Source: a virus
IMG/VR virus record: IMGVR_UViG_3300025138_000025
Location: 24,166 to 88,165 of that record
Reading direction: 5' to 3' (one strand)
DNA: 64,000 nt
Part shown: positions 1 to 64,000 of the stretch, in pieces
Numbering within the stretch: the first letter of the stretch is position 1
Layout of the letters: each line of letters starts with the position of its first letter
Program-made: the position numbers and the translations under genes
Notes under the pieces: model-generated
Databases searched by the model: none
Seen by the model: only the letters and a program-made list of their open reading frames with translations
What the model was told of the DNA's origin: nothing

Positions 1-49
1 CGAAGATGAGTTCATTTGCGACATCAATGATGTAAGTGAGAGACTTATT

Positions 50-277
50 ATGGCAAGTATGAAGTATGCTTACAACACAATCGACGAACCAACATACAAC
101 TATATGCTAGAGGTTATCTACGACCACTTAGTAGACACACTAAAAGAACGCATCAAAGATGCAGTAGACCAACAGCGACCACATAATATTACTAAAGGTA
201 ATTTATGGAACAGCGAAACAAAAGAGTTTGATAAGGTCAGTGACTTTATGAGACAGAGACAAACAGAATTATTTTAA
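50..277 (+). CDS. hypothetical phage protein
   Basis: 75-aa ORF in a tightly packed + strand run; no recognised motif. Confidence 0.6.
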   Translation: MASMKYAYNTIDEPTYNYMLEVIYDHLVDTLKERIKDAVDQQRPHNITKGNLWNSETKEFDKVSDFMRQRQTELF

Positions 278-287
278 GGAGAGCGTA

Positions 288-512
288 ATGCCAACAAAAT
301 TCAAACAATCAGAAAAAGTGTTTAAGCGTGGAGTGAAAGCGTCTAAACTAAAAGACAAGCACTTCTATATCAAAGATGTGAACAAGGACGAACTGTTCAA
401 GTGCATTAATGAAGATAGAACAAAGCCAAAGCAAAGACAAAAGTGTCTAAATGAGTTGGCGAGACGAGGCATCCAAATTAACTGGGTAGAGCCAAGTGAG
501 GTGACGACATGA
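288..512 (+). CDS. hypothetical basic protein
   Basis: 74-aa ORF with AAGGAG SD. Confidence 0.7.
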   Translation: MPTKFKQSEKVFKRGVKASKLKDKHFYIKDVNKDELFKCINEDRTKPKQRQKCLNELARRGIQINWVEPSEVTT

Positions 513-646
513 GATGGGGTGGAAAGACACAACACATTAGTGTAAAAAAGAAAACATCACAAGGCGATAGCCACAACAGAGTGAGTCTTAACATGAACAA
601 GAACAAAAAGCGTTCATTCAAGAAGTACAAAGGTCAGGGCAGATAA
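509..646 (+). CDS. small basic protein ending KRSFKKYKGQGR (not in ORF track)
   Basis: 45-aa ORF, ATGA overlap with upstream stop, GAGGT SD. Confidence 0.65.
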   Translation: MRWGGKTQHISVKKKTSQGDSHNRVSLNMNKNKKRSFKKYKGQGR

Positions 647-724
647 TGTTCGGATTCGAAGTATATTTTCTAATCGCAGTGCTGCTATTCATAGTGGCAC
701 TCAACTTACCAAGGTGGTGGTAAT

Positions 725-943
725 ATGGGTAAAGTAATACAATTTCCTACAGTAACGGAAGCAAAGAAACTTCGTGATGCACTACAAGAGTGCGAACACG
801 AAATAAAGTTGTGCCTAAATGATTTGGCAGAACTAAACGATATGGTCGTAGACCTCACAATGGAGTATGAAATCATGCTTAATAGATTGTGTGAATTAAA
901 TGGCATTAGATTGCCAGAGGAGTTAAAGTTAGAAGATGATTAA
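725..943 (+). CDS. hypothetical coiled-coil protein
   Basis: 72-aa ORF, MGKVIQFP N-terminus, heptad pattern. Confidence 0.65.
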   Translation: MGKVIQFPTVTEAKKLRDALQECEHEIKLCLNDLAELNDMVVDLTMEYEIMLNRLCELNGIRLPEELKLEDD

Positions 944-1214
944 AGGTAGTATGATGTATGACCAGCATGGTCGTAAGCGTAAAGTAAAGAAACTATACGC
1001 AAGTAAGAAAGCGACACCTAATTTCGCTAAACAAGAAACAAAAACATTTAAGAGTACGAAGGACATCCCTAGTATGCCGATTGGAGAATACAAGACACCA
1101 ACGGACAACTCTTACAAACAAGAAGTATCAAAGCAATATACGGTATCAGTTGCTTATAATAAAGGTGCATATCAAGTGATACCAAGACAAGAGGTAAAAG
1201 ACATTGGCAAATAA
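936..1214 (+). CDS. hypothetical phage protein
   Basis: 92-aa ORF overlapping neighbours; C-terminal VAYNKGAYQVI motif recalled from aquatic phage proteins. Confidence 0.7.
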   Translation: MIKGSMMYDQHGRKRKVKKLYASKKATPNFAKQETKTFKSTKDIPSMPIGEYKTPTDNSYKQEVSKQYTVSVAYNKGAYQVIPRQEVKDIGK

Positions 1215-1461
1215 ATACAATAGACATTACGCAGTAGGTATGTGGGCGAATGGAAGTAAGATAACAAACATACAGTATCCAAGTGATACTAAACAAGCGT
1301 GGCAGGGAGAATGTCCTGCTAGAAACACGATACATATGTTCGTGAAGTTAGAAAATGGTACAGTTCTTCGAGATGACGAATTGATACTAGACAGAAAGAA
1401 GTGGGAAGCACTTCAGGATATGGAGAAGTTCATATCCGATATAAGTGAAGGAGTGGCGTAA
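1204..1461 (+). CDS. hypothetical protein
   Basis: 85-aa ORF, TTG start with AAGGA SD, coupled to next gene. Confidence 0.6.
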   Translation: MANKYNRHYAVGMWANGSKITNIQYPSDTKQAWQGECPARNTIHMFVKLENGTVLRDDELILDRKKWEALQDMEKFISDISEGVA

Positions 1462-1895
1462 TGAGTAAGATAAACGACTATGCAAAGTTTGTAGACCAGT
1501 GCACATCCGAAACAAGTAAAGATACTACTAAAATGTGCGATAGACTAGACAAACTAATGGGAAACCACACTATGCAGAATGGAGTAATGATTGACTGTGA
1601 AATAGACATGGCAAGACTAATGACTGCACTTATAGGCATGATGGCTGAGAGTGGAGAGTTTGCTGAAGTAGTGAAGAAAAAAGTATTCCAAAACAACACA
1701 CAGTTCACAAACGACGAGATTTTTCACATGAAAAGAGAGTTAGGAGATGTGTTGTGGTATTGGGTACAGGGATGCAAAGCCCTTGGCTTTACCCCCGAAG
1801 AAGTGATGGACGAGAACATCAGAAAACTAGAGAAGCGTTATCCTAATGGCTTCGAGGTAATTAGAAGTGAAGTAAGACAGGAAGGTGACATATGA
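1461..1895 (+). CDS. mazG: MazG-like nucleotide pyrophosphohydrolase
   Basis: ESGEFAEVVKK and ELGDVLWY motifs, NIRKLEKRYP tail. Confidence 0.9.
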   Translation: MSKINDYAKFVDQCTSETSKDTTKMCDRLDKLMGNHTMQNGVMIDCEIDMARLMTALIGMMAESGEFAEVVKKKVFQNNTQFTNDEIFHMKRELGDVLWYWVQGCKALGFTPEEVMDENIRKLEKRYPNGFEVIRSEVRQEGDI

Positions 1896-1980
1896 TAGAT
1901 ATGATTATAAACTTCTTTGCTGTAATAGGCTTTGGAACGAGTGCTTTTGGTTTATATATACTATGGGAGAACTTTAAATA

Positions 1981-2601
1981 ATGGCAAATCATGTATATTT
2001 TAACATTACTGAGCATGAAGCTGAAGTAATGGACAAATTAGTAAAAACTGAGGAAAGAACCGTAACCACCAACTGGTCAGGAGAACCCATAGAGCCATAT
2101 ACAGTAACAGAAATCGTAGAACTAGAAGAACAACCTTTTATGCCTAACGATTGTACTGACGATACCATGTATGATTGGTATATGAATAATGTAGGAGCCA
2201 AGTGGTGTCATTTAGAAGACCACGATGACGGTACATTATCAGGTTATAGTGCTTGGAGTCCTCCAACAGAAATGTTTGAGCATTTATCAGTAGCAATTAG
2301 TAACAAATGTGGACACAGTGTGTTTACTAGAATGACTTATGAAGATGAGTTCAGAAACTTTGTAGGAGTTGCTACCTGTGAAACAGAAATGCTCGATGGA
2401 GAGTGGATAGCTGTCCTAGATTATGAAGAAATCGAAGGTGAAGACATAAATATTCGCTTCAAAGAGGAATATCCAGACATAGACATTGATGCAGAAGACT
2501 TTGACTGGCATGGAGAGTACGAAACCGAAGATGGAAGTGTATATCCTAATGAAGTGTGCGACGACTATGTGTACAACTTCTTTGATAGAGGAGAGTGGTA
2601 A
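1981..2601 (+). CDS. acidic protein, Api92/DUF1281-like ferredoxin-fold family
   Basis: MANH start, YDWYMNNVGAKW and SAWSPP motifs. Confidence 0.55.
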   Translation: MANHVYFNITEHEAEVMDKLVKTEERTVTTNWSGEPIEPYTVTEIVELEEQPFMPNDCTDDTMYDWYMNNVGAKWCHLEDHDDGTLSGYSAWSPPTEMFEHLSVAISNKCGHSVFTRMTYEDEFRNFVGVATCETEMLDGEWIAVLDYEEIEGEDINIRFKEEYPDIDIDAEDFDWHGEYETEDGSVYPNEVCDDYVYNFFDRGEW

Positions 2602-2861
2602 TGAGTCAATACGACAGTATAGTAGAGAAACAACGCCTACTACTAGAAGCAGAGGAGTGGTCAACAAAAGTTAAACTCATTCATGCACACAGTGTAGGTT
2701 CGATGTGGTATGATGACACTAACAATACCGAAAAAGTAATAGACCTAGAGTACTGGAACGGAACTGTATTGAGAGAGATTATCAGTACTGGAGAGAAGAA
2801 GTGGTTCGGAGAACAACTAGTAGGAGAGGAGTTAGTAGATGCATACCAAAGAAACAGCTAG
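2601..2861 (+). CDS. hypothetical protein
   Basis: ATG overlapping previous TAA. Confidence 0.65.
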   Translation: MSQYDSIVEKQRLLLEAEEWSTKVKLIHAHSVGSMWYDDTNNTEKVIDLEYWNGTVLREIISTGEKKWFGEQLVGEELVDAYQRNS

Positions 2862-2994
2862 AGAAGAACAGTTCTGGAATTGGGAAGAACAGTATGGAAC
2901 TGAAGAAGCTATTGAAGTAGCAGCAGAGGAGTGGGGAATGTCAACCCACAGAGTTAAAACACAAATCAAAAAATGGGAGGATGCATGGCATTAA
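2839..2994 (+). CDS. small hypothetical protein (not in ORF track)
   Basis: 51-aa ORF with GAGGAG SD filling the gap between neighbours. Confidence 0.55.
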   Translation: MHTKETAREEQFWNWEEQYGTEEAIEVAAEEWGMSTHRVKTQIKKWEDAWH

Positions 2995-3317
2995 ACTACA
3001 CAGAAGAACAGGTATCTAGAATGATACAAGAATATACTGAAAGCCCTACTAGAGAAACAGTAGAGAACTTAGCACAAGAATTTAACAAGAGTGTGAAGTC
3101 GATAATAGGTAAGTTATCAAGAGAAGGTGTATACAAAAAGACAGAATATGTTACCAAAACTGGAGAGAAACCAGTAACTAAGTCCCAGCTGGTGCTTAGC
3201 ATTGCTGAGGAATTAAATGAGGATTACGAAAGTTTCAAAGGGCTAGACAAAGCTCCGAAAGAAGCTCTTAAAGTTTTACTCGAGTCAATAGAAGAAATTA
3301 AACTAGGAGAGATATGA
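2985..3317 (+). CDS. T5 A2-like DNA-binding protein
   Basis: YTEEQ..LAQEFNKSVKSIIGKLSREGVY HTH pattern like T5 A2/D3; GGAGG SD before ATG 2985. Confidence 0.65.
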   Translation: MALNYTEEQVSRMIQEYTESPTRETVENLAQEFNKSVKSIIGKLSREGVYKKTEYVTKTGEKPVTKSQLVLSIAEELNEDYESFKGLDKAPKEALKVLLESIEEIKLGEI

Positions 3318-3520
3318 GAGTAGCAAAACTAACTAAAGATAGAAGAAATGACAAGCTTATTTCAGTGAATGGACTATATGCAGAAGCATTAGGTCTTATC
3401 GAAACCCCAACGGGGTTCCAGATGCGTTTAAAATTCGCTAATGGACATAGAGAAACAGTTGAGACTCAAAGAATCCGTATCTTACAAGATACATCAATAC
3501 TAAGAAGTCCTAACGCATAG
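3314..3520 (+). CDS. hypothetical protein
   Basis: 68-aa ORF with AGGAG SD, last gene before terminator. Confidence 0.65.
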   Translation: MRVAKLTKDRRNDKLISVNGLYAEALGLIETPTGFQMRLKFANGHRETVETQRIRILQDTSILRSPNA

Positions 3521-3549
3521 CAGCTAAAGAAAGAGATTGTGTAAATTAT

Positions 3550-3573
3550 GCCTAACTTATGTTGGGCTTTTTT
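3550..3573 (+). terminator. intrinsic terminator
   Basis: GCCTAAC-TTAT-GTTGGGC hairpin followed by T6. Confidence 0.85.
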
Positions 3574-3684
3574 ACGCCTTTAAAAAATTTTGGTTGGTGG
3601 AAGTTCCTTGAATTGGAGAGAAGTTTGTAGTAAGTAGTTATGTTGTTATTGGTTTGTTAGACTTGAGTAAGTCATTAAGAATGC

Positions 3685-3851
3685 TTTAGATTATGCTTGG
3701 TTATCTTGTATGATTTGGTTTATACAATCAATGGATAGCTTTTCTTCATAGTTAGGGACTCCATATATCCGCTTACGCTCCTATATGTCGATTCCCAGAT
3801 TGGAAGTAGCATCCATAATAGGTAGTTTGTATTGGCTTATAATCTAAATTA
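3685..3851 (-). ncRNA. candidate rod-shaped ncRNA (~165 nt) or structured origin element
   Basis: Nested inverted repeats 3685-3694/3839-3848, 3722-3727/3827-3832, 3731-3740/3808-3816, 3762-3767/3782-3787, apical GC-GTAA-GC; begins just after a promoter; no long ORF. Confidence 0.6.
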
Positions 3852-3857
3852 TGATTT

Positions 3858-3886
3858 ATTATATCACAGTTTTTATCATAAAGCAA
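3858..3886 (-). promoter_or_regulatory. sigma70-type promoter for ncRNA candidate
   Basis: AAAAACAGTTC-TTGCTT-N17-TATAAT on minus strand. Confidence 0.8.
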
Positions 3887-3989
3887 GAACTGTTTTTCTC
3901 AGGGGTATGATTTATGGGGTTGGTATGGGTTCTATTAATGATAAAATATATTAGTATTGCAGATGGTAGTAGTGTTTCTACGAGATTGA

Positions 3990-4250
3990 CTACCTTGTTC
4001 TGCTACCTCGATTTTTCTTTTTTGGAACTGTTCTAAACTTTTTTCGAGCTTCAAGAAGTTCTGTCTCTTTTTGTAAGTCTCTAGTTCGTTTTCTTGTTGT
4101 GCTTTTATTGTGTTCATATTTAATGGCAGATGGTTTTGAGTAGTGCTGTCTTGCACGACACTCTTCCTTGATTCCTGCGTTATCACACTTGCGTCTGAAT
4201 ATTCTAATTGCCTTTTCAATGGGCATGGACTTACAATCAATACTCGGCAT
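3990..4250 (-). CDS. rpsU: ribosomal protein bS21
   Basis: MPSI..IEKAIRIFRRKCDNAGIKEECRARQHYSKPS matches S21 core; AGGAG SD before ATG 4250. Confidence 0.9.
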   Translation of the reverse strand: MPSIDCKSMPIEKAIRIFRRKCDNAGIKEECRARQHYSKPSAIKYEHNKSTTRKRTRDLQKETELLEARKKFRTVPKKKNRGSRTR

Positions 4251-4485
4251 CAGCTCTCCTATATTTAGTTCTATCACGATGCACTTTTGTCGATGCATGG
4301 GGAGGAGTTTCTTTTCTTACTCGAATATCACTCCTAGAGTTGAAAGTCCATCCTCTTTTCCTTAGATAGTATATCTGTGAGGCGATATTTGAAGGACTGC
4401 GACCCAGTTTGGATGCAATATCTTCTGTTGACATATCATTATAGTGCCTTTTCAAAAATTGTTTTTCATCAGTTGTCCATTTCAT
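4237..4485 (-). CDS. HTH/Myb-like DNA-binding protein
   Basis: KWTTDEKQFL..STEDIASKLGRSPSNIASQIYYLR. Confidence 0.8.
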   Translation of the reverse strand: MKWTTDEKQFLKRHYNDMSTEDIASKLGRSPSNIASQIYYLRKRGWTFNSRSDIRVRKETPPHASTKVHRDRTKYRRADAEY

Positions 4486-4491
4486 AAGTAT

Positions 4492-4520
4492 ATTATATCT
4501 AATTTTTTTATTCGTGTCAA
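4492..4520 (-). promoter_or_regulatory. sigma70-type promoter (leaderless HTH-rpsU transcript)
   Basis: AAAATAGTTC-TTGACA-N17-TATAAT; 6 nt to ATG 4485. Confidence 0.9.
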
Positions 4521-4551
4521 GAACTATTTTTGGCTGGGTTATAGATTATTC

Positions 4552-4580
4552 TTGACAAGAGGTCTGAAAATTGATATAAT
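4552..4580 (+). promoter_or_regulatory. sigma70-type promoter, divergent from 4492-4520
   Basis: TTGACA-N17-TATAAT; 6 nt to ATG 4587. Confidence 0.9.
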
Positions 4581-4586
4581 ATTGGA

Positions 4587-4733
4587 ATGATAGAAACAAT
4601 AGATATAAATTACATTATTATTTTAATCTGCTCTATGGGTATATCTTACACCATTGGAAAACAGTTTGGAATAGAGTCAACGATTGATTTTCTGGAGTCA
4701 GAAGGTATAATCGAGTTTGACAGCGAAAAATAA
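4587..4733 (+). CDS. small membrane protein (not in ORF track)
   Basis: 48-aa ORF with hydrophobic INYIIILICSMGISYTIG, at predicted TSS. Confidence 0.6.
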   Translation: MIETIDINYIIILICSMGISYTIGKQFGIESTIDFLESEGIIEFDSEK

Positions 4734-4736
4734 TTC

Positions 4737-4765
4737 TTGACATAAAGGTTAAATTTTGATATAAT
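4737..4765 (+). promoter_or_regulatory. sigma70-type promoter for hsp20
   Basis: AAAAATAATTC-TTGACA-N17-TATAAT. Confidence 0.9.
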
Positions 4766-4771
4766 TATTTT

Positions 4772-4859
4772 GTAAGTGGAATATTTCACTTACTTTTTGG
4801 CGCTTTGACCGAGAGGCAAGGCAAAGTAATACTGAAAAGATTATTTGGAGGAAAATATT
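4772..4859 (+). promoter_or_regulatory. structured 5' UTR of hsp20
   Basis: Three hairpins (4772-4793 + T5; 4802-4822 GAGA loop; 4826-4845 GAAA loop) before GGAGG SD. Confidence 0.55.
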
Positions 4860-5240
4860 ATGAGTATTGATTTAACTAAATTTTGGCTTGGATTAGATAA
4901 TGGGCTTATGCCGTCTTATACGGAGAGTTCTTATCCTAGATATAACTTAATTGAAAGTGGCAGTGGATTTCGAATAGATGTCGCTGTGCCAGGTTGGAAT
5001 AAAACGGAACTGGAGATTATCGCTGATGGCGAGGAACTCCATATCAAGGGAAACAAACAACACAAACTAGATGAGGGAGAAGTATTTCTTCATCAAGGAC
5101 TAAGTTTAAAAAGCTTTGAGAGAAGATTTATTCTTAATCCTGATTTACAAGTAACTAATGTGAATCTACAAGACGGATTATTAACGATACAACTAACTCG
5201 GACTCCAAACTCTAAAAGGAAAATATTGGAGATAAAATGA
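4860..5240 (+). CDS. small heat-shock protein Hsp20 (IbpA-like)
   Basis: YPRYNL, AVPG, FLHQGLSLKSFERRF, LQDGLLTI motifs. Confidence 0.93.
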   Translation: MSIDLTKFWLGLDNGLMPSYTESSYPRYNLIESGSGFRIDVAVPGWNKTELEIIADGEELHIKGNKQHKLDEGEVFLHQGLSLKSFERRFILNPDLQVTNVNLQDGLLTIQLTRTPNSKRKILEIK

Positions 5241-5362
5241 AAGCACTAGCTTTTAAAGTTCGAGATGGAATAGACAAGTGTGATGTCGAAGCAATAGGAG
5301 AAGTAGTTATACTAACATGTATGGCTGCAATAACCTTCTTAGCAATGGCACCACTTGTTTAA
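5237..5362 (+). CDS. small single-TM protein (not in ORF track)
   Basis: 41-aa ORF, GGAG SD, ATGA overlap, hydrophobic C-terminus. Confidence 0.6.
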   Translation: MKALAFKVRDGIDKCDVEAIGEVVILTCMAAITFLAMAPLV

Positions 5363-5380
5363 CAAGTTGACGAACATGAT

Positions 5381-5407
5381 GGGGAAGTGTAAGCTTCCCC
5401 AACTTTT
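5381..5407 (+). terminator. hairpin / possible terminator before endolysin
   Basis: GGGGAAG-TGTAAG-CTTCCCC then AACTTTT. Confidence 0.55.
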
Positions 5408-5429
5408 ACGACTACTAACAGGAAAAACT

Positions 5430-5873
5430 ATGACAATATCAGAAGAAGGCAAAAGCCTTATTAAAAAATTTGAAGGATGCGAACTCACAGCATATAAATG
5501 TGCAGCAGGAGTTCCAACGATAGGATATGGACATATCAAAGGCGTAAGCATGGGTGATACCATAACACAAGAACAAGCAGACGAGATGTTTAACCACGAA
5601 ATGCACGAATACGAAACTTATGTGAACACAGCGGTAACGGTTCCACTTTCTCAAAATCAATACGACGCTATTGTGTCTTGGGTGTTCAATCTCGGTAATG
5701 GAAATCTCTTAGCTTCAACAATGTTGAAAGTCATCAACTCTGGCGACCATGCTGGAGTGCCTGCTCAAATCAAAAGGTGGAACAAAGCAGGTGGAAAGGT
5801 CTTAGACGGCTTAGTACGAAGAAGAGAAGCAGAAGCATTACTCTATCAAGGAGCAATCTGGGAACATGTCTAA
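5430..5873 (+). CDS. endolysin, GH24 lysozyme
   Basis: FEGC..AYKC..GVPTIGYGH, FNLG, GLVRRREAE; start moved to ATG 5430 (AGGA SD). Confidence 0.95.
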   Translation: MTISEEGKSLIKKFEGCELTAYKCAAGVPTIGYGHIKGVSMGDTITQEQADEMFNHEMHEYETYVNTAVTVPLSQNQYDAIVSWVFNLGNGNLLASTMLKVINSGDHAGVPAQIKRWNKAGGKVLDGLVRRREAEALLYQGAIWEHV

Positions 5874-6111
5874 GCAAGAGTTTTTAGAGAAGTTAAATGA
5901 TTGGTGGTTCTGGTTTAAGAACCTATTTCTATCTTATTACGAACTCACAGTGAGTTATAATTCAATATACGGCGATGCAGATGATGAAACATTCGTAGTC
6001 GCAAAGTTTTATAAGAAGCAAGATAAATATCTTCAGTTCAAAACCGAAGATGGCGATATAGTAGAAATACGAGGAGCTGAAGGGCTCAATTATAAAATTA
6101 AGGAGTTATAA
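5866..6111 (+). CDS. hypothetical protein in lysis cluster
   Basis: 81-aa ORF coupled to endolysin and spanin. Confidence 0.65.
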   Translation: MSKQEFLEKLNDWWFWFKNLFLSYYELTVSYNSIYGDADDETFVVAKFYKKQDKYLQFKTEDGDIVEIRGAEGLNYKIKEL

Positions 6112-6506
6112 TGAACCAACTTTATATAGGAATTATATTAGTGTTGAGTCTAGGTAGTTACTACCTGTACCAACAAAACCAAGTGCTAACAGCAAACAAC
6201 GCAGCACTTGAAGGAGCAGTAGCAACCCAAGAGGAAGCTATCTCATCAATGCAGAATGATTTTGCATTACAAACCCAGCAGTTAGGGGACTTGCAGAAGA
6301 AGTCACAAGCTGCACAGTTAGAGATGAATAGATACTTAGACATCTTTAAACGACACAATTTAACAAAACTAGCAGCAGCAAAACCTGGTTTGCTAGAACC
6401 AAGAATAAACAAAGGAACAAAAAATGTATTTGATTCAATCGAAGAAATTAGTCGCACCATTGATAGCCTTGATGATGGCGTCGAGTTGCAGTCTAATCCC
6501 AACTAA
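6111..6506 (+). CDS. i-spanin (Rz-like)
   Basis: N-terminal TM, coiled coil, AKPGL motif; overlaps lipoprotein gene. Confidence 0.8.
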   Translation: MNQLYIGIILVLSLGSYYLYQQNQVLTANNAALEGAVATQEEAISSMQNDFALQTQQLGDLQKKSQAAQLEMNRYLDIFKRHNLTKLAAAKPGLLEPRINKGTKNVFDSIEEISRTIDSLDDGVELQSNPN

Positions 6507-6816
6507 ACAGATAGAAATAACAGCAAAACCTATGGACAGGATAATAACACAACCTGTTCTACCAAGAGAGATAGACTTAAAGCTACCTTTATGGTATGTA
6601 GTTAGTGATAAAAACATTGACGAGTTTCACGAAAGATTAACAGCAGAACATGGACAAGTAGTATTTGTAGCTATGTCCATACCAGATTATGAGTTAATGT
6701 CATATAACATGCAAGAATTAAAGCGTTATATAACTGAACTCAAAGAGGTCGTAGTTTACTATGAAAAAGTAACAGACCCAAAAGCATTAAATAATGATAC
6801 AAGCACTAAAAATTAA
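6424..6816 (+). CDS. o-spanin (Rz1-like lipoprotein)
   Basis: Signal peptide with ASSC lipobox, Pro-rich, overlapping i-spanin 3' end. Confidence 0.75.
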   Translation: MYLIQSKKLVAPLIALMMASSCSLIPTKQIEITAKPMDRIITQPVLPREIDLKLPLWYVVSDKNIDEFHERLTAEHGQVVFVAMSIPDYELMSYNMQELKRYITELKEVVVYYEKVTDPKALNNDTSTKN

Positions 6817-7408
6817 GAACAGGGAAACAATCACACGATTAGACTTAATGGCAAGAACAGTTTACAAACAACCAGCAAGTTACAATCAAAGTCCAAAACC
6901 TAACATAACTCTAGCAAAGCTACGCTCGTCTATGACAGCCAATGATGGTAAGCATGAGTTGACAAACAATGTTGACTATGCAGGCAGGGCTGCTCCTATT
7001 GGTACTGATATGGTAAGACTTAGAAATATCTTTAGAAACATTATTTGTACCAAAACTAACACCGAGAACTGGTATTGGGACACTTATATGGCTCAAACTC
7101 CTTACTGGGGCTGGACTGGTTGGAATAACAACAAAGGGAAAGGTAAACTATTCCTTAGATTTATTCATAACTCAGGTCGTGGAGAAACTAGAATGGTGTC
7201 AAAAGGTAGATACAAGAAGATACCTGACCAACATTCAAACTACAACGCTGACTGGACATTATTAGTAGGAGAACAAGACGGAATTGATGACTGGATGGCA
7301 GATAGAAACTACAACAAAAAGCCAAGATGCGTCTTAGAGTTAGCAATTAAAAGTACCAATAAGAAAGCATGGGAAGAAGCTTGTGAATATATTAACTGCG
7401 TGGGCTAA
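6794..7408 (+). CDS. hypothetical protein, possible double-stranded beta-helix fold
   Basis: PYWGWTGWNNN..LFLRFIHN..PRCVLEL pattern; metal His ligands not clear. Confidence 0.45.
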   Translation: MIQALKIKNRETITRLDLMARTVYKQPASYNQSPKPNITLAKLRSSMTANDGKHELTNNVDYAGRAAPIGTDMVRLRNIFRNIICTKTNTENWYWDTYMAQTPYWGWTGWNNNKGKGKLFLRFIHNSGRGETRMVSKGRYKKIPDQHSNYNADWTLLVGEQDGIDDWMADRNYNKKPRCVLELAIKSTNKKAWEEACEYINCVG

Positions 7409-7565
7409 GTTTAGACAAAAAAGAAAAGTCGATAGACTAATTGTACAACACCTAGAAACTAGAGTGGAAGAATTAGAGGCGTGGGCTCATCCAAAGTGCG
7501 GAATCGAAGGCTTTGATGGATACCATGAATTAGTAGAAAGAATTAAACGCTTAGAAAGTAAGTGA
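7383..7565 (+). CDS. hypothetical protein
   Basis: 60-aa ORF overlapping both neighbours. Confidence 0.55.
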   Translation: MNILTAWAKFRQKRKVDRLIVQHLETRVEELEAWAHPKCGIEGFDGYHELVERIKRLESK

Positions 7566-8221
7566 AGTTAGAAGTAAGCGTACATAAAAAACACGATATA
7601 GTAGGGCATATACCTACTTTTTTATCTGATGCAGAAATAGAACAGCTGTATGAGATAAACAAAGATAGGAAGTGGCCGTACGCAGCAACAAGATGGAGTG
7701 GTTACAACTCAAAAATACGCAAATGTAAAAAGCGAAGTCGTATAGAGTTCCCATTCTATGACAGATTAAAGAAAGCAGTAGACTTATATAACGACAATAC
7801 ATATAAGTTTCATCTCTATGATGAGAGAAAGATGCATGAAATAAACATGGTTAGATATGATGAACCAGGCATGCACTTTAGAGCTCACAGAGATTATCGT
7901 CCTGGATTGAAAGAAATACATACAGGAATGACTACTAGAAAAATTAGCCTAAGTATACAACTTAGCAACAGTAAAGAATACGAAGGGGGAGACTTGGAGA
8001 TAGTTGAAAGTTATACTACTCCTGATGTCTTCATAGATAGTAACTATCCTCCTGACTTCTTAAAACAAAGAGAAACCTTTAGACACACTTTCCCTACGAT
8101 TAGGAAGAAAGGTTCTCTTACAATATTTACATCAATACATGAACATGAGTCTAAACCATTACTATCTGGGAAACGAGATATAATAGTAGGATTCTTTAGA
8201 GGTGCGGGAGCACCATATTAA
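7562..8221 (+). CDS. 2OG-Fe(II) oxygenase (prolyl-hydroxylase-like)
   Basis: HRD..RKISLSIQLS..YEGGDL..H..P..SGKR. Confidence 0.9.
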   Translation: MKLEVSVHKKHDIVGHIPTFLSDAEIEQLYEINKDRKWPYAATRWSGYNSKIRKCKKRSRIEFPFYDRLKKAVDLYNDNTYKFHLYDERKMHEINMVRYDEPGMHFRAHRDYRPGLKEIHTGMTTRKISLSIQLSNSKEYEGGDLEIVESYTTPDVFIDSNYPPDFLKQRETFRHTFPTIRKKGSLTIFTSIHEHESKPLLSGKRDIIVGFFRGAGAPY

Positions 8222-8734
8222 ATGATTACACAATTAAATAGTGAACTTAAGAAGATAGCACTAGATATTCTAGATTTTCCTCTTGATATGAGGGACACAA
8301 CCTTTCCCTTTTGGCACGCAGTTCCTCTGCATAAAAAACACCCCAAGTTAGACGATTACAAATGTACTTATCCTAAGTGGTATAACCATGAAAATGAGTT
8401 CTTAGAGATACTACGACACAAAATAGACAATACATTACCAAGTGCAGTAATTGCATTAGAAGTAAAAGATAAGTTTCCAGTACAGATACCGAACAAAGGA
8501 ATAGTGCAGATATTCTCATTAAACAAAAAGCATACTTCGATAGTTATTGGAAAAGACCTTAACAACCTCATGCATTGCTTGGATATTCCTAGCTATGAGC
8601 AGTTTGACTGGGCGAAACATTATATCAGTAATAATGCCTTACATTCCGACAATGGACTATATGTGGGTAATAAATTTTTTCACTCAATTCATGCGTCAGC
8701 GGGAGCAAAGTTATTATATGTCAAATACAATTAG
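8222..8734 (+). CDS. hypothetical protein, possibly oxygenase-fold
   Basis: 170-aa ORF within oxygenase/GT cluster; only a C-terminal FHS motif. Confidence 0.45.
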   Translation: MITQLNSELKKIALDILDFPLDMRDTTFPFWHAVPLHKKHPKLDDYKCTYPKWYNHENEFLEILRHKIDNTLPSAVIALEVKDKFPVQIPNKGIVQIFSLNKKHTSIVIGKDLNNLMHCLDIPSYEQFDWAKHYISNNALHSDNGLYVGNKFFHSIHASAGAKLLYVKYN

Positions 8735-9521
8735 ATTATTTATAGGTACGAGTGAAAAAGAAGATTATCTAATGGAACAGATATATCTCTACTCACTACG
8801 CAAAAACCTCGGTTCGGCATACGAATTAGAGATAACATTTTTGAGACCATCAATGTTTCCAAAATGGGATAGAAGATACTGGGGTACACCTTTTACTTGT
8901 TTTAGATATGCAGTTCCAGAACTATGCAACTTTGAGGGGAAAGCTATATACACAGATGTAGATATGATTAACTTTAGAGACATAGCACATCTATGGGAGT
9001 ATCCAATGCACGGCAAGCCTTTTGGATTTATATGGGATGCTCTACAAGACAACGGCAAGAAAGGTGCAGAGAAAGGAAAGCCTAGAGGTTGGTGGTGTGA
9101 TAGTCTGATGTTATTTGATTGCGAGAAAGCAAAGCCATACATGGACAGCATAAAGGATATGGAAGAATGGAGTGCAAAAACTAGCAAAAGTTATAAGTGG
9201 GAGTTCGGAGAGAAACTAGGTATGCCATACCAATCCAAATCACTAGAGTATATAGAATGGTTAGACTCACGATGGAATTGTTTTGATGGAGTCAACCCCT
9301 CAGAAGATGTTCCCAAAGAGGACAGACACGACTTTTGGAAGAAGCCACAGATGAGTGCAGATTATATGTGGCAGTTACATTTAACAGGTCTTAGTTACCA
9401 GCCGTGGCATCCAAGATATAATTGTTTTGCTAAGGCTACTCACTGGAGACAAGACTTAATGGAGATATGGTGGCACTATGCCGAAATAATTAGAGAGCTG
9501 GAGAACAATGGGAAGTCTTGA
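8718..9521 (+). CDS. GT-A glycosyltransferase (GT8-like)
   Basis: IRLFIG, TPFTCFRY, AIYTDVDM (DxD), WN..D, LHLT..QPW; start moved to ATG 8718. Confidence 0.85.
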   Translation: MSNTIRLFIGTSEKEDYLMEQIYLYSLRKNLGSAYELEITFLRPSMFPKWDRRYWGTPFTCFRYAVPELCNFEGKAIYTDVDMINFRDIAHLWEYPMHGKPFGFIWDALQDNGKKGAEKGKPRGWWCDSLMLFDCEKAKPYMDSIKDMEEWSAKTSKSYKWEFGEKLGMPYQSKSLEYIEWLDSRWNCFDGVNPSEDVPKEDRHDFWKKPQMSADYMWQLHLTGLSYQPWHPRYNCFAKATHWRQDLMEIWWHYAEIIRELENNGKS

Positions 9522-10245
9522 TTTAGACACATTACTGCAGCCGATAGGACTTGAACGCTTCTTGAAAGAATACAAAGGTAAGAAACATTTTGTAATCAAG
9601 TCTAAAGATAATATATTTAGTGAGCATTATAGCTGGAAGGAGTTCGATAACTACTTGAATCAGTACGAAATAGGGGCATGGGATAGGATGCCTCAGCTAC
9701 AAGTAGTAATGCCAGACGGCACTAAGTGGTGTAAGAAGAAGTCACCACACAAAAGAACAAGAGACGAATTATTAAAACTGTGGAGAGATGGAAGTAGTTT
9801 CATTATTACTATCTCCGAGTTTTTAAACAAAACAATGTGGAATCAGACTAGAGAGTTTGAAAAACACTATGGCATTGGACAGGCTAATATATACTGTTCC
9901 AATCAGAAAGATGCCAAGTGTTTTCCTATTCATGCCGACTCCACAGACAATTTTCTTTTCCATGTAAGTGGAAAGATAAGATGGTATATGTACGAGGACT
10001 TCGCCTTAGAGGACAAGCAGATGCGTCCCAAGTCCTATACTCCTAAATTACTGGAGACTATAGAGCTTGACGATGGAGACCTCTTGTATATACCTACTAG
10101 GCAGTATCATAAAGTAGATACTCTAAGCCCACGAATATCAATATCTTTTCATTTCCGTGAACCGCACAGCAGCGGACCTCATGGGGATAGAAGGCGTAAG
10201 TGGTTAGATTGGGAGCCAGGAGAAATATATGGCACAACCAAGTGA
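9508..10245 (+). CDS. JmjC/cupin-4 oxygenase (YcfD/RoxA-like)
   Basis: HAD..NFLFHVSGKIRW..GDLLYIP..HKV..ISISF. Confidence 0.88.
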   Translation: MGSLDLDTLLQPIGLERFLKEYKGKKHFVIKSKDNIFSEHYSWKEFDNYLNQYEIGAWDRMPQLQVVMPDGTKWCKKKSPHKRTRDELLKLWRDGSSFIITISEFLNKTMWNQTREFEKHYGIGQANIYCSNQKDAKCFPIHADSTDNFLFHVSGKIRWYMYEDFALEDKQMRPKSYTPKLLETIELDDGDLLYIPTRQYHKVDTLSPRISISFHFREPHSSGPHGDRRRKWLDWEPGEIYGTTK

Positions 10246-10606
10246 ACAGTTCCAAGGCGATATGTCGAGGAATGAGGTAGAAATAGACCTTAATAAGTTT
10301 ATGGCAATGGTTTCAGAAATTGGTGAATTAAAAGCCAAGATTATGGAGATGGAGAACGAAAAAGAGCCTGATAATCCATGGCAGAAATGGATATGGTTAT
10401 CAAACATGGTAGACGCATGGAGAATATTCCCTAGAGCATTTTTAAGTATTTATATGTATTTATTATACTATTGTACTTTTTGGTTCATGGAATTAGATGT
10501 ACCTACATTAGAGCAGTCGGGATTAATTTCGATTGTAGTAGGGGCAGGAGCTGCATGGTTTGGTCTTTACGCTGGAACAGCTAAAGATAAGATAAACTCA
10601 AAATAG
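10229..10606 (+). CDS. two-TM membrane protein, possibly holin-like
   Basis: DAWRIFPR then two hydrophobic helices. Confidence 0.55.
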   Translation: MAQPSEQFQGDMSRNEVEIDLNKFMAMVSEIGELKAKIMEMENEKEPDNPWQKWIWLSNMVDAWRIFPRAFLSIYMYLLYYCTFWFMELDVPTLEQSGLISIVVGAGAAWFGLYAGTAKDKINSK

Positions 10607-10609
10607 TTC

Positions 10610-10638
10610 TTGACATCTACTGATAATTTTAGTATAAT
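10610..10638 (+). promoter_or_regulatory. sigma70-type promoter
   Basis: AAAATAGTTC-TTGACA-N17-TATAAT. Confidence 0.9.
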
Positions 10639-10646
10639 ATACTCAT

Positions 10647-10760
10647 ATGAAAATTACAGAAACCAAACATAAACCAACCAAATCAGATAAACCATGCACT
10701 TACTGTGGAACTACAGAAAATGCAGATGGATTATGTGGTGTCTACAAGTGTTGGAAATAG
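10647..10760 (+). CDS. 37-aa Cys4 microprotein (not in ORF track)
   Basis: CTYC..CGVYKC; directly after promoter, stop abuts next ATG. Confidence 0.6.
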   Translation: MKITETKHKPTKSDKPCTYCGTTENADGLCGVYKCWK

Positions 10761-11357
10761 ATGAATTTATTTTATTTAGATGAAGACCTTGATAGATGTG
10801 CCGAGTACCATGTCGACAAGCATATTGTTAAAATGCCTCTCGAGGCAGCACAGTTACTGTGCACAGCAATATGGGTTGATGAAGTACTAGGCTTTGTACC
10901 TCGTGCGCTTGACAAGGACGAACGAGAAGTACTAAACAGTAAGAAAGCCAAGATAAAGCATCTTCCTATGGAAGAGCGACCTCTTACACCTTATCTGCCG
11001 ATGATGTATAATCATCCATGCACGATTTGGGTTAGGTCATCTTTGGATAACTTTGAGTGGGCTCATTGTTACGCTAACGCGCTCAATGATGAGTACCACT
11101 ATCGTTATGGAAAACAGCATAAGTCTATCGTAGAAGTAGTAAACAAACTACCTGAACCAAAGAATATGCCTAGGTTAGGACAGACTCCTTTCCTTATGGC
11201 TATGCCTGATGAGTTAAAAAACGAAGATGATGTTATACAATCGTATCGAGATTACTACCACCTAGACAAAGCAACCTTTGCCGAGTGGAAGTACAGAGAT
11301 AAGCCAGTCTGGTGGAATGAAGATTACGCAGACTATGAAAAGAGAATAACAAGATGA
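10761..11357 (+). CDS. pyrimidine-dimer DNA glycosylase / DenV-like family protein
   Basis: MNLFYLD..HVDKHIVKMPLEAAQLL, NHPCTIW, EY..RYGK.H, YRDYY. Confidence 0.8.
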   Translation: MNLFYLDEDLDRCAEYHVDKHIVKMPLEAAQLLCTAIWVDEVLGFVPRALDKDEREVLNSKKAKIKHLPMEERPLTPYLPMMYNHPCTIWVRSSLDNFEWAHCYANALNDEYHYRYGKQHKSIVEVVNKLPEPKNMPRLGQTPFLMAMPDELKNEDDVIQSYRDYYHLDKATFAEWKYRDKPVWWNEDYADYEKRITR

Positions 11358-11542
11358 TAAAAGTAAAAGTGGGCAAAGGTGCCTTAATGTTTAAAGAAGG
11401 AACATCAGACGAAGAAATCAATAAGAAGTTATTAGAGTACGCGCAGTTTCAAGTATTAAAACGACCAATAGTGGTCAGAAAGAGCAATGGGGATGAATAC
11501 CAGATGCTAAATGGAGTAAGATTAAATGGCAAGAAGCACTAA
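11354..11542 (+). CDS. hypothetical protein
   Basis: 62-aa ORF, ATGA overlap. Confidence 0.6.
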   Translation: MIKVKVGKGALMFKEGTSDEEINKKLLEYAQFQVLKRPIVVRKSNGDEYQMLNGVRLNGKKH

Positions 11543-11768
11543 AACAAACTTTTTAGACCAACTAATAGGAGTAAAAGAACCAACAGTGGAAACAATGGAA
11601 CATAGTCAAGTACTAAAACAAAACTTAGAAGCACAGATGTCAGGTGTCGAGAACGATATTGTCAATCTAAAGGCTCAACTTGCTAAGAAGAAAGAATATC
11701 TAGCTAAGTTAGAGGGCGGACTTGAAGTAATAGACGAACTCACAAAGCATGACAGTACACATAGTTGA
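11526..11768 (+). CDS. coiled-coil hypothetical protein
   Basis: 80-aa ORF with heptads. Confidence 0.6.
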   Translation: MARSTKTNFLDQLIGVKEPTVETMEHSQVLKQNLEAQMSGVENDIVNLKAQLAKKKEYLAKLEGGLEVIDELTKHDSTHS

Positions 11769-12384
11769 TAACTTCTATCCAAACCCAGACGAGGTTAGAG
11801 AAAAAGCACTAAAACTTTTTTACTATCCTGGAAGGCGAGGAAAGAAGATGGCATTTCCTGGAGATAGGACTTTGTCTAGTTACTCTAGTGAGAACCGACT
11901 ATTCTTAAAGAACAGATTAGAGAAAACTATAGGGAAGCAGATAACTTACTTTCCTCACAAAAACTCCAATGGAGCGTTTACTCTTGGGATAAAGAAAGAG
12001 AACGAGTTTCTTAACTGGATTCACCATGACTGTTCAGGATATTTAGAGAGAACAACAGAAAGTGTAGATGGTCAGGCATGGGCGTGTGTAATTTATTTAC
12101 AACCGACAGCCGACATTACTACAGGCACAGCACTCTTTAGAAGTAAGGTAACAGGTTCAATAGAGAAGTCAGAAGATTTAAAAATAGACAGAAATGCTGG
12201 GTTCAAAGGTGAGTGGAAAAGCAACAGTAAAGACTGGGAGTTGCATACTTATGTTGGGAATGTATATAACAGATGCGTTATTTATCCTGCAAAGTATTGG
12301 CATGCTCCTTTCAATGCTTCTTTTGGCAAAGACAAACAAACAGGAAGATTAGTACAAGTAGGATTTTTTACAACGGAGAAGTAA
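11749..12384 (+). CDS. 2OG-Fe(II) oxygenase-like protein (DUF6445-type)
   Basis: IVDNFYPNPD, FPG.R, WIHHD, GTAL, YNRCVIY..WH..RLVQ. Confidence 0.8.
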   Translation: MTVHIVDNFYPNPDEVREKALKLFYYPGRRGKKMAFPGDRTLSSYSSENRLFLKNRLEKTIGKQITYFPHKNSNGAFTLGIKKENEFLNWIHHDCSGYLERTTESVDGQAWACVIYLQPTADITTGTALFRSKVTGSIEKSEDLKIDRNAGFKGEWKSNSKDWELHTYVGNVYNRCVIYPAKYWHAPFNASFGKDKQTGRLVQVGFFTTEK

Positions 12385-12693
12385 ATGACAGAATATAATA
12401 ACGACAAGTTTAATGAAAGAGTAGCATTAAACATGCTAAAGAATCACATACTAAATACTTATGATAGTCACTACAGTATGAATAAAATCCAGTCAACCGA
12501 GTTCATCTTCGATGCTGGTCATGGCGAAGGCTTCTGCCTAGGCAACATTATAAAGTATGCCCAACGCTATGGAAAGAAAGATGGAAGAAACGAGCAGGAC
12601 TTATTAAAGATTCTGCATTATGCAATCATATTACTAGGGGTAGAGAATGAGAATAAAGAAGCACGAGAACTTAGCGGAAGCGAATATAAGTAA
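12385..12693 (+). CDS. DUF3310 family protein
   Basis: HY..IQ..GFCLGNIIKYAQRYGKKDG..DLLKILHY. Confidence 0.85.
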   Translation: MTEYNNDKFNERVALNMLKNHILNTYDSHYSMNKIQSTEFIFDAGHGEGFCLGNIIKYAQRYGKKDGRNEQDLLKILHYAIILLGVENENKEARELSGSEYK

Positions 12694-13300
12694 AGTAATA
12701 GAATTACTAGAAGGCGAGAAGCCTATAACTAAAAAAGAAGCGTGTGGCATGTTAAACATTGCCTACAACACTACAAGATTAAACAAAATCATAGTCGAAC
12801 ATAACGAGACTATGAGATTCCGTGCTTTAAGAAAGGCACAGAACAAAGGAAAAGGTGCAGACCCACAAGAGATAAAGAGTACAGTTCAGATGTATGTAGA
12901 CGGATTTAATGTATCTGATATAGCTAAGTCGCTTTATCGCTCACCTGCATTTATTAAAGGAATTATAGAAAGACTAGGAGTGCCTCAGAAACTCTCCATG
13001 ACTGACTACGACGGAAGAAGAAACGCAATCTTGCCAGACCAATGTATGGCAGATGAGTTTGAAATCGGAGAAAAAGTTTGGTGTATTCATCAGAATTACC
13101 CAGCTACTATCCAAAGAGAAATACAGCCTGAAGGAGAAGAAGAAAGAGGTTATAAATTATACTTAGTCTATACCATAGAGTGTACTGACCAAAGTTTATT
13201 AAGTAAAACTTTCTTTCCTCACATAACTTCTGCAGGTAAGTATTACCCACTACCAGCCTACTCGATTGGTAGTTTAAAACATTTACAACAATATTTGTAA
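12647..13300 (+). CDS. T5 D2-like protein
   Basis: TKKEACGMLNIAYNTTRL, HTH segment; T5 synteny before D3. Confidence 0.7.
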   Translation: MRIKKHENLAEANISKVIELLEGEKPITKKEACGMLNIAYNTTRLNKIIVEHNETMRFRALRKAQNKGKGADPQEIKSTVQMYVDGFNVSDIAKSLYRSPAFIKGIIERLGVPQKLSMTDYDGRRNAILPDQCMADEFEIGEKVWCIHQNYPATIQREIQPEGEEERGYKLYLVYTIECTDQSLLSKTFFPHITSAGKYYPLPAYSIGSLKHLQQYL

Positions 13301-13332
13301 AGAACTCAATAAAATGAGCATAAGGAAAAGAT

Positions 13333-13581
13333 ATGGATTATTTAATAGCCTTTTGGCTGTCTGCTTGGTTCATAGTAATATGGAAGCTGGTTCTACCTGC
13401 TTTTAGAGTTGCTGTGCTAACAGATAAAGACAATCCTGTCCTTAGGCATAAGAAAATCGTTACCATGGGAGTGTCATTAATGGCATTACCATTAACACCG
13501 TTATTAATGTTTGCGGCATTTGATGTAGGAAAACATAGAGAGAGGTTCATTAGGAACTTTGTTATAGGATTATTAGGATGA
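13333..13581 (+). CDS. membrane hypothetical protein
   Basis: Two hydrophobic segments, AAGGA SD. Confidence 0.65.
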   Translation: MDYLIAFWLSAWFIVIWKLVLPAFRVAVLTDKDNPVLRHKKIVTMGVSLMALPLTPLLMFAAFDVGKHRERFIRNFVIGLLG

Positions 13582-13787
13582 GCAATTATAGAGATAGATT
13601 AGTTAATGCACTTGTAAAAGTTTACGAAGGTTGCATTGAAGCACACAAAATGAATATAGAAGTGCTGTTAGGTTCGCATGTCGGACTAGCAGAACATGGA
13701 GATATCATTCAGACGTTAGACTTAGAAGTTGAAAAACTAGCTGGATTGGAAGACAAGTTGTCTTCTCTAAAGAGGAACTTTAAGTGA
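13578..13787 (+). CDS. hypothetical protein
   Basis: 69-aa ORF, VGLAEHGDI motif, coiled tail. Confidence 0.65.
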   Translation: MSNYRDRLVNALVKVYEGCIEAHKMNIEVLLGSHVGLAEHGDIIQTLDLEVEKLAGLEDKLSSLKRNFK

Positions 13788-13919
13788 CACACAACAGAAT
13801 TGATTGTGCAATTAAATTAAAAGCCTTACTTGATAAGTTGGATGGGTTGAATGACTTGTCCCCTAAAGAAAGAGAACACGCAATAGATGATTGCAAAGCA
13901 TTAGCAAGGGAGCTTAGTT

Positions 13920-14276
13920 ATGAGTCAGAATTTATTTCTGGAATCTGCTAAGTGCAAGATAGGGGTTATAAGAAACCCCTTTGAGAGAGCAGTAACAGAA
14001 TATCAAAACAGTCTAAATTATGTAGGCTTTGATGTTTGGTTGAACGCTAATGTAATGCAAAGTCAGAAAGAAATATATAAGGATTGTAATATCTTAATAC
14101 GACTAGAAGATTGGAAACATGAACTAGAGGAATTAGACTTACATCCGAAAGATACATCAGTTTTAGAGAACTTGTTTGTAGCACCTATGTGGAAGCAGTG
14201 GTATACATTAAGGACTCGTAGTAGTGTGGCAACACTATATAAAGACGATATTATCACATTCGGATATACCTTATAA
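13920..14276 (+). CDS. short sulfotransferase-family-like protein
   Basis: IRNPFERAV and YKDDIITFGY motifs; lacks N-terminal HIPK motif. Confidence 0.55.
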   Translation: MSQNLFLESAKCKIGVIRNPFERAVTEYQNSLNYVGFDVWLNANVMQSQKEIYKDCNILIRLEDWKHELEELDLHPKDTSVLENLFVAPMWKQWYTLRTRSSVATLYKDDIITFGYTL

Positions 14277-14286
14277 AATTTAGTTC

Positions 14287-14315
14287 TTGACTAATGCTTA
14301 AACTTTTAGTATAAT
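14287..14315 (+). promoter_or_regulatory. sigma70-type promoter
   Basis: TAGTTC-TTGACT-N17-TATAAT. Confidence 0.88.
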
Positions 14316-14339
14316 ATATTTATATTAAGGAAATAAGCA

Positions 14340-14807
14340 ATGAGCGACAGGTTTTACACACAAATGCTAGATGCCACAGGTTGGTGTCCGGGGTACCGTA
14401 ACACCTTTACTCTTGCCGAATACAAACAAAAATACAAAACAAGGAAAAGAAAAATGGCTTGGACAGACGAACTAAAAGCTCAGGCAGTAGAGATGTATAC
14501 TGCAGAGGAACCTACTCCTGAAACAAGTATGGAAATCGTTAAAATGATAGCTGATGACATAGACGAGAGTCCGAATGGAGTCAGAATGATATTAACAAAA
14601 GCTGGAGTTTATGTAAAGAAAACTCCTGCGACTGGAACTAAATCAGGTTCAACTGGTGGTACTAGAGTATCTGTAGCAGGTGCACAGGAAACTCTTACTA
14701 ATGCTATTAGTGATGCAGGAAAAGAACCAGATGCAGCAATTATCAGTAAGCTTACTGGTAAGGCAGCTCAGTATTTCGCACAGTTAATTAACGAACTGAA
14801 CGACTAA
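14340..14807 (+). CDS. T5 D3-like DNA-binding protein (second in-frame start 14454)
   Basis: WTDEL..SMEIV..SPNGVRMILTKAGVYVKK..KLTGKAA. Confidence 0.85.
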   Translation: MSDRFYTQMLDATGWCPGYRNTFTLAEYKQKYKTRKRKMAWTDELKAQAVEMYTAEEPTPETSMEIVKMIADDIDESPNGVRMILTKAGVYVKKTPATGTKSGSTGGTRVSVAGAQETLTNAISDAGKEPDAAIISKLTGKAAQYFAQLINELND

Positions 14808-14824
14808 CTTTACCCCTTGAAGCA

Positions 14825-14856
14825 ACTCAGTCTGTTCGCAGGCTGGGTCTTCTTTT
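14825..14856 (+). terminator. intrinsic terminator
   Basis: ACTCAGTCTG-TTCG-CAGGCTGGGT then CTTCTTTT. Confidence 0.75.
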
Positions 14857-14931
14857 ATCTTATAGAATCACCTTGCAAGACGATACCATAGTTGGGACGC
14901 TAAAGGACTTTAACAACCCACAAGGAAACGC

Positions 14932-15204
14932 ATGAAGAAAGATGACTTTATAAAGAATGTAACTAATGCAGGCGATGCCATCATTACTTACCGTAGTCAA
15001 AATAGTCGCAGAATGAAATATAATGTCTGCACAATGGACTTCGATAATAAGCATATCCAGACTAAGAGGAATAGAGCTAAACCCAATGACGACCAAGTAT
15101 TATTATTTTGTTGGGATTGTGATAGCTACAGACTTCTTGTTCCAGAGAATGTAACTTCTATAGTACCTTTAGCAGCGATACTGAAGAATGATAGAACTAC
15201 ATAA
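14932..15204 (+). CDS. WYL_2/Sm-like SH3-fold protein
   Basis: ITY..VCTMD..LFCWD.DSYR..VTSI; T5 synteny. Confidence 0.6.
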   Translation: MKKDDFIKNVTNAGDAIITYRSQNSRRMKYNVCTMDFDNKHIQTKRNRAKPNDDQVLLFCWDCDSYRLLVPENVTSIVPLAAILKNDRTT

Positions 15205-15490
15205 TGCACCACCAGTATACGAGAAACTAATACATTACAATGAAGAAAAACACGAGAGAGTTTACCTTACTGTAAATAGTTTTCGGAATATTGAGTACTT
15301 ACACATCAGGAAGTATTACCTAGACTTTGATGAAGAATGGAAGCCAACAAAGGACGGCATTGCTATACCAATAGACTTTAATAATAGCAAGGCATTATTT
15401 GAGGGATTAGTTGAGATTCTATCTATCTCGGAAGTCAAAACCGTTCTTGAAACTCATTTCAAAGATGTATTAGATAAGATTTACCTATAG
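15188..15490 (+). CDS. PC4-like ssDNA-binding protein
   Basis: SFRNIEYLHIRKYY..WKPTKDGIAI. Confidence 0.88.
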   Translation: MIELHNAPPVYEKLIHYNEEKHERVYLTVNSFRNIEYLHIRKYYLDFDEEWKPTKDGIAIPIDFNNSKALFEGLVEILSISEVKTVLETHFKDVLDKIYL

Positions 15491-15506
15491 CCCACAAAAA
15501 TAATAC

Positions 15507-15535
15507 TTGACATAAGCTCACAATTTCTGTATAAT
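15507..15535 (+). promoter_or_regulatory. sigma70-type promoter (leaderless ligase transcript)
   Basis: TTGACA-N17-TATAAT; 6 nt to ATG 15542. Confidence 0.9.
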
Positions 15536-15541
15536 ATATGT

Positions 15542-16483
15542 ATGAATAAGACAGAATACCTAGAATATTGTAATCAAAAGTATGCCGAAGGCAATCCTGT
15601 ATTGCCAGACGAGGTTTATGATAGGCTTGTGGAGAATACTGCTTTAGAAAGTAAAGTAGGCTATATCGAAGTAGGCGAACAAAGATTCCAACACCCCTTC
15701 CCAATGTATTCATTACAGAAAGTCTTCGTAGGCGAAGATGAAGAACCAAAATGGGATATCAACCAATCACACATTATGACTGCCAAGCTGGACGGTGCTG
15801 CTGTGTCTATAACTTATGTAGACGGCGTACTAACACAGGCACTTTCTCGTGGGGATGGTAAAGAGGGGCTAGATATTACTGAGAAAGTTAGATGTATAGT
15901 ACCAAATCGAATAGGATTGGATGGAGTAAGGCAGATTACTGGAGAAGTAGTTGCCCCTAAGACCATCCCTAACGCTAGAAATTATGCTAGTGGTGCATTG
16001 AATCTAAAAGATGTAAACGAATTCAAGTCCCGAGACTTAACCTTCATAGCTTATGGCGTACAGCCACAGCCAACCGATAGTTGGACTGAAGATATGTTAG
16101 TTATTTCTAACGAGGGACTTAACACAGTCACACAAAGTGATTATCGAGAATTTCCTCAGGACGGTAAAGTTGTAAGAGTCGACTCTAATATATATTTTGA
16201 AACATTAGGCTACACATCACACCATCCAAGAGGAGCTTTCGCGTTAAAAACCAGACAGGCAGGAGTAGTTACTCGATTGTTAGATGTTGAATGGAATGTC
16301 GGCAAATCAGGTGCTGTTTCACCAGTAGGTATACTTGAGCCTTGTGTCATCGGAGAAGCAACCGTATCTAGAGCAACATTGCATAACATTGCATATATAG
16401 ACGCTTTGGGATTAGAGATAGGTTGTAAGGTAGAAGTGATTAGAAGTGGAGAAATAATCCCAAGAATAGTAAAAAGAGTATGA
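15542..16483 (+). CDS. ligA: NAD-dependent DNA ligase, subunit A (adenylation + OB)
   Basis: MYSL, KLDG, RGDG..G.DIT, GEV, RN.ASG, DG.V, RATLHN, RSGEIIP. Confidence 0.95.
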   Translation: MNKTEYLEYCNQKYAEGNPVLPDEVYDRLVENTALESKVGYIEVGEQRFQHPFPMYSLQKVFVGEDEEPKWDINQSHIMTAKLDGAAVSITYVDGVLTQALSRGDGKEGLDITEKVRCIVPNRIGLDGVRQITGEVVAPKTIPNARNYASGALNLKDVNEFKSRDLTFIAYGVQPQPTDSWTEDMLVISNEGLNTVTQSDYREFPQDGKVVRVDSNIYFETLGYTSHHPRGAFALKTRQAGVVTRLLDVEWNVGKSGAVSPVGILEPCVIGEATVSRATLHNIAYIDALGLEIGCKVEVIRSGEIIPRIVKRV

Positions 16484-16956
16484 TTTGTGAAATCAAACAT
16501 TATCAGCAGTTAACTGTTGATGAACTCTATCGCGTAATCCAGTTAAGAATTGAAGGATTCATTGTGCAAAACAAAGTATGCTATCAAGACTTAGAGGATA
16601 AATACGACAAGCATCAATATTATATGATGTGGTATGAGAATGGTGTAATGATTGGAGTCAATGCTCTATGCTATAAAAAGAAGTTTAGAGGAGATAATGG
16701 AGAGATTTATAAATATCCCGCGTTTCGTAGACAGGCATGGATGCCTCAATACAAAGGCGGTTGTACTACTAGGGATTTGATTGAAGGAAAGAAGTTCTGT
16801 ATGAAAACATGGGGAAGCCCACGCATGATGTTAGAGATAACTTATGAGGGCGGAAAGCAACCTTTTTTAGATTTTGGATTTAAAGAAGTAGGCACTACAA
16901 TAGATAGTGCAAGTAGAAAAAATTGGATATTTGTATATGAGCCCGATACTTATTAA
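16480..16956 (+). CDS. ElaA-like GNAT acyltransferase (copy 1)
   Basis: LTVDELYRVIQLR..FIVQ..YQDLE N-terminus; FGF near C-terminus. Confidence 0.7.
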   Translation: MICEIKHYQQLTVDELYRVIQLRIEGFIVQNKVCYQDLEDKYDKHQYYMMWYENGVMIGVNALCYKKKFRGDNGEIYKYPAFRRQAWMPQYKGGCTTRDLIEGKKFCMKTWGSPRMMLEITYEGGKQPFLDFGFKEVGTTIDSASRKNWIFVYEPDTY

Positions 16957-17707
16957 CATAGATGTCTCAGGCATCTGCAACGAAACATGTAACTACTGCC
17001 CTCGTAGTAGTGGTTATGAGAATGTAAAAGAGTACATGGGTTTGCGAGATTTCGGAAAATTCATAGCTAGTTGCCACAGTTACAAAGGAACTATTTGTTT
17101 CACAGGTAGAGGAGAGAACTCCTTACACCCAGACTTCGGAGCATTAGCAAGGATGCTTCATCACGAGACTAGAACTTATAGAACAAGAATCTTAACTAAT
17201 GGATATAAGTTAGAACAAAAGATGCAATACTTTGACTTGTTTGATTCACTTATAATTAATAGTTATAAGTCAGAAGAACAGATGGAAGAACGCAAAAAGA
17301 TTATGCCTAGAGCAACACATAGATACTGGGACCAAAATATGAAGCCCGAAGATTGGGGAGAGACTCCAATTCAAGTAGCAAACAGAAGTGATATTTATAA
17401 TCGTATTGCTACAGATAGGTCAGCTATCAATGAAGTATGTATTCTACCTTTAACTAAAGGATGGATTCATTGGGATGGTAGTATACAGATGTGTTGTAAT
17501 GATTGGACAGACACAAATATATTTGGGAATATTAAAGAGGATAACTTCTTTGATGTTTGGAAGAACAATCCTAAACTACAAGAACTAAAACAACAATTAG
17601 CAAAAGGTAATCGTGCAGCAAATCCAATCTGTACAACATGCAATAGACTACCTTCAAATAGAGATAAGAATAAAATAAAATGGTTGAAGAAATTAAAAGT
17701 AATGTAG
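16937..17707 (+). CDS. radical SAM protein with SPASM/twitch domain (copy 1)
   Basis: CNETCNYC, GE..LHP, TNG, C..P..IHWDG..CCND..GNI..CTTC. Confidence 0.92.
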   Translation: MSPILINIDVSGICNETCNYCPRSSGYENVKEYMGLRDFGKFIASCHSYKGTICFTGRGENSLHPDFGALARMLHHETRTYRTRILTNGYKLEQKMQYFDLFDSLIINSYKSEEQMEERKKIMPRATHRYWDQNMKPEDWGETPIQVANRSDIYNRIATDRSAINEVCILPLTKGWIHWDGSIQMCCNDWTDTNIFGNIKEDNFFDVWKNNPKLQELKQQLAKGNRAANPICTTCNRLPSNRDKNKIKWLKKLKVM

Positions 17708-18357
17708 ACTCCGTAGTAAACCTTAGTGGTGGACTAGAGTGTGCTGCTGCTTTATGGTATGCAGTTGAGAAAGGTTACAATCCAGTTGCGCTTCATCTAT
17801 ATAATAAACAAGGTTGGGGAGATGTTGCTGATGCTCAGCTTGCAGCTGCTCATAAACAAGCAAACCTTATGAAAGTAAGACTTCTAGTAGACGAGGCAAA
17901 TATGCCACAGAATCATAGAATACATAACTACCCAGTCTTACAGCATCAATCAGCTATATCTACTTTGATAGTAGGTAATCCAAAAGTTAGCTGGAAAGCA
18001 ATCATATGGGGAGCAAATGCAGATGACTCATGGCAACAAAGATTACAACTTAAGTTTCCATTTAGGTCATTAGCTTGTGGGTGGAGTCAGACGCTAGACC
18101 CACACGGACTAAAACCTCATCATGTGCTAAAGCTACCTACTAATGTATTTCCTTTCGAGTGGATGCAGAAGTCGGAGATTGTAGCCATGCTAATTCAGGC
18201 AAAGCCTGAGTTGTTAGATATGATTTGGTCATGCACTGGAAAGATAGTAGATAATAAACCTTGTGGAGTTTGTACAAAATGTATAGAACTTAGCTACGCC
18301 CGAAAGGTTGCGTGGAAGTCAGTCTACAAAAGACAAGAAGGAAATTTTAGAACATGA
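17680..18357 (+). CDS. QueC-like PP-loop ATPase (copy 1)
   Basis: LSGGLEC, KSEIV, WSC..PCGVCTKC zinc site. Confidence 0.8.
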   Translation: MVEEIKSNVDSVVNLSGGLECAAALWYAVEKGYNPVALHLYNKQGWGDVADAQLAAAHKQANLMKVRLLVDEANMPQNHRIHNYPVLQHQSAISTLIVGNPKVSWKAIIWGANADDSWQQRLQLKFPFRSLACGWSQTLDPHGLKPHHVLKLPTNVFPFEWMQKSEIVAMLIQAKPELLDMIWSCTGKIVDNKPCGVCTKCIELSYARKVAWKSVYKRQEGNFRT

Positions 18358-18734
18358 GCGGTGGAGTATACAACAAAACCTATTTCGAGAATCATCCTTG
18401 GGAAAAGGATAAAGAAGGAGTGCTCTATGGAGTTATCCTTGTAAACAAGGCAACATGGGAAAGAGAAACAATAAAGGTCGGCATCGCAAAAGGGCGAACA
18501 TTCAAAGACGTAGTAAAAAGAGGGCGTGGCTTTACGAACTACGACATCAGAATACAGAGAATATGGAGCGGGACGATATACGACTGCTGGAGATGGGAGC
18601 AGAAGCTACACGAGAAATATGAATTGGACAGACATAAAACAGAGCATCACTTTGGCGGACATACCGAGTGCTTTGCCATGGACTCAAAAATACTGGAGGA
18701 CTTCCCCAAGAAGCATGAAATATTTAGGGATTAG
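18354..18734 (+). CDS. GIY-YIG/T5orf172-like nuclease-fold protein
   Basis: LY..IKVGI..R..EQKLH..GHTECF. Confidence 0.7.
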   Translation: MSGGVYNKTYFENHPWEKDKEGVLYGVILVNKATWERETIKVGIAKGRTFKDVVKRGRGFTNYDIRIQRIWSGTIYDCWRWEQKLHEKYELDRHKTEHHFGGHTECFAMDSKILEDFPKKHEIFRD

Positions 18735-20043
18735 TGAAGGCTTTCACGATGCCGGAGTGGCATTAGTAAACAATAATCAGATACTGTTTGCAAGTCATGC
18801 CGAGAGGTATACTAGAGTTAAGAATGATAGATTTGTGCCTCATGCGTTAAAATATCCTCACGATGTCAGCGTATTCTATGAAGATACTAACCTAAAGAAT
18901 TTAAGAAGATTAAAGAATGGACAACGAGCAACTCTAAATGGGCATAGTTATGATAAGTATGTAGGACACCATGAGAGTCATATGGCAGCAGGATATTATA
19001 CTGCCCCTTTTAAAGATGATGTAGTATGCGTTGTAATAGATGCAATCGGTGAGTATGATACAGCAAGTATTTGGAAAGATGGTGAGAAGGTATGGAGCAA
19101 AACATATCCAGACTCACTAGGATTATTCTATAGTGCTATCACGAAACGCATAGGATTAAAACCAAACGAAGATGAATACATAACAATGGGTATGGCAGCG
19201 TATGGAACGCCTTGTGTAGATATGGGAGACATAATGCACACAAATCTGCACAAAGGAATACCATTAAAGAAATGGTTTTGGAATACACCTGAAGACATAG
19301 CCGCTTCAGCACAGTTGTTTATCGAAAGCGAGATACTAGATATCATGCGTAAGGCTAGAGAGTACGGAAGTAAATTAGTTTATGGAGGTGGAGTAGCATT
19401 AAACTGCGTGGCAAATTCAAAAGTAAGACCATTGTTTGATGATATGTGGATATTTCCAAGCCCAGGAGATGCTGGGAGTTCGCTAGGAGCAGTCTTAGCG
19501 TATACAAAGCAAAGAATAGAATATAAAGATTGCTTTCATGGATATAATATAGAAAGAGAATTAAATCCAATAAAAGTAGTTGAAGAATTAATAAATAATA
19601 AAGTAGCAGGAGTAGCAAATGGAAAAGCAGAATTTGGGCCTCGTGCACTTGGTAATAGGAGTCTGCTTGGTGATGTGCGTTACGACATTAAAGATACAGT
19701 TAATGCCATTAAACGCAGACAGAAGTTTCGCCCTTTCGCACCAGCGATTTTGGAGGAGTTTGTAGATGAATACTTTGAAGGATACACTAATGAGTATATG
19801 CAGTTTACTTCTCAGGCTAAGCATGATTTTAACTCGATCACCCACGTCGATGGAAGTGCCAGAGTCCAAGTCGTTAGAGCTAACTCTAAGTCAGCATTAC
19901 GACCTATTTTAGAAGAATACTATGAAGTTACCAAAGTGCCGATGTTGTTAAATACAAGTTTAAATATAAAAGGACAGCCCATGGTTAATACTTGGGATGA
20001 GGCATTAGATTTTCAACACAAGTATGGAGTAAAAGTATTTTGA
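18715..20043 (+). CDS. carbamoyltransferase (NodU/CmcH family)
   Basis: HDAG, ER..R.K, HH.SH, DAIGE, GGVALNC, EFGPRALGNRS, FRPFAP, NTSLN; start moved to ATG 18715. Confidence 0.95.
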   Translation: MKYLGISEGFHDAGVALVNNNQILFASHAERYTRVKNDRFVPHALKYPHDVSVFYEDTNLKNLRRLKNGQRATLNGHSYDKYVGHHESHMAAGYYTAPFKDDVVCVVIDAIGEYDTASIWKDGEKVWSKTYPDSLGLFYSAITKRIGLKPNEDEYITMGMAAYGTPCVDMGDIMHTNLHKGIPLKKWFWNTPEDIAASAQLFIESEILDIMRKAREYGSKLVYGGGVALNCVANSKVRPLFDDMWIFPSPGDAGSSLGAVLAYTKQRIEYKDCFHGYNIERELNPIKVVEELINNKVAGVANGKAEFGPRALGNRSLLGDVRYDIKDTVNAIKRRQKFRPFAPAILEEFVDEYFEGYTNEYMQFTSQAKHDFNSITHVDGSARVQVVRANSKSALRPILEEYYEVTKVPMLLNTSLNIKGQPMVNTWDEALDFQHKYGVKVF

Positions 20044-20879
20044 TTTATTGGAATGGATGTAGCTTTGTGCAAGGTATGGAAGTCGCTAAGATTAGAGACC
20101 AGTTTGTATCATTAGTTTCTAATGAATTTAATCAGAACTGGATTAGACATTCTAAAGTTGGCGGAAGTAATGATAGAATACTTAGATGTATTATAGATGA
20201 CTTCTGTAATCACAGTAAAGGTATATTGGGTAAGGCATACAATTCTAGTAATAGAGATACTGATATTTTAGAGTATGATACTGATGGGAATAAAGCAGAT
20301 TTGGTTATTATACTTTGGTCTGGAATAAACAGAATGGAATACCTAAATCCTAATACTAAAACTTGGAGACAATCGGCTTGGATTAGACATCGTATGGCTC
20401 CTAGATACCCCTACAAACTATCAGCCGATTCACACATACACTACCACCCAGACATGACAAGAAGTATGCATAGCGGACTAGAAGGATATGCTAAGGATGT
20501 TCGTTTTGGAACGTACAACCTATTACAAAGTTTAAATTATATGATTTCAGTAAAGTACATATTAGAATCAAAAGGAATACCTTACTTGTTCTATAACTTA
20601 AGTGATGGGCAGATAAACCCAGTCAAAAAGTCAATAGACGATAAAAGATTTGAAGGCGCAAATATTACTTGGCATAATCATCAACTAAATTGGGCACAGT
20701 ATTGTAAAGAGTTACCTCACCTAGAAGGAGAGGGCTTTTATGATATGTGCAAAAGAAACGATGTGCCATTTGGACCAAAAGACCATCCCTTAGAGGAAGG
20801 AAATAGGTTAATGGCAAACAGAATTATAAAGGATATATATGATAAAAAATTCGATAAAGTCTTTAGTAAAGAAAATTAA
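20040..20879 (+). CDS. SGNH-hydrolase-like protein
   Basis: NGCSF, GGSN.RI, WS..R.E, C-terminal HP..G. Confidence 0.65.
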   Translation: MIYWNGCSFVQGMEVAKIRDQFVSLVSNEFNQNWIRHSKVGGSNDRILRCIIDDFCNHSKGILGKAYNSSNRDTDILEYDTDGNKADLVIILWSGINRMEYLNPNTKTWRQSAWIRHRMAPRYPYKLSADSHIHYHPDMTRSMHSGLEGYAKDVRFGTYNLLQSLNYMISVKYILESKGIPYLFYNLSDGQINPVKKSIDDKRFEGANITWHNHQLNWAQYCKELPHLEGEGFYDMCKRNDVPFGPKDHPLEEGNRLMANRIIKDIYDKKFDKVFSKEN

Positions 20880-20993
20880 AGCACTATGGTTTCAACTTAG
20901 AAATCGAAACAAGTACATAGAAGATACTCACATCTATGAGGACTAATAATTACTCTGATGTGAAGTTTGGGTGTACCAAACAAAAAATAGTTC

Positions 20994-21022
20994 TTGACAG
21001 ATGCCCAAACTTTTTGTATAAT
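20994..21022 (+). promoter_or_regulatory. sigma70-type promoter for ligase B-D5
   Basis: AAAAAATAGTTC-TTGACA-N17-TATAAT. Confidence 0.9.
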
Positions 21023-21051
21023 ATATTATATATTTAGAAAGGAAACCGTAA

Positions 21052-21807
21052 GTGAAACAAATTATACCACCAACTAACTGTCCTTGTTGTGACTCTACAT
21101 TAGAGTTCATTAACGACCAGTTATTTTGCAAGAACACTCAGTGTTCTGCACAGTGGGATAAAAAAGTAGTTAACTTCGCTTCCACACTAAAGATAAAAGG
21201 GCTTGGACCTGCAGCAATTACAAAGCTGAATATCCAAGACTACGCTGAATTATATGAATTAACTGTAGAAGATTTGCAGTCAAGACTAGGTTCAGTTAGA
21301 TTAGGAGAGAAACTCTTTATAGAGATTCAGAACTCAGAATCGTTGCCGTTGGTTAAGATACTACCATCGTTTTCGATTCCGCTTATCGGTCGTACAGCTT
21401 CTCAAAAATTATGCAATAGTATATCTCATATTGAAGATATCAGCGAGAAAACATGTAGCGAAGCGGGACTCGGTCCGAAAGCAACTGCTAATCTAATTAA
21501 CTGGTTAGAAACTGAATATTACCCCAATGACTACAACAACAGCCTACCTTTCAACTGGAATAATAAAATAGTAGAAAAGACAAAGGTTTCAGGTGTTGTT
21601 TGTATTAGTGGTAGACTAAAAAGTTATAAAACTAAAGCTCATGCAGAGCAAGTGCTTAGTCAATATGGATTTGTCGTAAAATCAAGTCTGACAAAAGACG
21701 TGACCCATTTGGTAAATGAGTCTGGAGTCGAGTCAGCAAAAACACAGACAGCTCGTGAACGAGGTGTCGTAATTATAACCAACCTAAAACATTTATTAGA
21801 GGATTAA
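21052..21807 (+). CDS. ligB: NAD-dependent DNA ligase, subunit B (Zn finger, HhH, BRCT)
   Basis: PTNCPCC..C....C, IKGLG, GLGP, VCISG..THLV. Confidence 0.92.
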   Translation: MKQIIPPTNCPCCDSTLEFINDQLFCKNTQCSAQWDKKVVNFASTLKIKGLGPAAITKLNIQDYAELYELTVEDLQSRLGSVRLGEKLFIEIQNSESLPLVKILPSFSIPLIGRTASQKLCNSISHIEDISEKTCSEAGLGPKATANLINWLETEYYPNDYNNSLPFNWNNKIVEKTKVSGVVCISGRLKSYKTKAHAEQVLSQYGFVVKSSLTKDVTHLVNESGVESAKTQTARERGVVIITNLKHLLED

Positions 21808-21811
21808 TCAA

Positions 21812-22528
21812 ATGGCATTACCAAAATGGACAGACGAAAGAACATCAGAATTGACTTCTTTTGTCGGTGACGAAAGCCCTGTATCACAGGCAACTGTAGC
21901 AACTGCTGCAGAACAACTAGAAACTTCAGTAAGAAGTGTATCTAGTAAACTAAGAAAAATGGGTTTTGATGTAGAACTAGCTTCAGCATCAGCAACTAAA
22001 TCTTTCTCAGATGAGCAAGAAGCTACTTTAAGTAACTTTGTAACAGATAACTCTGGTTCATACACATATGCAGATATCGCTGCAAACTTTGAAGGCGGAC
22101 ACTTTAGTGCAAAGTCTATTCAAGGAAAAATTCTTTCTATGCAGTTAACAGAACATGTTAAACCTGCTCCTAAAGTTGAGACTGTTAAGTCTTACAACGA
22201 GGAAGAAGAAAGCCAATTCGTTTCAATGGTAAACGACGGAGCTTTCATTGAAGATATAGCTGAAGGACTTGGTAGAAGTGTAAACTCTATCAGAGGAAAA
22301 GCTTTATCACTTCTTAGAGCTGGGGAAATCAACGCGATTCCTAAGCAAAAAGAAACTAAAGGTTCAAGCAAAGCTGATCCTTTAGCAGACCTAGACATCG
22401 ATGGTATGACTGTCGACTCTATTGCTGATACAATCGGCAAAACAGTAAGAGGCGTGAAAACAATGCTTACTAGAAGAGGTCTACAATGTGCTGATTACAA
22501 TGGCGCAGCTAAAAAAGAAATAGGTTAA
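21812..22528 (+). CDS. T5 D5-like DNA-binding protein
   Basis: Repeated HTH units RSVSSKLRKMG, NSIRGKALSL, RGVKTMLTRRG; synteny ligB-D5-D6. Confidence 0.88.
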   Translation: MALPKWTDERTSELTSFVGDESPVSQATVATAAEQLETSVRSVSSKLRKMGFDVELASASATKSFSDEQEATLSNFVTDNSGSYTYADIAANFEGGHFSAKSIQGKILSMQLTEHVKPAPKVETVKSYNEEEESQFVSMVNDGAFIEDIAEGLGRSVNSIRGKALSLLRAGEINAIPKQKETKGSSKADPLADLDIDGMTVDSIADTIGKTVRGVKTMLTRRGLQCADYNGAAKKEIG

Positions 22529-22546
22529 TCTAACCTTTTCACCTTC

Positions 22547-22577
22547 GCGAGAGGCTCTACGGAGCCTTTCGTATCTT
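22547..22577 (+). terminator. hairpin / probable terminator after D5
   Basis: GCGAGAGGCTC-TACG-GAGCCTTTCGT; weak T tail. Confidence 0.6.
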
Positions 22578-22608
22578 ATAACCACTAAATTGTCTTGGGA
22601 GATTCAAT

Positions 22609-23976
22609 TTGACACTAGAAAGTGCATTACTGAAGCAAATCTTGTCGCTTGGCGATTTTGATACTTGGAACGGTTTAAAACAACATTATTTTCCTGAAGG
22701 AGAATACCGCAAAATATGGGGTATTGTTGATAAACATGTAGCAAAGTATAAAAATCTACCAACATTCGAAGAACTAAAACTAGAAGTTCGTTCTTCTGAA
22801 TTACAAGAGAAAATATACGCTATCGAAACTGTTGAGACAGATGTCGATGCAGACCTATTGCTAGATTATCTCAAGAATCAATTTACCCAATCAGAAATAC
22901 TAGGCTCAATCGAGTCGTATGTAGAAAACCAAATCGCAATATCAGACGCTAGAGAGAACATTGATTTACTTCAAGAGATAGTTGTGTCTGTAGAAGATAA
23001 AGTAGATACTCAAGATGCAAATGAGAGTATGGAAACGATTGAGTTGTTTGATGATGACGAGGCTTATAAGAAACGAATTACTTTAGGATTGAATCAAGAC
23101 TTCGACCTAGAGTACTCATTCAAATCAGACGAGCTTGTATTACTTGGTGCTAAGTCAGGTGGTGGTAAGTCTCTCGTTTGTTGTAATGTTGCTAGTACAG
23201 TACGAAAACAAGGTCGTAGTGCTTTATACTTTACAATAGAAATGAGTAGTAAAGATATTCTACAAAGAATAGTAGCAATCGAAACCGAAGTAGATGCTAA
23301 TAGATTGATACATCAGAATCTAGAACCACATGAATGGAACAAAGTAGGAGAATGGTGGGCAGGCAGATTTGTAGATGGAGAAGAAGTATTATCTAAGTAT
23401 GATAACTTAGAAAAAGCTAACTTCAAAGAGTTCCATAAAGAATTAGTCAGAAATAAAATTGACTACAGTAAACCACAAATAGAAATTTATTACGACCCAG
23501 CTCTCACCACAGCAAAAATTGCTAGTGTTGTGAGACAGAATTTAGCTAAGTTACATAATCCAGGTGTTATTATTATAGATTACTTAAACCAAGTAAAAAG
23601 AACTAACAATGTAAAAGCAGGTCAGTATGACTGGACAGAACAGATAGAGATATCTAAATATTTTAAACAGTTGGCACAGGAGTATGACACAACTACTGTT
23701 ACAGCGATTCAAACGAAAGCAGATGGTTCTGCTAAATTTTCAACCAATGTCGATAATGCTGTAGATGCCTTCTATAGTATTGACCATTTTGACCAGTCGG
23801 ATGCAATGAAGTTCTCTTGTAAGAAAAGAAGAAACGCAAGAGTTGTAGGCTTCACGAGTGAGATGAATTGGAGTACACTAAAGGTTGGACCTCACACTGC
23901 GTTAGACCCAGACGAGAAAGCTGAGATAAAAGAAACTATGGGAACAGGAGAAAAGGTAGATGATGTACCTTGGTAA
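22609..23976 (+). CDS. replicative DnaB-like helicase (T5 D6)
   Basis: Walker A GAKSGGGKS, FTIEM, IIDYLN. Confidence 0.92.
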   Translation: MTLESALLKQILSLGDFDTWNGLKQHYFPEGEYRKIWGIVDKHVAKYKNLPTFEELKLEVRSSELQEKIYAIETVETDVDADLLLDYLKNQFTQSEILGSIESYVENQIAISDARENIDLLQEIVVSVEDKVDTQDANESMETIELFDDDEAYKKRITLGLNQDFDLEYSFKSDELVLLGAKSGGGKSLVCCNVASTVRKQGRSALYFTIEMSSKDILQRIVAIETEVDANRLIHQNLEPHEWNKVGEWWAGRFVDGEEVLSKYDNLEKANFKEFHKELVRNKIDYSKPQIEIYYDPALTTAKIASVVRQNLAKLHNPGVIIIDYLNQVKRTNNVKAGQYDWTEQIEISKYFKQLAQEYDTTTVTAIQTKADGSAKFSTNVDNAVDAFYSIDHFDQSDAMKFSCKKRRNARVVGFTSEMNWSTLKVGPHTALDPDEKAEIKETMGTGEKVDDVPW

Positions 23977-24130
23977 CAGATGATATTATATACAGAAGAA
24001 CAACTAATGATTGCATACACTCGACATTTAAGAGAAGTGCAAAAACTACAACATGTCCCAATGCCTACATATGAAGAATTTAGATTAATCTATGAAGATG
24101 AATGGACACAAAGATACAAGGAGATGAACG

Positions 24131-25768
24131 ATGGCTAAAAAAGATGCAACACTAATAATGAAAGAAGTAAAAGCTGGAGGCACTTTCAGAGCCTTACAAG
24201 AAGCAAAAAAGCGGATAGATAGAAAACAATGTGCATTATTATTCTGTCAAAACAGTATAGATATTAAGAATCAAGAGATAGCAGCAGCAATAAAAGTAGG
24301 CATACCAAAACAAGATATTATAGATGTTACAGAGTTAAACAGTTGGAAAACTAAAGACTTTCTAAATGAAAATAGTTGGAGAGGAAAACTTTTTATATGT
24401 AATAAAAATCAAGTTTACTACCAACCACTCATGGCTTTAGCACCAAGTATTTTTCCTAATGCTCTTAGAATACTAGATGAGTATGATGTGGAAAATACCG
24501 GTCATACAGATGGATTACTAGAAGCTATAGAAAATATAAAACAAGGTAAAAGTACTAAATATTCTCAAATAGACCAAGGTCTGCTAAATATAATTGGTGA
24601 GCACGATGAAGATAATCTATGGTTAGTAAGTGCTACACATTCGGCTGGGCTTATTTCTAACTGGTCTTTTAAAGTTATAGAACTAGACCCCTGGCACGCT
24701 AACTATAAAGGTATGAAAGATCATAAAGAAGTAGAAGTAGCAAACCCAACAATGAGTACTTTACTAGAAAATGCAGAGCTCACAGGAGCAATAAGAGATT
24801 ATGTATTAAAAGCTACAACAAAATATAAACTACTAATAAATACAACAAAAAGAGTAAATAGTGGTGAATCAGAGATAGTAACTCATGCCAGGATAGCTGC
24901 TGCTTGTAGAGCATTAGGAAAGATAGCAATAGAAGTAAACGGCAGCAACCCATATGACTCAGCAAAATGGGATGAAGCAGAAATAGTAATAGGAGGAGCA
25001 GTTTTTGATAGAACTTTTGAAGCAAGAGAAGTATACACACAAATCACTGCATATAGTAGTACTGGATGGTATGGCTCAATAGAGCAACAAGAAAGGCTTT
25101 GCGGTGTAAAAGATGACCCAGATTATCAAACTGTACTTATACTTTCAGAGGATGACATAAAGAAAAGAAAAGAAGTATTAAGAGTAAAAGAATTAATTAC
25201 TCCTGAACTTATGGAAATGACTTGGGAAGAAAGAAAAGATAAGCTTCCTGACTTTGTGATGAATCCTTACCCAGGAAATAAAAATAATGGTGGAAAATTA
25301 ACTCGTAAAAATAATAATAATTATGAAGCATTAGTTAATTTAAAGGTACTACCCAATGGCAAACCTGACTTGAGTGAATTTAGACAAAAAGCAACAATAT
25401 TATCAGAGTTTAGATTAGATGATGGCAAACCTGACGGCACTGGATTAAGTATGAGAGATATGCACGGTTATGGAAATAAATGCTCTATAGATATTGCAAC
25501 ATCAAAAAGAAGTGCAGGGGAAGTAAAACTTCGTTTAGAAGCGAATAAAAAGAATAATTTGGGATTAGCAGAGGGAACAAGAATCTCAAACTATAATAAG
25601 TTTATTCTAGGAACAAGAGAGGAGAGGCTAAGAAGAGTAGAAGAGCTGCCTAAGGAGTTATTTCTAGATGCTCAATTTGATAAAGAATATCAATGGTACA
25701 CAGTTTATACAAAGAAAAATACAACAGGAACAAGACAATATATAAAAGAGGAAAATTATGGCGGATGA
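24131..25768 (+). CDS. 545-aa protein with divergent SF2/Z1-type helicase-like motifs
   Basis: ILDEYD, VSAT, IGG..FDRTF, QQERLCG in helicase order; Walker A appears degenerate (EVKAGGT). Confidence 0.45.
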   Translation: MAKKDATLIMKEVKAGGTFRALQEAKKRIDRKQCALLFCQNSIDIKNQEIAAAIKVGIPKQDIIDVTELNSWKTKDFLNENSWRGKLFICNKNQVYYQPLMALAPSIFPNALRILDEYDVENTGHTDGLLEAIENIKQGKSTKYSQIDQGLLNIIGEHDEDNLWLVSATHSAGLISNWSFKVIELDPWHANYKGMKDHKEVEVANPTMSTLLENAELTGAIRDYVLKATTKYKLLINTTKRVNSGESEIVTHARIAAACRALGKIAIEVNGSNPYDSAKWDEAEIVIGGAVFDRTFEAREVYTQITAYSSTGWYGSIEQQERLCGVKDDPDYQTVLILSEDDIKKRKEVLRVKELITPELMEMTWEERKDKLPDFVMNPYPGNKNNGGKLTRKNNNNYEALVNLKVLPNGKPDLSEFRQKATILSEFRLDDGKPDGTGLSMRDMHGYGNKCSIDIATSKRSAGEVKLRLEANKKNNLGLAEGTRISNYNKFILGTREERLRRVEELPKELFLDAQFDKEYQWYTVYTKKNTTGTRQYIKEENYGG

Positions 25769-26255
25769 TAGAGTAAGTAGAGAAACTGCTGAGATTATAC
25801 CTCTCCCACCACACACATGGTATGTAAAAACCGTTGGCTGGATGCTAGAACAAGCAAAAGTAAAAGAGAATATAGAAAATGTTCCACCCAACGAACCATT
25901 AACAAACAGTCTGAGGCAGCATGGAATCAAATCTCCCATTCTATGCATGCCCAACTGGTACCCCATTGCCGGCTCTCAAAGAATGAGAGCCGCGGTGGAC
26001 TTACCTGAGATACACAACCAAGAAATAAGAGTCTGCCGCTTCGATCAGGAGTGGTGGCTTTTATATTATCTATGGGGAGATACAGATTTTAGAGACAAAT
26101 CCATAGCAGTCTGGTTCCAGATGGCAGAACTAGTATGGAAGTCTAGATACTATGAACATGAGGTTGACCCAAGTGGTATGGACATGAGAGAGTTCGAGCG
26201 CATTGGAGATAAACTAAAATGGAAACATAACAAAGACGACGATAAGTGGAAATAA
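25758..26255 (+). CDS. ParB/Srx-like domain protein
   Basis: SLRQHGIKSPI..IAGSQRMRAA. Confidence 0.6.
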   Translation: MADDRVSRETAEIIPLPPHTWYVKTVGWMLEQAKVKENIENVPPNEPLTNSLRQHGIKSPILCMPNWYPIAGSQRMRAAVDLPEIHNQEIRVCRFDQEWWLLYYLWGDTDFRDKSIAVWFQMAELVWKSRYYEHEVDPSGMDMREFERIGDKLKWKHNKDDDKWK

Positions 26256-26279
26256 TAAGTCACATACCAAAAATAATTC

Positions 26280-26308
26280 TTGACACGGGGTTAAAAAATT
26301 GGTATAAT
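26280..26308 (+). promoter_or_regulatory. sigma70-type promoter for primase
   Basis: AAAAATAATTC-TTGACA-N17-TATAAT; 10 A/T nt to ATG, no SD. Confidence 0.9.
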
Positions 26309-26318
26309 ATATATAATT

Positions 26319-27167
26319 ATGACAGCAGAAGAACTATTACAAGAGAAAGGATTAGCGTATCAGCTTAGCGGTAAAGACGCTAAAGTTTGTTGTCTAAACC
26401 CAGAACATGATGACTCAAATCCGTCAATGAGAATTGATAGAATTACTGGAGTCTTCAACTGTTTTTCCTGTGGTTTTAAAGGTAATTTGTTTACGTACTT
26501 TGGAGCACCTTCTAGCCCTTTAGAAGTGAGGCTCCATCGTATTCGTGAAGCAATAACGAAAGTCAAGTCTCAAACAGTAGGTATTCAATTACCTAAGGAG
26601 AGAATAAGATGGTCAGGTGGACCGCTCAGAAATATCTCAGAGGATACTCTAAAGATATGGGATGCGTTTACTTGGAACACTCCTAAGTTTGAAGGCAGAA
26701 TTGTCTTTCCAATCAGAAACATCACAGGAAAAACTGTTGCCTTAATCGGAAGATTAATCAGTGAAGCAGGTATGGGACAATCGAAGTACTATATCTATCC
26801 TGGCGGGGCGGAAATGCCCTTTTGCCCTGCTAAGGTAAAACCAATACAAAACAGAGTAATTCTAGTTGAAGGCATATTTGATGCCCTTAACTTATGGGAC
26901 AAAGGTCTTAAGAATACTGTCTGTTGTTTTGGTACGCAACAAATAAATTGGGTAAAACTATCCTTACTAAAAATGCAAGGCGTACAAGGAGTAGACATCA
27001 TGTTTGATGGAGACGAAGCAGGTAGCAGAGCTGCAGAAGCAGCCAAAGGTCTAGCTGAGAAACTTGATATGTCAGCAAGGATAGTAACTTTACCACCTAA
27101 CACAGATCCTGGTAACTTAAATCGTGACCAGATAGAAAGACTTAAAAAGAAATTGTATGGCGAATAA
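26319..27167 (+). CDS. DNA primase (CHC2 Zn finger + TOPRIM)
   Basis: C..H.D..PS..CFSC, EG.FD, FDGD.AG, DPG. Confidence 0.95.
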   Translation: MTAEELLQEKGLAYQLSGKDAKVCCLNPEHDDSNPSMRIDRITGVFNCFSCGFKGNLFTYFGAPSSPLEVRLHRIREAITKVKSQTVGIQLPKERIRWSGGPLRNISEDTLKIWDAFTWNTPKFEGRIVFPIRNITGKTVALIGRLISEAGMGQSKYYIYPGGAEMPFCPAKVKPIQNRVILVEGIFDALNLWDKGLKNTVCCFGTQQINWVKLSLLKMQGVQGVDIMFDGDEAGSRAAEAAKGLAEKLDMSARIVTLPPNTDPGNLNRDQIERLKKKLYGE

Positions 27168-27996
27168 CTACAAAAATTGTGCTACTAACCGCTCCACAAA
27201 TGACTTGTGGACTGAGTATGACTATACTTTTTGTGAAGAACAAGAGTGGGATATAGAGTTCTGCTCAGATACATTAGGAAGAACGCCAGTATCAATTAGA
27301 AAGGCTAAACAGAAGTATAATCTAACTTTCCATAAACCTTCCCTATGGGAGAAAGGTGGTAAGAGATGGCATCCTTTAGCTAAAGAAATATTATTTGAGT
27401 ATAAGAGAAAACATATAGAAGATAAAACTCCTATACTACAAGATGAATGGTTCGAGATACAAAAGAGATTAGAAGAAGTAGAAGGTTTCTACAGAAACTA
27501 TAAGCAATGCGATATGCAGACTGAAGCTAAACGAATGGTTAACCATCGTCAGACTGACTATGAGAGAGCTACTATTCATATAGATTGGATAGTAACAAAA
27601 GAACCTACAGATGCCAAAGACACTATAGAAGTAGAGTGTCCTGTAGGTCATAAGTTCACACATCATTTTTATGCGTGGACAGACAAAGACATAGGCTGTC
27701 CAGCCTGTGCAAGAAAGGAAAATACAACATTGTACTTTCTAGATTTTGGCGAATTTGTAAAGATAGGAATAACAGTTAAGACCCCTGAGAAAAGATTTCA
27801 AGGCATACCTTTCGAGACAATACAAACAATGAATAATATAAGTTGGGGACACGCCCACTATATAGAACAACAAATTATTAAAAACAACAAAGAGTTTGCA
27901 ACAGAACCTGAATTACTAGTAGGCAATGGCTCAACAGAGTGTTTCACTACTGATGCAAAACAATCAATTTTAGAGGAATTAAAACAATGGCAATAG
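27157..27996 (+). CDS. putative homing endonuclease (HTH + Zn ribbon + GIY-YIG/T5orf172-like)
   Basis: CPVGH..GCPAC, LY..VKIGIT..RF..E..GSTECF; inserted between primase and polymerase. Confidence 0.65.
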   Translation: MANNYKNCATNRSTNDLWTEYDYTFCEEQEWDIEFCSDTLGRTPVSIRKAKQKYNLTFHKPSLWEKGGKRWHPLAKEILFEYKRKHIEDKTPILQDEWFEIQKRLEEVEGFYRNYKQCDMQTEAKRMVNHRQTDYERATIHIDWIVTKEPTDAKDTIEVECPVGHKFTHHFYAWTDKDIGCPACARKENTTLYFLDFGEFVKIGITVKTPEKRFQGIPFETIQTMNNISWGHAHYIEQQIIKNNKEFATEPELLVGNGSTECFTTDAKQSILEELKQWQ

Positions 27997-30248
27997 CAAT
28001 AATAGAAACAAAGATGTCTTCTACCAACTGGGATAGATACTTTGATTTTGAGGTAGACCGATATGCTCTATGCTCAAATTCTAGTGTCAAAAAAGTCTTG
28101 AAAAAAGATGTAGATATAGAAATAGATATCGATGCGTATGATTGGCTCATTCTTGTAGGTTCAGAAGCCTTCAAAATGTATACAAAAAAGACATCGGTAA
28201 CAGAGTTCAATGGAAAAGTTTGCGATTCTAAGTTTTTAGGTTTAATTAATCCCGCAATGATTAAGTTCAAACCAGAAGCAAAGACAGAATTCGAGCGTGC
28301 AGTCGATAGTATATCGAAATACGTAAGCGGAGAACTTAAACAAGAGAGACTCGGTGAAGATAAGTGTTATGGAATCACAGAAACAAGTGACCTAATAGTT
28401 TATCTTAATAAAGCACTAGCAGATAAGAAAGATTATGTCGCACTAGATAGTGAGACTTCTGCTTTATATTGTAGAGATGGCTATATGCTAGGATTCTCTA
28501 TGTCTTATGAAGCTGACCATGGAGTTTATGTTGACTGCGAGGCAATTGACGAAGAAGCTGAAGCTCTTATGCAAAAGATATTTGATACTAAAAGAATAGT
28601 ATTTCATAATAGTAAGTTCGATTTACAATGGTTTGAGTATCATTTCAACTTTAAATTTCCAAAATTTGAAGACACAATGTTAATGCACTATATGTTTGAC
28701 GAACAACCAGGAAAGCATGGACTTAAACAGTTAGCAATCAAACACACACCATATGGAGATTACGAACAAGAGTTAGACCAGTGGAGAGAAAGTTATTGTA
28801 AGACTCATGGAATACTCAAAGGAGATTTCAGTTATGACTTGATACCATTTGAAGTAATGAAAACATACGCAGCGATGGATGCAGTAGTTACTTTATTATT
28901 GTTTGAGAAGTTTGAAGCTCCTCTTAGAAGTAATGACAAACTGTATTGGGTGTATAAGAATCTACTCATCGAAGGAGTAAGGTTCCTTAAAGATGCAGAG
29001 TCTAACGGTGTACCTTTCGATAGAACTAGACTAGAGTTTGGACAAAAGAGAATGAATGAAGATATCGAGAAGGCAGTTGCAGAACTATACAAGTTTCCAG
29101 AAATAAAAGCTTACGAGAAAGCTAAAGGCTCAGACTTCAATCCTAACTCTACATTACAGCTTAGAGAGTTACTATTTGACTATTTAAATCTGACCCCAAC
29201 GGGGAAGAAAACAGGCACAGGAGCTCACAGCACAGACGCGGAAGTTCTCGGACAACTCGCAGAGGAACATGAAGTACCTAAACATATTCTTGAAATAAGA
29301 CAGAAAGTTAAGATTAAATCTACCTATCTTGATAAAATTATACCTAACCTTGATAGAGATTCAAGGCTTCGTACAAACTTTAACCTACACGGAACTACGA
29401 GCGGAAGGCTATCATCTAGTGGTAAACTAAATATGCAACAACTTCCAAGAGACAATCCGACTGTAAAAGGTTGTATCAAAGCTAAAGCAGGATATAAGAT
29501 AGTTGCAATGGATTTAACAACAGCAGAAGTATATTGTGCTGCGATACTTGCAAAGGATAGAGGACTACAGAATGTATTTAAGTCAGGTGGTAATTTCCAC
29601 AGTACGATTGCTAAACAAGTATTCAGACTACCAGGAGAGGTAGAAGAAGTTGCAGAGTTCTATCCTGCCAAAAGACAACAGGCAAAAGCCGTTACCTTTG
29701 GTATTATGTATGGAGCAGGCCCGAAAAAGATTAGTGAACAGGTCACGAAGGATAGTGGAGAATACTTTTCACCACTTCAAGCGAAAGAAGTTATTGATGA
29801 TTACTTCGAGGCATTTCCTAAACTCAAAGAGTGGTTAGACAATACTAAAGATTTTATTCAAGCCAATGGCTATGTCTACTCTCATTTTGGAAGAAAGAGA
29901 AGATTACCGAATGTCTTTAGTAAAGATAAAGGTATTGCGTCACACGAAGTTCGTAGTGGTGTAAATGCTCTCGTTCAATCTGTGTCTAGTGATATTAATT
30001 TACTAGGTGCTATTGATATGCAAAAGCATATTGTTGAGACAGGCATGGACGCCAAGATATTTGCACTTGTTCACGATTCAGTTCTAGCAGAAGTACGAGA
30101 AGATTTAGTAGAAGATTATAGTATCAAATTGAGACTATGTATTCAGAAAGATAGAGGCTTAATGATTCAAGGCTCACCAGTTGGATGTGACTTTGATGTC
30201 GCTGATGATTACAGTTTAGGTAAGTTCGGGAAGTTATATGGTATTTAG
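27987..30248 (+). CDS. family A DNA polymerase with 3'-5' exonuclease
   Basis: DSET, HN.KFD, YA..D; TTSGRLSS, DLTTAE, RQQAKAVTFGIMYG, VHDS. Confidence 0.97.
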   Translation: MAIAIIETKMSSTNWDRYFDFEVDRYALCSNSSVKKVLKKDVDIEIDIDAYDWLILVGSEAFKMYTKKTSVTEFNGKVCDSKFLGLINPAMIKFKPEAKTEFERAVDSISKYVSGELKQERLGEDKCYGITETSDLIVYLNKALADKKDYVALDSETSALYCRDGYMLGFSMSYEADHGVYVDCEAIDEEAEALMQKIFDTKRIVFHNSKFDLQWFEYHFNFKFPKFEDTMLMHYMFDEQPGKHGLKQLAIKHTPYGDYEQELDQWRESYCKTHGILKGDFSYDLIPFEVMKTYAAMDAVVTLLLFEKFEAPLRSNDKLYWVYKNLLIEGVRFLKDAESNGVPFDRTRLEFGQKRMNEDIEKAVAELYKFPEIKAYEKAKGSDFNPNSTLQLRELLFDYLNLTPTGKKTGTGAHSTDAEVLGQLAEEHEVPKHILEIRQKVKIKSTYLDKIIPNLDRDSRLRTNFNLHGTTSGRLSSSGKLNMQQLPRDNPTVKGCIKAKAGYKIVAMDLTTAEVYCAAILAKDRGLQNVFKSGGNFHSTIAKQVFRLPGEVEEVAEFYPAKRQQAKAVTFGIMYGAGPKKISEQVTKDSGEYFSPLQAKEVIDDYFEAFPKLKEWLDNTKDFIQANGYVYSHFGRKRRLPNVFSKDKGIASHEVRSGVNALVQSVSSDINLLGAIDMQKHIVETGMDAKIFALVHDSVLAEVREDLVEDYSIKLRLCIQKDRGLMIQGSPVGCDFDVADDYSLGKFGKLYGI

Positions 30249-30888
30249 AGAGTTAAACTTATGTTTTATTCATATCCCAAAGTGCGGAGGTTCAAGCATA
30301 ACTATGCAGTACCACAGAAAGCATGAAGGAGGTATTCATAATACTGTAGGTAAGACTTGGAGACCAGGACTAGAAGTAGAAATGTACAGACCTATTGGAA
30401 GAGAAGGACAGATACAAAAGTTACACAATATGCATGCTGATGCAGACCAATACTATCCTGTGTTCAGAGAATATGATATGATTACACAGGTAAGATATCC
30501 ACTAGATAGATTCGCTAGTGCATGGAAGCATCTAGCAAGTGTAGACTTAGTAGATACTCCTTTTGATAAGTGGGTACCTCGTGCAATTGAAAATTTATAT
30601 GAAGGTCATTGGGCAAGGTCATTAGACTATCCAGAACAATACATTCAACACTTAAGTGTTATCAATCCAGGATTTGATGCAAGTATATTATTTAAACATC
30701 AGTATACTTTCCTTAGACCTGAAGTTGAAGTACACAAATTAGAGGCAGGAACAATTTGGGAAAGATTAAATTTAAAACCCCTGCTACACAATAACAGTCT
30801 ACCAAAATATGAGGCAAAGTGGACTAGGCATAATGAAATGCTAGTAGGAGATTACTATGAAAGAGACTTTATTGAATTCGGATATTGA
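30238..30888 (+). CDS. sulfotransferase family 2 protein
   Basis: HIPKCGGSSI and RYPLDRFASAW PAPS-binding motifs. Confidence 0.85.
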   Translation: MVFRELNLCFIHIPKCGGSSITMQYHRKHEGGIHNTVGKTWRPGLEVEMYRPIGREGQIQKLHNMHADADQYYPVFREYDMITQVRYPLDRFASAWKHLASVDLVDTPFDKWVPRAIENLYEGHWARSLDYPEQYIQHLSVINPGFDASILFKHQYTFLRPEVEVHKLEAGTIWERLNLKPLLHNNSLPKYEAKWTRHNEMLVGDYYERDFIEFGY

Positions 30889-31555
30889 TAGTATAGTAGC
30901 CTGTGGTGGTGGTATTGAGACAGCAGCCGCTGTTGCCTGGGCAGTAGATAAAGGATATAAACCTTTTCTATTTACTGAAGTTGTAGATAGAGATAATCCT
31001 GCTATAAAAGGAATGACAAGAGCCTGTGAAGATATAGCAGAGTATTTTAATTTACCATTCAAGGCAGCTTATAATGATATGCCTATGGAAAATGCAAGTA
31101 TACCACCTACTGACTTCTCATTTGCACAAGCAATAAAACTAATTCTAGGCAATCCTAATATTAGATTTAAGTATATTATCAATGGTGGAAATGCAGAAGA
31201 TAGTATGCAACAAAGAGTACAGATACGATACCTACAGAGAATAATTACTAGTAGGTGGGGCAATCAATATGACATGCACGGAATGAAATGGAAGGCATTT
31301 TTAAATGTGCCTATAATGTTATTTCCATTTGAGTACTTACAAAAGTCAGAGATTATAGGAATAATGATGAACAAACATCCAGAACTTGTAAAGAAAGTCT
31401 GGACTTGTGTATCTCCTATTAAAAAAGAAAACAATTACAAACAATGCGGACAATGTGGCAAGTGTACTGAATGGAGTTCAGCACTTAGAGTAGCAAAGCA
31501 AGCTAAATTAAAGATACAAGAGGGACTAGATTATGAGTATAATATGCGTCAGTAA
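30857..31555 (+). CDS. QueC-like PP-loop ATPase (copy 2)
   Basis: CGGGIET, KSEII, WTC..QCGQCGKC; paralog of 17680. Confidence 0.78.
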   Translation: MKETLLNSDIDSIVACGGGIETAAAVAWAVDKGYKPFLFTEVVDRDNPAIKGMTRACEDIAEYFNLPFKAAYNDMPMENASIPPTDFSFAQAIKLILGNPNIRFKYIINGGNAEDSMQQRVQIRYLQRIITSRWGNQYDMHGMKWKAFLNVPIMLFPFEYLQKSEIIGIMMNKHPELVKKVWTCVSPIKKENNYKQCGQCGKCTEWSSALRVAKQAKLKIQEGLDYEYNMRQ

Positions 31556-32060
31556 AGAGTGGCACGAGTTAACAATAGAAGAATTATACAGAATTATACA
31601 GTTACGAATTGATGGATTCATAGTACAAAATAAAACCTGTTATCAAGACTTAGAAGCACACTATGACCAGAATGGTTGGTACACTATGTACTATGATACA
31701 AGTTTAGGTATGCATCCTCAGTCTATGGTAGGGCAGACACAGTTTTGTACTAATAAAAGTTTTACAGGTAGTGATGGTACAGTATACACCTATCCTGCAT
31801 GGCGCAGACAGACTTGGTTGCCAGGTTATAGAGATTGGAGAGTAGAGCAACCACAAACTGTTGCAGCTGCAATGAAGTATACAGGAAAGCCTTACATGAT
31901 GGCAGAAGTTATGAGCGAAGGATATATACAGCACATGATAGATAAGTGTGGGTATAGATGTGTTACAGATGAGCCTTACTTAGATGATGCAGGTAGACCT
32001 AACTGGGTATGTGTAAATGATACTATAGACTTCCAAGAAAGGTATGGTGTAAAGATATGA
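31533..32060 (+). CDS. ElaA-like GNAT acyltransferase (copy 2)
   Basis: LTIEELYRIIQLRIDGFIVQNKTCYQDLE; paralog of 16480. Confidence 0.7.
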   Translation: MSIICVSKEWHELTIEELYRIIQLRIDGFIVQNKTCYQDLEAHYDQNGWYTMYYDTSLGMHPQSMVGQTQFCTNKSFTGSDGTVYTYPAWRRQTWLPGYRDWRVEQPQTVAAAMKYTGKPYMMAEVMSEGYIQHMIDKCGYRCVTDEPYLDDAGRPNWVCVNDTIDFQERYGVKI

Positions 32061-32527
32061 GAGCCCCAGTGTTCCCTTTCGAGTTTGATGTAGATAGAGA
32101 GTGGCTATTAGAAAAAGCATTACAAGAGCCTAGAAGACAGTTCTATCACCATGGAAAGAAAGAAGAAAGAATAGAAGGCTACAAGTATGCTATAATAGAC
32201 TATCCTGAACTACAAGAACTAGTAGGCAGATTCGCATTGGCTATAAAAGGCAGATGGAATATGAAGTTTGTGTACATTGCCCCTAACACTACTATAGGTT
32301 GGCATAAAGATTGGGGAACAAAGTGTGCGTTTAATTGGGTTATAAATGGTAATAACGCAGCAATAAAATATAGAGATAGACCATACGCTTATAGCTCAGC
32401 TATAATAAACACACAAGAAGAACATATGGTCAAGAATAATGACCGAGAACGAATACTATTTAAGATAGCTTTATTCGATAAGAGTTACGAGGAAACATGC
32501 AAACAATTCAGTTCCCAATTTTTGTAA
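32057..32527 (+). CDS. 2OG-Fe(II)/cupin-fold oxygenase-like protein
   Basis: IGWHKD..CAFN..NT...H.V.N..R..FKI. Confidence 0.65.
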   Translation: MRAPVFPFEFDVDREWLLEKALQEPRRQFYHHGKKEERIEGYKYAIIDYPELQELVGRFALAIKGRWNMKFVYIAPNTTIGWHKDWGTKCAFNWVINGNNAAIKYRDRPYAYSSAIINTQEEHMVKNNDRERILFKIALFDKSYEETCKQFSSQFL

Positions 32528-32970
32528 TACATAGTGATAATGTAGAAGAACTGGATGGCATACTATGGTTAGATGACCAAGTACTAGACGATAAAAACAT
32601 GGAAGGCGATAGTCTAGGTATGAGAAGAATACAGTCGCCAATGAAAAGTATATATCCTTTGAGATATATGATAGAAGATGAGATTAGTTATTTAAAGCAC
32701 AGAGGGAATACCTTTATAGATAGTACAGGAAAAATTATTATAAAGGAAAAGAATAGAAATGCTAGACTAATATATCATAAGATTGTAAAAACAGATTTAA
32801 AAGACGTAGCCGCTGTAGTATGGCTAGAGGGAGTTCCTTTTCCTTTCATAGAAAAGAGACCACCCCCAGCAGAATATACATGGGCAGGAGTGCTACATTT
32901 ATCAGGTTTCCCATGGAAAGTTTGGGAATACTGTGAAGAAAAGAAAAAAGATACATGGAGAAAAGTATGA
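32497..32970 (+). CDS. T5-conserved hypothetical protein
   Basis: FPIF..VLDDKN..G..LG.RR..FIDS.G..TWRKV; lies between pol and D10 as in T5. Confidence 0.7.
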   Translation: MQTIQFPIFVIHSDNVEELDGILWLDDQVLDDKNMEGDSLGMRRIQSPMKSIYPLRYMIEDEISYLKHRGNTFIDSTGKIIIKEKNRNARLIYHKIVKTDLKDVAAVVWLEGVPFPFIEKRPPPAEYTWAGVLHLSGFPWKVWEYCEEKKKDTWRKV

Positions 32971-33067
32971 TTAGTTTAATATTATGGACTTGCTTGGTAA
33001 CAGCATGGCTATGCTATGGTGGACAAGTAATATATAACTATATAAAGCATAACAGTGAGCTAATGTA

Positions 33068-33484
33068 ATGAGCAATTGGCATGGTGGAAAAGGTTCAAAG
33101 AGACGCAAGTCCAATGAACAAGCTTATCGAGATAATTACGATAAGATTTTTAATAAAGGAGTAGAGATGGGAAACGAAGACGCGCAACAGTTAATGATTG
33201 CATTAGAGACATGTATATGTTATGTCGCGTATACAAGCTTAAATAGTGGTGGGCAAAAGGAAAGAGAAATGACATGTTGCCCTAGGTTTATACCTAGTGG
33301 TAATGGATTATCTTTTAATCAGAAAGCTTCACAAATGGATAAGTGTTTAGCCTATGATATAGAGTTTCAGAGATGGGATGATATAGACTTAGAAACTATA
33401 ACAGACTGGCATGTAATACAAGAAGATGACTTTGAAGAGCAGTGCAATGAACTATATGGCGACAATATGCCAGACGTAGAATGA
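33068..33484 (+). CDS. WYL_2-like protein with N-terminal basic peptide (second start 33167)
   Basis: Y.SL.SG..REMT..YDIEFQRWDDI; AAGGAG SD before ATG 33167. Confidence 0.6.
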   Translation: MSNWHGGKGSKRRKSNEQAYRDNYDKIFNKGVEMGNEDAQQLMIALETCICYVAYTSLNSGGQKEREMTCCPRFIPSGNGLSFNQKASQMDKCLAYDIEFQRWDDIDLETITDWHVIQEDDFEEQCNELYGDNMPDVE

Positions 33485-33927
33485 GAGAGTTAGGAATGGT
33501 GGTAATGGGATGCGTATTTTTCGTAGTCTTTTTCAATGCTGTCATATATCCTGAGATAGAGTACAAAGGTTTCTCTAATAGTAGTTCTTGTACAGGTAAA
33601 TGCTATGAAGAATATGTAGCACTTAACGGCACATCAGTAGAGATTGAACAAAAGAAAAAGGCTTTAGCAGCAACAGACCCATTTAGTGATATTAGAAGTC
33701 TATGGTCGGGCTGTGTAGCTTGTCATGGAGCTAATGGTGAAGGTGGAGTCGGGCCTATGTTGGCTGGACAAACAGCAGACTATATTAGTGGTAGACTTAT
33801 ATCATATAAGAATGGAGAACAAGTAGGGCCAATGAGTGCACTTATGTGGGGACAAGCAGCCAAGCTATCTCAGAAAGAAATAGATACAATAGGTGAATTT
33901 ATTGTAGCAGGGCTTCCAAGTGAGTAA
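33481..33927 (+). CDS. membrane-anchored cytochrome c (c553/c4-like)
   Basis: N-terminal TM, CVACHG..G.G..GP.LAGQ..Y, distal Met. Confidence 0.9.
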   Translation: MRELGMVVMGCVFFVVFFNAVIYPEIEYKGFSNSSSCTGKCYEEYVALNGTSVEIEQKKKALAATDPFSDIRSLWSGCVACHGANGEGGVGPMLAGQTADYISGRLISYKNGEQVGPMSALMWGQAAKLSQKEIDTIGEFIVAGLPSE

Positions 33928-34099
33928 GTGGTGGAGAATCTGGGCAAAGAGCTTAGGAGAGAAAGTAGGTGAAACAGACAAGCAAGCCAATACTATTGCA
34001 GGAATTAGAACAGTATGGTGGTTTACCCACATGCTAACTTGTATTGCAATCATTCTTAATGCTATTGCTAACCATGGTTGGGGTCTGTTAGGTGTATAA
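33920..34099 (+). CDS. small membrane protein (not in ORF track)
   Basis: 59-aa GTG ORF WWRIWAKSLGEK.. with hydrophobic C-terminus. Confidence 0.6.
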   Translation: MSKWWRIWAKSLGEKVGETDKQANTIAGIRTVWWFTHMLTCIAIILNAIANHGWGLLGV

Positions 34100-34598
34100 A
34101 ATAATAAGAAACTATCTTTCAGCAGATGAATGTGACGATTACATAGCAATGACTAGAGTACTTGACCCCAATCCTTCACTAGAAGTTGGATTAAAGACTA
34201 CTAAGAAATCACATCATCATGTAAATAGAACTTATTGGACACTACGAAGTATGACTAAACATTTCAGGCCACTGAAAGCACAAGCAGAAAAATATTGGGA
34301 CTTACCTTCTGGCTCATTAAAGTTTACACATGCCCCTAAAAACTATGCACATATTATGTGTTATGACGCACCAGGGCAAGGATTAGAGTGGCATGCAGAA
34401 CCTAACATTTCTACTGTGTCTGTTTCTATAAATTTATCAAATCCTTGGGAGTACGAAGGAGCAGACTTTGAATTAAGAAAAGCTCCTAGCTTAGAGTTAT
34501 TTAGAGGGGACGCAATATTTTATTCTAGTACTATGGTACATAGAGTTGCTGACCTAGTGAGTGGCAGAAAGTTAAGTTTTGTTATGTGGTTAAAATGA
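34092..34598 (+). CDS. 2OG-Fe(II) oxygenase
   Basis: WHAE..SINLS..YEG..GDAI..HRV..SGRK.S.V.W. Confidence 0.85.
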   Translation: MYKIIRNYLSADECDDYIAMTRVLDPNPSLEVGLKTTKKSHHHVNRTYWTLRSMTKHFRPLKAQAEKYWDLPSGSLKFTHAPKNYAHIMCYDAPGQGLEWHAEPNISTVSVSINLSNPWEYEGADFELRKAPSLELFRGDAIFYSSTMVHRVADLVSGRKLSFVMWLK

Positions 34599-35113
34599 TT
34601 ACATATACTGACTGGGTTACTCCCGAAGAAGTAAAAGAAATAGAGCAAACTGTATTAGTAAAAGAACAATATGTACTTAGTCTACCTACTCCTTGGGAGA
34701 ATGGTTTTAAAGGACTGACTAATAAGTTTGCAGCGTACAATTGGTTAGATGACTTTGAGTTTTTAATACCTAAATTACAAGAAATATTAGAAACTCCTCA
34801 TGTAGTACAGTGCTGGGCTAATGTGTTGAGACAAGGAGAAGGAGTACCAAAACATCATCATGCTGTAGGGAAGAACGCAAACTTTAAATGCGGAAATTTA
34901 TTTATATCAGGAGAACAAAGCGTAGGAACTACATACGATTGGATAGGTAATGTTCCTAATACTCCTGGTGAGTTACATTGGTTTGGCTGTCATTTGCTAC
35001 ATGAAGTGAGTCCAAATACGAGCAAAAAAGAAAGAATTAGTTTGGCATTTGATTGCCATGCAATACAAAAAGATATGAGTGTATTCGATAGAGGAGAATA
35101 TAGAACAGTATGA
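34595..35113 (+). CDS. putative 2OG-Fe(II) oxygenase
   Basis: WANV..HHH..G.L..F...LHEV.PN....RISLAFD. Confidence 0.82.
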   Translation: MITYTDWVTPEEVKEIEQTVLVKEQYVLSLPTPWENGFKGLTNKFAAYNWLDDFEFLIPKLQEILETPHVVQCWANVLRQGEGVPKHHHAVGKNANFKCGNLFISGEQSVGTTYDWIGNVPNTPGELHWFGCHLLHEVSPNTSKKERISLAFDCHAIQKDMSVFDRGEYRTV

Positions 35114-35234
35114 ATATAGATAGACACGACTTAAGAGCAGCCTTAGTCACTGCAATAATATTAATGAGTACATATTTTTGGGCTATCCATGCGGATGCTC
35201 AGGTTTGTGATTACTCAGTACATGGACATTATAT

Positions 35235-36740
35235 ATGTGCGGATTCGTAATAACACAAAATAAAAATATGGTAGTAACCATGTTAGAAAGACAAGGCTTT
35301 CGCGGACCTGACCTAATGCATTTTTGGGCAGATGAGAAAGTATCTATGGGACACGCTCTCCTAGATATTAGTGGAGAAAGACAAAAACAACCATATAAGA
35401 CTAGAAAAGGAGAGATTATTGTATTCAATGGGGAGATGTATGACACGACAAAACCTAATGATACAGCTTTTTTAGCAAATGGTTACGATATGTATGGATT
35501 AAAGTTTTTACAGTATACAAATTGGCATGGCGCAATAGGGATATATAGTCCTAAAACTACGCAACTAACTTTGATTAGAGACCAGTTTGGAGCAAAGCCA
35601 TTGTGGTTTTACAAGAAAGGCAAAGCTTTTGCTGCTTCAACAAGTCTAAGAAGTTTTATAAATAAAGAAAGAGATAAAGAAAATGATAAATCATATATAT
35701 TTAATCCTCTATGGTCTGGTAATGTGACTCCTTATAAACATATAACTAAACTTGCTCCTGGACAGTATGTAACACATAACTTTACTTCAGGAGAGACTCG
35801 TACAGCTAACCTATGGAGGGATTACCAAATAATGTCGATGAAGTTAGATAAAAAAGAATTTAGAGAGAGAACAGTAAACTCTATAAGAAATATTGCTAAA
35901 AATAAACAAAAGACAGGTATATTTCTTAGTGGTGGATTAGATAGTACATTTGCACTATCTTGTATAAAAGATATGGGACTAGATCTAACGGCTTACATTT
36001 GTAAATATGATGACACTAGAGCCCAGTATAGTAATCATAATGGGTTTAGAAACGAAACAGACATGGCTATCCAAACTTGTAAAGAGTGGAATGTTCCTTA
36101 TAAAGTAGTAACATTACGACAAGCCGAAATGGGACATTTAAGTAGGATGTGGATGGCAAAAACACACTTCACTTGGGTTGATAGAAATAGACAAGCACCC
36201 CGATATAAATTATGTGAGGCTGCAAGTAAAGATGGTTGTAAGGTTATAATCACAGGAGATAGCGCAGATGAATTGTATACAGGATATATACATCACTCTA
36301 AAAGATTTGAGCCAGACTGGGATAAGGAAACCGTAAAGAGATGTAGAGAAATGAAATGGTTTCCAGACCAAGTATTTTCTAAAACAGACAGCTTTAACAA
36401 TGGCTTATTCTTTGATTTATTAGCAACTTCTGAGCAAAACATATTAACCACAGACCAAACTTGTGGAATGTTTGGAATGGAATCCAGACCAGTATTTTTA
36501 TCTCAAAATTATGTACAGTATATATTTAGAATTTCAGGAAAAGAAAAGTTTAAACAACATCCTAATTGGGACAAAGGAACTTATAAATATCTACTAAGAG
36601 AAGTAATGGGAGATATGTTACCAAAACATGTAAGAGAAAGAGAGAAAAAAGTAGGTTGGTCTAGTCCTTGGAATAATAATGTTGAGTTAATACAAAAAAG
36701 ATGGAGAAAAGAAGACCTAGAGTTTTTAGACGCATTATGA
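35235..36740 (+). CDS. asparagine-synthase-type glutamine amidotransferase
   Basis: MCG start, RGPD, FNGE, RD.FG.KPL, LSGGLDS, GD.ADE. Confidence 0.92.
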   Translation: MCGFVITQNKNMVVTMLERQGFRGPDLMHFWADEKVSMGHALLDISGERQKQPYKTRKGEIIVFNGEMYDTTKPNDTAFLANGYDMYGLKFLQYTNWHGAIGIYSPKTTQLTLIRDQFGAKPLWFYKKGKAFAASTSLRSFINKERDKENDKSYIFNPLWSGNVTPYKHITKLAPGQYVTHNFTSGETRTANLWRDYQIMSMKLDKKEFRERTVNSIRNIAKNKQKTGIFLSGGLDSTFALSCIKDMGLDLTAYICKYDDTRAQYSNHNGFRNETDMAIQTCKEWNVPYKVVTLRQAEMGHLSRMWMAKTHFTWVDRNRQAPRYKLCEAASKDGCKVIITGDSADELYTGYIHHSKRFEPDWDKETVKRCREMKWFPDQVFSKTDSFNNGLFFDLLATSEQNILTTDQTCGMFGMESRPVFLSQNYVQYIFRISGKEKFKQHPNWDKGTYKYLLREVMGDMLPKHVREREKKVGWSSPWNNNVELIQKRWRKEDLEFLDAL

Positions 36741-36870
36741 TACAATTACAAAAATGGATAGGACACTTAATAAACACATTCTTTGCATGGTCTTTTAAAA
36801 GAACAGCAGATAGACAAAATAGAAACCTCTATGATAAAAGTAAAGTAAAATATACAGATGGCGATAACAC

Positions 36871-37296
36871 ATGATAGGTTTTAAAAAAGATATTGTAGGT
36901 TTTACATGTGGAGCTTTTGATTTATTACATGCAGGGCATATAGTTATGTTAAAGGAAGCTAGGGATAATTGTGATTATTTAATAGTAGGATTACAAACTG
37001 ACCCAAGCATAGACAGGCAAGACAAGAATCAACCTGTGCAGTCTGTATACGAAAGGTATATACAACTTAGAGCAGTTAAGTATATTGATGAAATTATACC
37101 TTACGATACAGAACAGAGTTTACGCGATTTGATAGAAGCTACAAAAATAAATATTAGATTTGTAGGAGAAGATTATAAAAACAAAGGTTTTACAGGGGAC
37201 GATTTGGCAGAAGAGATTTACTATACGAGTAGACAACATTCTTTCTCTAGTACTACGTTAAGAAACAAGATATATGAAAGCAGTTATAAAAAATAG
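36871..37296 (+). CDS. cytidylyltransferase (TagD-like)
   Basis: FDLLHAGH, LIVG, G.DY, SST.LR. Confidence 0.92.
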   Translation: MIGFKKDIVGFTCGAFDLLHAGHIVMLKEARDNCDYLIVGLQTDPSIDRQDKNQPVQSVYERYIQLRAVKYIDEIIPYDTEQSLRDLIEATKINIRFVGEDYKNKGFTGDDLAEEIYYTSRQHSFSSTTLRNKIYESSYKK

Positions 37297-38554
37297 AATA
37301 CAAATAATGGGTACACCTGATGTGTTCAATAAAATAGAAAAGGAGTTGACTTATACTTTACCTCCTCGTATGCCACAAGATCCACCTATGGTGCTTAAAA
37401 CAATTAGATACATAAGGAAGGGGTTAATCTCTATTCCTGTCGGAAGACTAGATTTAATACCAGATGATTACGAAGTTTTCGATAAGCGTGTTAGTGTGCC
37501 GGCTGACTTTCCTAAGTTTAAGTTTGACTTACGACCAAGCCAAAAAGCGGTTTATGACGAAGTAGATGACTGCGCTATAATTAACGCTTGGGTAAGTTGG
37601 GGTAAGACATTTACAGGTCTTGCTATAGCAGAAAAGCTTGGGCAGAAAACACTTGTTGTTACTCATACAACTACATTAAGAGCGCAGTGGGAAAAAGAAG
37701 TAAAAAAAGTATTTGGAATTGACGCAGGAGTAATTGGTGGTGGAAAGTTTGATGTAGAGCCTCCTATAGTAATTGGGAATATACAGTCATTATACAGACG
37801 AGTAGACGACATAAAAGACATATTCGGAACAGTTATATTAGATGAAATGCATCATGTATCAAGTCCAACCTTTACGCGTATAGTAGACGAAATGCCTGCT
37901 AGATTTAAGGTGGGACTAACAGGAACACTAGAGCGAAAAGATGGAAGACATGTAGTGTTTAGAGATTACTTTGGAAATAATGTATTTAAACCACCAAAAG
38001 AAAATTATTTGATACCTAAAATAGATATTTATAAGACAGATATAAGATTTATAGATGGCTCGTTTACGCCTTGGGCGGAACGAATTAACGACCTTACTCA
38101 CAACGAAGAATATGTCCATAGTGTGAGTATGATAGCGGCAAAGTATGCTGCAGAAGGACATAAAGTACTGGTTGTCTCTGATAGAGTACATTTTCTAAAA
38201 AGATGTGCTAATTTAGTAGGAGATAAGGCAGTATCAATAACAGGCGATATGAATTTTGAAGAAAGAGAAGAAGCTATGCAAGAAGTAAGAACAAGTAAAA
38301 ATATTTTATTTGGAACACAATCTATATTTTCAGAAGGTATATCATTAAATGAATTAAGTTGTTTAGTACTAGGTACACCAGTTAATAATGAACCATTACT
38401 TACACAGCTTATAGGTAGAGTAGTCCGAAAACTAGATGGCAAAAGACAACCAGTTATCGTAGACATAAACTTAAAAGGAAAAACAGCATCTCGTCAAGCA
38501 AACGCTAGGATGGGATATTATATTAGAGAAGGTTATGAGGTAACCGTATTATGA
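37274..38554 (+). CDS. SF2 helicase (T5 D10)
   Basis: GKT, DEMH, TGT, QLIGRV.R. Confidence 0.93.
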   Translation: MKAVIKNRIQIMGTPDVFNKIEKELTYTLPPRMPQDPPMVLKTIRYIRKGLISIPVGRLDLIPDDYEVFDKRVSVPADFPKFKFDLRPSQKAVYDEVDDCAIINAWVSWGKTFTGLAIAEKLGQKTLVVTHTTTLRAQWEKEVKKVFGIDAGVIGGGKFDVEPPIVIGNIQSLYRRVDDIKDIFGTVILDEMHHVSSPTFTRIVDEMPARFKVGLTGTLERKDGRHVVFRDYFGNNVFKPPKENYLIPKIDIYKTDIRFIDGSFTPWAERINDLTHNEEYVHSVSMIAAKYAAEGHKVLVVSDRVHFLKRCANLVGDKAVSITGDMNFEEREEAMQEVRTSKNILFGTQSIFSEGISLNELSCLVLGTPVNNEPLLTQLIGRVVRKLDGKRQPVIVDINLKGKTASRQANARMGYYIREGYEVTVL

Positions 38555-39456
38555 CAGAAGAAACAAAAGAAATCCAATTAAATTTGGAAGAGATGAGAAA
38601 GATGAAAATCTTTGTAGCTACTCCAATGTATGGTGGTCAATGCTATGGACTATATACTAAATCATTAATGGACACTACAAGTATGTTTATGCATTATGGA
38701 ATTGAAATGCAGATTTATTATTTATTTAATGAATCGTTAGTAACTAGAGCAAGAAATTATTGTGTTGCTAACTTTTTAAAATCTGAGTCAACTCACATGT
38801 TATTTATAGATAGTGATGTTGCATGGCAAGCCAAAGACTTAATGTATATGACTCACTTAGTTGCAGAAGATCCTGAGAAATATAGAGTTATGACAGCACT
38901 ATATCCTAAGAAAACTATAGCTTGGGAGAAAGTATTAAAAGCTGCTCAGTCAGGAACATTTGACGATAATCCAGTAGCACTAGAAAAAGTAGCGGGAGAC
39001 ATGGTTTTTAATCCAGACCATGGAGCATACCCAGATGGTAGAGCACCTATATATGAGCCAGTAAAAGTTAAAGAAGCAGGTACTGGATTTATGATGATAC
39101 ATAGAAGTGTATTTGAAGAATATGCAGAAGCACATCCCGAGTTAGAGTATACTCCTGACCATTTAAGAGAAGGAGAGTTTAAACTAGGAGAAAAAATTCA
39201 TGCTTATTTTGACTGTATAATCAATGAAGAAAACAGATATCTAAGTGAAGATTACATGTTTTGTGAAAATCTGAGAAAGCAGAATATAGATATATGGACA
39301 TTGCCAATGGTTGAACTTATGCATTGTGGTAGTTACATCTACCAAGGCAAACTAGTAGATATGGCATTGAATGACGTTCATGCAACAATGTCTCCAGAAG
39401 ATATTGGAAAAATTCGATCTAGTCGTCCGTATGAAGATGACAAAAATAGTTCTTGA
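38551..39456 (+). CDS. GT-A glycosyltransferase-like protein
   Basis: ATPMYGG, ESLVTRARN, FIDSD, GTGFM, SEDY.FC, H.G. Confidence 0.8.
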   Translation: MTEETKEIQLNLEEMRKMKIFVATPMYGGQCYGLYTKSLMDTTSMFMHYGIEMQIYYLFNESLVTRARNYCVANFLKSESTHMLFIDSDVAWQAKDLMYMTHLVAEDPEKYRVMTALYPKKTIAWEKVLKAAQSGTFDDNPVALEKVAGDMVFNPDHGAYPDGRAPIYEPVKVKEAGTGFMMIHRSVFEEYAEAHPELEYTPDHLREGEFKLGEKIHAYFDCIINEENRYLSEDYMFCENLRKQNIDIWTLPMVELMHCGSYIYQGKLVDMALNDVHATMSPEDIGKIRSSRPYEDDKNSS

Positions 39457-39481
39457 CAACATCTATAAAATTTGATATAAT
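39453..39481 (+). promoter_or_regulatory. sigma70-type promoter
   Basis: AAAAATAGTTC-TTGACA-N17-TATAAT; -35 contains upstream TGA stop, -10 abuts ATG 39482. Confidence 0.85.
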
Positions 39482-39868
39482 ATGTTATTATTTAATTGGA
39501 ATGAGATTTTAAAAGTAAGCAAAGGAAATGTAATGGACACCATAACAATCCTACGAATTATTACTTTCAAACTTACACCCAAAAATTACAACGACCGAGT
39601 GTTTAAATTTTATGAACACTACTATGGCGGTCAGTCGTTTCTCTTGAATCCTGAGAAATTGATGAACGCCGGTCGCAGCTACTCAGACAAAGAAGTAGTG
39701 GAATATGCAGGAGTCGCATCGTTCCGCAATTACTTTGAGTATCAGCAAACCAAAGACTCCACACTTGACCTTCTGATGTTACCAATATCAGAAGATATTA
39801 TTACTAAAAACAGACTGCTTGACATAAAAAACGGCAGGATTCATTTTATGTTCGAGGAGACACAATAG
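39482..39868 (+). CDS. T5-conserved hypothetical protein upstream of D11
   Basis: SFLLNP..EY...ASFRNY..NRLL..IHF.FE; synteny. Confidence 0.7.
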   Translation: MLLFNWNEILKVSKGNVMDTITILRIITFKLTPKNYNDRVFKFYEHYYGGQSFLLNPEKLMNAGRSYSDKEVVEYAGVASFRNYFEYQQTKDSTLDLLMLPISEDIITKNRLLDIKNGRIHFMFEETQ

Positions 39869-39878
39869 GAGAATTATT

Positions 39879-40508
39879 ATGGCAATAGGCTTTAATGTAA
39901 CCAAGGGCTCAGCCCAAAAAGATAAAATATCAACTTATAACTACGCGGATAAGGAAGACCACAAGGTAAGACTAGTGGGCGACTTACTCCCTAGATATGT
40001 CTACTGGATTAAAGGAGAGAACAACAAAAACATCCCTATGGAATGTTTGTCATTTGACAGAAACTCTGAAACCTTTAATAACATCGAACACGACCACGTA
40101 AGAGACTTTTACCCAGACTTAAAGTGTGGATGGTCTTATGCGGTCCAATGTATCGACTACTCAGACAATTCAGTTAAAGTGTTGAATCTTAAAAGAAAAT
40201 TGTTTGACCAAATTATTGTAGCTATGGAAGACTTAGGTGATCCAACATGCCCAACAACTGGTTATGACATTCATTTTAAAAGAAAGAAAACTGGACCTCA
40301 GGTATTCAACGTCGAGTATCAGTTAGCTGTCTTAAAATGTAAAAATAGAGAACTCTCAGAAGAAGAGCAACTAATGATTAAAGACCTAAAATCTATGGAT
40401 GACGTACTTCCTAGACCTACAGCTGATGCACAGTTGGAGTTACTAAGAAGAATTAACAACCAAGATGGCGGGGCTGAAACAGTAGACTCAGAGTTTGACG
40501 TATCATGA
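39879..40508 (+). CDS. T5 D11-like protein (probable ssDNA-binding)
   Basis: VRLVG..LPRYVYW, ECLSF, DP..GYD..KTGP..NVEY, acidic tail. Confidence 0.82.
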   Translation: MAIGFNVTKGSAQKDKISTYNYADKEDHKVRLVGDLLPRYVYWIKGENNKNIPMECLSFDRNSETFNNIEHDHVRDFYPDLKCGWSYAVQCIDYSDNSVKVLNLKRKLFDQIIVAMEDLGDPTCPTTGYDIHFKRKKTGPQVFNVEYQLAVLKCKNRELSEEEQLMIKDLKSMDDVLPRPTADAQLELLRRINNQDGGAETVDSEFDVS

Positions 40509-41011
40509 TTGGAGTAGGAAACATATTTCCTGACTTTCACATGATTGGAGTGGATGAAAGCAATAGCTTTTTAGATTTAGATGTATTAGCACCCAGTACT
40601 TGGACTGTTATGTATTTTTATCCAAAAGACTTTACTTTTATCTGCCCTACCGAGATAGCAGGAATGGACATGTTAGTGTCTGAAGCAGATGTTGTTGGCG
40701 TTAGCGGTGACAACGAGTTCTGTAAGTTAATGTGGAAAGAGTCAAACGACTTAATTAGAAACATTAACCATATCCTAGCAGCAGACTGTGGCTTGAAATT
40801 AGCTTCTAAACTAGGAATAGTAGATAAAGCTAATGGAGTATGCTACAGAGCTACTTATATCATTGACCCAGAGGGGGTTATCCAACATGTATCAGTTAAC
40901 GCACTAGATACAGGCAGAAATGCCAATGAAGTACTAAGAACACTGCAAGGCTTAAAAGCTGGTGGACTTACAGGTTGTGAATGGCAACCAGGAGAAGACT
41001 TCGTAGCGTGA
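40505..41011 (+). CDS. ahpC: peroxiredoxin (AhpC type)
   Basis: FYPKDFTFICPTE, RATYIIDPEG, GRN..E.LR. Confidence 0.93.
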   Translation: MIGVGNIFPDFHMIGVDESNSFLDLDVLAPSTWTVMYFYPKDFTFICPTEIAGMDMLVSEADVVGVSGDNEFCKLMWKESNDLIRNINHILAADCGLKLASKLGIVDKANGVCYRATYIIDPEGVIQHVSVNALDTGRNANEVLRTLQGLKAGGLTGCEWQPGEDFVA

Positions 41012-41958
41012 TATTATTTACCGCCGATTGGCATATTAAACTTGGGCAGAAGAATGTACCATTAAGTTGGGCATGTTCTCGTTATGAGATGTTCTTTGAG
41101 CAAATCCAAGATGTTATTGCGGATAATAATTGTGACTTACACATCATTGGTGGGGACTTGTTTGATCGAGTCCCTAGCATGGATGAGTTAACTCTGTACT
41201 TTGATTTTATAAAGCAGGTTACTATAAGAACAATTATTTATGACGGAAATCATGAAGCAACAAGAAAAAATAAAACTTTCTTTAGTAATTTAAAGAAGGT
41301 TACAAGTAGTATCAATCCTCTAGTAGAAGTGATTGACTCTACATATTACGAAGATAACTGGGCAATATTACCTTACGCAGACTTACATAGAAAAGATGCA
41401 ATAGAAAACATTGATGCAGATATCTTATATACTCATGTTCGTGGAGAGATACCACCTCATGTAGTACCAGAAGTAGATTTAGAAAGATTTGATAAATTTA
41501 AAGTTGTGTTTGCTGGAGATTTACATGCTCACGAGAATACTCAAAGAAATATTGTATACCCAGGCAGCCCAATGACAACATCATTTCATAGAAACCAAGT
41601 CCGAACGGGGTACTTGTTAATAGACGGATTAGAATGGAAGTGGGGAGGTTTTGACTTACCACAACTTATTCGTACTAATGTAACAAATCCTGACGACATG
41701 GTTGCTACAGACTTTCACCATACTATATATGAGTTGGAAGGAGATGTACAAGATTTAGCAAAGGTTAAGAATACAGAACTACTAGATAAGAAAGTAGTAA
41801 AACGAGAAATGGAAGCAACTCTTAAATTAAGTCAAGATATGACAATTTCAGAAGAGTTGATAATGTATCTAAGTGAAATCTTAAGTCTGGACGAAACAAA
41901 AATACCAAACATTATAGGAGTGTTTAATGATTATTCTAAAGAAGCTGAAGTGGGATAA
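41008..41958 (+). CDS. SbcD/Mre11-like nuclease (T5 D12)
   Basis: DWH, GDLFD, GNHE, GDLH, YPGS; GTG start 41008. Confidence 0.93.
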   Translation: MILFTADWHIKLGQKNVPLSWACSRYEMFFEQIQDVIADNNCDLHIIGGDLFDRVPSMDELTLYFDFIKQVTIRTIIYDGNHEATRKNKTFFSNLKKVTSSINPLVEVIDSTYYEDNWAILPYADLHRKDAIENIDADILYTHVRGEIPPHVVPEVDLERFDKFKVVFAGDLHAHENTQRNIVYPGSPMTTSFHRNQVRTGYLLIDGLEWKWGGFDLPQLIRTNVTNPDDMVATDFHHTIYELEGDVQDLAKVKNTELLDKKVVKREMEATLKLSQDMTISEELIMYLSEILSLDETKIPNIIGVFNDYSKEAEVG

Positions 41959-43732
41959 TTGCTTTTCTTATGGAGAAGATAATGAGTTAGACTTAGACAG
42001 GTCGACTCTTACACAGCTAGTAGGAACAAACGGAGTTGGGAAATCCTCTATCCCCTTAATTTTAGAGGAAGTATTATTTAATAAAAACAGTAAAAATGTT
42101 AAGAAGGCAGATATCGCAAACCGTTATATCAATAATGGTTATAATATCTCTCTATCTTTTACAGTGGATGATGATGAGTACTGTATTAGCGTATTAAGAC
42201 GCGCAGCACTTAAGTGTAAACTTACAAAAAATGGAGAAGATATAAGTTCGCACACAGCGTCGAATACATACAAGACGCTTGGGGAAGTATTGGGTATAGA
42301 TTTTAAGACCTTTTCTCAATTAGTTTACCAAAACACCAATGCATCATTACAATTTTTAACTGCGACTGATACTAATAGGAAGAAGTTCCTAATTGACTTA
42401 TTGAAATTAGACGAGTATGTCTCGTTCTTTGAGATTTTTAAAGAAGCTGTAAGAGTAAAAGCAAACGAAATCACAGGAACCAATGCGAAACTTGCAACAA
42501 TTCAGAAATGGTTATCAGATAATATTCTCGAGGATAGTGAGATACTCGATAAATTAGTTTTACCAAAAATTAATGAAGAAGATGAAGAGTCTTTACGTTC
42601 TTTACAGTTACAATTTGAAAATATCTCCGAAAAGAATAAAAAAATAAATCTCAATGAAATGCTCAAACAGCAGGTAAAAAACATACCACTAGAGCAGTAC
42701 AAAGAAGATATAGAATCACATCCTGAGCTACAAGATACTTCTCAGATAGAACAAGACATGGGCAGAATTAATCATAATCTTGCACACCACGAGGGACTAT
42801 TGAGTGAGTACGAAAGTCAGACAGGTAAATGTCCTACATGCGGTCAGGACATAGAAGTAGACTTCACAGAAGAAAAACTAGAACTTCATAGGGAAGGGAT
42901 AAAGACGGCAAAGTTAAACTACTTAGAAAAGAAAGCAGATTTAGGTGAGATACAGCATGGAAATAAAATACATAGGGCAGCAACCAAAGGAATCGAAGAC
43001 TGGGAACAAACCTACAGGTCTATTGACCATGAGCTCCCGACAAGAGCAGTGGACGAAGAAGCCGTCGCAGAACAGATTAAAGAGCTTCGTAAAAAGATTA
43101 CCGATAGTAGGTCGAATCTTCAAGAGGTTATAGATGAAAACACGAGAAGAGAAAGGCACAACACCAGAATTAGCATTATACTGGAACAAACTGACGGATT
43201 TCAAGAACAGCTTGATGCAAGTCAATCTAGTCTTGAGAGTTCAGAAAGCAAATTGGCGATTCTTGAAACACTCAAAAAAGCATTTAGTACGAACGGACTA
43301 CTAGCTTATAAAATAGAATCTCTAGTAAAAGAACTAGAAGTTCTAACAAACGACTACCTCGCAGAGTTTAGTGATGGTAGATTTAGTATTAACTTTGTAG
43401 TGGAGAATGATAAATTAAATGTGGAAGTCTCAGATAACGGCAATATTATTGACATTCTTGCTCTTTCTAGCGGCGAGTTAGCTAGAGTTAATATAGCAAC
43501 CTTAGTAGCAATACGAAAACTAATGGCTTCTATAAGTCGTAGTCAAATCAATGTGCTATTTTTAGATGAGGTAAACCAAGCCTTAGATGAAGTTGGTAAA
43601 GAGAAGGTAGTGGAAGTATTACTTAAAGAAGAAAACCTCAATACATATATGGTATCGCATGGTTGGACTCACCCACTATTACAAAAGATAGAGATAACTA
43701 AAGAAGATAACATTAGTTACTTAGAAGGATAA
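41927..43732 (+). CDS. SbcC/Rad50-like ATPase (T5 D13)
   Basis: GTNGVGKS, CPTC hook, LSSGE, LDE. Confidence 0.95.
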   Translation: MIILKKLKWDNCFSYGEDNELDLDRSTLTQLVGTNGVGKSSIPLILEEVLFNKNSKNVKKADIANRYINNGYNISLSFTVDDDEYCISVLRRAALKCKLTKNGEDISSHTASNTYKTLGEVLGIDFKTFSQLVYQNTNASLQFLTATDTNRKKFLIDLLKLDEYVSFFEIFKEAVRVKANEITGTNAKLATIQKWLSDNILEDSEILDKLVLPKINEEDEESLRSLQLQFENISEKNKKINLNEMLKQQVKNIPLEQYKEDIESHPELQDTSQIEQDMGRINHNLAHHEGLLSEYESQTGKCPTCGQDIEVDFTEEKLELHREGIKTAKLNYLEKKADLGEIQHGNKIHRAATKGIEDWEQTYRSIDHELPTRAVDEEAVAEQIKELRKKITDSRSNLQEVIDENTRRERHNTRISIILEQTDGFQEQLDASQSSLESSESKLAILETLKKAFSTNGLLAYKIESLVKELEVLTNDYLAEFSDGRFSINFVVENDKLNVEVSDNGNIIDILALSSGELARVNIATLVAIRKLMASISRSQINVLFLDEVNQALDEVGKEKVVEVLLKEENLNTYMVSHGWTHPLLQKIEITKEDNISYLEG

Positions 43733-43740
43733 TATATATC

Positions 43741-43769
43741 TTGACAAGAAACTTAAAATTTGTTATAAT
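43741..43769 (+). promoter_or_regulatory. sigma70-type promoter
   Basis: TTGACA-N17-TATAAT, AAGGA SD downstream. Confidence 0.9.
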
Positions 43770-43790
43770 ATATTTATAAAAAGGAACAAC

Positions 43791-44021
43791 ATGCAAGTAG
43801 TAATATACAGTATACCGAATTGTACATATTGTGTACAAGCAAAAAATTTAGCAGAAGCTCATCCTAAGGTGGATGAGACTATATACAAGATGATGGGAGA
43901 TGGTTTTAAACCAACAGAAGTTAGGGAACTATTCCCTAGTGCAAGAACATTCCCACAGATTATAGTGGATGGAGAAAAGATAGGCGGATTTACAGAACTC
44001 AAGGCCTTATTGGATGGTTAA
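43791..44021 (+). CDS. glutaredoxin
   Basis: CTYC, TFPQI, IGG. Confidence 0.92.
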   Translation: MQVVIYSIPNCTYCVQAKNLAEAHPKVDETIYKMMGDGFKPTEVRELFPSARTFPQIIVDGEKIGGFTELKALLDG

Positions 44022-44502
44022 TTCAAGAAGAAAAGGTCATGACGCTGAGATACGCGTATCAGAAATGCTTAATAGAATTACTGGCGAGGTGTTTGTACAG
44101 ACACCTGGTTCAGGTTCTGGCAAGATAAAAGGTGATTTAATGGTAGCTCACAAACATAATCTCTTTACAATAGAGGTTAAGTTTTATCGTGATATGGCAT
44201 TTAATCACAAAATATTTACTCAAAAGAGTAATACCTTTGTGGGTTGGTGGTCTAAGTTGTGCAGACAGGCAACTGAAATGGGACAAGAACCTCTACTTAT
44301 ATTTAAGGAGAACCACTCACAGTGGTACGTGGCAACGACAAGAAAGCCATGTTACAAAAAACATATGTACATAAACTGGTTGGGGTGCTATGTCACCTTC
44401 GCTGAACAATTTTTAGAAACACAGGAGTTAAAGTTTACAAATGGCGATAAAATTTACGAGCCATGGAGAGTCGATCCCGAATGGGAACTTACTAATAGTT
44501 GA
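44014..44502 (+). CDS. PD-(D/E)xK resolvase-like nuclease (T5 D14)
   Basis: KG...E, PGSG..KGD, IEVK. Confidence 0.85.
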   Translation: MVNSRRKGHDAEIRVSEMLNRITGEVFVQTPGSGSGKIKGDLMVAHKHNLFTIEVKFYRDMAFNHKIFTQKSNTFVGWWSKLCRQATEMGQEPLLIFKENHSQWYVATTRKPCYKKHMYINWLGCYVTFAEQFLETQELKFTNGDKIYEPWRVDPEWELTNS

Positions 44503-45298
44503 TGGACTCAACTTGGCGTTCAGATGGAAACATCAGGGCAAGAATGACTTTGAGCATGATTATGTTAGAACAGTACAATCATTAGCAAAGTCTTATGACT
44601 GCGGAGAAATCGTAGTCTTAGGGGATGGCGGTAGTAACTACCGTAAAGAAATATATCCCGAATACAAAGCAAACAGAAAAGAGAGATATGCAGAACAGAC
44701 TGAGAAAGAGGAACGCGAGTTCCAAGAGTTCTTAGCCGAGTTTCAAGTTACTATGAATACTTTAAAGTATAAGGGACATCTTACGCTAAAATATGCAGGC
44801 GTAGAGGCTGATGATATAGCCGCTCTTATCTGTCAGAACAGAGAGAATCTAGGTATACAAAATATCTGGATGATTTCATCAGATAGAGACTGGGATTTAC
44901 TTATTGACGGAAACATAAGTAGATTCTCAACAGTCACTAGAAAAGAAACAACACTTCATAATTGGGACGAGCATTATGATTTTGACCCAGAGTACTTCTT
45001 AACATATAAGTGCTTGACAGGGGATAAAGGAGATAACGTTCCAGGAGTTGATGGTATCGGTCCAAAGAGAGCGACACAGATTATTCAACAATATGGAGAT
45101 ATTTTTGATATTATGGCGAGTTTGCCAATCGAAGGAAAGTATAAATTCATACAGAACTTAAATGAGTTCGGAAGTGAAGGACTTGAGGTTGGTATTAAAC
45201 TCATGGATTTAACATACGACGTAGATGGAGCAGTGCTCGGTCACGCCAAAGAGATTATAGGATTAGTAGAAAATTATGTCAGTGAAAATAGACTTTAG
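44441..45298 (+). CDS. flap endonuclease / 5'-3' exonuclease (T5 D15)
   Basis: DG.N, YKANR, EADD, SDRD, GD..DNVPGV.GIG.K. Confidence 0.95.
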   Translation: MAIKFTSHGESIPNGNLLIVDGLNLAFRWKHQGKNDFEHDYVRTVQSLAKSYDCGEIVVLGDGGSNYRKEIYPEYKANRKERYAEQTEKEEREFQEFLAEFQVTMNTLKYKGHLTLKYAGVEADDIAALICQNRENLGIQNIWMISSDRDWDLLIDGNISRFSTVTRKETTLHNWDEHYDFDPEYFLTYKCLTGDKGDNVPGVDGIGPKRATQIIQQYGDIFDIMASLPIEGKYKFIQNLNEFGSEGLEVGIKLMDLTYDVDGAVLGHAKEIIGLVENYVSENRL

Positions 45299-47051
45299 TA
45301 AAGATAGTCTTTTAGATGAATTTGCATTAGCAACTCTAAAAGATAGATATATGGTAGGTGATGAGACTTCACCCCAAGAAGCTTTTGCGCGTGCCGCAAT
45401 GGCTTTCGCAGATGATGAGGCTCATGCACAAAGACTATATGACTATGTAAGTAAACTATGGTTTATGTTTGCTACGCCAGTATTATCAAATGGAGGCACT
45501 AGAAGGGGATTACCTATTAGTTGCTTCTTAAATTATGTAGACGACAGTAGAGAGGGAATAACAGACCACTTCACAGAAAATGCTTTCTTATCTTCTTTTG
45601 GAGGAGGTATCGGAGGCAGCTGGAGTGATGTTCGTGCGTCTGGCTCAAAAACTTCAAAAGGAAGTGAGAGTACAGGGGTAGTACCTTTTATGAAGGTAGT
45701 GGACGCAGAGATGCTCGCTTTCTCACAGGGAGTAACTAGACGGGGAAGTTACGCAAGTTATCTACATATGAGTCACCCCGAGATTGAGGAATTTTTAGAT
45801 GTACGGAAGCCAACTGGTGGCGATATTAACCGTAAGTGTACTAATATCCATCATGCTGTTGTTGTACCAGATGCTTTTATGGAGCTTATTCACTCCGCTT
45901 CAAAGTATCCTGATTTTGACGACAGCTGGGATCTTACAGATCCTCATTCCCTTGAAGTAAAGAAAACTGTATCTGCGAGAGCGTTATGGGTTAAAATACT
46001 TCAGAATAGAATGGAAACTGGAGAGCCTTACTTAATGTTTGAAGATGCGGTAAACAAAGATTTGCCCGACTTTCAGAAGAAGAAAGGAATGAAAGTACAT
46101 CACAGTAATCTGTGTTCGGAAATAACACTCGCTACAAACGAAGAACGAACAGCCGTTTGTTGCCTGTCTAGTGTCAATCTAGAGTATTATAATGAGTGGA
46201 AAGAAGTACCTGCATTTATACCTGACTTAGTCAGAATGTTAGATAACGTACTTGAATACTTTATTCACAATGCTCCTGACCAACTAGAGAAAGCTAAGTT
46301 TAGTGCTCAGCGGGAGAGGAGTATTGGACTTGGTGCTATGGGCTTTCATGCGTATTTGCAGAAGAATGGAATACCATTTGACAACCCAATGGCAACAGGC
46401 GCTAATTCTGAGATGTTCCAATATATCAAAACACAAGCGGAAAACACAACTAGACAACTAGCTGTTGAGAGAGGAGCCTGCCCAGACGATGATACTTGTT
46501 CTGTAAGGAACGCTCATCTATTGGCAATCGCTCCTAACGCTTCGTCTAGTATTATATGTGGGAACACAAGTCCAAGTATTGAACCATATAGAGCAAATGC
46601 CTATACTCAAAAGACAAAGTCTGGTAGTAACTTAGTAAAGAATAAATTTTTAGACAAGTTGCTAATGAGTAAAATAGGACATAGTGATGTATACGATAGC
46701 ACTTGGAAAAGTATTGTTGCAAACAGAGGTAGTGTACAACATCTTGACATACTCGACGAGTGGGAAAAAGATGTATTTAAAACAGCCGTAGAAATCAATC
46801 AAGCATGGATTGTAGAACACGCTTCAGTGAGACAGGAATATATCTGTCAGTCACAAAGCGTAAACCTATTTTTCCCACCTGATGTAAACAAAGGCGATTT
46901 ACATAATGTCCATATGTTAGCATGGGCGAAAAATTTAAAAACATTGTATTACTTGAGAAGTGAAGCTATCAGCAGAGCTGATAATGTTTCTAATCAAGCT
47001 AAACGAGAAATAATATTTGAACAGTCAGACTGTTTAAGTTGCGAGGGATAA
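45276..47051 (+). CDS. nrdA: ribonucleotide reductase class Ia alpha (no ATP cone)
   Basis: ATP.LSN, SCF, NLCSEI, CCLSS, APNASSS, TLYY, CLSCEG. Confidence 0.96.
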   Translation: MSVKIDFSKDSLLDEFALATLKDRYMVGDETSPQEAFARAAMAFADDEAHAQRLYDYVSKLWFMFATPVLSNGGTRRGLPISCFLNYVDDSREGITDHFTENAFLSSFGGGIGGSWSDVRASGSKTSKGSESTGVVPFMKVVDAEMLAFSQGVTRRGSYASYLHMSHPEIEEFLDVRKPTGGDINRKCTNIHHAVVVPDAFMELIHSASKYPDFDDSWDLTDPHSLEVKKTVSARALWVKILQNRMETGEPYLMFEDAVNKDLPDFQKKKGMKVHHSNLCSEITLATNEERTAVCCLSSVNLEYYNEWKEVPAFIPDLVRMLDNVLEYFIHNAPDQLEKAKFSAQRERSIGLGAMGFHAYLQKNGIPFDNPMATGANSEMFQYIKTQAENTTRQLAVERGACPDDDTCSVRNAHLLAIAPNASSSIICGNTSPSIEPYRANAYTQKTKSGSNLVKNKFLDKLLMSKIGHSDVYDSTWKSIVANRGSVQHLDILDEWEKDVFKTAVEINQAWIVEHASVRQEYICQSQSVNLFFPPDVNKGDLHNVHMLAWAKNLKTLYYLRSEAISRADNVSNQAKREIIFEQSDCLSCEG

Positions 47052-48011
47052 ATGAGTTTATTAAAAGAAAGAGAATACTATAAACCTTTTCAATATCCTT
47101 GGGCATTTGAGAACTATAAAAAACAACAACAAATGCATTGGTTACCTGAAGAAGTACCATTACAAGACGATATAAAGGATTATAAAGAAAAATTAAGTGA
47201 AGGCGAAAGGACATTGCTAGACAATATCTTTAAGTTTTTCACACAGGCAGATGTAGATGTATGTGGAGGCTATGCCCACCACTACTTACCTACATTTAAA
47301 CAACCAGAAGTAAGAATGATGCTTGTCAGTTACGCTGCTATGGAAGCAGTGCATCAAGAAGCATATTCTTTACTATTAGAAACTTTAGGTAAGTCAGAAG
47401 ACATGTACCAAGAGTTTTTTGATATTGGTGCTATGATGGAGAAACATGAATATCTACAAGATTTCAGCATGGAAACTCCATATGACATGGCAAAAACAAT
47501 GGCGGTATATAGCGCATTTACAGAAGGAGTACAGTTATTTAGTAGCTTTGCGATTCTTCTTAACTATCCAAGACATAACTTAATGAAAGGAATGGGACAA
47601 ATTGTTACATGGAGTATTCGTGATGAATCCTTGCATGTTGAAGGTTTGTCAAAACTATTCAGAACATTCATTGCAGAAAATCCTGAGTTGTGGAACGATA
47701 AGTTAAAATACGAAATATACTGTGCTGCAGAAAAGACAGTAGAGTTAGAAGATAACTTTATTGATATTTGTTTTGATAAAGCAGATATACCAGATTTGAC
47801 AGCAAAAGAAGTCAAGGAATATATTAGATATATTGCAGACAGAAGGTTACTGGGAATAGGTATGAAGAAGATTTTTCATAGTACTGAAAACCCCTTGCCT
47901 TGGATTGACATGCAAGTCAACGCAGTTGAGCATACCAACTTTTTTGAAAACCGTTCTACTGAGTATGCTAAAGCTAGTACACAAGGCAATTGGCAGGATG
48001 TATTCAAATGA
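47052..48011 (+). CDS. nrdB: ribonucleotide reductase class Ia beta
   Basis: W.PEE, EAVH..AY, EG..LF.SF, RDE.LH, NFFE. Confidence 0.96.
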   Translation: MSLLKEREYYKPFQYPWAFENYKKQQQMHWLPEEVPLQDDIKDYKEKLSEGERTLLDNIFKFFTQADVDVCGGYAHHYLPTFKQPEVRMMLVSYAAMEAVHQEAYSLLLETLGKSEDMYQEFFDIGAMMEKHEYLQDFSMETPYDMAKTMAVYSAFTEGVQLFSSFAILLNYPRHNLMKGMGQIVTWSIRDESLHVEGLSKLFRTFIAENPELWNDKLKYEIYCAAEKTVELEDNFIDICFDKADIPDLTAKEVKEYIRYIADRRLLGIGMKKIFHSTENPLPWIDMQVNAVEHTNFFENRSTEYAKASTQGNWQDVFK

Positions 48012-48214
48012 GTTCAGAATTACCAACACAAACAATTACAATAGATGAAACAACACATGACGTATCGTCATTATCTAAAGACCAACAAAGTATAGTTAAT
48101 GCGATAAACAAATGTGATGTTGACCTAGAGGACTTAAAACACAAGATGGCTATAACACAGACTGCTCGACAGGCTTATGTTAACGATCTTGGCGACCAGT
48201 TAAAGGAAGAGTAA
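48008..48214 (+). CDS. hypothetical protein
   Basis: TITID..LS..Q..AYVN.L pattern; ATGA overlap. Confidence 0.6.
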   Translation: MSSELPTQTITIDETTHDVSSLSKDQQSIVNAINKCDVDLEDLKHKMAITQTARQAYVNDLGDQLKEE

Positions 48215-48858
48215 TGAAAATATTCGTAGGCTATGAATCAGCATATCCTGAAATGTTTGAAGTGTGTAAGGCATCAATCTTACGATTTAATCCTACACAC
48301 GAAGTTATACCTTTAATTACTTCGGAATTAGAGGAACAAGGAATCTACTATAGAAAAGAAAAAGGAAATACCGAATTTGCTTTTACTAGATTTCTTGTAC
48401 CTCAACTTTCCAACTACATGGGATATTCTCTATTCTGTGATGGTGACTTTCTATGGAGATGTGACCCACAAGAGATAACTCATTTTAAGAAAGATAATGA
48501 AGAAGTTATGTGCGTACAACATGCAGACTTAATGTTTGACCAATACACTAAGATGCATGATAAATTAAACAAACCTTATGAGAAAAAATATTGGTCATCT
48601 TTAATGTACTTTAATAATAAAGAGTGTACAATGCTAAATGAGTGGTATGTGAACAATGCTGCCGCTAAACATTTACATGGGTTTACTTGGGCTAGTAACT
48701 TAGGTTCTTTACCTGCTGCTTATAATGCTCTAGTAAATTATTACGATTTTGGTGAAAGAGCCAAAGGAGTACATTTTACAGACGGTGGACCATGGATGGG
48801 TATTTACGACCATGACGAATACTGTAAAGAATGGACAGACATATATAATTCATTATAA
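48214..48858 (+). CDS. GT-A glycosyltransferase (GT8-like)
   Basis: KIFVGY, TEFAFTRFLVP, FCDGD, WSSLM, HFTDGGPW. Confidence 0.88.
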   Translation: MKIFVGYESAYPEMFEVCKASILRFNPTHEVIPLITSELEEQGIYYRKEKGNTEFAFTRFLVPQLSNYMGYSLFCDGDFLWRCDPQEITHFKKDNEEVMCVQHADLMFDQYTKMHDKLNKPYEKKYWSSLMYFNNKECTMLNEWYVNNAAAKHLHGFTWASNLGSLPAAYNALVNYYDFGERAKGVHFTDGGPWMGIYDHDEYCKEWTDIYNSL

Positions 48859-49775
48859 TGAGAAACATACCTGTAACAGCAGTAGACCAGTATGATTTTT
48901 TAGCACACAGGCGTGAGCAAGAAAAGTTACATTGGGAAAAGAAAAGCGCACTAACAGAGTTAGACTCAATTCTTACTGTTGAAATAAATACTACAGAGTT
49001 ATGTAATAGAACTTGTGTCTTTTGTCCGAGACACGACCCCAAAGTATTTCCAAATAGAAACTTGCATCTTACCACAAAAGGAGCCGAAACAATCGGTCTC
49101 GAACTAGGTAAGGCAGGTTTTAGTGGAAAAATATCATTGAGTGGATTCGGAGAGAATTTACTTAATCCAAATTTCAGAGAGATAGTTCATATCTTTCGAC
49201 ACACAGTTCCATTAGCAACTTTAGAGTGTAATACTAATGGAGATAAATTAACCCAAACATACGCACAAGAACTATTTGAATATAGTGGATTAGACTTGAT
49301 TTACATAAATCTTTATGATGGTGTAGAACAAATGACTCACTTTGATAAAGTTATGAAGAACATACCTGAAGAAAAGTACAAATATCGTATGCATTGGGGT
49401 GACTTTAAAGACCATGGCTTAATACTTAACAACCGTAGCGGGGTCATCGATTGGGTAGGTATAGAAGAATCTAGTATAACTTCTTTAAAAGGAAAGCCAT
49501 GTCACTATCCTTTCTACAAAATGTTCGTAGATTGGAATGGAGATGTTCTATTTTGTAGTAACGACTGGGGTAGGGAACATGTTGTGGGAAATTTGCTGCA
49601 AGATACATTACACAATGTATGGTTCGGTAAACCTATGACAAAAATTCGTAAAAAATTAATGAGAGGAGACAGGTCACAAAGCCCTTGTAATAAGTGTAGT
49701 GTAGACGGTTCTCTGTTTGGAAAAGAATCTTTCAATCTAGTAAAGGAGTACTATGAAAATCGCAGTAACAGGTAG
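48858..49775 (+). CDS. radical SAM protein with SPASM/twitch domain (copy 2)
   Basis: CNRTCVFC, GE.LL, TNG, C.YP..VDWNG..CSND..GN..CNKC. Confidence 0.92.
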   Translation: MRNIPVTAVDQYDFLAHRREQEKLHWEKKSALTELDSILTVEINTTELCNRTCVFCPRHDPKVFPNRNLHLTTKGAETIGLELGKAGFSGKISLSGFGENLLNPNFREIVHIFRHTVPLATLECNTNGDKLTQTYAQELFEYSGLDLIYINLYDGVEQMTHFDKVMKNIPEEKYKYRMHWGDFKDHGLILNNRSGVIDWVGIEESSITSLKGKPCHYPFYKMFVDWNGDVLFCSNDWGREHVVGNLLQDTLHNVWFGKPMTKIRKKLMRGDRSQSPCNKCSVDGSLFGKESFNLVKEYYENRSNR

Positions 49776-50256
49776 CAGTAAATTAGCAAATTATATACAA
49801 GGTAATAAAATAAGAGTAGAGTTTGGGGCAGATTGGTCACAATATGATGTATTCGTAAACAATGCTCATGTAGAGTGGGAACAATGCAGACTTCTCGAAG
49901 AAGTGTATGAGGTATGGAAAGATGATGAAACTAAAACAATAGTTAATATTTCGTCAAGAGCCCATCAACCTAATATATCTAAAGGATATAAGTACGCTGC
50001 ACAAAAGGCCGCTCTAAATCATATGGCAACTAACTTAAATTATAACAGTAATGCCAAGTGTAGAATTGCTACAATCAATTTTGGGTTATTAGAGTCTTCA
50101 ATGCATTCAAGTATCTCATACGAGAGAGCAGGTGAGTGGGTAGATTGGGTGATAAAAAACCCAGACATTACTGAAATAACAATTGAAAATCCTGGAAATT
50201 ATATCCAAATTCAGAATGAAAAAGAAATCGCTAGAAGTTTGGGATTGAAGTCATAA
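49753..50256 (+). CDS. short-chain dehydrogenase/reductase (compact)
   Basis: AVTG, VNNA, NISS, YAAQK. Confidence 0.8.
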   Translation: MKIAVTGSSKLANYIQGNKIRVEFGADWSQYDVFVNNAHVEWEQCRLLEEVYEVWKDDETKTIVNISSRAHQPNISKGYKYAAQKAALNHMATNLNYNSNAKCRIATINFGLLESSMHSSISYERAGEWVDWVIKNPDITEITIENPGNYIQIQNEKEIARSLGLKS

Positions 50257-50885
50257 TGGGACGAGTAATATTAGTAGGAAATTCAGTAGAATTACTTCAA
50301 CACGAGTACGGCTCATATATTGACAGTTTTGACACAATTGTTAGATTTGGAAAAGGCATACCTACAAATGAGAATTTCGTCTCGATAGGTAAAAAAACTG
50401 ATATGTGGATTACAGGTTTCTTAAGACAGAAGTACTGGAAACACTTTAAAGACGCAAAAGTTTTATTTAACCGATGTCGAATACATATGGACAAAGAACC
50501 TATCACTCCTAAGGTAGAAGGATTAGAGTTTACGAATATGTTTAGTGATGAAGAGATACTAGAAATATTTGATTTGGTAGGAGCTATCAATGGTAAAGCA
50601 GATGGAGGCAATCGTCCTTCAGCAGGTTTCCTAGGTATAATGTATTTCTTGAATAAGTGTGAGTATGATAGTTTGGAAATTATAGGATTTGATTTCTTTG
50701 CTAAAAAGTTACCATTCTCCACAGGGGCAGACTATCCTGCTAGTTGGCATTTACCAGTTAATAGTATTTCAAAGACTCCTCATAATCCTAATGAGAGACA
50801 AATAGTAAAAGAACTATCCGATAGAGGTAGATTAAATTGGAAGATTCTCTCCAACTTAGAAGAAGAATATTTAGATTTTTCCTAG
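50256..50885 (+). CDS. GT29 sialyltransferase-like protein
   Basis: LVGNS..G..IDSFD.IVR..G.KT, PSAG, GFDF, H...E motifs. Confidence 0.8.
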   Translation: MGRVILVGNSVELLQHEYGSYIDSFDTIVRFGKGIPTNENFVSIGKKTDMWITGFLRQKYWKHFKDAKVLFNRCRIHMDKEPITPKVEGLEFTNMFSDEEILEIFDLVGAINGKADGGNRPSAGFLGIMYFLNKCEYDSLEIIGFDFFAKKLPFSTGADYPASWHLPVNSISKTPHNPNERQIVKELSDRGRLNWKILSNLEEEYLDFS

Positions 50886-51821
50886 TCTAAATCCTACTTT
50901 CACCAAAGACCCAGCTACGCGTTTCTGCTTAGCTGATTTCAATAATAATTTTTCATTGTTCCTAGCATTTCTTAAGTTAATAGGTATGCTTGGAATCAAA
51001 TTAGTATACATATCCCAAGGTAGGGAGAGCTGTACACAAGTAGGTAACAGTAAGTAGTCTTTGATTAACCACTTATGTTGTATGTTTATTGTAAAAGATT
51101 TTCTTAACATTACATTATAGTTTACACTATCTAAAGGCCCAATGGCTTCTTTCTCTACTAGAATATCGTTTTTACCATTCATGTATAATGGTACAAATTT
51201 ATGTTGATAAGTTAGTAGCTTTCCGACGAAACATTCAGTACCTGCTTGATATAGCAGTCTGTCTATCTTTGGCATGTTAGGAGATTGAGCTGCTAGTGCA
51301 TCAGTCTCAGTTGGACAGAATAGTTCTTCCAATGGGAAAGTCTTTAACATGTTATAATTAAATATCATAAACTCTGGGTCAATGTTTTCCATTTTAGTTG
51401 GTGCAATAGGTATTTGTAAAATTCTGTAGAAGTCCTTGAATCTTGGATGTTTTCTAAAAACTCTTTTATGTGATAAGAAAGAAACAGAGCCACTAAAGAA
51501 ATCTTCATTAGGGAAGTTGTTTGCCCATTTACCATTTATTATATTATTACCACCTAGCCATACTATTCTTTTATGTAGTCCACCTTTATCTTTCCAATGG
51601 TCTAATAGATGTAGCATGCATTTTGCTAAGTCTGACTGTCTCCAAAAGGACTCATATATCTTTACGTTAGGAAAGTTATCCAGTATCCATTCTATAGGTG
51701 CTTCTGCCCAGTCTTTATTATTTACGTAAAGATGTATTCTTACTTCTTCTTTATCAGGCAGGAGTGAAGCTAAAGTAAACATACTCCATACTTTTTTATA
51801 GGGGTGTACTATTTCAATCAT
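50871..51821 (-). CDS. glycosyltransferase-like protein (GT-A/GT8-like, divergent)
   Basis: TLASL..IHLY..IVWLGG..FMIFN..PW spacing; canonical DxD not seen. Confidence 0.45.
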   Translation of the reverse strand: MIEIVHPYKKVWSMFTLASLLPDKEEVRIHLYVNNKDWAEAPIEWILDNFPNVKIYESFWRQSDLAKCMLHLLDHWKDKGGLHKRIVWLGGNNIINGKWANNFPNEDFFSGSVSFLSHKRVFRKHPRFKDFYRILQIPIAPTKMENIDPEFMIFNYNMLKTFPLEELFCPTETDALAAQSPNMPKIDRLLYQAGTECFVGKLLTYQHKFVPLYMNGKNDILVEKEAIGPLDSVNYNVMLRKSFTINIQHKWLIKDYLLLPTCVQLSLPWDMYTNLIPSIPINLRNARNNEKLLLKSAKQKRVAGSLVKVGFRLGKI

Positions 51822-52680
51822 GTTTTTTTATCTTTTTAAATTCCCAAAAGTTGTTAATATACGCTTGGAGTCTTTCTTCTGCATCTTCGTCAAAATCAAA
51901 TATAATTCCAGAGTTTTTTGCTGAAAATATCTTACGAAGTGCAAGGTATGAGTCTCTATTTGATATCGTATCGTAAAAGCTCTCATAGGTTAGTAAATTT
52001 TTCTCTCTCGCTACTTTAGGAAAGCTAACAAGAGAAAGTTTCTTTCTGAGAAGGATTGCAATTAATCCCATCTCACTATTAGGTGCGGTAGCTACTTCAC
52101 TACTATTAAGTAGTAATTCATACCCACCTTCTTTTTTATTTAGTACATTAGCAGCACCAAATCTTCTTTTTAAATCTGCGATGTAGATAGGAGCGGTAAT
52201 TGGATGAGGTTTAATTTTATATCCTTCATTTACTAATTTACCTACTCTATTATAATCAATCACTGTTCCTTTACATAATAAGTTACTTCCTGGTGGAAAG
52301 ATAACTTTATCGTGAAACTCTGTGTTCCATTGTAAAGTATACTTGTTCTGTAAATTATTTTTTATCTTATCGATTCTTTCTTCATCTATTTTTATGTCTG
52401 AATTAGTAATCGATTTAAATAATTTAGTATTTATCTTTACAGAGTTAACTCTACAATATATTCCTTTACCTAAAAAATCTGTATACAACCATTTTCTAAT
52501 ACTGTGTAATTCATTAGTGTTAAACCATAAATCATATTCCCAGTCTATACCTTCATTAGTTTTTAGCTCTAATTTTCTTTTAAGGTTGGCTAAACCATCA
52601 AGGTCATCTTTAGGTCTAAAAGAAGAACCTGACTTCATAAAATGAGTTGCGACATCGCCCAGAGACTCATTTATTGTCAT
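51814..52680 (-). CDS. capsule-biosynthesis/sialyltransferase-like GT-B protein
   Basis: IKPHP and later LL....V...NSEMGL.A.L..K motif as in KpsS/KpsC-type proteins; start uncertain (52680 or 52725). Confidence 0.55.
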   Translation of the reverse strand: MTINESLGDVATHFMKSGSSFRPKDDLDGLANLKRKLELKTNEGIDWEYDLWFNTNELHSIRKWLYTDFLGKGIYCRVNSVKINTKLFKSITNSDIKIDEERIDKIKNNLQNKYTLQWNTEFHDKVIFPPGSNLLCKGTVIDYNRVGKLVNEGYKIKPHPITAPIYIADLKRRFGAANVLNKKEGGYELLLNSSEVATAPNSEMGLIAILLRKKLSLVSFPKVAREKNLLTYESFYDTISNRDSYLALRKIFSAKNSGIIFDFDEDAEERLQAYINNFWEFKKIKKHD

Positions 52681-52699
52681 CGCTGTTAGCGGCTTCTTT

Positions 52700-52867
52700 T
52701 TAGGACGCTTTCTTGTTCTCTGCATTTTTTGCCTCGAAAAGTTGTTTTTCCATATTCTTCATTCGTTCTTCCATTTCTCCAATGCTGTCAAATATTGCTA
52801 ACATCATTGATTCCAGTTTTTTATTGAGATAGTCTGGTGTAATCTCGTCGTTCGTTGGTTTTATCAT
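52700..52867 (-). CDS. small coiled-coil protein (not in ORF track)
   Basis: 55-aa ORF MIKPTNDEITPDYLNKKLE.. starting 3 nt after the repeat-protein stop. Confidence 0.65.
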   Translation of the reverse strand: MIKPTNDEITPDYLNKKLESMMLAIFDSIGEMEERMKNMEKQLFEAKNAENKKAS

Positions 52868-52870
52868 TTT

Positions 52871-55800
52871 TTAAGAATCGCTCCATTCTGAGCCATCCCA
52901 ATAAGACAATCCAAAGTCTGCAAGACTCGCAACTTCGGTATCAAATATTGTACCTGCTTGGGAGGCGGTTATTCTTTCAAATACTGTTGTTGTTGTATCG
53001 AAAGTAGTTGTTGTTAAGTGGTCAGTTGTTCTGTTTGTTTCTGTTGCTTTTGTAGTTTCAATAGTAGTTGTTGTAGTTCTACCTGTGGCAAAGATTGTTG
53101 TTTTTGTTGTTTCAAAAGTAGTACTTGTTCCAAATGTTGTTGTTCTAGCTGTTGCTGTATCTTTGGAAGTATCAAATGTACTTGTTGTAGTCCTACTTGA
53201 ACCAGTTGTTCTACTAGATGCGGTACCTCTATCTGTAGTGAAGGTACTTGTTGTTGTTCTACTTGATGCTGTCGCTCTTGTTGTAACTGTTCCTTGTGTA
53301 GTTGCAAAAGTAGTAGTAGTAGCTCTACTCGACGCTGTACTTCTAGTTGTATTAAATGTTGTAGTTGTAGAATGAGACGTTCCAGTTGCTCTAGAAGAAG
53401 CTCTTGAAGTAATATAAGCAGTCTCATAAGCTGTTGACTGAGTAGTATTAGTGCTTCTACTTGTATTTGTAGACTGAGCAGTATTAGTACTTCTAGCTGT
53501 GTTAGTAGCCTGAGTAGTGTTTGTACTTCTGCTTGTGTTTGTACCTTGAGTAGTAGTATATGAACTAATAGTAGCGAATGTTGTATTATCTATATAAGCA
53601 GTTGCAGTTATAAACGTAGTTGAAGTATTAGTTGTTTGTGATGTATTAGTACTTCTAGCTGTGTTAGTAGCCTGAACAGTATTTGTACTTCTACTTGTAC
53701 CAAATGATGTATTATTTGTAAAGGCTGTATTATTAGTAAACCCAGTACTTCTACTTGTATTAGTAGCTTGACTTGTGTTTGTACTTTTACTTGTAGAAAA
53801 TGATGTATTATTTGTAAAGGCTGTATTATTAGTAAACCCAGTACTTCTACTTGTATTAGTAGCTTGAGTAGTATTTGTACTTCTGCTTGTGCCAAATGCT
53901 GTGTTATCAATATACGCTGTAGAGGTATTTGTGTTTCTAGCAGTATTCGTTGCTTGAGTAGTAGTATAAGATGTTATAGTTGCAAATGATGTGTTATCGA
54001 TATACGCTGTAGCTGTATTGGTGTTTCTAGCTGTATTCGTGTTTCTAGCTGTGTTTGTATTCCTTGAAGTTCCAAATGCTGTGTTATCTATGTAAGCCGT
54101 AATTCTAGAAGTGTTAGTGTTTCTTGAAGTTCCAAATGCTGTATTATCTATGTAAGCTGTAATTCTGCTAGTGTTAGTGTTTCTTGATGTGTTTGTTGCT
54201 TGACTAGTGTTATATGCAGTACTTCTACTCGTGTTTGTATTTCTAGCTGTATTTGTAGCAAAAGCAGTGGAGTTTGTAAATCCAGTAGAGTTTGTAAATG
54301 CAGTGTTTCTAGATGTATTCGTGTTTCTAGCAGTGTTTGTACTTCTAGATGTCGATCTATCATCTGTAGCAAAGTCAGTTCCGTTTTCTGGGTCAAAATT
54401 AAGATTTACAAAGGTTGTTATGTAAGTTGTTATATTTGTAAATCCAGTTGAGTTTGTAAACCCAGTACTTCTACTTGTGTTTGTATTTCTAGCTGTGTTA
54501 GTGTTTCTAGATGTATTATTTGTAAATCCAGTAGCGTTTGTAAATCCTGTCGATCTAGTTGTACCAAATGAAGTATTATTTGTAAATCCAGTTGAGTTTG
54601 TAAACCCAGTACTTCTACTTGTATTAGTCGCCTGTGTAGTATCGTACGCTGTACTATTAGTAAACGCAGTACTTCTACTTGTATTAGTCGCCTGTGTAGT
54701 ATCGTATGCAGTAGAGTTTGTAAATCCAGTACTATCGATATACGCTGTAGATGTGTTCGTGTTTCTACTTGTATTAGTAGCTTGAGTAGTATTTGTACTT
54801 CTGCTTGTTCCAAATGCTGTATTATCTATATACGCTGTAGAGGTATTTGTGTTTCTAGCAGTATTGGTAGCCTGTGTAGTAGTATAAGATGTTATAGTAG
54901 CAAATGTAGTATTGTCTATATAAGCAGTATCTCTAGCAGTGTTAGTGCTTCTACTTGTATTAGTCGACTGTGTAGTATCGTATGTTGTTATAGTAGCAAA
55001 TGTAGTATTGTCTATATAAGCAGTATCTCTAGCAGTGTTTGTACTTCTAGATGTTGCTGTACTTTGTGTAGTAGTATAAGCTGTTATAGTTGCAAATGAT
55101 GTGTTATCAATGTAAGCTGTAGAAGTTGCAAATGTAGTTGAGGTATTAGTTGTTTGCGTTGTATTTGTGCTTCTACTTGTATTTGTAGCCTGTGTAGTAT
55201 TTGTACTTACTGTTGTTCCAAATGCTGTATTATTTATAAAGGCAGTAATAGTAGCAAATGTAGTATTGTCTATATAAGCAGTACTTGTAGCAAAAGTAGT
55301 AACATCTACATAAGCTGTTGTTGTTGCAAAAGATGTGTTTCTGCTAGTACCTATTGTTGTATCGAACGCTGTTATATATGCAGTTATAGTATTAAATGCG
55401 GTAGTCGTAGCTTTACTTGTATTAAATGTTGTAGTCGTAGTATAAGCTGTCGTTGTTGACTGAGTCGTATTAAATGTTGTTGTTGTAGTAAATGCTGTAG
55501 TTGTAGTATACGCAGTAGTAGTACCTTGTGTAGTTGTAAAGGCAGTCGTTGTAGTATAAGCTGTTGTTGTAGTAAATGCTGTAGTTGTACTGGTCGTTGT
55601 AGCAAATGTAGTAGTTGTATCAAATGTCGTTGTTCTACTTGTGTCTGTTGTTCTGCTAGTGTCGAAAGTTGTACTTCTGCTTGTATCAAAAGTTGTTGTA
55701 GTATTATAATCAGTATCAAAAGTAGTAGTCGTATTGAATACTGTATTCTGCACTCCTGATATAGTACTAGTAGTTGTAGCAGTTTGTCTTGTAGTTGCAT

Positions 55801-55939
55801 GCGTAGCAGTAAATGGCCCTGCTAAAGAACCATTATCATTTACGTAAACTTCGTTGACACGACGAATGGTTCCGCTATCATTGATAGCGATAAATCTAAC
55901 CGTCCGTAATGTACCAGAATCGTTTACGAATATTGCCAT
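52871..55939 (-). CDS. Thr/Asn/Ser-rich repetitive tail-module protein
   Basis: 1022 aa; TAYIDNT, TNTSR, STGFTN repeats; unique ends and a unique central VNLNFDPENG; in tail operon. Confidence 0.85.
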   Translation of the reverse strand: MAIFVNDSGTLRTVRFIAINDSGTIRRVNEVYVNDNGSLAGPFTATHATTRQTATTTSTISGVQNTVFNTTTTFDTDYNTTTTFDTSRSTTFDTSRTTDTSRTTTFDTTTTFATTTSTTTAFTTTTAYTTTTAFTTTQGTTTAYTTTTAFTTTTTFNTTQSTTTAYTTTTTFNTSKATTTAFNTITAYITAFDTTIGTSRNTSFATTTAYVDVTTFATSTAYIDNTTFATITAFINNTAFGTTVSTNTTQATNTSRSTNTTQTTNTSTTFATSTAYIDNTSFATITAYTTTQSTATSRSTNTARDTAYIDNTTFATITTYDTTQSTNTSRSTNTARDTAYIDNTTFATITSYTTTQATNTARNTNTSTAYIDNTAFGTSRSTNTTQATNTSRNTNTSTAYIDSTGFTNSTAYDTTQATNTSRSTAFTNSTAYDTTQATNTSRSTGFTNSTGFTNNTSFGTTRSTGFTNATGFTNNTSRNTNTARNTNTSRSTGFTNSTGFTNITTYITTFVNLNFDPENGTDFATDDRSTSRSTNTARNTNTSRNTAFTNSTGFTNSTAFATNTARNTNTSRSTAYNTSQATNTSRNTNTSRITAYIDNTAFGTSRNTNTSRITAYIDNTAFGTSRNTNTARNTNTARNTNTATAYIDNTSFATITSYTTTQATNTARNTNTSTAYIDNTAFGTSRSTNTTQATNTSRSTGFTNNTAFTNNTSFSTSKSTNTSQATNTSRSTGFTNNTAFTNNTSFGTSRSTNTVQATNTARSTNTSQTTNTSTTFITATAYIDNTTFATISSYTTTQGTNTSRSTNTTQATNTARSTNTAQSTNTSRSTNTTQSTAYETAYITSRASSRATGTSHSTTTTFNTTRSTASSRATTTTFATTQGTVTTRATASSRTTTSTFTTDRGTASSRTTGSSRTTTSTFDTSKDTATARTTTFGTSTTFETTKTTIFATGRTTTTTIETTKATETNRTTDHLTTTTFDTTTTVFERITASQAGTIFDTEVASLADFGLSYWDGSEWSDS
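53702..53867. repeat. 96-nt-period direct duplication (C-arm)
   Basis: 70-nt identical block at 53702 and 53798. Confidence 0.85.
54063..54166. repeat. 60-nt-period direct duplication (C-arm)
   Basis: Near-identical CTTGAAGTTCCAAATGCTGT..GTAATTCT at 54063 and 54123. Confidence 0.8.
54607..54705. repeat. 60-nt-period direct duplication (N-arm)
   Basis: CAGTACTTCTACTTGTATTAGTCGCCTGTGTAGTATCGTA at 54607 and 54667. Confidence 0.8.
54891..55039. repeat. 96-nt-period direct duplication (N-arm)
   Basis: GTTATAGTAGCAAATG..CTCTAGCAGTGTT at 54891 and 54987. Confidence 0.85.
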
Positions 55940-55942
55940 GTC

Positions 55943-56167
55943 TTAACTCGAGTATACGAAAAAGATGTGACCGCTAGCCGTACTTCCTACTCCGGTTGGA
56001 GCAGTGGTAGTAATTGTGTGTGGTAGTCGAGCTGAGGGCACTGTGCCTGATGTAATCTTGGCTGCTGCTATACCTGCACCTGAGAAGTTTGCACTGGAAT
56101 CCACGGCTTGCACACCGTCAATCTTTATCCCTGCATCTTCAATATTAAAATCTAATTTTTGTCCCAT
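55943..56167 (-). CDS. small tail-associated protein
   Basis: ITSGTVPSARLP fibre-like motif, G.I.FVY end. Confidence 0.65.
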   Translation of the reverse strand: MGQKLDFNIEDAGIKIDGVQAVDSSANFSGAGIAAAKITSGTVPSARLPHTITTTAPTGVGSTASGHIFFVYSS

Positions 56168-56168
56168 T

Positions 56169-59100
56169 TTATACCTCTATTGTTGTTCTTATAAATTTAT
56201 AAGCCATTGTGTCACCGCTTGCTGGTGTCACTCTTAATCTTACAGAGCCACTACTTATATCTGCATCAAATGTTGCTTGTGCACCATTGTCAAATATAGA
56301 AGCGTACTGCGTTAAATAAACTGTTGTTCCGTCATGGAAAAGTGTTATTTCTAGTGATTGATAATCACTGTCTGTTGAATTTGTAATCTGTACTAAATAC
56401 TTAGCAGTTCTAAATACTGAAGCTGTAAAATTATCTAATGTAATAGTTGCTGTAGAACTTGAAGTTCCTGTGCCTGTATGAAAACCAGCTACTCCGTTTA
56501 TAGAAAGTTTTTGTGATGGAAAACTGTCTCCAACACCTAGACTACCTGTTGTATTTACTGAGGAAGCATTTATATTACTAAATATAACATTTCCTGTCAT
56601 GCTTTTACCACTAAGGGCTGCACTTGATAATTGTGTAGTTGTTACAGAGTTATTTGCAATCTCACTTGAACCAACAGCGTTTGCTGCTATTTTAGCTGCT
56701 GTTACAGCATTAGCATTTATTTTTGCAGTTGTTACTTGTAAAGCTCCTAGATGTATTGTATCTATTGAGCCAGTCTTTAATTCTGCGCTGTCTACTGCAT
56801 TGGCTGCTATCTCTGCTGAGCCTACTGCATCCGTAGCTATTAAGTCTGCAGTAATTAATCCTGATGATATCATACCTACATTGTTAATTGCATTGTCTGC
56901 CATCTTAGCTGCTGTTACTTGATCATCTCCGATATGTATTGTATCAATACTACCAGTTACTAATTCTGCTGAATCTACGGAGTTAGCCGCTAATTCTGAA
57001 GAGCCTACTGCACCTGCTGCTATATGTCTTGCTACTATTGAATCTGTTGCAATCTTTGTACCGTCTATGACGTTAGCTGCAAAGTCTGCTGTTTGGTCAA
57101 TAGCACCTGATGCTATCTTTCCTGCTACAACGGCTCCGGCTGCTAACTGATCTGAAGTTACCTGTCCGTCATCTATATGCTGAGTAAGAATAGCATTGTT
57201 TGCTATCTTAGAGCCTATGACTATACCACCACCTAATTCATCGGTTGTAATACTTCCGTTAACAATGTGGATTGCAGAAACAGAGTTAGATGCTAGTTCT
57301 GTAGCTGTTACAGCGTTTGTTTGTATCTTAGCTGTTGCTACAGAGTTACCTGCTAATTGTGCAGTGTTAACCTGTGCGTCATCAATATGTTTTGTTAAGA
57401 TACTATTCTGAGCAATCTTCGTACCATCCACAGCGTTATCTGCTATGTTGGATGTTGCTATTGTGTTGGCTGCTATTTTTGCGCTTGTTACTTGTAAGTT
57501 CCCTATGTGTGCAGTATCGATACTGCCATCTACGTAATGTTCTGAATTTATAGAGTCATCAGCAATTTTTGTTCCGTTTATTGCGTCAGCTGCAATGTCT
57601 GCACCAACTATAGTACCGTTTGCAATCTTTGCTGAAGTAACTGAATTGTCTGCTATTGCAGAAGCTGTTCCTGTTAAGTTACCTGTTACGTTTCCTTCTA
57701 AATCTGCTACTAGCGTACCTTTTGCATATCCTGTTCCTGAAGTATTTACAGTTGTAGTTGGTTGTACTTGTAAGTCTTTAAATATCTGCCATTTACCAGA
57801 ATCATCTGCGTTTCTGAATATACCTGAATATTTGTCTGTACCACCAGTATCGTATAATCCATAGAAACCTATATCAACTGCATCTGAACTTCCGTTGCCA
57901 GTTGCCATTGAGATAAGAGAGTCTCCAGTTGTAATTGTTGTAGCTGAAGCTGCGAATGAAGTTCCTGATACTGTCACGTTTCCTGAGAAAGTAACATTAC
58001 CTGACATTGTCTGTCCACTTAATGCGTCTGATTTAAGTTCTGCTACCGATACAGCGTTTGCTGCTATCTGTGTAGCTGCTACTGCATTTCCAGCTATTTC
58101 TACTGCGGAGACTGAATTTACTGCAAGTTTTGCATTTGTTACTTGGTCGTCTGCAATATGTATTGTGTCTATTGAGCCTGATACTAGTTCTGCAGTATCT
58201 ACTGTGTTAGCTGCTAAGTGTCTTGATAAAATTTGGTTAGTAGCAATTTTTGCTGAAGTAACATTGTTATCTGCTATCTTTGCTGTTGTTACATTAGCAT
58301 TTAATATTTTTGCTGTTATAACTGAATCAGAAGCTAGGTGTATGGCGTCTATTGAGCCACTAACTATTTCTGCTGTATCTACAGAGTTTGCAGCAAGTTG
58401 ATCTGCTGTAATCTGTGCATCGTCTATATGTCTTGTTAAAATACTATTAGATGCTATCTTACTACCATCTACTGCATTGTCTGCTATATTACCAGTAGCA
58501 ATAGTATTTGCAGCTATCTGGTCTGTTGTTATTTGGTTATCGTCTATGTGTCTTGTTAAAATACTATTAGAAGCAATCTTTGTACTATCTACTGCGTTGT
58601 CTGCTATCTTACCTGTTGCTATAGTATTATCTGCTATATCTCCTGATACAATAGTACCATCTGCGATATGGTCTGAAGCAATTACTCCAGAAGGTAGCTT
58701 AGCTGCTGTAATAGCATTATCTGCTATTTTACCAGTTGTTACATTACTATTAGCTATTTTAGCTGTAGTTACTTGTGAAGCTCCTATATGTATAGTATCT
58801 ATACTACCTGTTATTAGTTCTGCACTATCTACAGAGTTAGCGGCTAGTAAGTCTGCTGTTACAGTTCCACTTGGGATGTGTGTAGCTGTTACTGAATTGT
58901 TTGCTATTTCTGAACTGCCTACTGAATTTAGTGCAATTTTTGCACTTGTTACTGAGTTAGCGGCTAATTTAGCTGCTGTTACTTGTAAAGCCCCTAGATG
59001 TATTGTATCTATTGAACCAGTTTTTAATTCTGATGAATCTACTGCATTTGCTGATATTTCTGCGTTTGCTATAGCGTTAGCAGCTACGTGTCTTGCTACT

Positions 59101-59480
59101 ATTGAATCTGTTGCTATCTCGCCTGATGTTACATTATTTGCAGCTATCTTACTTGTTATTACTTGAGACGCACCTATATGAGAAGAGTCTATACTTCCAT
59201 CTATTAGCTGAAGACTATCAACTGAGTTAGTTGCTAGTGCTGCTGTGTCTATTGAATTGTCTGCAACTCCTGTTACCGCAGATTGTTGTAAATTAATCGC
59301 TGCAATAGCATTAGTTGATATTTCACTAGTTCCTACTGCGTTTGCGGCTATTTCACTTGCACCTACTGCGTTAGCTGCTATTTCACTTGCTGTAATTGAA
59401 TTACTTACTATTTCAGTAGTACCTACTGCATTCGCCTCAAGTGAGGAGACTAATGCATTACTTTTTCCTATGAGTGACAT
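56169..59480 (-). CDS. long tail fibre with 10-aa repeats
   Basis: N(A/S)V/I-x-x-x-K/E/H-I-A decamer repeats, two non-repeat domains. Confidence 0.8.
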   Translation of the reverse strand: MSLIGKSNALVSSLEANAVGTTEIVSNSITASEIAANAVGASEIAANAVGTSEISTNAIAAINLQQSAVTGVADNSIDTAALATNSVDSLQLIDGSIDSSHIGASQVITSKIAANNVTSGEIATDSIVARHVAANAIANAEISANAVDSSELKTGSIDTIHLGALQVTAAKLAANSVTSAKIALNSVGSSEIANNSVTATHIPSGTVTADLLAANSVDSAELITGSIDTIHIGASQVTTAKIANSNVTTGKIADNAITAAKLPSGVIASDHIADGTIVSGDIADNTIATGKIADNAVDSTKIASNSILTRHIDDNQITTDQIAANTIATGNIADNAVDGSKIASNSILTRHIDDAQITADQLAANSVDTAEIVSGSIDAIHLASDSVITAKILNANVTTAKIADNNVTSAKIATNQILSRHLAANTVDTAELVSGSIDTIHIADDQVTNAKLAVNSVSAVEIAGNAVAATQIAANAVSVAELKSDALSGQTMSGNVTFSGNVTVSGTSFAASATTITTGDSLISMATGNGSSDAVDIGFYGLYDTGGTDKYSGIFRNADDSGKWQIFKDLQVQPTTTVNTSGTGYAKGTLVADLEGNVTGNLTGTASAIADNSVTSAKIANGTIVGADIAADAINGTKIADDSINSEHYVDGSIDTAHIGNLQVTSAKIAANTIATSNIADNAVDGTKIAQNSILTKHIDDAQVNTAQLAGNSVATAKIQTNAVTATELASNSVSAIHIVNGSITTDELGGGIVIGSKIANNAILTQHIDDGQVTSDQLAAGAVVAGKIASGAIDQTADFAANVIDGTKIATDSIVARHIAAGAVGSSELAANSVDSAELVTGSIDTIHIGDDQVTAAKMADNAINNVGMISSGLITADLIATDAVGSAEIAANAVDSAELKTGSIDTIHLGALQVTTAKINANAVTAAKIAANAVGSSEIANNSVTTTQLSSAALSGKSMTGNVIFSNINASSVNTTGSLGVGDSFPSQKLSINGVAGFHTGTGTSSSTATITLDNFTASVFRTAKYLVQITNSTDSDYQSLEITLFHDGTTVYLTQYASIFDNGAQATFDADISSGSVRLRVTPASGDTMAYKFIRTTIEV

Positions 59481-59481
59481 A

Positions 59482-59814
59482 TTATGTTTGCTCCAAATAT
59501 GAGAGTACGCAGTCGATTGAATTTGCTACATTACTCTGTACCTTGATTATATCCCCAGCTTCTAAAACAACTTTTGCATCTCCACCTATAACTACTTGTG
59601 TAGAGTTACTTGGTATTGGAGTGTTGTGCATTAAAGCTACGTGAGTACTTGAACTTGCGTCAAAAAACTCTACTGTTGCTTCAATTTGTCCACCACTTTG
59701 ATTACAAATGTAACACCCAATAATTGTAGATGTTGTACTATTTGGGCAAGTATAGACACTCGTTAACGAGGTTCCTACACTAGCTTGTGATGCTGATTTA
59801 AATGCTGATGCCAT
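59482..59814 (-). CDS. tail-associated beta-sandwich protein
   Basis: VYTCP..KVVLEAGD.IKV..SYLE. Confidence 0.6.
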   Translation of the reverse strand: MASAFKSASQASVGTSLTSVYTCPNSTTSTIIGCYICNQSGGQIEATVEFFDASSSTHVALMHNTPIPSNSTQVVIGGDAKVVLEAGDIIKVQSNVANSIDCVLSYLEQT

Positions 59815-59818
59815 AATC

Positions 59819-60019
59819 TTATCCTAATGCTATGCTCAGTGCTAATGCTTCTCCTTCAGATATTCCTGCGGAAGTCATAGTAACAATTGCTCCTGAGCTG
59901 TTCTTTGTGTAAATTGTTTTGTCAGAAACATTCATAGCAAGTTCATGCGTTTGCAAGTCACTTGGTTGAGGTACACTACCTGCTGTTTCTGATCTTTTAA
60001 TTTTAATTACATGGGACAT
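59819..60019 (-). CDS. small tail-associated protein
   Basis: IKIKRS..P..L..ELA.N N-terminus, ALSIALG end. Confidence 0.65.
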   Translation of the reverse strand: MSHVIKIKRSETAGSVPQPSDLQTHELAMNVSDKTIYTKNSSGAIVTMTSAGISEGEALALSIALG

Positions 60020-60022
60020 TTC

Positions 60023-61579
60023 TTAGAATGTTCCTCCGTCTAGTGTATTTGACCATGCTACTGTTCCGTTTGCTCCTACTTGAAGCATTTGACCTACTGA
60101 ATTAGTAGAGTCATAAGTACCAATATTTAATGTTGTAAATTGATTACCACCATTTGCTCCGAAAATCATTTGACCTTCAGCAATAGCGTTGTCTAAACCT
60201 TTAATTTGTAAAGTATCTGATACTATTTCTATTGAAGTATTATCTACATTAACTGAAAGAGTATTACCTGATTTAGCAAGTCCTCCCCCTGCTGTTACTT
60301 GACCAGCTCCTGAGAACTGTGTAAAAGCTAATGCGTCTGTACCAAGAGTTGCTGAGCCAGTAACGTTTGAAAGAACGAAACCTGCGTCTGCGTTGGTAGA
60401 ACCTTCTTCTACGAAAGTAAATAATCCACCTGTTACATCAGCACTTGAATCTGCGTCTAACGCTCTTGTTAGTACAGCTGCTGCTGAACCACTACCTACT
60501 GTGCTTACAAAGTAAACACCATTTTGTGTGGCTGTTGACTGATTTTTAACAAGTACTCTATCGTTAAGAATTAAAGCTTGTCCATCTACTGTTATAGCTC
60601 CGTTTGAGCCATAGGTTAGAGTTGCCCCTACACCACCAGTACCATTATTATATGTTCCTGAAATAGCAGCTTCTGTTGCTACTCTACAAGACTCTTTAAT
60701 ATCTAATGCTTGTTTTACGCTGTCTACGTATGCTTTTGTTGTGGCGTCTGTTGATTGAGTAGGAGTTCCAATATTGGTAACTCTATTTCCTCCGATATCA
60801 ACTGTTTGTGAGCCTGCAACTGTGAATCCACCATCAAAGTCTACTGATGGGGTAAATGTTGTAGTACCAGCAACTGTTACGGTATCGCTACTTGCGTTAC
60901 CAATGTTTACTGCTCCATTAAGAGTTGTGCTACCTGTAACAACAACGTTGCCACTTGCACTTACGTCTGTACCACTTATAGTACCTGCGGCTACTACATT
61001 ACCTGAGCTCGCATTTACTGTGAATTTGTTAGTAGCAATTGCTAAGTTGCCAGTCATGTTTAAGCCCGCGAGCGAACTTAATCCTGTAACTGATAGAGCA
61101 CTGCCTACTGTTGTTGATTCACTTCCGTTAGTAGTAACAAATTTTAGATATGAGGTTCCGCCTTGATTTATATCTAATGCTGCTGCATTGTTGTCTAGTA
61201 GTGTGAGTGAATTTGCTTGACCGCTTAAGTCTATAGTTCCACCATGAGTAATAACTAAATTAGCTGTTGGAGCTATTGTTAGATTACCAGAGGCTGTACT
61301 AATAGTATCACTAGAACCTGTAATTACAATATTACCAGATTTTAATTGATTGACTTTACTATTACCGTCAACTAATACTGCTGAACTTGCTGTTAGCGTA
61401 CCTGCTGAGTGGTCTAGCATATTGACGAATAAATCTCCGCCTATTGTTGTTACCGCCGAGGTGCTTGGATGCCCTACAAATAGTTTCTTTGAATTTGATG
61501 AATATGCTAATTCACCAGCACCGAGGGAAGAGGGAGCGGCGGAACTCGCACTTCTTTTGATTTTAATGGTTTGTGCCAT
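60023..61579 (-). CDS. tail fibre protein
   Basis: IKIKRS..GELAY head, DATTKAYVD, RVLVKNQ..QNGVY, LDGGTF tail. Confidence 0.8.
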   Translation of the reverse strand: MAQTIKIKRSASSAAPSSLGAGELAYSSNSKKLFVGHPSTSAVTTIGGDLFVNMLDHSAGTLTASSAVLVDGNSKVNQLKSGNIVITGSSDTISTASGNLTIAPTANLVITHGGTIDLSGQANSLTLLDNNAAALDINQGGTSYLKFVTTNGSESTTVGSALSVTGLSSLAGLNMTGNLAIATNKFTVNASSGNVVAAGTISGTDVSASGNVVVTGSTTLNGAVNIGNASSDTVTVAGTTTFTPSVDFDGGFTVAGSQTVDIGGNRVTNIGTPTQSTDATTKAYVDSVKQALDIKESCRVATEAAISGTYNNGTGGVGATLTYGSNGAITVDGQALILNDRVLVKNQSTATQNGVYFVSTVGSGSAAAVLTRALDADSSADVTGGLFTFVEEGSTNADAGFVLSNVTGSATLGTDALAFTQFSGAGQVTAGGGLAKSGNTLSVNVDNTSIEIVSDTLQIKGLDNAIAEGQMIFGANGGNQFTTLNIGTYDSTNSVGQMLQVGANGTVAWSNTLDGGTF

Positions 61580-61598
61580 GTTTCTGTCCTAAATGAGC

Positions 61599-61979
61599 TT
61601 AAAAAGCCCCTGCGTCTATAGTGTCTGAGTCTGTTGAGTCGTTGCCTATCATTATAGGAACAAAACTAAATACGCCCGTAGACGTTTCTCTATAGATCTT
61701 TAACTGATTGTCATCAGTGTCATAAAATAAATCTCCTTCTGCTAGATTGGTTGTACTAGAGGCTGGAGAAGATGTTTGTACGAAAAATTGGTTAGCTAAG
61801 TAGTTAAGAGCTCCTTCAACAGTGGATTGACTAGAAAGTGTCCCTACCGGATTGTCGAATGTGAGTGAGCTTGCATCTGTTGCACTGGCGGCTACAGCGC
61901 TAGAAACCGTTAATGTAGTGGTTTGTGCTGTTGCGCTTAAACTTGTAGTTTGAGGAGTAATCGTGACTGTAAGTGCCAT
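61599..61979 (-). CDS. tail-associated protein
   Basis: EGDLFYDTDDNQLKIY, IDAGAF end. Confidence 0.65.
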   Translation of the reverse strand: MALTVTITPQTTSLSATAQTTTLTVSSAVAASATDASSLTFDNPVGTLSSQSTVEGALNYLANQFFVQTSSPASSTTNLAEGDLFYDTDDNQLKIYRETSTGVFSFVPIMIGNDSTDSDTIDAGAF

Positions 61980-62317
61980 TATCTTGTAACTTCTGCTGTA
62001 ACTCTTGCTACGCCTTGGATGAGTCTGGTAATACTGTTTGCACTAGTATTAAATAATTCTAAATCATAATAGTATTTTCCTGACGCTACATTCCGTGTTG
62101 TTGCATATCCTAAACTCATAGTTAGTTTACCTTGTGCGGCATTAGTAACTGTGCAAGTAAAGGTTGCTGAAAGAGTACTGGATGTTGGCGTAGGTCTTAG
62201 TTGTGCAGACGCAGAATGACTACCTAGATTAACTGGGTCGCCGTTTTGTGCTACTACTAATTCTATGGAAAAGTCAGACCCCTGGTCTATAACTATATCA
62301 TAATTTCCTGCTGCCAT
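61979..62317 (-). CDS. fibre-attachment/baseplate-like protein
   Basis: IDQGSDF..G.YYYDLE..RLIQG...V..EVTR. Confidence 0.65.
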   Translation of the reverse strand: MAAGNYDIVIDQGSDFSIELVVAQNGDPVNLGSHSASAQLRPTPTSSTLSATFTCTVTNAAQGKLTMSLGYATTRNVASGKYYYDLELFNTSANSITRLIQGVARVTAEVTR

Positions 62318-62338
62318 AATTGTACTCCTATAAATAGA

Positions 62339-62367
62339 ATTATATCAAAAATATGGGGTGTTGTCAA
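62339..62367 (-). promoter_or_regulatory. sigma70-type promoter for fibre operon
   Basis: AAAAATAGTTC-TTGACA-N17-TATAAT, AGGAG SD before ATG 62317. Confidence 0.9.
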
Positions 62368-62410
62368 GAACTATTTTTAAGAGGTATTGCTAGTAGCTAA
62401 ATTAAAGGTC

Positions 62411-62851
62411 TTAGCTATGTCTATCTCCATACAATGTTTGAGCAAATTTATCTTTTAACGCTAGTAGCTTGTCTTCTTCTAACATGATAGTTTTTGCCCA
62501 GTTGAGCATTATAGCCTGAGTTACGTTTTGATAGGGAGTAATAAATCCTGATAGTTCACCTCCTGCTTTGGCTCTCCAAGGTAAGTAAACCTTTAAATAT
62601 TCTTCGTGGGTTTGGTCAGCTTGTCCATCAACTAAATGACTGGCATTTGCACTGGTAGTATCTGTTCCTGTAATTTTTAATCTAACCATCTTTACCATGT
62701 CATTTTCTCTTATTCGTGGCATTTCTTGATTATTCACAAAGTTTTGAGTTTCATGATTAGAGTACTCCCATACAAGATTCATTTGTACATTGAGTGTAGT
62801 AGTTACTGCAGCCCCTTCACTATCTGTTCCTGTTTTAATTATATAGTCCAT
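62411..62851 (-). CDS. hypothetical tail-associated protein
   Basis: FITPYQNVT....LNW motif; coupled to Hint-domain gene. Confidence 0.6.
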   Translation of the reverse strand: MDYIIKTGTDSEGAAVTTTLNVQMNLVWEYSNHETQNFVNNQEMPRIRENDMVKMVRLKITGTDTTSANASHLVDGQADQTHEEYLKVYLPWRAKAGGELSGFITPYQNVTQAIMLNWAKTIMLEEDKLLALKDKFAQTLYGDRHS

Positions 62852-64000
62852 TATACTTTGCTATCTCCTAACGCTACGTTATGTGCGACATATCCTTTAT
62901 TATTTCCACCACGTACCACATAAGTATCATCATCTTCTACATCCATATTATGGGTAATACAAGATTGTGTTACTTTAGGTATCGCAAATATTTCTTCTCT
63001 AGTTCCATCTTCACAGATTAAAAAGTCCCCAACTGCTAAATCTTCTACTTTTACAAATTTAAATACATCATCTTTAAATGTTAACATTGGATGTTCATTA
63101 GTAACTTTTAAATTATAATTAATCCAATAATAGTTTGTATGTGCATGGGCCTCTGTTACTTCAGTAACATTTGAAGTTCCAAAACTTCCACTGCCTATTT
63201 CTGGAGTTGTCCAAGTTTTCCAAGCATTTTCATCTAGTGATAGACTTGAATGTCTGAATGATTTTACATCTTCTCCAGCAGTTACATCTTCGATTGCTTT
63301 CGTAGTTCCGTCAGCCATAACTACAGGAGTTCCTTGTACGAAACAACCGCCGCCTCCTCCGCCACCACCTCCGCTTCCAGAGGTGCCTCCTGTTATTACT
63401 TGATAACCTTGTGAACTTTCACCAATAGAAACTGATGTACTAGTAGTAGTTAAATTGGTTCCTGCAGAAGTTAATTCTACATTAATATAGCTTCCATTTG
63501 CAATATTTGCTGCAGAAGTTCCAAATGATCCACCATCAATTTTAAATCTTGCAGAAGTTGTATTACTTATACTTACACTTTTTGTTCCTGCAAAACCACC
63601 AACTACTTGAGTATTAGAATAAAAAGCTGTACTTAATGCTACACCTGTTTGGTTAGCAAAACTAAATACTGGGTCTGTTGTTCCAAATTTGATAAATCTT
63701 GCTTCGGCTGAACCTAATGTTTCTGCTCCATCTCCCTGCGCTCTTACAAACATTGATACATTACCTGAGCCTGTAAAAGTAAATGCAATCGGCATATTAG
63801 ATGTTTGTGCACTAGAGAATAGTCTACCTTCTGATAAGTTACCTGCTGTATATTGGTCAATTCTTGGAGTTTCATAAATTAATGTTCCTTCACTTGATGT
63901 TGAACTTCCGGTTCTTGCTTGTATACTAATAGTTTTAACATGGTTTGTTCCACCAGTCAATCTTACAAATCCTTGATAGAATCCTGGACCACTACCTACA
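62851..64000 (-). CDS. tail protein C-terminus with poly-Gly linker and Hint domain (5' end outside window)
   Basis: Frame open to window edge; G9-CFVQGT.V.MADG, T.EHP, HN at 62878-62883. Confidence 0.85.
   Translation of the reverse strand, partial: VGSGPGFYQGFVRLTGGTNHVKTISIQARTGSSTSSEGTLIYETPRIDQYTAGNLSEGRLFSSAQTSNMPIAFTFTGSGNVSMFVRAQGDGAETLGSAEARFIKFGTTDPVFSFANQTGVALSTAFYSNTQVVGGFAGTKSVSISNTTSARFKIDGGSFGTSAANIANGSYINVELTSAGTNLTTTSTSVSIGESSQGYQVITGGTSGSGGGGGGGGGCFVQGTPVVMADGTTKAIEDVTAGEDVKSFRHSSLSLDENAWKTWTTPEIGSGSFGTSNVTEVTEAHAHTNYYWINYNLKVTNEHPMLTFKDDVFKFVKVEDLAVGDFLICEDGTREEIFAIPKVTQSCITHNMDVEDDDTYVVRGGNNKGYVAHNVALGDSKV

Follow-up and report, generated by a model that had tools for sequence, protein, structure and literature searches.

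Fold-back protein chains have been described in a phage fibre and in a bacterial adhesin. The needle of T4 gp37 is an elongated domain, D11 (residues 882-1009), inserted into domain D10 (residues 811-881 plus 1010-1026), with the receptor-contact residues at the turn and axial, His-coordinated iron atoms stabilising the needle (PMC6957217). The antigen I/II adhesins of streptococci have an A-region/P-region stalk of more than 50 nm, in which an alpha-helix is paired with a polyproline II helix (PMC4048849). The L-shaped tail fibre of T5, pb1, makes the first reversible contact with the host; it is a homotrimer of parallel chains that carries an intramolecular chaperone at its C terminus (PMC4690869).

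The window analysed here (64,000 nt of IMG/VR virus record IMGVR_UViG_3300025138_000025) encodes at 52871-55939, on the minus strand like all genes, domains and repeats given with coordinates below, a Thr-rich, mirror-complementary protein of 1022 aa (P0001). The likeness to the gp37 needle is that of a phage fibre chain that would run out to a receptor-binding tip and back, but the needle has about 60 residues per arm, compared with 460-770 in the marine fibre family, and lacks a counterpart of the aromatic-Arg/Gln pairing code and repeat architecture. The His-x-His iron motif of gp37 and gp12 is absent (three His in 1022 residues, none in a repeated motif). With antigen I/II, the protein would share a fold-back chain, two paired repeat regions, a variable tip and termini that lie together at the base; antigen I/II, however, belongs to the bacterial cell wall, has globular domains at tip and base, and shows no homology to the marine fibre, whose Thr-rich arms appear to be of beta type and are complementary at the level of single residues. 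The needle and the stalk are analogues, not relatives. Antiparallel coiled coils of the SMC/Rad50 type are also long intramolecular hairpins with matched arm lengths and a special apex, but they occur in cellular ATPases and their arms are alpha helices built of heptads, whereas the marine fibre has a period of two residues and almost no Leu, Glu or Lys (6, 9 and 5 residues, respectively); its autocorrelation peaks only at even lags (0.128 at lag 7), and heptad repeats rich in these residues are not present. Like pb1, the protein would serve a T5-type siphophage as a long side fibre, but the two are not connected by any Pfam or PHROG match, and neither pb1 homology nor a C-terminal intramolecular chaperone/peptidase S74 domain was found. 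Designed or predicted Thr-rich beta-hairpin repeat peptides, finally, are short synthetic or in-silico sequences, whereas the present family is natural, has 800-1600 residues and adds a second pair of complementary letters.

Database searches with the whole protein gave no Pfam family and, with phmmer against all PDB chain sequences, no match at E<=1, and thus no homology to D10 (collar) or D11 (needle) of gp37/gp12. PHROGs matched only the N-terminal module, and the last 63 residues match no Pfam or PHROG family. A word search of 5.8 billion proteins, in which 8000 low-complexity candidates were scored, yielded none that passed; no homolog was found in deposited phage genomes (megablast; tblastn of aa 1-60), and the ESM Atlas holds only unnamed viral clusters without a model. 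An earlier, sequence-only reading of the window had named no described phage fibre with this design and knew of none. This holds for a long aromatic-Arg beta-hairpin fibre and for the family itself, of which no description was found in the literature (most subscription journals were not covered), but has to be qualified by the T4 gp37 needle, which is a small-scale fold-back tip (PMC6957217).

Mirror register of the 1022-residue protein

The protein contains 373 Thr (36%), 114 Ser (11%), 105 Asn, 100 Ala, 64 Phe and 58 Arg, and only two Pro. An N-terminal module (aa 1-50; 55790-55939) with three repeats of the type VNDSGT(L/I)R is followed by the N arm (aa 51-510; 54410-55789), whose repeats alternate strictly between even and odd positions, the tip (aa 511-523, VNLNFDPENGTDF; 54371-54409), the C arm (aa 524-987; 52979-54370), which is the mirror partner of the N arm, and a C-terminal domain (aa 988-1022; 52874-52978) that ends in ...SYWDGSEWSDS. 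Both terminal parts are kept in all homologs. The tip corresponds to the non-repeat segment that the sequence-only reading had correctly placed near the midpoint of the protein, at 511.5.

The arms are related by a single gapless mirror register, in which residue i faces residue 1038-i and the centre is N519 (codon 54383-54385), within the motif DPENGT. Over the whole protein, 79 of the 87 Arg, Lys and Gln residues face an aromatic residue, with one aromatic-aromatic and no basic-basic pair; the eight without an aromatic partner all lie at aa <=64 or >=989. Parity-preserving residue shuffles (n=1000) gave 15.3 +/- 3.2 pairs and at most 28 (z ~20), and the best of 140 even registers over 100 shuffles also reached no more than 28. 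The mirror organisation that had been read from the sequence is therefore much stronger than was supposed, and the opposition of aromatic and Arg residues, which had been proposed for the core hexads and as exceeding that of shuffled repeats, exceeds it by far and extends over nearly the whole protein. When registers from S=800 to 1249 were scanned over residues 60-965, S=1038 gave 56 aromatic-R/K and 21 aromatic-Q pairs, one aromatic-aromatic pair and no R-R pair, compared with a mean of 4.8 (sd 6.0) aromatic-R/K pairs across the scanned registers; the next-best registers are its side lobes at +/-6 (33+10 and 29+16).

Even positions hold 164 of the 168 F, Y, W, R, K and Q residues of aa 51-987, and the pairs on this even face include 106 T:T, 28 F:R, 24 Y:R and 21 F:Q. 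Its mutual information is 1.39 bits at S=1038, compared with 0.33 +/- 0.10 at other registers. The odd face, with its small residues, has no register-specific coupling (0.31 bits versus 0.25 +/- 0.03, with one neighbouring register higher), and pairing specificity on this face was dropped, as it is not distinct from that of neighbouring registers. A palindrome at the DNA level was likewise rejected: there is only one, weak inverted repeat (25 nt, 72%), and the pattern is therefore not that of a nucleic-acid palindrome. We confirm that the two halves of the protein match residue by residue in mirror order.

The local dominant periods are also palindromic around the core, running 38/14, 22, 12, 32, 30, 20 and 6 up to the tip and 6, 20, 30, 32, 12, 22 and 38/14 after it. 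Tandem Repeats Finder located three matched pairs, each with one array per arm. The 60-nt (20-aa) repeats lie at 54600-54733 in the N arm and, with a different sequence, at 54043-54187 in the C arm, and the 96-nt (32-aa) repeats at 54861-55098 and 53648-53907. These are the two pairs that the sequence-only reading had reported; it had missed the third, of 36 nt (12 aa), in which the large residues are aromatic only in the N arm (55219-55332) and R/Q only in the C arm (53432-53555). One could regard such a pattern as a by-product of repeat expansion and homogenisation, with old ends and a young middle, in a conventional parallel beta-solenoid or triple beta-helix. Repeat arrays are often graded from edges to centre, and Thr-x-Thr faces occur in beta-solenoids such as the insect antifreeze and ice-nucleation proteins. 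A solenoid, however, must have a fixed coil length in parallel register, which is not the case here: the local period takes values of 6, 12, 20, 22, 30 and 32, and the best parallel offset (D=300..699) gives only 38 pairs versus 79 in the mirror register. Repeat turnover, moreover, generates direct repeats rather than residue-exact mirror complementarity of unlike residues, and would not keep the two halves equal over the two-fold length range of the homologs. We give this explanation almost no credence.

Structure prediction contributed little. With a 10-row alignment, AlphaFold2 modelled aa 409-629 at a mean pLDDT of 31.7 (pTM 0.14), and the only strands, aa 510-515 and 522-527, form a 6+6-residue hairpin that flanks the DPENGT turn (pLDDT ~50-55); from the single sequence, aa 459-579 gave a pLDDT of 36.0 and no secondary structure. 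Both models are uninformative for the arms, and the fold itself has not been shown. A three-copy complex prediction of aa 449-589 scored 0.01, without controls, and speaks neither for nor against a trimer.

Paired indels and the tip in homologs

Homologs were found at 66 IMG/VR loci, which provide 53 complete ORFs (54 including the window's own); 40 sequences are distinct, and range from 807 to 1621 aa. For protein length L, the best register lies between L+15 and L+17 in all 40 (z 7.2-12.2), and so the arm lengths covary exactly and indels are paired between homologs. Most sequences keep one register along both arms, but inner-arm shifts of +2 to +7 occur in some long ones; in some of the long homologs a single register pairs only about half of the R/K/Q residues, the inner arms requiring small shifts or larger offsets. 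The position of the centre was tested independently: among the sequences with a DPExGT motif (L 910-1063), the N side exceeds the C side by 15 or 16 residues in 12 of 12 cases. The 13-aa window least rich in T/S/N/A falls within 15 aa of (L+16)/2 in 34 of the 40.

We also aligned homologs as strings of residue pairs. In these hairpin alignments, seven close homologs are 81-87% identical on both arms and two more distant ones 67-72%, and gaps occur only as paired units of 2-32, apart from one gap of size 1 adjoining the tip. One 32-unit, for example, is missing from both arms in L005, L007, L008 and L012. The supposition that an indel in one arm is compensated in the other was thus borne out, with only paired gaps in the pairwise alignments and no uncompensated ones. 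Point substitutions are less telling. Mirrored double substitutions show no significant excess in the four close equal-length pairs (2 versus 0.49 expected, 1 versus 1.5, 2 versus 0.42, and 0 versus 0.30), and this type of covariation was dropped as evidence; in the pair alignments, pairs have seldom swapped orientation between homologs (0-4 times per comparison), and a column that is clearly flipped was seen once, at rung 41. The evidence for covariation therefore consists mainly of the paired indels and the conservation of the pairing rule.

The tip differs from the arms in composition, with a G/P/D/E fraction of 0.27 versus 0.06 (higher at the tip in 35 of 40 sequences) and a T fraction of 0.13 versus 0.40. 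In the 1022-aa protein the central pairs, F:F and D:D, are not complementary, and the apex residue differs among homologs. The hypervariability that had been predicted for the tip is only partly borne out: among the four informative equal-length pairs, variability peaks at the tip in two and mildly so in a third, but not in the fourth. L027 and L028 differ at 13 of the 30 positions up to 15 aa from the centre, compared with 2-7% elsewhere, and L007 and L008 at 10 of 29 positions near the centre, compared with 3-15% elsewhere. We infer that this short, non-repetitive, Gly/Pro/Asp/Glu-rich and variable tip is likely to be the receptor-contact site.

These properties of the centre also bear on whether the pairing occurs within one chain. 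Statistics of the form i+j=constant cannot by themselves separate intra-chain from inter-chain pairing, so that two extended chains (or an even number) could lie head to tail, with i facing 1038-i and no turn; nor did AlphaFold2 build the long hairpin. Such a dimer leaves unexplained why the Thr-rich periodicity breaks exactly at the centre in favour of G/P/D/E-rich sequence, and gives no reason for the non-complementary central pairs or for the variability of the centre. It would also put an N-terminal module at each end. In the region of this module, aa 1-66 match positions 6-55 of the 190 in the profile of phrog_13729 (E 4.2e-8), whose function is unknown, and the module has the roughly 50 residues and three VNDxGT(L/I)R repeats of that type. 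It is common to the N-termini of many small phage proteins of ~160-200 aa (94 representatives at E<=1e-3), and ten of ten sampled small relatives match phrog_13729 at their own N-termini. On sequence grounds, its position in these proteins suggests a single attachment end. We therefore regard pairing between chains as unlikely, and retain an intrachain fold-back as the working interpretation.

Gene neighbourhood, phage and metagenomes

The fibre gene is situated at the end of the structural module, and all loci that cover the flanks share one gene order (126 aa, 518 aa, 1103-aa tail fibre, 74 aa, fibre gene, 303 aa, 316 aa). The 1103-aa product (56169-59480) is a repeat-rich tail-fibre protein (phrog_892, E 3.7e-108). 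Directly upstream of the fibre gene, a conserved ORF of 74 aa (55943-56167) is always present where the flank is covered; it ends in GH(I/V)(F/W)FVYS(S/A), followed by TAA, a spacer of 3 nt (0 or 6 nt in a few) and the fibre ATG. As the two ORFs are in frame, stop-codon read-through was considered, and rejected: TAA is present in 20 of 20 distinct junctions, and doubled in two. The two conserved downstream genes, of 303 aa (phrog_26179) and 316 aa (50871-52725), always follow the fibre gene; their function is unknown, and by inference they are candidate assembly factors.

Three further genes, GT29-like (PF00777, E 5.5e-7), SDR-like and radical-SAM/SPASM, converge on this module; the GT29-like gene is on the strand opposite to the fibre gene. 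Together with the Thr and Ser content and the arms left unstructured by AlphaFold2, they could be taken to indicate a mucin-like spacer, for the most part disordered and O-glycosylated by phage glycosyltransferases encoded nearby, in which the mirror pattern has no structural meaning. We find this very improbable. Disorder leaves the even-odd parity, the exact register and the arm covariation in 40 of 40 sequences unexplained, and the protein is not a Ser/Thr/Pro-rich sequence without positional register, Pro being nearly absent; no glycosyltransferase family is matched by the neighbouring 303- and 316-aa products. A folded hairpin could, on the other hand, also be glycosylated, as an addition to the fold-back interpretation for which the gene neighbourhood is the only basis.

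The phage appears to be T5-like, judging from its capsid/protease (~38% to T5-like coliphages) and Pol A (~46%), and a first guess of a T4-like affiliation was ruled out by these same similarities. Near-identical DNA is found in marine/seawater metagenome runs of at least ten studies, in pieces that are >=99% identical and without indels, including a 545-nt stretch across the tip in two runs. The fibre gene is not an assembly artefact. In the four metagenome runs examined, no contig spans the whole gene, which is covered by short pieces only. A joint of 54964 to 55467 in a DNA run (depth 4, with a 21-nt side) and two joints in RNA libraries lie within repeats. The RNA-library runs contain 53-61% of the sampled words, which indicates presence in the libraries, not transcription.

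Proposed fold and significance

Taken together, we consider it probable that the protein is an intrachain antiparallel fold-back fibre whose tip is variable and turn-rich and whose conserved termini both lie at the base. The long antiparallel filament of the sequence-only reading is to that extent supported, with the fold still to be shown. In this arrangement, one polypeptide would run to the tip and back, with residue i against 1038-i over ~468 consecutive rungs, and both arms would be beta-type strands without interruption, in which residues alternate strictly with a period of two. An aromatic residue would lie against Arg, Lys or Gln at every second or third rung of one face, with Thr against Thr on the rungs between; the other face would carry small residues (S, A, N, T, G, I) and follow no specific pairing rule. 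The turn would sit in the Gly/Pro/Asp/Glu-rich tip, and the C-terminal domain would adjoin the N-terminal module, side by side at a base that would be the attachment point to the virion. Since the register matters, a gain or loss of repeats in one arm would be matched in the other, and length would therefore evolve in paired steps, from 807 to 1621 aa. The extended fibre would measure ~150 nm for the 1022-aa protein, and ~120-250 nm across the family.

The beta-hairpin geometry, oligomeric state, base attachment and receptor-binding role are inferred, in the absence of virion proteomics or a host. Several hairpins are probably bundled with their small-residue faces inward, which is again an inference. 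We lean only slightly towards the more specific proposal of a two-stranded antiparallel single-chain ribbon of 120-250 nm, a new fibrous fold class in which a complementary two-letter code on one face (aromatic against Arg, Lys or Gln, and Thr against Thr) sets the register, paired indels tune the length and the tip is a swappable determinant of host specificity. We know of no two-stranded beta structure of such length.

The results point to a long beta-hairpin fibre, folded back on itself, of a kind not described before, apart from the small-scale fold-back tip of T4 gp37. Confirmation of the fold would add a new construction principle for long protein fibres, with one chain zipped onto itself by a readable residue code in place of parallel trimeric helices or spirals. 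Such a fibre would be the protein counterpart of a nucleic-acid stem, with a rule simple enough to be copied in protein design, where it would offer a natural template for rods of programmable length. Several questions become testable, including the length limit of an isolated beta-ribbon, the setting of register by cross-strand aromatic-cation pairs, and the evolution of repeat proteins under a length-matching constraint, for which natural alleles show the compensated indels. To marine T5-like phages, the ribbon would serve as an ultra-thin, length-adjustable probe. For phage biology, the family is a widespread, length-variable candidate for host recognition among uncultured marine T5-like phages, and its small variable tip could be compared across samples.

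Mirror complementarity in the putative fibre protein

The fibre ORF (52871..55939, minus strand) encodes a protein of 1022 aa with an extreme composition (T 373, S 114, N 105, A 100, F 64 and R 58, with only two Pro and three His), whose identity autocorrelation is confined to even lags. Between aa 51 and 987, even positions hold 164 of the 168 F/Y/W/R/K/Q residues, and S, A, N, G and I lie almost exclusively at odd positions. This alternation is a two-faced strand pattern, and it runs for more than 900 residues without one odd-length slip. Of the two faces, the one with small residues would most naturally point inwards in the fibre, an inference from the sequence.

The segment VNLNFDPENGTDF (aa 511-523) lies at the midpoint. 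The sequence-only reading had described matched periods of 20 and 32 aa on its two sides, and Tandem Repeats Finder recovers both (as 60 nt and 96 nt), together with a third matched pair of 36 nt (55219-55332 and 53432-53555). In a sliding-window scan the local periods form a palindrome: 38/14, 22/16, 12, 32, 30, 20, 6, core, 6, 20, 30, 32, 12, 22/16, 38/14. The DNA of the gene has no inverted-repeat structure, so the symmetry exists at the protein level only.

Every mirror register, in which residue i faces residue j with i+j=S, was scored over the range S=800-1249. The register S=1038 brings together 56 aromatic-R/K and 21 aromatic-Gln pairs, with one aromatic-aromatic and no R-R pair; the aromatic-R/K background over the scanned registers is 4.8 ± 6.0, and the next best registers are period-6 side lobes. 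In the hairpin layout, each R/K/Q between aa 65 and 988 stands opposite an aromatic residue, and the eight R/K/Q that lack an aromatic partner are all in the terminal domains. Only seven aromatics of the repeat body are without an R/K/Q partner, two of which make up the F515:F523 pair adjoining the turn. The total of 79 R/K/Q-aromatic pairs compares with 15.3 ± 3.2 in parity-preserving shuffles (maximum 28 in 1000) and with 38 at the best parallel offset, so that the proposed opposition of aromatic and Arg residues between the arms stands far above the shuffled control. Mutual information on the even face is 1.39 bits at the mirror register versus 0.33 ± 0.10 at other registers; for the odd face it is not distinct (0.31 versus 0.25 ± 0.03).

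Homologs and arm-length covariation

The whole protein had no match in annotated resources. A pattern scan of IMG/VR returned 66 loci. In 12 of these a contig end truncates the ORF, and in one the ORF is absent; the 53 complete sequences and the window's own make 54, 40 of them distinct, with lengths of 807-1621 aa. The N-terminal and C-terminal ends are alike in all complete homologs. All 40 distinct sequences score best at a mirror register of L+15, L+16 or L+17, L being the protein length (z 7.2-12.2), and window by window the register is unchanged from base to tip in most homologs. Register ties occur at ±22, 44 and 66 in 22-periodic stretches, and in some long members the register moves by +2 to +7, or by more, within the inner arms.

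Two checks of the centre do not depend on the pairing rule: the position of DPExGT and that of the least T/S/N/A-rich window. In all 12 carriers of DPExGT, whose lengths span 910-1063 aa, the N side exceeds the C side by 15 or 16 residues. In 34 of the 40 sequences the least T/S/N/A-rich window falls at most 15 residues from (L+16)/2; the other six (L053, L051, L039, L041, L054 and L056, all long homologs) have a second non-repeat stretch in the N arm near aa 329 (~320-340). In L053, the only one of the six written out, this stretch is still opposite a complementary C-arm partner. Five of these homologs show register displacements of +2 to +7 in their inner arms and L039 shows larger ones, resembling internal bulges in a stem.

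When the hairpins of the window protein and nine homologs were aligned as strings of residue pairs, identity over both arms was 81-87% in seven close homologs and 67-72% in two more distant ones. Gaps occur only in paired units of 2-32, apart from a single size-1 gap adjoining the tip; L005, L007, L008 and L012, for instance, lack in both arms one 32-aa unit that the window protein has. Arm lengths thus covary exactly over a two-fold range, and this is a test that the sequence-only reading had set. Covariation of substitutions is a different matter: four close, equal-length homolog pairs gave no significant excess of mirrored double substitutions. Each pair alignment has only 0-4 orientation flips (F:R to R:F); the gapless comparison near the tip has one clear flipped column, at rung 41. 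Where a large residue changes on one side only, its class is mostly kept (K to R or F to Y, for example), with a few pair-breaking exceptions.

The constancy of the register across independently assembled homologs argues against repeat mis-assembly of the gene. At least 10 studies contribute the 14 marine or seawater metagenome runs that contain near-identical DNA (share of words 0.68-0.95), and six metatranscriptome libraries contain it as well (0.53-0.61). Three DNA runs from different studies yield contig pieces at least 99% identical and without indels, none of which spans the gene; two of the runs have a piece across the tip that covers 53918-54462, and the third has one that covers 53958-54462.

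Gln and Arg differ in their aromatic partners. The window protein has 21 F:Q and no Y:Q pairs, and over the 40 distinct homologs Gln lies opposite Phe 663 times and opposite Tyr 48 times, while Arg lies opposite both (F 1243, Y 655). Aromatics are about twice as common on the N arm (1886 versus 901). These family-wide counts are taken over related sequences, and the events behind them are not independent.

The proposed turn at the tip

Pairing statistics alone cannot separate a hairpin from an antiparallel dimer, in which the facing arms would belong to two chains. What argues for a turn is that the Thr-rich pattern stops at the centre of the protein, where the G/P/D/E fraction is 0.27 versus 0.06 in the arms (higher at the tip in 35 of 40 sequences) and that of Thr is 0.13 versus 0.40. 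The centre of the window protein, N519, lies within D-P-E-N-G-T and is flanked by non-complementary F:F and D:D pairs, and the only secondary structure placed by AlphaFold2, at low confidence, is a strand pair of aa 510-515 and 522-527. Centre composition, flanks and predicted strand pair together argue for the turn over the dimer. The hairpin is the best-supported explanation of the mirror pattern, and we regard it as probable, though direct structural evidence is lacking.

The tip had also been expected to be hypervariable, and in two of the four informative pairs of otherwise similar alleles it is the most variable part. Tip differences number 13 of 30 positions between L027 and L028 and 10 of 29 between L007 and L008, with a milder 4 of 30 between L033 and L046, but L045 and L058 show no enrichment of differences at the tip. 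Five further pairs, with at most two differences each, are uninformative.

Genomic setting, known designs and inferred role

The record is an 88-kb linear IMG/VR contig, estimated to be 84% complete, with a fused protease-major-capsid gene, portal and terminase at one end; the structural module closes, on its far side, with the fibre gene. At the record start (L068 121-2169, minus strand), head maturation protease and major capsid protein are apparently fused in one 682-aa ORF, under whose match T5-like coliphage records have two adjacent annotated genes. The capsid/protease is ~38% identical to T5-like coliphage counterparts, and Pol A shares ~46% identity with its counterparts in T5-like Aeromonas phages.

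The gene order (126 aa, 518 aa, 1103-aa tail fibre, 74 aa, fibre gene, 303 aa, 316 aa) is the same in every locus with flanks present. The 74-aa ORF (55940-56167 including the junction, minus strand) ends GH(I/V)(F/W)FVYS(S/A), then TAA, and is in frame with the fibre ATG; the spacer is 3 nt in 17 of 20 distinct junctions, 0 nt with a doubled TAA in two, and 6 nt in one. The arrangement suggests translational coupling and not read-through, and the 74-aa protein could serve the fibre as an adaptor or chaperone. The highly repetitive 1103-aa fibre (56169-59480, minus strand; phrog_892) has its best deposited relatives (30-37% identity) among hypothetical or tail-fibre proteins of the T7-like cyanophages P-GSP1, S-TIP37 and NATL2A-133; such relatives on a T5-like backbone suggest, from sequence similarity, an exchange of fibre modules across phage families. 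A 369-aa product at the start of the module (62851-63960, minus strand) has matches of Hint/intein type (PF05203, E 8.3e-9; PF07591, E 8e-6). Converging on the module from the opposite strand (48858-50885, plus) are genes for radical-SAM/SPASM (305 aa), SDR-like (167 aa) and GT29 (sialyltransferase-like, 209 aa) proteins, syntenic in many homolog loci; going by their position alone, these proteins might act on the Thr-rich fibre as modifiers.

Three fold-back designs exist. One is the SMC/Rad50 type of antiparallel coiled-coil arm, and another is the T4 gp37 needle, in which D11 is inserted in D10 and iron stabilises the structure (PMC6957217). In the third, the AgI/II stalk, an alpha-helix pairs with a PPII helix and projects a tip domain more than 50 nm, with both termini at the base (PMC4048849). 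None of the three is homologous to the fibre protein, and none is known to have beta strands carrying a complementary residue code. Antiparallel sheets favour Thr-Thr and aromatic-cation pairs across their strands. Thr-rich repeats reportedly favour beta-hairpins (PMC11936462).

The mirror organisation is confirmed and generalises to a family, of which we found no description in the literature searched. Whatever its geometry, residue-exact, length-compensated mirror complementarity over ~700-1500 residues in the members of the family is, as far as our searches reach, undescribed. With the textbook strand rise of 0.33 nm per residue, the paired part would measure ~119, 154 and 253 nm for members of 807, 1022 and 1621 aa.

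The first 66 residues of the fibre protein match phrog_13729 (E 4.2e-8), a three-repeat module (55742-55939, minus strand) common to proteins P0013-P0095 of our numbering. It stands at the head of many small phage proteins (~160-200 aa; a few carriers are larger) with unrelated C-terminal parts, as expected for an attachment module, and on this distribution it appears to be a widespread, uncharacterised one. One carrier, the 462-aa P0090, also matches a 'tail fiber assembly' PHROG. From the gene context and this N-terminal module we infer a virion fibre that would be anchored through both termini and would contact the host at its tip.
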